From: Planctomycetota bacterium
GTDB taxonomy: Bacteria > Planctomycetota > GCA-002687715
Direction of reading: 5' to 3'
Length of the DNA: 33,428 bases
Assembly: GCA_013213915.1 (NCBI GenBank)
Contig: JABSRK010000007.1
Location: 1 to 33,428, forward strand
How positions within the stretch are numbered: the stretch's first letter is position 1; each line of letters opens with the position of its first letter. A program made the position numbers and the translations under genes. Positions 1 through 33,428 of the stretch are shown piece after piece. The notes under the pieces were generated by a model. It searched no databases and was not told the origin of the DNA. It was given only the letters and a program-made list of their open reading frames with translations.

Positions 1-408
1 GCGTCCGGGGAGATCACCCTCCTCGGAGACGAAATCACGGACGACCTCCTTCACCACGTCGAGGCGCGAGACGCGCGTCCGGTCCCAGCGATTCTCGTCG
101 AGGTCAAGAGCCCGCATGGACTCGGAGCGGTCGATGACGAGTTGGATGGCGACGCCATGGGTCGTCGTGCGAGCGTCCTCACGGCCGCCTTGAGGACGCG
201 CCATGGCGATGACGAGCAGTGCCAACCCCGCGATCTCGAGCACCTGCAACCAACCCTTGATCCGCTGCGCCGTCGTCCGCGGCAACCCCCGCAGTGCGTC
301 GAGGCTGGAGTAGACCACTGTGGGGCGCGGCCGCCGCCGCCGCACCATCAGGACCCCGAAGAGAACGGGGATCAGGACGAGGAACCACGGATGGGCCAGC
401 CTGATCAT
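1..408 (-). CDS. batA: BatA-like von Willebrand factor type A (VWA) membrane protein, N-terminal part only (gene runs off the left edge)
   Basis: Absent from the ORF track because there is no stop in the window. Minus-strand translation from ATG 408 (alternative ATG 423) reads MIRLAHPWFLVLIPVLFGVLMVRRRRPRPTVVYSSLDAL...GVAIQLVIDRSESM. This is a BatA-type N-terminal TM region followed by a VWA MIDAS DxSxS motif. The start overlaps the upstream stop as ATGA. The gene lies downstream of moxR and DUF58. Confidence 0.75.
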   Translation of the reverse strand, partial: MIRLAHPWFLVLIPVLFGVLMVRRRRPRPTVVYSSLDALRGLPRTTAQRIKGWLQVLEIAGLALLVIAMARPQGGREDARTTTHGVAIQLVIDRSESMRALDLDENRWDRTRVSRLDVVKEVVRDFVSEEGDLPGR

Positions 409-1418
409 ATCGATGGCGCGCATGCCTCAGCCTGCTCCGAGTTCAACCCACAGAACACGTAGGCCGCGTCCACGGCCTCGTCAACGTCGTTGCTACCGGG
501 TACCTGAGCCGCGTACTTCACCAGGTCCGCTGCTTCCAGGAACCGCCCCAGCGCCTGCCGCTTCTGCACGGGGAAGGCCTCGTGCCCTTCGACCTCGCGA
601 AGAAACTCCTCCGTGGTGCGATCGGGCGCGTCCACCCCCGTCGTACGTTCGATGAAGAGGCGAACGATACCCGTCAGCTCGACGTAGAACGCAGCGAACG
701 CCCCCTTCTCGACCAGCCCCTTGCCCATGAGCACCTCGAGGGCGCGCCGAGCTTCGACCAGTGGATCGAGGGGCGGCGGCATCCAGTCCGCGCGGCGGCG
801 ACGCTGCCGCCAGACGAGCCCGGTCAGCACCAGCAAGACAGCCCCTCCCGCCAACGCCACCCACAGGGTGAGCTGGCCCCGCTCCCGCGGTGGCAGCGGC
901 AGCGGAGGCAACGGATCGCCCACGTCCGCCAGGGTCGGCCGCTGGTCCGGGGCCAGTCCCGCGACGTCCATCTCGAACGCGGGGATGCGCAGCGCCTGCA
1001 CGGTGCCGGCCCCCTCTCCTCGGACGACCTCAAACACGATGGGCGGCAGCTTGCCGATGTTCGTGCCCGTGCGCTCGGGCTCGACATGGAGCCCGTAGAC
1101 CACAGGACCGCCTCTTGTGCGCGGGGGGTCCTTGCGACCGACCCGCCGAAAGTGGCCGATCCGGTCGGTGAATTCAATGGGCTCGAGCCTGACACGCGGG
1201 TCGTGCACGATCTCCAGCACCATCTGGAAACGATCCCCGAAACGCGGCTCGGTGACGTCCGTACGTACGGTTGCCCGAACCGGGCCGAGTGACGCCTCGG
1301 CGAGCACGTGCGTGGCCGCGGCGACCCCGACGCTGACATCAGGACCGCGTATCTCCGCATCGCCGCACGCGCTGCAAAGGACGACGGCGGCAACGGATAC
1401 CAGCAGGCGCCGCGTCAC
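405..1418 (-). CDS. Bat-operon membrane protein: BatD-like extracytoplasmic N-terminal half fused to a TM helix and a DUF4381-like C-terminal half
   Basis: 337-aa ORF with a GTG start that overlaps the DUF58 stop (GTGA). It has a signal/lipoprotein-like N-terminus (MTRRLLVSVAAVVLCSACG), a single TM helix (LTLWVALAGGAVLLVLTGLVW) followed by RQRRRR, and a helical C-terminal region typical of the gene after DUF58 in Bat operons. The family call is from memory, not a search. Confidence 0.6.
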   Translation of the reverse strand: MTRRLLVSVAAVVLCSACGDAEIRGPDVSVGVAAATHVLAEASLGPVRATVRTDVTEPRFGDRFQMVLEIVHDPRVRLEPIEFTDRIGHFRRVGRKDPPRTRGGPVVYGLHVEPERTGTNIGKLPPIVFEVVRGEGAGTVQALRIPAFEMDVAGLAPDQRPTLADVGDPLPPLPLPPRERGQLTLWVALAGGAVLLVLTGLVWRQRRRRADWMPPPLDPLVEARRALEVLMGKGLVEKGAFAAFYVELTGIVRLFIERTTGVDAPDRTTEEFLREVEGHEAFPVQKRQALGRFLEAADLVKYAAQVPGSNDVDEAVDAAYVFCGLNSEQAEACAPSI

Positions 1419-2326
1419 CGGGCCCGACCCTCCCGCATGCGAAAGAACCGGTGCAGGCTCGCGGTGTACGGTTGATCCGTGCGCACGGGGAGCTGGTCTA
1501 CCCCGCTCTTCTTCATGCGGTCGGTGAGTCCGTCCCGACGACGACGCTGCTCCTCCGCGAACAACGCGCGCACGCGCTCGTGCCGGGTATCGAGCTCGAT
1601 CACCTCGCCGGTCTCGGGGTCCGCCAGAGTCACGAACCCGACGGGCGGCAGGGCGCGTTCACGAGGATCGGACGCCGTGATCGCCACGACATCGTGACGC
1701 GCGTTGGTGACGCGCAGGCTCCGCTCCCAATCCCCATCATCCTGGTAGTCCGAGATCACGAAGACGACGCAGCGACGACGCTGTACCCGCGACACGAACG
1801 AGAGCACTGCGGCGAGATCGGTCCGGCCCTCCGCCTCACGGCGCGAACGCGGAGGATCGGGCTCCGCCGCCACCAGCTCGCGGATGAGACGCTGCGTCGC
1901 CGCACGCCCCTTGCGCGGGGGAAAGTACGACTTCACTTCATCTGAAAAGAGAACGAGGCCGATCTTGTCGTTGTTCTTCTGGGCGCTGAGCATGAGCAGC
2001 GCGCAGACCTCGATCATCAGATCGAATTTCGATCCTTGCTGGGAGCCGAACGCCCCGGACGCCGACACATCGACGGCGAACATGATGGTGAGTTCGCGCT
2101 CCTCGCAGTATCGCTTGACGTATGGCTTGCCCGTACGCGCCGTTACGTTCCAATCGATGGTGCGAACATCATCGCCGGGGCTGTACTCGCGGACCTCGTC
2201 AAACTCCATGCCGCGGCCGCGGAACACGCTCCGGTACTCACCCGCCAACAAGTCATCGACCTGACGGCTTGCGACGATCTGGATGCGTCGAACCTTCTTG
2301 ACGATCTCGGCGACGTCCAGCGGCAC
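1415..2326 (-). CDS. DUF58 domain protein (MoxR-associated, VWA-like)
   Basis: 303-aa ORF containing EYRSVFRGRGMEFDEVREYSPGDDVRTIDWNVTARTGKPYVKRY, the classic DUF58 signature. GGAGG lies upstream of the GTG start. The gene is immediately downstream of moxR. Confidence 0.85.
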   Translation of the reverse strand: MPLDVAEIVKKVRRIQIVASRQVDDLLAGEYRSVFRGRGMEFDEVREYSPGDDVRTIDWNVTARTGKPYVKRYCEERELTIMFAVDVSASGAFGSQQGSKFDLMIEVCALLMLSAQKNNDKIGLVLFSDEVKSYFPPRKGRAATQRLIRELVAAEPDPPRSRREAEGRTDLAAVLSFVSRVQRRRCVVFVISDYQDDGDWERSLRVTNARHDVVAITASDPRERALPPVGFVTLADPETGEVIELDTRHERVRALFAEEQRRRRDGLTDRMKKSGVDQLPVRTDQPYTASLHRFFRMREGRAR

Positions 2327-2350
2327 GGGATGCCTCCTTCGGGGGGACGC

Positions 2351-3340
<990 letters not shown>

Positions 3341-3624
3341 AGCGTCGCTACCTTACGGACGGCGGGCTCCCATTCCAACGGGCACTACGAACCTGGGGAG
3401 CGCGGCCTCCGGCTTGCTCCGGGGGAAAACGACCCAGGGATGGCCGGGGTTCGACCTTAAGGGGCGGCGAAGCCTGCGGCCTACTCGCCAGGCACCAAAG
3501 TCCGCACGACCACGCCGACGTGTCCGTGAAAGCCCCCGGAGAGACCGCAACATCTCCTGTCTCCGCACGCTGTTCCGTGACCGGCCAATCTTCTCGTGTG
3601 CCGGAAACGGCCACATCTTGCAAA

Positions 3625-3864
3625 ATGCGCCCCATGGCCCGCCGTGGATGCATCCTGGCCATCGCCATGCTCGTGGCGATCGCCATGGGACCGGGAGTCG
3701 GTCTCTATCTCGTGAATCCGGATCTGGATGATCCGGAGCCCCGGGTCGCCGCGCTCGGCACCCCGGTCCTGATCCTCTGGGCGCTGGGCTGGCTGGCTGT
3801 CCAGCTGACCATCGTCGTCATCGCGTACCGGACCGTCTGGACAGACGAGGAGAGCGACGGATGA
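3625..3864 (+). CDS. small two-TM membrane protein, DUF3311-like accessory subunit of the downstream symporter
   Basis: Internal ATG at 3625 of ORF 3520..3864. The product has two hydrophobic helices (CILAIAMLVAIAMGPGVGLYLV and VLILWALGWLAVQLTIVVIAY). Its stop overlaps the symporter start as ATGA. The long N-terminal extension in the ORF track looks non-coding. Confidence 0.55.
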   Translation: MRPMARRGCILAIAMLVAIAMGPGVGLYLVNPDLDDPEPRVAALGTPVLILWALGWLAVQLTIVVIAYRTVWTDEESDG

Positions 3865-5441
3865 CCGTTCAACTCGCCACCCTCATTGTCTACCTGCTGG
3901 TGCTGGTGGGCATCGGCCTCGTGGGCTTCCGGCGCTCCAAGCTCACCGAGGAGGACTACTACCTGGCCGGCCGCGGGCAGGGTCTCTTGACGACGGCCCT
4001 CACCATCATGGCGACCATGTTCTCGGCCGCAGCGATCCTGGGGCTGCCGGGAGCCGCATACAGGGACGGCGTCGCGTTCCTGTTCTTCGCGCTGAACCTG
4101 CCGCTCACCGGGTGCCTGGTGTATGTGCTCGGGAGCAAGATCCGCAAGCTCGGCGCCGAGCGCGGTTACGTGACACCGGCCGATCTGGTCGCGGACCACT
4201 ACGGAGGCTCCCACTTCGTACGCCTGATGGTCGCGCTCTGCGGGTTCCTGTTCGTCGTTCCCTACATCGTCATGCAGATCAAGGGCGGCGGGTTCCTGGC
4301 CAAGACGGTGTTCGCCACCGAGGGCAACGCCGAGGAGATCTTTGACACAGGCGCGCTGTTGATGACGGTCGTCACGGTGGGCTACGTGCTGTTGGGCGGC
4401 ATGCGATCCGTCGCCTGGACGGACGTGATCCAGGGCACGCTGATGATCGTCGGCATCTTCATCACGTGCATCGCCACCGTGGCCGCCATGGGCGGAATCT
4501 CGGGGTATCTCGAGAAGGTCTCCGCCCTGCCGCCGGAGGCGCTCTCGGTCCCCGGAGTGTCCAACAGCTACCCGCCGTTCAAGCTCATGACGCTGGCGCT
4601 GTTCGCGGGCGCCGCGTCCCTGGTGCAGCCGGGGCAGTGGATCCGCTTCTACGCGGCGCGCTCGCGGGCGACGCTGCGGCGTTCCGCCCTCGTGTTCTCC
4701 GTCGTCCTGCCGCTGGCGCTGATGGCATCCATGCTGGTTGGGCTCGGAGGCCGCGCCCTCTACCCACCAGAGGTCGTGAACGGCGAGGTCACAGCCCACG
4801 CCGTGATCGAGAAAAACGACCGCGTCGTGCTCCAGCTCATGGAAGACCACATCCCGGAACTCCTGGGCGGATTCGGCGTCGTGGTCCTCTCCCTCATCAC
4901 CGTAGGTGTGGTCGCCGCCACCATGAGCACGGCGGACAGCAATCTGCACGCCCTCGCCGCGGTGGTCACACGCGATGTCTACGACCGCTTCGTCCGACCC
5001 CAGGCGTCTGAACGGGAACGCGCCTGGGTCGGCCGCGGCGTCATCGTCGTCGTGGCCTTGCTAGCGCTGTGGCTGGTCCACCACGGCAACGCCGACCCGG
5101 ACTTCAAGCCCCTCAAGATGATCGCTGACCTGATGTTCCTCGCGATCGCGTTCTCCGCCCAGCTCTTGCCCGCGACCGTCGATGTGCTGTGGCTGAAGCG
5201 AGGGTCGGCCGCGGGCGCCGCGTGGGGCATGGCCGCGGGGCTCGCCACGGTCTTCTGCTTCACACCCTTCGTCGCGTGGGACGGCGGGAAAGACATCAGC
5301 CGCAACTTGGACGTCGGGTTCGTTGGGATGGTGGTGAACGTGGCGGTGTTCGCCGCCGTCACGCTTCTCCGACGCGCTCCAGGTAGAGGTCCCGCCCCTC
5401 CCCCAGCGCCCCCATCTTCGCGTCAGCCACCTCAGGCGTGA
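3861..5441 (+). CDS. sodium:solute symporter (SSS) family transporter
   Basis: 526-aa polytopic membrane protein with the SSS N-terminal signature EEDYYLAGRGQG. It has about 13 hydrophobic segments. Its start is translationally coupled to the small upstream membrane ORF. Confidence 0.85.
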   Translation: MTVQLATLIVYLLVLVGIGLVGFRRSKLTEEDYYLAGRGQGLLTTALTIMATMFSAAAILGLPGAAYRDGVAFLFFALNLPLTGCLVYVLGSKIRKLGAERGYVTPADLVADHYGGSHFVRLMVALCGFLFVVPYIVMQIKGGGFLAKTVFATEGNAEEIFDTGALLMTVVTVGYVLLGGMRSVAWTDVIQGTLMIVGIFITCIATVAAMGGISGYLEKVSALPPEALSVPGVSNSYPPFKLMTLALFAGAASLVQPGQWIRFYAARSRATLRRSALVFSVVLPLALMASMLVGLGGRALYPPEVVNGEVTAHAVIEKNDRVVLQLMEDHIPELLGGFGVVVLSLITVGVVAATMSTADSNLHALAAVVTRDVYDRFVRPQASERERAWVGRGVIVVVALLALWLVHHGNADPDFKPLKMIADLMFLAIAFSAQLLPATVDVLWLKRGSAAGAAWGMAAGLATVFCFTPFVAWDGGKDISRNLDVGFVGMVVNVAVFAAVTLLRRAPGRGPAPPPAPPSSRQPPQA

Positions 5442-6360
5442 GCATCCAGAAGCCGCAGTCCGGATGAACCCAGCAAACGCGGTCTGCGCCGAGGACGTTG
5501 ACGGCGGCCGCGATGCGGTCGGCGACCTCCGCCGGGGTCTCGACCCGTGCATCCTTGATGTCGATGACGCCGATGCCGAGCCCCAGGTCGTCCCGCAGAG
5601 GACGCAGTTGCTCGAGCTCGGCCGGATCGCGCCGCGCCGTCTCCAGGACCAGGTGGTCGGCGTGAAGCGCGTCGAGATGGGGGACCAGGTCCTTCCAGAA
5701 CCCCTCCTGGATGGTCTTGCCTCCGTAGTTCCCGAAGCAGAGGTGCACACCGCACTCACCGGGCGCCGCGTCGAGGACCACGTTCATGGTCTCCACCGCC
5801 CACGACGCGTCCTCGGGGTGCCCCGTGAGATTCGCCTCGTCGACCTGCACCACCGCCGCCGGGACCTCGCGTACCGCATCTGCGAGGGCATCCGCAATGG
5901 CGAACGTGAGTGCATGCAGGTCGCCGTAGTGCGCGTCCATGAGGGTCTTGGCGAGCATGTACGGCGACGTCAGCGTGAGCTTGACCGGATGCTCCGTAAG
6001 GTCCTGGGCCAGGTGCCAGGCGGCGGCGAGATCGAGGGATCCGCGCCCGATCGGTCCGCGAACGATGCCTGGAGGACGGCGTCGGAACGTGACACCCTCC
6101 CGCGCAGCAAACGCCGCGGCCTCCGCATCTGTGATGTCGGTGGCGACGCCGTCGAGGGGCACGACGAACGTCTCGATCATGCCGTTCGTCTCGGGGTGGG
6201 AGGGGTCGAAGCGCAGTAGCTCCCCGTCGGTGACGACGTCGATGCCGCAGTCTTCCTGCGTCCGGAGCAGTGACGCCAGGGCCCCACCCAGGGACGCCTC
6301 GGTGAGGCCCCCTGGCGCCGGATAGGAGCCGACGACGGTCGTGCGCGGCACGCCGGTCAC
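5359..6360 (-). CDS. cobalamin-independent methionine synthase (MetE C-terminal domain)-like methyltransferase, short form
   Basis: 333-aa ORF with a GTG start that overlaps the apaH stop (GTGA). It begins TTVVGSYP and carries MetE-like zinc-ligand contexts (VHLCFGNYGG and VHPDCGFW). Confidence 0.7.
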   Translation of the reverse strand: MTGVPRTTVVGSYPAPGGLTEASLGGALASLLRTQEDCGIDVVTDGELLRFDPSHPETNGMIETFVVPLDGVATDITDAEAAAFAAREGVTFRRRPPGIVRGPIGRGSLDLAAAWHLAQDLTEHPVKLTLTSPYMLAKTLMDAHYGDLHALTFAIADALADAVREVPAAVVQVDEANLTGHPEDASWAVETMNVVLDAAPGECGVHLCFGNYGGKTIQEGFWKDLVPHLDALHADHLVLETARRDPAELEQLRPLRDDLGLGIGVIDIKDARVETPAEVADRIAAAVNVLGADRVCWVHPDCGFWMLTPEVADAKMGALGEGRDLYLERVGEA

Positions 6361-7163
6361 TCCTCCGCGGCCGGAACCTGGAACACGGCGCGATCGTCGA
6401 GACGCAGCGCGGTGAGGTGGCGCCCGTAGACGCAGCCAGAGTCGAGCGCCACTACGCCGTCAGCCATGTGAAGGCCGAGCGTCGACCAGTGACCGAACAG
6501 CAGCGTCTCCTTGCGCTCGGGGCGCCCCGGTGCGAGGAACCATGGGACCGCGTCCCCTGCGTCTCCCCAGCCGGGCCCGAGATGACCCTGCGTAGATGCG
6601 CCGTCGGGCGTTACGTACCGAAGCTGCGTCAGCCCGTGAACGATCGCCGAGAACCTCTCGTGACCCGTCAGCGACGGGTCCCACGCCGACGGAGAGTCTC
6701 GGTACGTCGCGCCGAGCGCGTCGGTCCAGTCGTCAGCTCTCAACATCGCCTCGGCCTCACTGGCACAGGCCAGCGCATCGTCGATGCTCCAGGATGGCCA
6801 CAGTCCGGCGTGGACCATCAGCCAACCGTCCTGCCGGTGGGCGAACGGTCGATGGCGGAGCCAATCGAGCAGCTCGTCACGATCCGACGCCTTCAGCGTC
6901 TTTTTGAACGTGTCACGATCCCTCTTCTCGCGCAGACCATGGCCGGCGGCCAGCAGGTGAAGATCGTGGTTGCCCAGCACCATGACGATGCAGTCCTGGT
7001 GGTCCTTCATCCAACGCAGGACTTTCAGGCTCTTGGGGCCGCGATTGACGACGTCGCCCACGACCCAGAGCACGTCGACGCCGGGATCGAAGGCGACGTG
7101 ATCGAGCAGGCGGCTGAAAGAGTCGTAGCAGCCTTGGATATCTCCGACCGCGTAGGTGGCCAT
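6357..7163 (-). CDS. apaH: symmetrical bis(5'-nucleosyl)-tetraphosphatase (ApaH)
   Basis: From internal ATG 7163 the product reads MATYAVGDIQGCYDSFSRLLDHV...LWVVGDVVNRGPKSLKVLRWM...VLGNHDLHLL. These are the metallophosphoesterase GDxxGC, GDxxNRG and GNHD motifs in ApaH order. The 83 codons upstream in the ORF track look non-coding. Confidence 0.85.
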   Translation of the reverse strand: MATYAVGDIQGCYDSFSRLLDHVAFDPGVDVLWVVGDVVNRGPKSLKVLRWMKDHQDCIVMVLGNHDLHLLAAGHGLREKRDRDTFKKTLKASDRDELLDWLRHRPFAHRQDGWLMVHAGLWPSWSIDDALACASEAEAMLRADDWTDALGATYRDSPSAWDPSLTGHERFSAIVHGLTQLRYVTPDGASTQGHLGPGWGDAGDAVPWFLAPGRPERKETLLFGHWSTLGLHMADGVVALDSGCVYGRHLTALRLDDRAVFQVPAAEE

Positions 7164-7183
7164 GGCTCGTGACGGAGCTTTTA

Positions 7184-7216
7184 CCTTAAGTTGGGGCTCC
7201 CGACCGCATCTTAAGG
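7184..7216. promoter_or_regulatory. 7-bp inverted repeat CCTTAAG-N19-CTTAAGG in the apaH / SGNH divergent promoter region
   Basis: Both arms contain the AT-rich palindrome CTTAAG, which is rare in this GC-rich sequence. A third copy (ACCTTAAGGGG, 3456-3466) lies upstream of moxR. Confidence 0.3.
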
Positions 7217-7325
7217 ACATGAGACACGAGGAGAGTCCTCGGACTCTGTCCCTGGCCAATCTCGGGCTGGAAGCACAAGCCCCCCCTGGCACCGGGTCGA
7301 CAGGAACAATACGGTGCCGGGGGAA

Positions 7326-8462
7326 ATGGACATGTCTGGGTGGGTCTGGATTCCGATGGCGCTCGCCGCGGCCTTGCTCGCGGCAGAGGTCATCTGCCGC
7401 GTCACGCTCCACCGCACGGGCTACTACGTCTGGAAGCCGGGGACCCGCATGCGCCTGAAGATCGACCGCGAGGCGCTACCGCGCCTGTCCGCGGATGCGC
7501 GCTTCTGGATCAACTCCGCTGGTGAACGGAACCTCGCCCCGCCGCCCACCGATGGCGCGGACACGTTCCGTGTCCTCCTGTGCGGAGGTAGCGCCGTCGA
7601 GTGCTACTTCCTCGACGACCAGGTGTCGTGGGCTGGCCAGCTCCAGCGGAGGCTTCGTCGTCCCGAGACGCTGTCCCGCCTCGGACGCGGCGACGCGTAC
7701 GTCGGCAACATCGGACGCTCCGGAACCGGGCCGAGCGAGGCGGTCGCCAAGCTGCTCGACAAGATCGCGCCCCGTTACCCACGTCTCGACGTGATCGGGA
7801 TCATGATCGGCGCCGCCGACATCGTGAACTGGATGCGTCACGGGTGTCCTGTGCCGCTGCAACCCGAGCTCACGACGGACGAGATCTTCGGGCAGCATCC
7901 GGAGGAACGGTTCGGCTGGCATCCCACCCGCACCGCGTTGTACGAGATGTTGCGTCGTTGGAAGAACACACGGAAAGAGGTCGTCCGTGACCGCGTAGGC
8001 AAGAAGCTCATCGAGGTTCGCGCCATGCGAGCCAATGCGCAGGTCGTGAAGGACGCGACACCCGACCCCACACCCATGGTCGATCGCTACGTCAGCTGGC
8101 TTCGCCAAGCCATCCGTCGCGGACTACAGATCGCTGACCGCGTCATCGTCATCCAGCAGCCGTGGTTCGGAAAGGACTGGAGCGATAAGGAGCGTGCCGA
8201 GCTCTGGAACTTCTGCGAGGGACACCCGTACAGCGAACAGATCACGACCTACTACTCACTGGACGTCGCCGCGGATCTCATGGCGCGCCTCGCCACCGAG
8301 AGCGGCAGGGTGGCTGTCGAAGAGGGCGCGGAGACCCTCGACCTCATGCCGGTGCTCGAACCCAGCCTCGATGTCTTCTACGACTTCATCCACCTGACGA
8401 CCCGCGGCTCCTCCGAACTCGCCGACGCGCTCTGCGAGTTGATCGTTGAACCCCCACAATAA
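7326..8462 (+). CDS. membrane-anchored SGNH/GDSL-like hydrolase
   Basis: N-terminal TM helix (WVWIPMALAAALLAAEVICRV). SGNH-like blocks are LLCGGSAVEC, GNIGRSGTG, IMIGAADIV and C-terminal DFIHLT (DxxH). The start is uncertain (GTG 7314, ATG 7326 or ATG 7332). Confidence 0.6.
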   Translation: MDMSGWVWIPMALAAALLAAEVICRVTLHRTGYYVWKPGTRMRLKIDREALPRLSADARFWINSAGERNLAPPPTDGADTFRVLLCGGSAVECYFLDDQVSWAGQLQRRLRRPETLSRLGRGDAYVGNIGRSGTGPSEAVAKLLDKIAPRYPRLDVIGIMIGAADIVNWMRHGCPVPLQPELTTDEIFGQHPEERFGWHPTRTALYEMLRRWKNTRKEVVRDRVGKKLIEVRAMRANAQVVKDATPDPTPMVDRYVSWLRQAIRRGLQIADRVIVIQQPWFGKDWSDKERAELWNFCEGHPYSEQITTYYSLDVAADLMARLATESGRVAVEEGAETLDLMPVLEPSLDVFYDFIHLTTRGSSELADALCELIVEPPQ

Positions 8463-8535
8463 ACACCGTGAGTGGGTTAAGCTGGCGGCAGCGTCAACCG
8501 TCCACGCCTCCCCGATTCCACCAGGGGTCACATCC

Positions 8536-9324
8536 ATGAAGTCCCTTCCCGTCCTGGCCGCGGTGAGTATTTTCGCAGCGTCCGTTTGCAGCCAAGGCCT
8601 GCTCAGTTGCCAGGTCTCGCCGAACCCGGCCACCCCCGGCCAGGGCCTGACGTTCGCCATCCAGGCGACGATCCCGGGCTACCTGCAATCCGGCTGTGGC
8701 ATCAACGAGATCCGGATGGGCAGCCCGACCGGTCCGATCGTCTGGCAGCCGTTCATCTGCCCGTTCCTCCTGATCCTCGTCGGCCCCGGCTCCTCGTCCT
8801 ACGCCTCGCACCCGGGCACGTCGGCTGGAGGCGCTGCCTTCGCACCTGGCCCCTACTACGCGATCATCAACTGGAATTCCGGCGGCGTAGCGCAGCCTTC
8901 GGGCGCGTTCCCGTTCCGCGTCGATGACCCCACGGCGCCGCCACTTCCTGTCCTCTCTTCCGCGGGCGGCCTCGCCGGCGGCCAGACCACGACGCTCACC
9001 CTGACAAGCCCGGCCGACCCCGGCGGGTTCTACATCGCCGCCGCATCCATGACCACGAACACAGGCTGGTTCCTGCCGGGCGGTGGACACGTGGCGCTGG
9101 ACTTGGGCGACCCGATCTTCTCGCTTTCCTATCCGACCCCGCTGCCCAACGTGTTCGGTGGGTTCTCCGGCAGCCTGAACGCGTCCGGAACCACCAGCGC
9201 GATCTCGATCTCGGTGCCCGCGGGTGTCGTCGCCATCGGCACCCCTGGAGCGATCCAGGCAGCCATCATCGACGCGACAGGGAACATCAAGCTGGCGAAC
9301 GCCCTAACCTTTTCGATTCAGTAG
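8536..9324 (+). CDS. secreted Gly/Pro/Thr-rich hypothetical protein
   Basis: Internal ATG 8536 gives a clean signal peptide (MKSLPVLAAVSIFAASVCSQG). The rest has all-beta-like composition and I recognise no domain. The C-terminus is ...LANALTFSIQ. Confidence 0.55.
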   Translation: MKSLPVLAAVSIFAASVCSQGLLSCQVSPNPATPGQGLTFAIQATIPGYLQSGCGINEIRMGSPTGPIVWQPFICPFLLILVGPGSSSYASHPGTSAGGAAFAPGPYYAIINWNSGGVAQPSGAFPFRVDDPTAPPLPVLSSAGGLAGGQTTTLTLTSPADPGGFYIAAASMTTNTGWFLPGGGHVALDLGDPIFSLSYPTPLPNVFGGFSGSLNASGTTSAISISVPAGVVAIGTPGAIQAAIIDATGNIKLANALTFSIQ

Positions 9325-10854
9325 CGAACGCAGTCTTCCCGCGACGTCGATGTGCGGGTCGTTTCGGTAGACGAAGACGATCCACACGACCGCGAATACG
9401 GCGCAATGGGCAGCCCCGAGGGCGACCATGTACGGCATGCCCTTCGGATCGAGTTGTTTCATGGCCAGCAGCACACCCACGACGGGGATCGCACCGATAA
9501 CGGTGCGTACGCAGACGTGGGTCACGAACCTCGTGAGCGAGAGCCCGATCGCGCGGCATGAGATTCGAGAAACGATGACGGCGAACAGCACGTTCGGGAC
9601 GGCCGTGGCATAAGCGACACCGAGCATGCCGTACGGGACGACGAGGGCCAGCGAGATCCCGAGGTTCAGCAAGCCCATGAACACGAACACGATGCCGGGC
9701 GCCTTTGCCTTTCCCAGTCCCATGAGCACGCCGATGGACACGCCGCGCACCGGCATGAACAAGAGGCAGGACATCATCAGCACCACAAGGCAATCGCCGG
9801 CCACGGGTTGGTACTTGTCGCCCATCCATGCGTGCAGGAACGCGGGACCGAGCACCATGAGATACAGCCCCGCCATCAGCGTCAGGCTGAATGCGACCTT
9901 GGTCCACTGCAGGTAGAGGGCGCGGATGCCCTCCATATCGCCCTTCACCTGGAGGTGGGCGACCTTGGGCAAGGCTACGGCGCCGATGGCGACGAGGAAC
10001 TCGATCAGCATCACCATCAGGTAGTTGGCGGTCTTGTACTGGTACGGATCAGTCGCGTCGCCGAACGACCCCAGAACGATCCCGTTGACGAAGAAGCAGA
10101 GCTTGATGCCGAGGTTCAAGAGCAGAACCCAGATACTGAAGCCGATGATCTTCTTGACCTGGGCGCGGTTGACGTGACGCAGATCAATGCGCACCTGCGG
10201 GTACTTCCTACGCACGACGATCAGGCCGACGATGAGCTCTCCGAGCAGGACGCCGACCGTGACGAGCGCCAGCACGACAACGGATGGCCACACCAGGAGC
10301 GTCCCGACGATGAGCCCGAGCTTGGCGAGGACTCCGACCGTCGAGATGACGTTCGCCGTGACGAAGTCCTGGTGGCCGGTGAGAATTCCGATCGGCAGCT
10401 GGGCGAGGAAATTGAGCGCGATGAACACGACCACCAGCGCGAACGCCAAGCGTACGTCTTCGACCAGCTCCGGCCAGTTCTGCGTGACGACCGGCTGCAC
10501 GTACGCAGCGTCAAAGCAGAAATAGAGGATCGCTCCGACCACCAGCGCCATCGCCGCGACGACCAGATACAGGGCCGCGGAGGCTGACACCGCGTCGTTG
10601 AGATCATCCCCGTCCTCGTCCGCGATGGCGGTCGCGAAGATCTTCGAAGAGGCCATGGGGATGCCCAGCGCCAGCAGCATCAGGACGCCCGTCCAGGAGC
10701 TGATGACCTCCCAGGCATTGGCGGAATCGCCCACCTTGTGGAGGATGTACGGCGTCGTGACGAAGCCGAAGGCCGCCGTCACGACGTTGCGCACCCAGTT
10801 GGAGCCGATGTTCCTAAGCAAGCGCGATCCCTCCCCCGAGGCGCTCGCGCACAT
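9304..10854 (-). CDS. Wzx-like oligosaccharide/polysaccharide flippase (MOP superfamily)
   Basis: 516-aa ORF with about 12-14 TM segments. The N-terminus (LLRNIGSNWVRNVVTAAFGFVTTPYIL) is typical of polysaccharide biosynthesis/flippase proteins. Confidence 0.75.
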   Translation of the reverse strand: MCASASGEGSRLLRNIGSNWVRNVVTAAFGFVTTPYILHKVGDSANAWEVISSWTGVLMLLALGIPMASSKIFATAIADEDGDDLNDAVSASAALYLVVAAMALVVGAILYFCFDAAYVQPVVTQNWPELVEDVRLAFALVVVFIALNFLAQLPIGILTGHQDFVTANVISTVGVLAKLGLIVGTLLVWPSVVVLALVTVGVLLGELIVGLIVVRRKYPQVRIDLRHVNRAQVKKIIGFSIWVLLLNLGIKLCFFVNGIVLGSFGDATDPYQYKTANYLMVMLIEFLVAIGAVALPKVAHLQVKGDMEGIRALYLQWTKVAFSLTLMAGLYLMVLGPAFLHAWMGDKYQPVAGDCLVVLMMSCLLFMPVRGVSIGVLMGLGKAKAPGIVFVFMGLLNLGISLALVVPYGMLGVAYATAVPNVLFAVIVSRISCRAIGLSLTRFVTHVCVRTVIGAIPVVGVLLAMKQLDPKGMPYMVALGAAHCAVFAVVWIVFVYRNDPHIDVAGRLRSLLNRKG

Positions 10855-10874
10855 CGTACCCGCGACGTGATCCC

Positions 10875-11579
10875 ATGACGCAGAGCCGCTTGCTCTTCCT
10901 CATCCCGATCGTCCTCGGCGTGCTGCTCGCCGTCTGGTGGTTTGGTGGGCTGGCCGAAGACCCGGGGGCCCGAGGCCGGCGCATTCGACTAGTCGAGCGT
11001 AGCGCGCGCCTCACCAAATTCGCGAAGGAATCACCACCGAAAGACGCCGTCGTGTTCTTGGGTTCGTCGACCATCCAGTTCTGGCCCCTCGTGACGTCGT
11101 TCCCGGACGCCAGGACCGTCAACCGCGGGATCGGCGAGGAGCCCGTCCACGAGCTACGCGAGCGCCTCTCCCGCACGCTTCCGCCGGAGCCGTCGGGCGC
11201 GGTTCTGTACGTCGGCAGCGTGGACTTCAACACCCTTGGCCGACCGGTGGCAGATGTCGTCCGAGACGTGGAAGCGCTGATCGTCGATCTGCGACGCCTG
11301 CTCCCGGACCTCCCCATGGCGATCATCGGCGTCAACGCCGCCCGCGATACCCCCCTCGAACGCGCGGCGCAGCTCGCCGTCCTCAACGCCAGTCTGGCGG
11401 CCACATGCGCCGACGCCGAACCGCCCATCGCGTTCGTGAATACGGACCGGGCGCCGTTCCGGGCGCCGGATGGCCGGCTGGCACCGGAGATCAGCAGAGA
11501 TCGCTGGCACCTGAACGCGGACGGATACGCGCGTCTGGCAGAGTGGCTGCGGGAGGCTGCACCCGACCTGGGCCTATAG
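10875..11579 (+). CDS. GDSL/SGNH-family esterase with N-terminal membrane anchor
   Basis: 234-aa ORF with a TM/signal-anchor sequence (LLFLIPIVLGVLLAVWWFGG). SGNH blocks are VVFLGSSTIQFW, NRGIGEE, IIGVNAARD and DRWHLNADGY (DxxH). Confidence 0.7.
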   Translation: MTQSRLLFLIPIVLGVLLAVWWFGGLAEDPGARGRRIRLVERSARLTKFAKESPPKDAVVFLGSSTIQFWPLVTSFPDARTVNRGIGEEPVHELRERLSRTLPPEPSGAVLYVGSVDFNTLGRPVADVVRDVEALIVDLRRLLPDLPMAIIGVNAARDTPLERAAQLAVLNASLAATCADAEPPIAFVNTDRAPFRAPDGRLAPEISRDRWHLNADGYARLAEWLREAAPDLGL

Positions 11580-11668
11580 CTCGCGCTCCGCGGTTACGAC
11601 GCCGGACGCAAACAACGCCGCGCCGCGGCGAACAAGGCGGCGCCCCAGACGAACAGCGGGCGGAGGGT

Positions 11669-11678
11669 GGGGGGGGGG
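11669..11678 (+). repeat. G10 homopolymer inside a G-tract cluster (11665-11700) upstream of htpG
   Basis: The sequence is GGGTGGGGGGGGGGCGTCCTGGGGACGTAAAGGGGG, which gives four or more G-runs of at least 3 within 36 nt on the + strand. Confidence 0.8.
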
Positions 11679-11756
11679 CGTCCTGGGGACGTAAAGGGGG
11701 CTGGTCCTTGATGCGGCCCGTACGTGCGACAACATGGTGTTCCTCAAGGAGCACTC

Positions 11757-13703
11757 ATGAGCGAAGAAACCCAGCCTGAGACCGAGGAAGCCGCGGCAGG
11801 CGCCGAGCACAGCTTCCGGGCCGAGGTCAATCAGGTCCTCGATATCGTCATCAACTCCCTCTACAGCCACCGGGAAATCTTCCTCCGTGAGCTGATCTCG
11901 AACGCGGCGGACGCCCTGGACAAGTTGCGCTTCCGTGCCGTCACCGACGAGGGGCTCATGGAGGGCGAGGGAGAGCTCGAGATCCAACTCGCCCCCGATC
12001 GAGAGGCCAAGACGCTCACGGTCATCGACACCGGCATCGGCATGACGCGGGACGAGGTCATCGAGAATCTGGGAACCATCGCACACTCTGGATCCCGTGG
12101 GTTCCTCGAGGCGATGGCCGGCCAGGGCAATGCCGGGAGCGACGTCTCGGGCGTCGATCTCATCGGCCAGTTCGGCGTCGGGTTCTACAGCGCGTTCCTG
12201 GTGGCAGACCGGGTCGAGGTCCGGACCCTGGCGGCTGGCGAGGGCCAGACCGGCTGGCTCTGGACCTCGGCAGCGCACGGCACCTTCACCGTGGACGAGG
12301 CGCCCGAGTGGACGACCCGAGGAACCGAGATCCGTCTCCACTTAAAGGAGGAACACCACGAGTTCCTCGACGAGTGGCGCATCAGGGAGCTGGTCCGCAA
12401 GTACTCGGACTTCGTGAGCTGGCCGATCCTGCTGGAGGTCACGACGGAAGAAGGCGAAGGCGACGACAAGAAGACCGTCACCAAGGACGAGACCATCAAC
12501 ACGGCCTCCGCCCTGTGGCGCCGTCCACGCTCCGAGATCAAGGATGAGGAGTACCTCGAGTTTTACCGCCACGTCGCGCACGCGCCCGACGAGCCCATGG
12601 AGACGCTCCACTTCCAGATCGAGGGCACGACGTCGTACACGGGGTTGCTGTACGTCCCGAAGCAAGCTCCGTGGGATCTGTTCGAACGCGAGCGCCGGCA
12701 GGGCGTCCGGCTCTACGTCAAGCGCGTGATGATCATGGAGGACTGCAAGGACTTCGTCCCGGATCACCTTCGCTTCATCCGCGGCGTTATCGATTCGGAC
12801 GACTTGCCCCTCAACGTGTCGCGCGAGCTGCTGCAGGAGGACCGCACCGTCCGCACCATTCGCAAGACGGTGGTCAACAAGGTGCTCGCCGCCATCGAGC
12901 AGATGGCCGACAAGCGCAAGGACGACTACGCAGCCTTCTGGGGTGAATTCGGACGGGTGTTGAAGGAGGGGCTTCACACCGACTTCGAAAACAAGGACCG
13001 GCTCGCCAACCTGGTGCGCTGGCCAAGCTCGACGGAGCAGTTGACCTCCCTCGCCGAGTATGTCGAGCGCATGCCGGAGGACCAGGACGCCATCTACTAC
13101 GCGTTCGGAACCAACCGCGACGCCGTCGAAAACAGCCCCCACATCGAGGCGCTCAAGAAGCGCGGCACCGAGGTCCTCTACATGACGGACCCCATCGACG
13201 AGTGGGCCGTCGAGGGCATCCGCGAGTTCGAGAAGAAGCCGCTCAAGTCGGCGATGAAGGCCGACCTGGACCTGAGCAAGGAAGCCACGGATGAGGAGAA
13301 AGCCGAGAAGGAAGCGAACGAAGAGCGGCTCGAGGATCTCTGTGAGCGGGCGAAGACGATCCTGGTCGACGACATCGAGGAGGTGCGCGTCTCCAATCGC
13401 CTCACCGACTCACCGTGCTGCCTGGTGGTCCCCGAGGGTGGACTCCACGCCCACATCGAGCGCATTCTCCGCGCCCAGGGACAGGACATGCCCAAGCAGA
13501 AGCGGATCTTGGAGATCAACCCGGACCACCCGGTGGTCGAGAAACTCCACCTCATGCACGCAGCCGACAGCGACGGCGAGGAGGTCGGGGACTGGTTCCG
13601 CCTGCTGCACGACCAGGCCCTGCTGGCGGAGGGAAGCCCGATCGCCGATCCCGCGACCTTCGCCCGCCGCATGACTACGCTCATGCAGCGCGCCCTGGAG
13701 TGA
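11757..13703 (+). CDS. htpG: molecular chaperone HtpG (Hsp90)
   Basis: ATG 11757 is preceded by AGGAG with a 6-nt spacer. The product contains FRAEVNQVLDIVINSLYSHREIFLRELISNAADALDKLRF and IGQFGVGFYSAFLVAD, and HtpG-like similarity runs through the whole length. Confidence 0.95.
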   Translation: MSEETQPETEEAAAGAEHSFRAEVNQVLDIVINSLYSHREIFLRELISNAADALDKLRFRAVTDEGLMEGEGELEIQLAPDREAKTLTVIDTGIGMTRDEVIENLGTIAHSGSRGFLEAMAGQGNAGSDVSGVDLIGQFGVGFYSAFLVADRVEVRTLAAGEGQTGWLWTSAAHGTFTVDEAPEWTTRGTEIRLHLKEEHHEFLDEWRIRELVRKYSDFVSWPILLEVTTEEGEGDDKKTVTKDETINTASALWRRPRSEIKDEEYLEFYRHVAHAPDEPMETLHFQIEGTTSYTGLLYVPKQAPWDLFERERRQGVRLYVKRVMIMEDCKDFVPDHLRFIRGVIDSDDLPLNVSRELLQEDRTVRTIRKTVVNKVLAAIEQMADKRKDDYAAFWGEFGRVLKEGLHTDFENKDRLANLVRWPSSTEQLTSLAEYVERMPEDQDAIYYAFGTNRDAVENSPHIEALKKRGTEVLYMTDPIDEWAVEGIREFEKKPLKSAMKADLDLSKEATDEEKAEKEANEERLEDLCERAKTILVDDIEEVRVSNRLTDSPCCLVVPEGGLHAHIERILRAQGQDMPKQKRILEINPDHPVVEKLHLMHAADSDGEEVGDWFRLLHDQALLAEGSPIADPATFARRMTTLMQRALE

Positions 13704-13725
13704 TCTCCCTCTATACTCCCTGGCG

Positions 13726-15447
13726 ATGAGCGCCGCTGTCGCAACCCTGCTCGCGTTCCTGGTCTACGGCCTCGGCTTCCGATTCTACTCCCGACACTTG
13801 AGCTCCCGGGTGTTCGGACTCGACGCCTCCAGGGTCACGCCGGCTCACTCCTGCCGGGACGACGTCGACTACGTGCCGACGAACCGGTTCGTTCTGTTCG
13901 GGCATCACTGGGCATCGATCACCGGGCTGGCGCCCATGCTCGGCCCCGCCGTCGCCGTCATCTGGGGGTGGGGCCCGGCCATGTTGTGGGTGGTCCTGGG
14001 CGCGGTCCTCGTCGGCTGCGTGCACGACTTCTCGGCCCTCGTCGTGTCCATGCGCGCGCGCGGTCAGTCGGTCGGCAAGGTGGCCGAAGGCGTCATCGGC
14101 CCGCGAGCGAAGCTGCTGTTCCTGCTGATCATCTTCTTCGGAATCGCCCTGGCCATGGGCGTGTTCACCATCGCCATCGCGGGGCTGTTCGCAGGCAAGT
14201 ACGCGTCCGCCGTCCTGCCCTCCGGCGGTCTCATGATCGTCGCCGCCATCATCGGCTGGCTCGTCTACAAGAAAGGCGTGAAGCTCCTGCCTCTCGCCCT
14301 CGCCGGGTTCGTCATCCAGCTGGTGCTCGTGTGGGTAGGCCACCAGTGGCCTCTGCACTGGGGAGACGCCGGCGGCTGGAAGGTCACGCTGCTCGCGTAC
14401 GCACTCGCCGCGTCCATCCTCCCCGTGTGGTCCCTGCTGCAACCGCGCGACTTCCTGAACTCCCTCGTCCTGTACCTCGGCCTCGGCCTCGCCTATGTCG
14501 GCTTTTTCGTAGCGTCGCCCGAGTTCGCCGCGCCCATGGTGAACGAGCACCCCACCGGCGCTCCCTCCATCTTCCCGTTCGTGTTCACGACGATCGCGTG
14601 CGGCGCGGCGTCCGGATTCCACGGACTCGTGTCCTCCGGGACGACGTCCAAGCAGATCAACAAGGAGACGGACGCGCGCTTCATCGGCTACGGCGCCATG
14701 GTCGGCGAGAGCCTGCTCGGGCTGCTCGCCGTCCTCGCCACGGCGGCGGGCATCTCCATGGCGGCTGACAATCCCAGCGCTGCGTGGGGCAAGGCGTACG
14801 GGCACCACGTGAACACGGGGACTGCCCTGGAGAACTTCATCGACGGTACGGCCCGCTTCATTCAGCAACTGGGATTCGATCACGATCTGGCGATGGCGTT
14901 CATCGCCGTGCTTGTCGTTTCATTCGCCCTGACGACCCTGGATTCGGCCACACGGCTCCTGCGATACAACGTCGCGGAGATCGGGGAAGCCGTCCGCCTG
15001 CCGATCCTGAGCGGTCGCGTCACGGCCTCGGTGATCGCCGTCATCGCGATCGCCTTCTTCGCCTTCTACGAGATTGGCGGAGAGCCCATGGGCCGGGTCC
15101 TGTGGCAGCTATTCGGTACTACCAACCAGCTGCTGGCTGCACTGACGCTCCTCACGGTGACGCTGTACCTGAAGCAGCGCGGCAAGAACCCCCTGTTCAC
15201 GGGCGTCCCCATGCTCTTCATGCTGGTGACGGCCTTCACCGCCATGGTCGCTAACCTGGGCAAGTTCTCGGGCCAGTGGACGTTCGACGACAGCGCCGAC
15301 ACCATCCTCTTCACCGTGGGCGCGGTGCTCCTCGTCCTCGCCATCTGGGTGGTCGTGGAGGCGTTGCTCGCGACGAGGCGGACCCTCGCCTCGGGCACGG
15401 TCAACCCGTCCATGAGCGTCTTCCCCGAGCCGTCCGACGACGCCTGA
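13726..15447 (+). CDS. cstA: carbon starvation protein CstA family transporter (peptide/pyruvate)
   Basis: 573-aa polytopic protein. It contains TPAH...DYVPTNRFVLFGHHWASITGLAPMLGPAVAVIWGWGPAMLWVVLGAVLVGCVHDF, the CstA N-terminal signature. Confidence 0.9.
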   Translation: MSAAVATLLAFLVYGLGFRFYSRHLSSRVFGLDASRVTPAHSCRDDVDYVPTNRFVLFGHHWASITGLAPMLGPAVAVIWGWGPAMLWVVLGAVLVGCVHDFSALVVSMRARGQSVGKVAEGVIGPRAKLLFLLIIFFGIALAMGVFTIAIAGLFAGKYASAVLPSGGLMIVAAIIGWLVYKKGVKLLPLALAGFVIQLVLVWVGHQWPLHWGDAGGWKVTLLAYALAASILPVWSLLQPRDFLNSLVLYLGLGLAYVGFFVASPEFAAPMVNEHPTGAPSIFPFVFTTIACGAASGFHGLVSSGTTSKQINKETDARFIGYGAMVGESLLGLLAVLATAAGISMAADNPSAAWGKAYGHHVNTGTALENFIDGTARFIQQLGFDHDLAMAFIAVLVVSFALTTLDSATRLLRYNVAEIGEAVRLPILSGRVTASVIAVIAIAFFAFYEIGGEPMGRVLWQLFGTTNQLLAALTLLTVTLYLKQRGKNPLFTGVPMLFMLVTAFTAMVANLGKFSGQWTFDDSADTILFTVGAVLLVLAIWVVVEALLATRRTLASGTVNPSMSVFPEPSDDA

Positions 15448-15480
15448 CGCGCCCCCCAACGGATCGGATCGACAGGTGGG

Positions 15481-16788
<1,308 letters not shown>

Positions 16789-16817
16789 GAAACGTCTCCG
16801 TGAGGTGCGGTGCCGAC

Positions 16818-18449
16818 TCAGCCGTCGGTGGTGAGGAAGGGCCGGAGTTCCGGCTCCAAGAAGAGGGCCTCCGCGCGCCGACGCGCGAGGGCGAAGAGGC
16901 GAATCTGGTCGCGGACGGGTTGCTCAGGTTGCTCGGGCATTTGATCCCGGACCTTCCTCGCGATGGCGAGAAGCTCCTGATCCAGTACGTGCCGAACGAG
17001 GCTGGGGGTAACCACGGCCCCGTCGTCGAGGCGCACGCGATGACGCAACCACTGCCACGTCTGCGCGCGTGAGATCTCGAGCGTCGCCAGGTCTTCCATG
17101 AGGCCGTCCCACGCGACGCACCCCTTGCCCTCGCTCCACCCCTTCAGGTAAGCGATGGCGACGGCGGCGTTCTTGCGGAGGCCTCCGATGCTGCGGGGCC
17201 CGGTCGCCTCGGGCAACAGTTCGGCTTCCGTTGGCGAAACCGGAAGCACGTCGAGCTGGTGGTCGTTTTCGAACGCCGACAGCGCGGGTCCGATGAAGTA
17301 CGGGTGCGAAACCCAGCAGCCGTCGTGGCCCATGGTGGCCTCGAGGTGCTTGTCCAAGACGACCTTTTGCGTCTGTTCCTCGCGTGTCGCGGCGTCGTTT
17401 CCCGGCGTGAAGGCGGCCATGCCACCCATGGCGAATGCCCCATGACGGTGACAGACGTGGATCAGCCGGCGGGCGTAGGCGCTCATCCAGGGGCGGTCCA
17501 TGCCGATGCTGCCGCGATCGGCGAGCACGCGGTCAGGATGCTCCCGCAGGACCTTGATGTCGCTGAAGATCTTGTCCCAACGTCCGACGTTGAGGGCGGC
17601 CGCGCGCGTGCGCAGCTCGTAGAGGATCTCTTCGACCTGCATGGCGGCAGGCAGCGTCTCAATCAAGAACGTCGCCCTGATGGCACCGGTCTTCAATTCG
17701 AGTCCTTCCTCGACCAGATTGAACAGGCGGTTCCACCACCGCGCCTCCTTGAAGTGCTCGCACTTGGGAACGTAGATCTTGGGCGTCTTGCCCTGGGCGA
17801 TGAGCTCCCGCGCGGTGTGGTACGCGGTGAGTACGAGGTCGAAGATCCCGGCGGCGATGGGCTCTCCATCGACGATTATGTTCGCCTCGTCTATGTGGAG
17901 ACCACAGACCAGGACCATGAGCAACGGCATATCGTCGCGGTTGATCCGGTACGTCTTGCCGGGACGTTCCACCGTGAGGTCGCCACGGGCGGCGAGGGTG
18001 AGGTTCTCGAAACCGAGCAGCACGTTCTCCCACGTCGGCTTCATCGAGTCCTCGAAATCGAGCATGGCCGCATCGGACATGTGGCCGTCGGCGCCGCGGC
18101 TCAACATGTTGATGACCATCTTCGGGTCGCTGATGGGCCCGGTGATCTCGACGCGGCGACGCATCAGATCCTGAGGCAACTCCGCCACGCGCCAGTCGCC
18201 ACGCGCTTCCACCGGAGCGTCCACTGGACGACCGGGGAGCTCGCCCGCATCCCACGCGTCCTGACGGCGCTTGCGGTCCTCGAGCAGAACCCGGCGGTCG
18301 CTCGCCAGGGCGCGATGAGCCGTCAGGAGCAGGTCTCGAGCCTCGGCGGGTAGAAGGCGGGCCACGCGGAGGGCATCGGAGGGATCGCCCACGGTGAGTC
18401 CATGGAGGCGCGGGAGTGCAGACGCGGCGGAGGGGGGCGGCGGGGTCAT
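16818..18449 (-). CDS. aceB: malate synthase A
   Basis: Contains [35 protein letters not shown] and [17 protein letters not shown]. It ends 29 nt upstream of aceA. I prefer ATG 18449 over the TTG at 18545 used by the ORF track, but the start is uncertain. Confidence 0.9.
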
Positions 18450-18499
18450 GGCAGGCGTAATCCAGAGCAGGGAACCGGAAAGCGCGGGCAGCGATCCGT

Positions 18500-18527
18500 G
18501 TGTTTTAGTAACGTGAGAATAGAACAC
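18500..18527. promoter_or_regulatory. AT-rich imperfect palindrome in the aceB / regulator divergent intergenic region (candidate operator)
   Basis: GTGTTTTA-N12-TAGAACAC, with 7 of 8 arm positions complementary. It lies in the most AT-rich patch of an otherwise GC-rich spacer. Confidence 0.3.
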
Positions 18528-18587
18528 GTCAGCCCGGCTGGTCAAGCGAAACTTCGCCAGACGCGTAAGTTCGCTTGGCGGGTTCCT

Positions 18588-18602
18588 TTCGCTCCGAGCG
18601 AA
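18588..18602. promoter_or_regulatory. perfect 15-bp palindrome TTCGCTC-C-GAGCGAA just upstream of the regulator start (operator or 5' UTR hairpin)
   Basis: The two 7-bp arms are exactly reverse-complementary. It ends 33 nt upstream of ATG 18635. Confidence 0.3.
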
Positions 18603-18634
18603 GGGACGCCGAAAGACCGATCCGGGAGCACCCC

Positions 18635-20128
18635 ATGCCCGTATCCGCCGAACAGAACATGCAGCTCATCCTGGGTCTGCGAGTCCGCCAGCGCCGGACC
18701 GACATGGGGCTCTCGCTGACCGAGACGGCACGCTCCGCGGGGCTTTCGGTCTCCTACCTGAGCGAGATCGAAAAGGGGAAGAAGCACCCGCGCCTGGACA
18801 AGATCATGGACCTGGCTCGCGCCCTGGAGATCAAACCCGAGGATCTGGTGTCGCTCCGCCCGGACCGCGACCTGGACCCGGTCTCGGAGGCTCTGGGCTC
18901 ACGCCTCATCCGCACGTTCCCGTTCCACCTCTTCGGCGTTGAGCCGTCGAGCCTGGCCGGCCTGGCGAACAACCCGGCCCGCGCGGCGGCGCTGCTCCGG
19001 ACGTTCCTCGACGTCGGACGGGCGTACGACATCCAGGTAGAGGATTTCCTCCTGGCCGCCCTGCGCTCCCACCAGGAACGCCACCGCAACCACTTTGAAG
19101 ACCTGGAGGAGGAGGCCCGAACCTACCGGACAGAACGGGGCTGGGGACCGGAAGCCACCATCGAAGCCGATGAACTACGGAAGATCCTCGAGCGCGAGTA
19201 TGGCTACGACATCGACGAGGACCTCCTGCCCGCCAGTGACCAGCTGCGCAGCTTTCGGTGGGTCTACAAGGAAGGCACGCGTCCGCGCCTGTTCGTCAAC
19301 GGCGGCCTGCTGCCCTCCCAGCGCGCCTTCGTATACGCCTACGAACTCGGCTTCCTCCACCTGGGCTTGGAGGCTCGCGCCTCCGCGTCCTCATGGCTCG
19401 AAGTGGAGTCGTTCGAACAGGTCCTGGACAACTTCAAGGCGTCGTACTTCGCGGGCGCGCTGCTGATGCCAGAAGAGGCCGTCACCCGCGACCTGAAAGG
19501 TTGGCTCGGCGCACCCGGCTGGGATGGGCAAGGGTTGCTCGACCTGATCGATAAACACCGTGCCACACCCGAGATGTTCCTGTACCGCTTCGCCCAGGTC
19601 GCCCCCAAACGACTGGGCCTGGAGGACATGTTCTTCTTCCGGTTCAATCACCGCCCTGGGAGCGAAGAATTCCGGCCGACGCGCGTCCTCAACCTCTCTC
19701 GCGTCCCCGTGCCCCACGGAGTCGGGCTCGACGAACATCACTGCCGGCGCTGGCCTGCCATGCAGCTCCTCCGAGACATGGGACCCGCACCCGCCACCAC
19801 CAGCCCTGTCGTCAAGGCTCAGCGCTCGGTCTTCTTGGACGACGGCCACGAGTTCCTCGTCGTCTCCATCGCGCGGCCCCTCGTGTTGAGTTCGGTCAAC
19901 GCGTGCGTCTCCATCGGCTTCCTGCTCGACGACACCGCGAGAGAGAAGATCGCGTGGTGTGACGACCGCACGTTTCCTCGCGTCGAGGTCCACCTCTCCT
20001 GCGAGCGCTGTCCCCTGTCACCAGAAGCGTGCGGCGACCGCGCCGCCCCACCTCGGGTCCACGACGCCCTGCAAGATCGGACCGGTCGCATCGCCAGCCT
20101 GCAAGGCTTCCTCGACGACCTCGACTAG
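18635..20128 (+). CDS. RamB/PrpR-type (short-chain fatty acyl-CoA regulator family) transcription regulator: XRE HTH + ImmA/IrrE-like domain + Cys-rich DUF2083-like C-terminus
   Basis: ATG 18635 is preceded by GGGAG. The N-terminal XRE HTH is LGLRVRQRRTDMGLSLTETARSAGLSVSYLSEIEKGKK. The central region resembles an ImmA/IrrE domain but is degenerate (YAYELGFLHLG in place of HExxH). The C-terminus is cysteine-rich (HHCRRW, CVSIG, WCDD, SCERCPLSPEAC). The gene is divergent from aceB-aceA. Confidence 0.8.
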   Translation: MPVSAEQNMQLILGLRVRQRRTDMGLSLTETARSAGLSVSYLSEIEKGKKHPRLDKIMDLARALEIKPEDLVSLRPDRDLDPVSEALGSRLIRTFPFHLFGVEPSSLAGLANNPARAAALLRTFLDVGRAYDIQVEDFLLAALRSHQERHRNHFEDLEEEARTYRTERGWGPEATIEADELRKILEREYGYDIDEDLLPASDQLRSFRWVYKEGTRPRLFVNGGLLPSQRAFVYAYELGFLHLGLEARASASSWLEVESFEQVLDNFKASYFAGALLMPEEAVTRDLKGWLGAPGWDGQGLLDLIDKHRATPEMFLYRFAQVAPKRLGLEDMFFFRFNHRPGSEEFRPTRVLNLSRVPVPHGVGLDEHHCRRWPAMQLLRDMGPAPATTSPVVKAQRSVFLDDGHEFLVVSIARPLVLSSVNACVSIGFLLDDTAREKIAWCDDRTFPRVEVHLSCERCPLSPEACGDRAAPPRVHDALQDRTGRIASLQGFLDDLD

Positions 20129-20134
20129 CGCGGG

Positions 20135-21349
20135 TCAGCCACGCTTCGCCTGCAGATTTTCGTCCAGCTTCGCCAGGAAATCCTGGGTGTTGAGGAACTG
20201 GGTATCCCCCCCCACCAGCAGCGCCAGGTCCTTGGTCATGTGACCCGACTCGACGGTCTCAACGCAAACGGCTTCCAGATCGGCCGCGAACTCCTGTAGC
20301 TCGAGGTTGCCGTCCTGACGCCCTCGGTAGGCGAGGCCGCGCGTCCACGCGAAGATCGAGGCGATGGGGTTGGTCGAGGTCTGGTTGCCCTTCTGATGCT
20401 CGCGATAGTGCCGCGTGACGGTGCCGTGCGCGGCCTCGGCTTCGACACAGTTGCCGTCCGGCGTCATGAGCACGGACGTCATCAGGCCCAGGGAGCCGAA
20501 GCCCTGCGCAACGGTGTCCGACTGCACGTCGCCGTCGTAATTCTTGCACGCCCAGATGAACCCGCCGCTCCACTTCATGACCTGCGCGACCATGTCGTCG
20601 ATGAGCCGGTGCTCGTACGTGATTCCCACATCCTCGAACGCGGGCCGGAACTCGGCGTCGAAGACATCCTGGAAGATGTCCTTGAAGCGACCGTCGTACC
20701 GCTTGAGGATCGTGTTCTTCGTGGACAGGTAGACGGGCCACTGCCGCTGGATCCCGTAATTCAGGCACGCACGCGCGAAGCCGCGGATGGACTCGTCCAG
20801 GTTGTACATGCCCATGGCGATGCCGGGCTCACTGAAGTCCATGACCTCGTAGGTCTGCGGGTCAGTCCCGTCCGCCGGCTCAAACGTCATCGTCAGCTTC
20901 CCGGGACCGGGCACGAGAAAGTCCGTCGCCCGATACTGATCGCCATGAGCGTGACGACCGATGACCATCGTGTTCGTCCATCCCGGCACCAGCCGCGGGA
21001 CGTTCTTGCAGATGATGGGTTCGCGAAAGACCGTTCCACCCAGGATGTTGCGGATCGTACCGTTGGGAGATCGCCACATCTCCTTGAGACCGAACTCCTC
21101 GACGCGCTCCTCGTCCGGAGTAATGGTCGCGCACTTGACCCCGACTCCGTGCTCCTTGATCGCGTTGGCCGAGTCGATGGTGATCTGGTCGTCGGTCTCG
21201 TCCCGCTTCTCGATGCCGAGGTCGTAGTACAGGAGCTCGACGTCCACATACGGGAGGATCAGGCGGTCCTTTATGAACGCCCAGATGATCCGGGTCATCT
21301 CGTCGCCATCGAGCTCGACGATGGGGTTCGCAACTTTGATCTTGCTCAT
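20135..21349 (-). CDS. icd: NADP-dependent isocitrate dehydrogenase, eukaryote-like type II (about 400 aa)
   Basis: 404-aa ORF beginning [23 protein letters not shown]. It also contains [40 protein letters not shown], characteristic of the IDH1/IDH2-like subfamily. Confidence 0.95.
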
Positions 21350-21446
21350 GGTTCTATGGGAGTCAGACCGTTCTTCGATGTCGATGGAGGCGGGATTCTA
21401 TCCACTGCCTGCCCCCTTCACGAGGGATCCGCTACAGAAGACCGGA

Positions 21447-22448
21447 TCACGCCAAAGACGGCGGCGGCTCGACCAGACCATCGACCAATGGGCGCAGGCT
21501 CGGCTTCGAACGGAGCGCGATGCGGGCGTGCTCCGTCAACGTCTCCGGCCCGCATCGCCCCCTCAGGACGTCCAGCAGCAACCCCAGCGCCTCGTCCTCC
21601 ACATCGTGAAACCAGCGGCCCCACGCCTTCACCATGACCTCGTTCACGTCGCCCGGATCACCCGTCGCAGCGACGCCCGACGCGGCGATCGACGGGAGCG
21701 CCAGATCGAGTGGGTACGGTATCTCGAGCAGCCATGCCCCCAGATCGGCCAGGTCTTCGGTGCGGCGTCCGTCGAGGGGTTCGATGCGCAAGCCGTCGCC
21801 GCGGGACGCCTCGGCCCCGAGCCCGCGATCCCAGACCCAGACGCTGCGGCGGTCGAGCTCCGGGAGGCCGATCCGCCGTACGACCGAATTGTCGCTACCG
21901 CCCGACCAGATCAGCGCGACGCTCTGGGGCAGTTCATCGTCGAGTAGCTCGGGGATGGTGCCGGCCCCGTCGTCGCCGGGACGCCAGCACCCCGAACGAA
22001 AAGCCTTCACCACACCCGGGAAGCGCGCCTCCACGTTACGGGCCAGATGCCCTTGCGCACGCACTTGCTTTTCGGGGTCGGCGGCCGCCTCGTCGTCGAA
22101 CAGCAGCGCTACCCCTTCAGCGCCGAGGTCTATGAGACGCTCGACGCCGTCCATCAGGCTCGCCGAATCGACGGCGTCGGGCGCGAGCCCCCACACGAAG
22201 CTCACACCGTGATCGCGCGCGACGTCGAACGTGGCGGGCCAATGAGCGGGGTCCCGCAGCATGGCCACCGGGTCGGCGTTGCGCTCGCGCAACGCCCGCG
22301 GGTCGTACACGAAGGTGTCGTACCCCCAGGTGTGCATGGCCGCGAGGAGGTAGATCCGTTCCTCCGAACGCAGCTCACCCCAGTGCCCGTCCAGCGCCTG
22401 GGTGGACGGCCAGTCAAAACCCTCGATGATCCCGATCAGCGGCGGCAT
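21447..22448 (-). CDS. GH84-like (O-GlcNAcase / beta-N-acetylglucosaminidase-like) protein, no signal peptide
   Basis: 333-aa ORF. The N-terminus IGIIEGFDWP resembles the GH84 (V/I)EGFYG start. GVALLFDDE matches the catalytic Asp-Asp context and IWSGG matches the MWTG block. This is a motif-level call only. Confidence 0.5.
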   Translation of the reverse strand: MPPLIGIIEGFDWPSTQALDGHWGELRSEERIYLLAAMHTWGYDTFVYDPRALRERNADPVAMLRDPAHWPATFDVARDHGVSFVWGLAPDAVDSASLMDGVERLIDLGAEGVALLFDDEAAADPEKQVRAQGHLARNVEARFPGVVKAFRSGCWRPGDDGAGTIPELLDDELPQSVALIWSGGSDNSVVRRIGLPELDRRSVWVWDRGLGAEASRGDGLRIEPLDGRRTEDLADLGAWLLEIPYPLDLALPSIAASGVAATGDPGDVNEVMVKAWGRWFHDVEDEALGLLLDVLRGRCGPETLTEHARIALRSKPSLRPLVDGLVEPPPSLA

Positions 22449-22627
22449 GAGCCCCCACTTTAGCCCCGGTCTTGCCGGCGCGTCTCCGATCGCGGTCCTA
22501 CGCCCGTACCCGTACGATCGGGTTCTCCTCCGGCAAGCTCCTCGGGTGGTTGTCCGAAGACCGCAGCGCTCCCACGAAAGAACCGCTAACGCCGAACGTC
22601 AAGACGATATCCATGTGGAGGATCGTG

Positions 22628-23461
22628 ATGCACGGATCGAAGATAACGCTCGCGGTGATGGTCCTGAGCCTGCCCCTCACGGCACAGAACCCCAAGCAGG
22701 AGCCGCCAACCCAAGAATACGACAGTGCCTGGGCGCTGATCAGCGCCGAGCACGACAAGAACAAGGACGGCAAGGTCTCGGCGCGTGAATATTCGCGCGG
22801 GAAGGAGCGCTTCCAACGGCTCGACCGGAACGGCGACGGATCGGTCACGGCCCAGGATTTCGTCGGCAACGATCGCCGTCGCAATCGAGGACGTAGCCAG
22901 CGTCGACGCGAGGGCCTCATCCGCGCAAGAGCCCCCAAGGCCGGAGCGATGGCGCCCGCCTTCACTCTCAAGACGGTCGATGGCAAGAAGAAGGAGCGCC
23001 TCTCATCCTACAAGGGCAAGAAACCGGTGGCGCTCATCTTCGGGAGCTACACGTGACCTCCCTTCCGCAAGTCAGCCGGTCGGCTGGCGAAGTTGTTCGA
23101 GCAGCACAAGGACGACGTGCAGTTCTTCGTCGTCTACATCAAGGAGGCGCACGCGCTCGACAGCGCCCGCCCGAGCTCCGCACGGAATCAGCCGATCGTC
23201 CAGGAGCCCCTCACCTGGAAAGAACGCTCCAAGCTGGCCCAGCAATGCACGGCCGCCCTCGAGCTCGACCACATCCCGACCCTCATCGACGAAGTCAACG
23301 ACGGCGTCGGCACCAGATACGCCGCGTGGCCGGATCGCCTCTACCTGGTCAGCAAGAACGGCCGCATCGCCTACGCCGGCGGCGCCGGACCACGGGGGTT
23401 CAAGCCGGATGAACTCGGGGAAGCCATCCAAGCGGAGTTGAGCAAGCGAAAGAAGAAGTAG
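22628..23461 (+). CDS. secreted EF-hand / iodothyronine-deiodinase-like selenoprotein (TGA 23054-23056 read as selenocysteine)
   Basis: ORFs 22472..23056 and 23093..23461 share a frame and are separated only by TGA. The read-through product is PVALIFGSYT-U-PPFRKSAGRLAKLFEQHKDDVQFFVVYIKEAHALD...YAAWPDRLYLVSKNGRIAYAGGAGPRGF, which matches the deiodinase FGS(C/A)TUPPF active site and fold. GGAGGA lies 5 nt upstream of ATG 22628. The signal peptide is MHGSKITLAVMVLSLPLTAQ. Two EF-hand loops are present (DKNKDGKVSAREY and DRNGDGSVTAQDF). Confidence 0.8.
23071..23088 (+). promoter_or_regulatory. candidate bacterial SECIS hairpin (7-bp stem, GGUC tetraloop) 14 nt downstream of the in-frame UGA
   Basis: GUCAGCC-GGUC-GGCUGGC forms six Watson-Crick pairs plus one G-U pair. 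The apical loop GGUC is the same tetraloop as in the E. coli fdhF SECIS. The loop begins 21 nt after the UGA. Confidence 0.6.
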
Positions 23462-23473
23462 GGGCGACCCCCC

Positions 23474-24091
23474 CTATTCCATCTGTACGCGACCCGAAGT
23501 GCCCTCGATCAGCGCCGAACATACGGCGCCCTCGCTGCTGCGGCGCATGGTGATGACGAATGTGGGATCGGACTCAAACGCCCGCTCAACCGCAACGACG
23601 ACGTCGGTGAAGCGGGCGAGGATGGCCTCGACGGCGCCGACGTCCACGTAGTCGCAACGAGCCGTGCGCCTCACATCGCACCAGACGGTGACATGGGGCG
23701 CCGCGTCGAGCGCGAGCCGCGCCGCCTCGTCGTACGCGCGGATGAGGCCTCCCTTGCCGAGCTTCGTACCGCCGAACCACCTCGTAACGACCACGCAGGC
23801 CTGATGAACTCCGTCACGGCGAACGGCCTCCAGGATGGGTTGCCCGGCGGTGCCAGACGGCTCGCCGTCGTCGTCGCACCGCTCGGCGGTCGAGCCCGGT
23901 GGACCGATCGTCCACGCCGAACAATGGTGGCGCGCGTCGTGGTAACGCTTGCGCACTTCCCCGAGATGCGCACGGGCCTCATCCTCCGTCGTCACGCCGA
24001 AGGCCTGGCCGATGAACCGCGACGCCTTGACCTTGATCTCGACCTCCGACCCGCGCTCGAGCGAACGGTAGCTGTCCGGCAAGTCGGTCAT
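23474..24091 (-). CDS. yigZ: YigZ / IMPACT-family protein (UPF0029)
   Basis: From ATG 24091 the product reads MTDLPDSYRSLERGSEVEIKVKASRFIG...HHCSAWTIG...DDDGEPSGTAGQPIL...VVVTRWFGGTKLGKGGLIRAY, the canonical YigZ motifs. The start overlaps the dus stop as ATGA. The upstream part of the 303-aa track ORF is not coding. Confidence 0.85.
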   Translation of the reverse strand: MTDLPDSYRSLERGSEVEIKVKASRFIGQAFGVTTEDEARAHLGEVRKRYHDARHHCSAWTIGPPGSTAERCDDDGEPSGTAGQPILEAVRRDGVHQACVVVTRWFGGTKLGKGGLIRAYDEAARLALDAAPHVTVWCDVRRTARCDYVDVGAVEAILARFTDVVVAVERAFESDPTFVITMRRSSEGAVCSALIEGTSGRVQME

Positions 24092-25068
24092 GAGATCTCG
24101 ATCTCGTCGTCCGCAGCAACCTGAAGTCGGGCCACCAGCGCCGCCGGGTCCCGCTCGCGCAACCACGAGCTCCGATCCGCGTCGGTGACCAGGCCTCCCG
24201 CTGTCCAGTAGCTCAGCAGCTGCTTGAGTCGGGCCGCGATGCCCTCGATCGTGCCGCTCCTCACCCCGCGCAGGTTGGCGGCGTACTCCAGGAGAAACCG
24301 CGCAGCGTCCTGGGAGGTCACCGCCTCCCCCGAGAAAATCCACGGATCCCCGAGCGCGGCGCGACCGACCATGACGAACGTACACCCGGTCTCGGTCTGC
24401 ATCCTGTCGATGTCGCCCGTGACGCGAACCCCGCCGTTGCCGCAGACGGGTATGGACACCGCGCCCACGGCGCGGCGGATGCGCGTCCAGTCAACCGGAT
24501 CTCGGTAGAGCTCCGCACGCGTGCGGCAGTGAACGGTCAGCATCGCCGCACCACCGGCCTCGACGGCGCGGGCGATCTCCTCGACCCCGTCGGCATCGTC
24601 CACACCCGCACGGACCTTGGCGGTCACCGGGACGCGCCCATCCACGGCCTCGACACACGCGCCGACCAACTGGGAGACCCTCGGCGGATCATCCAGTACG
24701 GCAGATCCCGCGCAGCCACGCAGCGCCCCCTTGGCCGGACAACCGAAGTTGAGGTCGATGACTGCGGCGCCCGCGGCGGCCGCGGTCGCGGCCGATGTCG
24801 CGACGAGCTCCACGTCGGCACCCATCAGCTGCACGCCGACGGGCATGGCCGAGCGCCGCGCTCCGAGGTGGCGTTGAATCACCGCAGCGGGCACGGCCTG
24901 CGACGTCACGCGCACGAATTCCGTAAAGACGCCCCCCAGTCGCTCAGGCCGGTGGCGGGTCATCACCACGTCCCTGAACGCAGGGTCCGTCACGCCCTCC
25001 ATGGGCGCGAGCAGGACCGGCGCCGTGAAGGGCAACCCGGATAGAACTCTGGGATTGATCTTGGCCAC
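24088..25068 (-). CDS. dus: tRNA-dihydrouridine synthase
   Basis: 326-aa ORF with a GTG start. It contains LLAPMEGVTDPAFRDV, IDLNFGCPA and a TIM-barrel Dus-like pattern (VTAKVRAG, LTVHCRTR, IPVCGNGG). Confidence 0.9.
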   Translation of the reverse strand: MAKINPRVLSGLPFTAPVLLAPMEGVTDPAFRDVVMTRHRPERLGGVFTEFVRVTSQAVPAAVIQRHLGARRSAMPVGVQLMGADVELVATSAATAAAAGAAVIDLNFGCPAKGALRGCAGSAVLDDPPRVSQLVGACVEAVDGRVPVTAKVRAGVDDADGVEEIARAVEAGGAAMLTVHCRTRAELYRDPVDWTRIRRAVGAVSIPVCGNGGVRVTGDIDRMQTETGCTFVMVGRAALGDPWIFSGEAVTSQDAARFLLEYAANLRGVRSGTIEGIAARLKQLLSYWTAGGLVTDADRSSWLRERDPAALVARLQVAADDEIEIS

Positions 25069-25272
25069 TGGAATACCGAAACGGCGGAGGATTTTCCCTT
25101 AAAGCGCGACGTGGGTCGCGGCCGATCTCCACATTGAGACAGCGCTGGTTCGCCCGCAAACGCGGGAGAAGCCACGGACCACGGCGCCCTTACTCATCAG
25201 ATAACCCGTAAGTAGTCATTTCGGTCCGAGGTCCCCCATCGCCTCGCTGCCACACAGAGAGGCTGACATCAT

Positions 25273-25779
25273 ATGAGCACCCGCAAATTACTCCCTCGCA
25301 CCCTTCCGGCCCTCCTCGCCCTCGTTTGTACGACGGCGAGTTTCGGCCAGGTGGCGATGACCCAGACCCTCGGTAACGGCTGGGGCGCCACAACCACGCC
25401 CGAGCTCTTCTCGACACGACCGGTCATCGGTTCGTCCATGGTCGTGGCCGCGTTCAACTGCATCCCTAACGCCGAATCGTATTTCTGCGTCAGCGCACGG
25501 CCCATGGCCGGGCCCACCGACCTGGGCAGCGGACTCTACATACAGGTCGATCTCGGGGTCTTTGATGCCTACGGACCGGTCCATACCGACGCGGTCGGGG
25601 CTCTCAGCTTCCCGGTGCACCTCGGTCTGCCGGCCAACCTGGCAGGAGAACAGGCGGTCGTGCAGATGTATGTGGTTGACCCGGTCAGCACCATCTGCGT
25701 GGCACCGCAAACCGGAACCTGCTCGCAATTCGGTTTCGAGGTCACCAACGGATTGCTGCTGACCCTGGGTCTGCAGTAG
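25273..25779 (+). CDS. small secreted hypothetical protein
   Basis: 168-aa ORF with signal peptide MSTRKLLPRTLPALLALVCTTASFGQ. Composition is beta-rich with four Cys. The C-terminus is ...GLLLTLGLQ. Its C-terminal organisation loosely resembles the protein at 8536..9324. Confidence 0.55.
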   Translation: MSTRKLLPRTLPALLALVCTTASFGQVAMTQTLGNGWGATTTPELFSTRPVIGSSMVVAAFNCIPNAESYFCVSARPMAGPTDLGSGLYIQVDLGVFDAYGPVHTDAVGALSFPVHLGLPANLAGEQAVVQMYVVDPVSTICVAPQTGTCSQFGFEVTNGLLLTLGLQ

Positions 25780-25814
25780 ATCCCCGCCACCCACCGGCCA
25801 GAGAAGGCCACGCG

Positions 25815-28800
25815 TCACTGCGGCAGCAGCCGTACGTCCTCTAGGAGGTGCGGCTGTCTGTCGTCCCGGTCCGTCTCCCACGTCTCCACCCACCTGGTCC
25901 ACGGGACGCGTACCCTCCTGAGCAGCAGGGGTTCCAGATCCCTGACCTCCTCGACCTCGTAACCTGGGCCTGGCCAGACCACGAGTCCTTGGTCGGCGAT
26001 GTCGTACGGGGGGGTCGGCGAGCCAAGCTGACTCTCCACGTCCTCGCGGACGAGCGCAACGCCGGCGGTCTGATAGAGACCGCACAGGGCATCGCGCAGC
26101 ACGGCCCGGCGACGGGCGTCGAGCACATCGAGCCAGCCGGGTACGGCGATCTGGGCGACGAGCCAACCTGACTGCTCCTCGAACGAGAGGATGAGAGGGT
26201 CGTCGCCGTCGGCGGGCGAAGTCAACGCGACGCGGATGCGGTTCGAGCCGACCTCGACGCGCCCGATCTCGATCGGCGCGGCGCCCCACGCAGCGGCCTC
26301 GGTCAGTAACGCGATCAGCTCGCGGTCGATCCAGTGCACGACGTCGTGCTCGACGTGGTGGAGGACCTCGCGCTGCTTGCGCGCGGGAATAAGTTCGCCG
26401 GTCCACTGGCTTCTGCGTTCCGCCTTGCGGAGACGAGCGTACGCCTTGGGCAGTGTCCCGGAATGAAAACCGGGCCTCATGAGACGCAAGATGGTCTCAC
26501 CGTGCCCGCCGACGATGACGGGTTTCAGCACCTTCGGACGATTGGCTTCGTACAGGCGCCAGTTCTCCTTGAATTCCCACACGAGGAAACCGAAGAAGCC
26601 GGGCAACAGCCACACCGTCGTCCAAGAGATCGAGTTGGCGACCACCCGGCCGAAGGCGGGCTCGAGCACGCCGTTCATCGCGCCGATCAGGACCGGAATG
26701 AACGACAGCATCAGCTTGTGGGACACGGTGACCACCGGGAAGTGCTTGACCGGATTCACCTGCGGCTCGATCAGCAAGTTGACGTAAACGCGGACGAGCC
26801 ACGTCACGATCCACCACACGACGCCGAGAACCGCCTTCACGGCGAGGGCGACGCGGCCCTCCCCCGCACGAAACCGCAGCCACTCGTCGACCGCATAAAG
26901 CGTGCGCTCGAGCGCGTCCAGCAGCGTGCGGAACACCCAGAGCACAAACCTCACCAGCCCGACGATGAACGTGCCCCGGAAGCGATGCCACGTTCGCCAC
27001 GCCCAATCGGTGGAGATCTCCTCGACCGCTGTCCCTACGGGAGAGTTGAGGGTGAGCTCGGACGCCACGAGCAGCCCAAGCGCCCACCTCCACCACGACG
27101 CCGCATCGACAATCCAGATAAGCGGGACCGACACGACGGCGGCGAGCGTGATCGGCTTGATGACCAGCCGCAGGGTCCACTGCCAGGCCGTTGAACGAAG
27201 AAACGCCCGCACGGCCGGGAGCGTGACCAGGTGCTGCGGCCAGATCCAGAACACGGCGCGTACGCCGCGCCCCACGCCAAACAACGCGTCAACGGTGAGT
27301 CCGCGCACACGTTGCACGTAGATCAGCCCGAGAAGGTAGATCCCGAGCGCCAGGACGGACAGGTGCCAGCGATCTACGAGATGGACCTCGGTTTCGAACA
27401 GCGCACCTACCGGGTGCAACATCTCCTGCAGACCCTTGAGGACGATGAAGGCGCCGCCGAACGGGACCGCGAGGTACCGCGCGAGCCAACGCCCGGGGCG
27501 CGTGCCGAACACCAGGGACGAGATGCGCTGGAGCCAGCGCAGGTAGACCTCGCCACGCCGATACACACCGTCCAGGGTTCGCGCCAAGCCGCGATCGACC
27601 TTCAGCAGCCGACTCGCGGACCAGAAATCCGACACGCCATGGCAGTCCCCGAGCTTCAGCTGGTTACGCGACAGGGCATCGCGCACATCACCGAGCGACA
27701 GGAAACCGCGGGTCGCGACGCGGTCAAGGAGCTCGTCCACGAGCTTGCCTCGCGCGACCCGCTCGACGACCGTCGTTGGGCGAAAGCCGGCCTCGTCGAG
27801 CAGCTGCTCGATCCCGGGACGGCACCGACGACGCAGTCGGTGCTCGGACATCTGCTCGGCATCCGTGACGAGCTTGTCGAGATCGGCGCGGTCTTGTTCC
27901 GGAAGCCTGACGGCAATCAGGCGCTTGCGCGCGGCCCGCAGATGCCGGCACATCAAGACCTCGCGCTGATGCGGCAGGACGCGCTTCAACGGTCGTCGGC
28001 CCAACGTTCGCGCCCACTCGATGAGGTCGATGGTGTGCAGCCCGCGTTCGTGGTCGACGCACACACGTTGGAGGTCGTAGAGGAGCTTAGCCTCAGGAGC
28101 GCGAAAGCCGGACGCCGCACGAGGCAACAGGCCTTGCAGCAACAACAGCCATCGATGCTCGACCTCGGTGTCGAACGCGAGCGCGGCCTTCATGCGACGC
28201 ACCAGCCGTCCGACGGAATCTGCCGCGTCCGGATCGATGCGATCCGCCGACACCGCCGCGGCCTGGAGCAGGATTGCGCCCCGCACGACATTCCCCCGCG
28301 CCTCGCGCCGCTCGGCACGGGCGACGAGCCTCTTCTGCCAGGCCTGTCCGAGACCTCGCTGCGTCTTCGCCCGCCGGCCACGCCGGGCTCGGTCCGGACG
28401 CACATCCTCCTCCACACGTGTGTCGAGGGGGTCTGGAGCACCTGCCGGACGCGTCGCCTCAAACAACGCCGCCACGTCCACATCCGCCGCGACCATTGCA
28501 CCTACCCCCTCGGCGTCGGCCGCAAGGGTCGGGAAGTAGCGCTGCAACAAGTGCGGAGCGAACGCACGCAACTCGAGGAAGGTCGCCAAGAACTCAACGT
28601 ATTCGTCGCGCTCGTTGCGCCGCTCGAACAGCAGGTCCTCGCCTTCGAGCACGGATCGGATCTCGTCGAACGCTGTCTGGCCGATATGGTCGATGCGTTC
28701 ACGGACCACGGATTGGCTCAGCCGATCGCGCGCCTCCACAGATTCGAGCGCGACGTGCAAGCGTGCGTGGAACAGGAGCCGCCACCAACGTACGAGCGCC

Positions 28801-29090
28801 TCACCGCGATCCAAGCTCGCAAGCCGTTCTCCGGAAGGACGCTCCAACAGGATCACCCGGTCGGGCAATGCCGTGCCCTTCGGGATGCCGAGCTCCCACG
28901 GCGCTGCGCACTCGAGCAAGCGGAAGCGCCTTACGACGAATCCCTTCCTGTGCGGCACCTGACCAAGCGCCCCGCGGACGCGCCGGGCGCGCTTGATGAT
29001 CCGCCGGAGAATGCGAGAACGCACCAGAAGCACAGCCGGGTCGGCGGCTCTCAGCAACTCCTGGAGTGCGTCGGGGGTCAAGGTGTCCAT
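25815..29090 (-). CDS. large (1091 aa) polytopic membrane protein of unknown function
   Basis: The ORF is unbroken, has high GC3 and begins with ATG, with an in-frame TAG three codons upstream. It has an Arg-rich helical cytoplasmic N-terminal region of about 520 aa, roughly 8-10 hydrophobic Trp-rich helices (about residues 530-860), and a soluble C-terminal domain of about 220 aa. I recognise no family motif. Confidence 0.7.
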   Translation of the reverse strand: MDTLTPDALQELLRAADPAVLLVRSRILRRIIKRARRVRGALGQVPHRKGFVVRRFRLLECAAPWELGIPKGTALPDRVILLERPSGERLASLDRGEALVRWWRLLFHARLHVALESVEARDRLSQSVVRERIDHIGQTAFDEIRSVLEGEDLLFERRNERDEYVEFLATFLELRAFAPHLLQRYFPTLAADAEGVGAMVAADVDVAALFEATRPAGAPDPLDTRVEEDVRPDRARRGRRAKTQRGLGQAWQKRLVARAERREARGNVVRGAILLQAAAVSADRIDPDAADSVGRLVRRMKAALAFDTEVEHRWLLLLQGLLPRAASGFRAPEAKLLYDLQRVCVDHERGLHTIDLIEWARTLGRRPLKRVLPHQREVLMCRHLRAARKRLIAVRLPEQDRADLDKLVTDAEQMSEHRLRRRCRPGIEQLLDEAGFRPTTVVERVARGKLVDELLDRVATRGFLSLGDVRDALSRNQLKLGDCHGVSDFWSASRLLKVDRGLARTLDGVYRRGEVYLRWLQRISSLVFGTRPGRWLARYLAVPFGGAFIVLKGLQEMLHPVGALFETEVHLVDRWHLSVLALGIYLLGLIYVQRVRGLTVDALFGVGRGVRAVFWIWPQHLVTLPAVRAFLRSTAWQWTLRLVIKPITLAAVVSVPLIWIVDAASWWRWALGLLVASELTLNSPVGTAVEEISTDWAWRTWHRFRGTFIVGLVRFVLWVFRTLLDALERTLYAVDEWLRFRAGEGRVALAVKAVLGVVWWIVTWLVRVYVNLLIEPQVNPVKHFPVVTVSHKLMLSFIPVLIGAMNGVLEPAFGRVVANSISWTTVWLLPGFFGFLVWEFKENWRLYEANRPKVLKPVIVGGHGETILRLMRPGFHSGTLPKAYARLRKAERRSQWTGELIPARKQREVLHHVEHDVVHWIDRELIALLTEAAAWGAAPIEIGRVEVGSNRIRVALTSPADGDDPLILSFEEQSGWLVAQIAVPGWLDVLDARRRAVLRDALCGLYQTAGVALVREDVESQLGSPTPPYDIADQGLVVWPGPGYEVEEVRDLEPLLLRRVRVPWTRWVETWETDRDDRQPHLLEDVRLLPQ

Positions 29091-29356
29091 GGCGCGCTAG
29101 GGCAACTCCGGGGTATACGGCTCACGACGCCGCCTATGATCCGCGCATGACGCGCGCACGTCGACCACCGGCAGGTGTTGTTCTCCCAGCCACCTCTCAG
29201 AAAGCGGAATACGTCGGAGTTCGCACCGTCCCGTCCGACACGGGTGGCGCATGGTTGCGTGCAAAAGCGGTTTTCTCACGGCTGATCCAGGCGAGCCCCC
29301 AGGTAAGCACCGTGGGGCGCTGCAAAAGAAGACAGATCCGTTGTCACCGCCGGGAG

Positions 29357-30898
29357 TCACCTGAGCCGGATGCTCGCGAGCCGTGCGTCGGGCGCGTCGG
29401 CTCCGGCGGAGACCACGACCTCGTCGATCACCCGTGGCTTCGCGCCGGGCGCCACCACCAGGATGTCGTAGATCCCGGCGGCGACTCCTAGCAGCTCAAA
29501 GCTACCGTCGCGCTCGACGTGGGACGCGTGGATGGCAGCTCTGCTGTCTCGAACACCGGGCAGGACGGCGTTCACGGTCACTCCCCGTTCGACCAACGCA
29601 GAAGCTGCATCGACCGTGCCGGAGATGCGTCCCGGCGGCGCGAGCTGAAGCGTCAGCATTGAATCGGTCCCGTGTGCGACCTGTGTCTGCAGCCGCCCGG
29701 CCAGTCCTTCGTGAAATGCTGTGACGAGCAGCGGCCCCGAGAACGGAGCGCCGCGCAGCACGAACGAACCCGTGTCCTGATTTGCGCGCGTCGTTTCGAC
29801 GCGTCCCGCGCGTCCCCATGGTCGCACCGTGACCATGGCGCCTGCGCAGGGTGCTCCCTGAGGATTGAGGATGCGCCCGCGCAGGAGCACGGGGAAGGCG
29901 TCGATGCGTACGGCACCCGGATTCCAGGCTGCGCTCGGCTCCAGCCGAGACGTCTCGAGGAAGGCGCCTCTCGTCCGATCTTGTGTGGTCAGGATGACCC
30001 GTATGAGGTCGCCGGGCCGGAGGTCGGCTCGAAGAAGACCGTCGCGGTCCGTCCGAACCAACTGCGTTGGCCGCGCCCCGGTCCCGTCCTCAGCTTGAAG
30101 ACGGATGGTCTGGTTGCGCAGAGGTTGGTTCTGGGTGTTGCTGATCGTCACCGAGAGCCGCGCGAACGGTGTCCCCAACGGGATGTCGATGGACTCTTGC
30201 CCAGCGGCGACATCGCTGCGCATCGGTTCGTGACCCTCAACCCGCGTCTCCAGGACCAGCGAGGCATTGATGGGCACTCCGGCGATCGTTGTCATGCCGC
30301 GCTCGAGTTCCCATGGCGCGGAGAACACCGGCGCGATGCTGTCTGCTCCGCGTGGCGTGACGCGCCCAACCTTGCTGACCAGTTCGCCCTCCGCGTCCAC
30401 GACGGCCACCTGGATCGCCCGGGTTGCGGGCAGGGCAATCTGGAGCGATGTCAGCCCTTTCTCAGGCATGGGGATGTCGCCCCAAGCGGTCTCCCCGCCG
30501 GGTACGACCGCAACGGCGCGCACAGCGCCGTTGAACAAGGCCTTGGCGAAGCGTTCTGGCACGGGCAGGTGGATGTGCCCCTCAGGGGCTGCGGTAAACC
30601 CCCGCGAAATCACCCTGGAGCCCTCGGAGAGGAGCGCGACCTGCACACCGACGACCGGCTCGTTGCGCGCGTCGTGGGTACGGACGCGCACGATGATGCG
30701 AACCGGATCGCCTACCCAGGGCGCCTCCGGGTCATAGCTGCCTTGGCGAATTTCAGTTACCAGCGACCAACTGGTCCGCAGATGTGGACGCTCACCAACC
30801 TGGATGGCGAGGAAGATCCCGACGGCCGACACGATGACCGCGAACAAGATGGCGCCGAGCCAGGGCCGGCGTTCCCAGAAAGAAGTGGAGACGGGCAT
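29357..30898 (-). CDS. membrane-anchored protein with repeated carboxypeptidase-regulatory-like / Ig-like beta-sandwich modules
   Basis: 513-aa ORF with an N-terminal anchor (WLGAILFAVIVSAVGIFLAIQV). Several segments of about 80-100 aa follow, with patterns such as V.V.L....G......T...G...L...P.G (for example LLRGRILNPQGAPCAGAMVTV and ISGTVDAA...DGSFELLGVAAGIYDILVVAPG). Confidence 0.6.
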   Translation of the reverse strand: MPVSTSFWERRPWLGAILFAVIVSAVGIFLAIQVGERPHLRTSWSLVTEIRQGSYDPEAPWVGDPVRIIVRVRTHDARNEPVVGVQVALLSEGSRVISRGFTAAPEGHIHLPVPERFAKALFNGAVRAVAVVPGGETAWGDIPMPEKGLTSLQIALPATRAIQVAVVDAEGELVSKVGRVTPRGADSIAPVFSAPWELERGMTTIAGVPINASLVLETRVEGHEPMRSDVAAGQESIDIPLGTPFARLSVTISNTQNQPLRNQTIRLQAEDGTGARPTQLVRTDRDGLLRADLRPGDLIRVILTTQDRTRGAFLETSRLEPSAAWNPGAVRIDAFPVLLRGRILNPQGAPCAGAMVTVRPWGRAGRVETTRANQDTGSFVLRGAPFSGPLLVTAFHEGLAGRLQTQVAHGTDSMLTLQLAPPGRISGTVDAASALVERGVTVNAVLPGVRDSRAAIHASHVERDGSFELLGVAAGIYDILVVAPGAKPRVIDEVVVSAGADAPDARLASIRLR

Positions 30899-30947
30899 GT
30901 CCAGTGGTCGGAATCGAGACGGGAGCGGGTCATGCTAACGCTCGTAA

Positions 30948-31008
30948 TGAACGACCGCTCCCCCTGGCTTCGTTTGTCCGGAGACCTGTTCAGGATGGCG
31001 GTCGTTCA
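30948..31008. repeat. 11-bp perfect inverted repeat (TGAACGACCGC ... GCGGTCGTTCA) with a 39-nt spacer, between the acetoacetyl-CoA synthetase stop and the 513-aa gene start
   Basis: The arms at 30948-30958 and 30998-31008 are exact reverse complements. The spacer contains a small CCTG-TT-CAGG hairpin. Confidence 0.6.
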
Positions 31009-31032
31009 GGCCTCAGTTCGCCCCGGCATCGC

Positions 31033-32979
<1,947 letters not shown>

Positions 32980-33082
32980 GGCGCAGGAGATCGTAGAAGA
33001 TTCGCCTGGACATGCTTTTTTCTCGCCTCCCCTTGCGGGGTAGAATCCGATGAGCCGCCCCCTTCCCTCGAGTCACAGTCCC

Positions 33083-33193
33083 ATGAAGACCGTCCTCCCG
33101 CTCGCGGCCTTGCTGGTCCTATCACCCGTGGTCCTCTCTCAGGGCCTGACCCTCAGCGCGTGCCTCAACGTGGACCAGTGGGTCCAGCAGTAG
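33083..33193 (+). CDS. possible 36-aa signal-peptide mini-ORF (or N-terminal remnant of a secreted-protein gene)
   Basis: Product is MKTVLPLAALLVLSPVVLSQGLTLSACLNVDQWVQQ*. The N-terminus resembles the signal peptide and first residues of the 8536..9324 protein (…SVCSQGLLSCQV). It is too short for the ORF track and has no clear RBS. Confidence 0.25.
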   Translation: MKTVLPLAALLVLSPVVLSQGLTLSACLNVDQWVQQ

Positions 33194-33287
33194 TCGCCGA
33201 GGGGGGGGCCGCCGGTTCCCCTTCCCGCGGCCCGTTCATCCCGCAGGCCGCTGCCGGGTTGCCGGTAGGCTTGGGGCGCGAGGCGCC

Positions 33288-33428
33288 GTGAAGGACGAGA
33301 AGATCCAAGACCTGATCCCTGTCTATCGAGACGGGTTGCTCAAGGACGTCATTCCGTTCTGGATGCGTCACGCTGTCGACCGCGAGCACGGTGGGTTCAT
33401 CTCGAGCCTCGGGCGGGACGGGACGGTG
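33288..33428 (+). CDS. N-acylglucosamine 2-epimerase (AGE) / cellobiose 2-epimerase family protein, 5' part only (runs off the right edge)
   Basis: From GTG 33288, in frame to the window end, the product reads VKDEKIQDLIPVYRDGLLKDVIPFWMRHAVDREHGGFISSLGRDGTV. This is the typical AGE-family N-terminus (IPFW...D.E.GGF). Confidence 0.65.
   Translation, partial: MKDEKIQDLIPVYRDGLLKDVIPFWMRHAVDREHGGFISSLGRDGTV

Follow-up and report, generated by a model that had tools for sequence, protein, structure and literature searches.

The SECIS of the Escherichia coli fdhF gene, which encodes formate dehydrogenase H, a molybdopterin enzyme, lies directly 3' of an in-frame UGA within the open reading frame. 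It presents a GGUC tetraloop, of which the G and the U are the contacts of SelB. It also contains a bulged U (U17), a feature of the E. coli type of SECIS that is not known to belong to the general bacterial consensus. The SECIS of Moorella thermoacetica fdhA, a different gene, was used in co-crystals with the winged-helix domain of SelB; its stem is rich in GC, and its loop includes G-G-U-C. The UGA-to-loop spacing published with bSECISearch is reportedly 16–37 nt. In eukaryotes, SECIS elements take the form of kink-turns in the 3' UTR and are read via SBP2 and eEFSec.

A deiodinase-like selenoprotein family and its bacterial SECIS (bSECIS) have been in print since 2005, and the gene described here is a further member. 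In the Sargasso Sea study of that year, Zhang, Fomenko and Gladyshev found four deiodinase-like selenoprotein sequences, and one SECIS was drawn (Figure 7a of PMC1088965). The criterion for a bacterial SECIS was a small apical loop with a conserved G (PMC1088965). The GOS study of Zhang and Gladyshev in 2008 contained 22 Sec and 21 Cys deiodinase-like sequences (PMC2398784). The main text of PMC5029168 mentions neither Planctomycetes nor deiodinase.

The present gene lies in a contig of a Planctomycetota bacterium (JABSRK010000007.1), of which the whole 33,428-nt stretch was analysed and is referred to below as the window. Like the marine sequences of 2005 and 2008, it falls in PF00837, has the same Sec position, and contains, downstream of the UGA, a predicted bSECIS with a G in a small loop. 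The marine sequences were read-level and assigned to no organism, whereas this gene has a 33-kb chromosomal context, and its nearest relatives are in Planctomycetota MAGs. It further differs from them in its N-terminal signal peptide and EF-hands, and in that its SECIS is backed by family-wide covariation. The vertebrate deiodinases DIO1–3 are homologous in the catalytic domain and have Sec at the corresponding position, but their SECIS resides in the 3' UTR and not in a coding-region hairpin, a contrast drawn in PMC1088965.

A reading frame that crosses a UGA

Translation showed a single reading frame on the + strand that continued through the TGA at 23054–23056, and beyond this codon the frame ran for another 134 codons. 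The whole putative selenoprotein gene (22628–23461, + strand) comprised 277 codons, with the Sec codon at position 143 and a TAG stop at 23459–23461. The likely start was the ATG at 22628, upstream of which stood GGAGGA at 22618–22623. An ATG at 22613 provided an alternative start.

The N-terminus of the product was a hydrophobic, signal-like segment as read from the sequence, followed by an EF-hand region and then by the deiodinase-family domain. The EF-hand region (22754–22858, + strand) encoded two EF-hand-like calcium-binding loops, DKNKDGKVSARE and DRNGDGSVTAQD, the latter being the Pfam match. The matches to Pfam EF-hand_1, EF-hand_5 and EF-hand_6 had E-values from 1e-6 to 2e-7. The N-terminal EF-hand architecture was also present in the orthologues L015 and L022.

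Pfam T4_deiodinase (PF00837) matched residues 109–269 and spanned the TGA; the score of 82.6 bits (E = 3e-23) exceeded the gathering cut-off of 27 bits. The nearest solved structures were the catalytic domain of mouse Dio3 (4TR3, E = 6e-17) and Dio2 (9H48, E = 4e-13). The in-frame UGA (23054–23056, + strand), the inferred Sec codon in the active-site motif FGSYT-U-PPF, aligned with a Cys in the motif FGSCTCPPF of the Dio3 chain 4TR3. This alignment puts the TGA at the catalytic residue (Sec or Cys) of a thioredoxin-fold domain of the deiodinase family. Thyroid hormone is not expected as a substrate in bacteria.

The top NCBIfam match was NF038285 ('deiodinase family protein'), with E = 2.6e-61 across the catalytic domain. 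This model, a hypothetical equivalog, has 347 positions, of which only 175–341 (the C-terminal half) aligned to the product. The score of 208 bits missed the whole-protein threshold of 250 bits. NF038285 differs from the present gene in its N-terminal architecture.

Automatic gene callers reported two ORFs in place of the gene, one of 142 aa with the EF-hands and one of 122 aa with the deiodinase part. The homologues in the databases were mostly C-terminal fragments of 106–140 aa, and a fragment identical to the 122-aa one was found on 19 independent contigs. No frame disruption other than the TGA was seen in the gene. TGA was the usual stop in the window, for 15 of the 23 likely genes, and the genetic code was therefore taken to be standard, with no reassignment.

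The GGUC hairpin downstream of the UGA

The sequence from 23054 to 23092 reads TGA CCT CCC TTC CGC AAG TCA GCC GGT CGG CTG GCG AAG. Starting 14 nt past the TGA, it could fold into a stem of seven uninterrupted pairs, one of them U-G. On the + strand, the 5' arm of this upper stem, GUCAGCC (23071–23077), consisted of the last base of the Lys codon and the Ser and Ala codons. The apical tetraloop, GGUC (23078–23081), took in the Gly codon GGU and reached one base into the Arg codon. The other two bases of that codon opened the 3' arm, GGCUGGC (23082–23088), which went on through the Leu codon into an Ala codon. The gap between the TGA and the loop was 21 nt, which placed the loop at +25 to +28.

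An earlier note on this DNA had proposed a 7-bp stem with one G-U pair and a GGUC loop, 14 nt past the UGA, and every detail of that proposal matched 23071–23088. In the folding by RNAfold, both the MFE and the centroid structures contained the hairpin, in contexts of 41, 47 and 61 nt. The statement of the note that a UGA-to-loop distance of 21 nt is in the bacterial range also held, in that the gap is 18 nt in fdhF and the first loop base in the present family is at +21 or +25.

The note was likewise right in equating the GGUC loop with that of E. coli fdhF. The fdhF segment used for this comparison matched fdhF in 5420 of 5426 E. coli genomes, and on folding it formed the GGUC tetraloop. The two elements share the location directly 3' of an in-frame UGA within the ORF, and the tetraloop is identical. 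On the other hand, the loop is at +22 to +25 in fdhF, 3 nt nearer to the UGA than the loop here. The upper stem of fdhF is also weaker (-4.2 versus -10.8 kcal/mol), and it has the bulged U17, whereas the 7-bp stem here is without a bulge. The host genes are unrelated, the one here encoding a thioredoxin fold.

The folding energy of the 47–61-nt context, in a sequence of 66% G+C, was not better than that of dinucleotide shuffles (z = -0.03 and -0.27). The context of the E. coli fdhF SECIS gave no clear excess over shuffles either (z = -1.2). Because this bona fide SECIS also failed, the context folding energy was considered non-discriminating. The 18-nt hairpin alone (-10.8 kcal/mol) had a z of -4.15, and was equalled by one of 200 shuffles.

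Just four hairpins of at least 7 bp with a GGTC tetraloop occurred in the window (66.9 kb, both strands). A hairpin at about 24777–24794 on the + strand, antisense to the Dus gene, was put down to chance. In about 1.0 Mb, made up of the window and related loci, 122 GGTC hairpins had a stem of 5 bp or more, and 68 of them were at the in-frame TGA of the family. These 68 were at offset 24 (64 hairpins) or offset 20 (four hairpins). Judged by the frequency of the motif, the hairpin exceeds what chance would give. A search for further GGUC SECIS genes in the window and about 0.5 Mb of loci returned two weak 5-bp candidates (L022 4573 and L054 4068), which were also judged to be chance.

The MFE structure contained a possible lower helix between CUUC (23062–23065) and GAAG (23089–23092), both on the + strand. 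In the alignment, 70% of its cells paired, with weak covariation. Constraints on the Phe and Lys/Glu codons can account for the variation, and the lower helix is not claimed as part of the element.

Rfam gave no SECIS-family match in the whole window at gathering thresholds, and no SECIS match in 22950–23250 at E <= 10. This only means that no curated model covers the hairpin. A match to mir-5681 on the minus strand (E = 0.087) was regarded as chance. The sequence after the hairpin contained no T-run.

Conservation of the UGA and the hairpin

A genome scan yielded 80 loci, mostly from Planctomycetota MAGs, with protein identities of 46–76%. The closest of them was from an Isosphaeraceae MAG. 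A metagenome scan, seeded with the alignment of the Cys forms, yielded 79 loci. The family had about 600 or more members in the two scans, of which these 80 + 79 loci were compared. The codon at the Sec position was TGA in 79/80 of the genome loci and 77/79 of the metagenome loci (156/159 together).

A hairpin was present at the same site in nearly all of the 80 genome relatives. Contiguous stems of at least 6 bp were formed there by 88% of the 150 distinct Sec forms; among 480 control segments taken from these genes, the share was 15%. The GGUC loop was exactly at +25 in 63 of the 150, and 138 of 146 family hairpins had a loop that began with G or contained GG.

Pairing was examined in a gap-free alignment of 79 segments, each composed of the TGA and 48 nt. 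In the helix columns (18–24/29–35), 87.9% of the cells were paired, and two-sided changes were found in five of the seven pairs. The innermost columns, 24/29, were C-G in 61 segments and U-A in 11, and columns 23/30 were C-G in 63, U-A in five and U-G in five. Columns 19/34 were more varied (U-A 51, U-G 9, G-C 8 and C-G 5), and so were columns 18/35 (U-A 30, G-C 11 and C-G 6). With phylogeny ignored, as in all the shuffle and binomial statistics for the hairpin, 60 two-sided changed cells were observed versus 25 +/- 4 after shuffling, and none of 500 shuffles reached 60. Structures slid by 1–3 columns, a control that likewise ignored phylogeny, gave at most 27.

The RNAalifold consensus recovered just the four innermost pairs, because sub-groups with a shifted register break the outer columns. 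Explicit pair counting was used in its place.

The constraint was also visible at the codon level. The Gly codon in the loop was GGU in 70 of 76 cases, whereas elsewhere in these genes GGU made up 15% of 1274 Gly codons, and the Arg codon was CGG in 58 of 63 cases, versus 25% of CGN codons. A synonymous change from GCC to GCU (Ala) was coupled to a change from CGG to CAG (Arg to Gln) 11 times out of 11. GUC (Val) was paired with CGA four times, and GUU with CAA once. The R-to-Q and A-to-V changes were seen only alongside a base change that restored pairing. The third-position entropy of the four codons that span just the stem and loop (+7 to +10) was 0.9, 0.7, 0.7 and 0.5 bits, versus 1.4–1.9 bits in most flanking codons, and the dip was confined to the hairpin. 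From this codon-level constraint, we interpreted the peptide S-A-G-R/Q-L to be mostly an imprint of the RNA.

Covariation in orthologues with TGA had been named beforehand as the decisive check, and it came out in favor of the hairpin, with compensatory changes and suppressed synonymous variation. The view of the earlier note that an RNA signal is laid over coding sequence was also borne out, since the hairpin overlaps the codons of S-A-G-R/Q-L, and the conservation of this peptide appears to be driven by the RNA, six of the eight Cys forms being different there.

Register variants and Cys forms

In a few loci of the genome set (L053, L054, L059 and L075) the GGUC loop was four bases nearer to the UGA, as in GCCGAUC-GGUC-GAUCGGC. 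In a sister clade, which included L035, L063, L066, L067, L077 and most of the 77 metagenome loci with TGA, the hairpin had a 7-bp stem and a triloop (GGC, GGU or GUC) at +21, which is equivalent to an A-GGY-U pentaloop. The stem in this clade also covaried, with the arms GUGCCCA/UGGGCAC, GGCGCCA/UGGCGCC, GGCGUCA/UGACGCC, GGAGCCA/UGGCUCC and GGAACCA/UGGUUCC. The peptide encoded at the hairpin was RAQAGHL or RRQAGAL. Counted over the Sec forms, the loops were GGUC at +25 (63), GGC at +21 (39), GGU at +21 (7), GUC at +21 (7) and GGUC at +21 (6).

Cys forms aligned at the position of the UGA (P0017, P0024, P0030, P0035, P0039 and P0041). Eight Cys forms with TGC or TGT served as controls at the DNA level; the metagenome scan, made for more of them, gave TGA in 77/79 loci. 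Contiguous stems of at least 6 bp were present in two of these eight, a small sample, and six of the eight encoded peptides other than S-A-G-R/Q-L at the hairpin site.

Five of the eight (L081, L082, L083, L090 and L156) had other peptides and were without a comparable hairpin. The remaining three (L084, L085 and L089) retained a hairpin, which is consistent with a recent change from Sec to Cys. The hairpin of L084 and L085 resembled that of the sister clade. L089 (P0042) had TGC together with an intact hairpin, CUCGGCC-GGUC-GGCUGAG; either Sec gave way to Cys very recently here, or the base was miscalled.

Linkage to the selenocysteine machinery

Neither tRNA-Sec, selA, selB or selD nor a tRNA of any kind was found in the 33-kb window. 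The remaining genes of the window were housekeeping genes, among them those for Hsp90, CstA, isocitrate lyase, malate synthase, IDH, Dus and acetyl-CoA synthetase. In six orthologous loci (L012, L015, L018, L022, L028 and L029), ARAGORN detected a tRNA-Sec with the anticodon UCA at 0–2.5 kb from the orthologue. These six were among 11 tRNA genes across all orthologue flanks.

The gene order in L015, from an Isosphaeraceae MAG, was the EF-hand/deiodinase-Sec gene, tRNA-Sec, SelA and SelB. The order in L022 was the EF-hand/deiodinase gene, tRNA-Sec, a 186-aa ORF and SelA. The Cys homologue L081 adjoined selB. This linkage of the orthologues to tRNA-Sec, SelA and SelB showed the lineage to be competent for Sec, and the organism of the window is presumed to be so too.

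Discussion

Taken on the sequence comparisons, the hairpin is very probably a coding-region bSECIS of a selenoprotein gene from the deiodinase family. SelB would bind it, and Sec would be inserted at the UGA at 23054–23056.

The delivery of Sec may be modeled on the established SelB system of E. coli. As the ribosome neared the UGA, the hairpin, 14 nt downstream, would stand, still paired, where the mRNA enters the 30S subunit. SelB, carrying GTP and Sec-tRNA(Sec), would grip the GGUC loop through its C-terminal winged-helix domain and deliver Sec-tRNA(Sec) into the A site, for which release factor 2 would compete. The Sec so inserted would be the catalytic residue in FGSYT-U-PPF. The ribosome would then melt the hairpin and translate it as S-A-G-R-L.

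The hairpin might instead be a by-product of a need of the protein for S-A-G-R-L, with no function as RNA and the UGA decoded in some other way. The Sec forms most closely related to the window do conserve S-A-G-R-L, and the folding energy of the context is unremarkable. A protein need of this kind does not explain why synonymous positions are constrained (GGU in 70/76 versus 15%, CGG in 58/63 versus 25%), with the entropy dip at the stem and loop, or why R-to-Q and A-to-V occur only with a change that restores pairing. At this site the peptides of mouse Dio3 and of six of the eight Cys forms bear no relation to S-A-G-R-L, and the different peptide of the sister clade is also encoded by a covarying hairpin with a G-rich loop. 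We regard this explanation as very unlikely. Even less credence is given to the TGA being a true stop between two genes, for the 142-aa EF-hand protein and the 122-aa deiodinase fragment, with the hairpin as an intercistronic or attenuator-like structure. Automatic annotation does give two ORFs, the database homologues are mostly C-terminal fragments of 106–140 aa, and the genes of the window end in TGA more often than in any other stop. Against this, the deiodinase domain and the alignment with Dio3 cross the TGA in one frame, with the TGA on the catalytic residue. The downstream ORF alone would be without an active site, because the 5' half of the thioredoxin fold precedes the TGA. Its supposed start is a TTG inside the domain, at a position that is not conserved; moreover, the TGA is kept in 156/159 relatives, and no T-run follows the hairpin.

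Recoding of the UGA without SelB or a SECIS, for example through near-cognate decoding as Trp or Cys or through a reassigned code, would leave the hairpin merely slowing the ribosome to favor read-through. In other systems, read-through can be promoted by structures that lie downstream, and two database entries (P0011 and P0070) translate the codon as W. However, TGA terminates 15/23 of the genes in the window, and the position shows only Sec or Cys. The loop sequence (GGUC or GGY) is conserved too, as would be expected of a protein-binding site and not of a roadblock, and orthologues are linked to tRNA-Sec, selA and selB. This possibility appears as improbable as that of a true stop. The least probable of all is that the gene is a pseudogene, or that the TGA is a sequencing error in a Cys codon. 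L089, with TGC and the same hairpin, does show that the two states are one base apart. But the identical 122-aa fragment on 19 independent contigs, the TGA in 156/159 independent relatives, and the lack of any other frame disruption in the gene all argue against it.

With the hairpin read as a bSECIS, its recognition would rejoin an EF-hand ORF and a fragment lacking the active site into one selenoprotein of 277 residues. Most relatives are likewise miscut. It would also be a clear case of dual coding, in which an RNA structure dictates protein sequence and the Arg/Gln and Ala/Val switches occur only when the pairs are preserved. The current understanding of Sec decoding is unchanged by the hairpin. 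Modest leads, none of them a surprise, are the fusion to EF-hands, the likely export signal, a use of Sec that is almost exclusive, the discrete SECIS registers and the synteny with selC-selA-selB.

The classes of register, together with the linkage to tRNA-Sec, selA and selB, could improve the models of bacterial SECIS, of which Rfam has none that detects this hairpin. They could also guide the choice of a cognate pair of SelB and SECIS.

These leads may be joined into one reading for the Planctomycetota, which we offer tentatively and consider rather doubtful as a whole. According to it, the lineage has an exported, EF-hand (calcium)-linked selenoenzyme of the deiodinase family, tied to selC-selA-selB and existing almost only in the Sec form. 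The registers of its SECIS would be discrete, with the GGUC tetraloop placed at +25 or +21 and, in the sister clade, a GGY triloop placed at +21. If this reading were true, there would be lineage-specific spacing rules for SelB and protein sequences dictated by RNA (SAGR/QL versus RAQAGHL). The family would then be a natural system for mapping the co-evolution of SelB and SECIS, and a deiodinase-family selenoprotein could be a main reason why these lineages keep the Sec trait.

Selenocysteine machinery beside orthologous genes

The gene for tRNA-Sec directly adjoined the orthologous deiodinase-family selenocysteine (Sec) gene at six Planctomycetota loci: L012 (5948-6044), L015 (3621-3717), L018 (3606-3702), L022 (3505-3601), L028 (1064-1160) and L029 (1900-1994). 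It accounted for 6 of the 11 tRNA genes detected in the flanks of all loci. At L015, the whole selC-selA-selB cluster adjoined the Sec gene (SelA, 3774-5162; SelB, 5159-6448). At L081 (1-888), the immediate neighbour of a Cys-form homologue (P0017) was selB, which is encoded on the other strand.

Just upstream of the selenoprotein gene in the window was a glyoxylate-shunt region (15481-18545 and 20135-21349, both on the minus strand), which is an ordinary chromosomal context. The isocitrate lyase and malate synthase genes adjoined those of an HTH/IrrE-like (M78) regulator and isocitrate dehydrogenase.

SECIS variation in the family

A different SECIS was found in a sister clade of the family, derived mostly from soil and sediment metagenomes (loci L091-L169, of which 77 of 79 carried TGA; also L035, L063, L066, L067 and L077). 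It spanned +14 to +30 from the TGA, with a 7-bp stem and a GGC, GGU or GUC triloop from +21. Compensatory stem variants were numerous, and the overlying peptide was RAQAGHL or RRQAGAL in place of SAGRL. One Sec-form relative, L097, contained an in-frame TAG within this region (+16 to +18; RR*AGAL), with base pairing preserved (GGCGCUA-GGC-UGGCGCC). This locus may represent a pseudogene or an error.

Hairpins were also present in some Cys forms. The TGC form P0042 (L089 137-175) retained a perfect CUCGGCC-GGUC-GGCUGAG hairpin together with the SSAGRL peptide. We interpreted this either as a fossil SECIS left by a recent Sec-to-Cys change, or as a base-call error. Two further Cys forms, L084 and L085, had kept hairpins resembling the sister-clade type.

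Several MAGs contained two or three paralogous Sec-containing copies (L013, L033 and L075 within one MAG; further sets were L064 and L065, L002 and L071, and L045 and L048). The SECIS register sometimes differed between paralogues, the loop being at +21 in L075 but at +25 in L013 and L033.

Split annotation and domain fusion

Public gene calls break the selenoprotein in two, giving an EF-hand ORF of 142 aa and a T4_deiodinase ORF of 122 aa (window 22628-23056 and 23093-23461; see also L086 and L088). Fragments of this kind, 106-140 aa long, constituted most of the 196 database homologues. In a few entries (P0011, P0070), the TGA was rendered as W.

In the window gene and some relatives, the deiodinase-like domain was fused to EF-hand calcium-binding motifs, either N-terminal (window 22628-22870; L015 2194-3105; L022 2221-3105) or, in other relatives (P0072, P0086, P0120), C-terminal. 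The signal-peptide-like N-terminus suggested an exported selenoenzyme that may depend on calcium.
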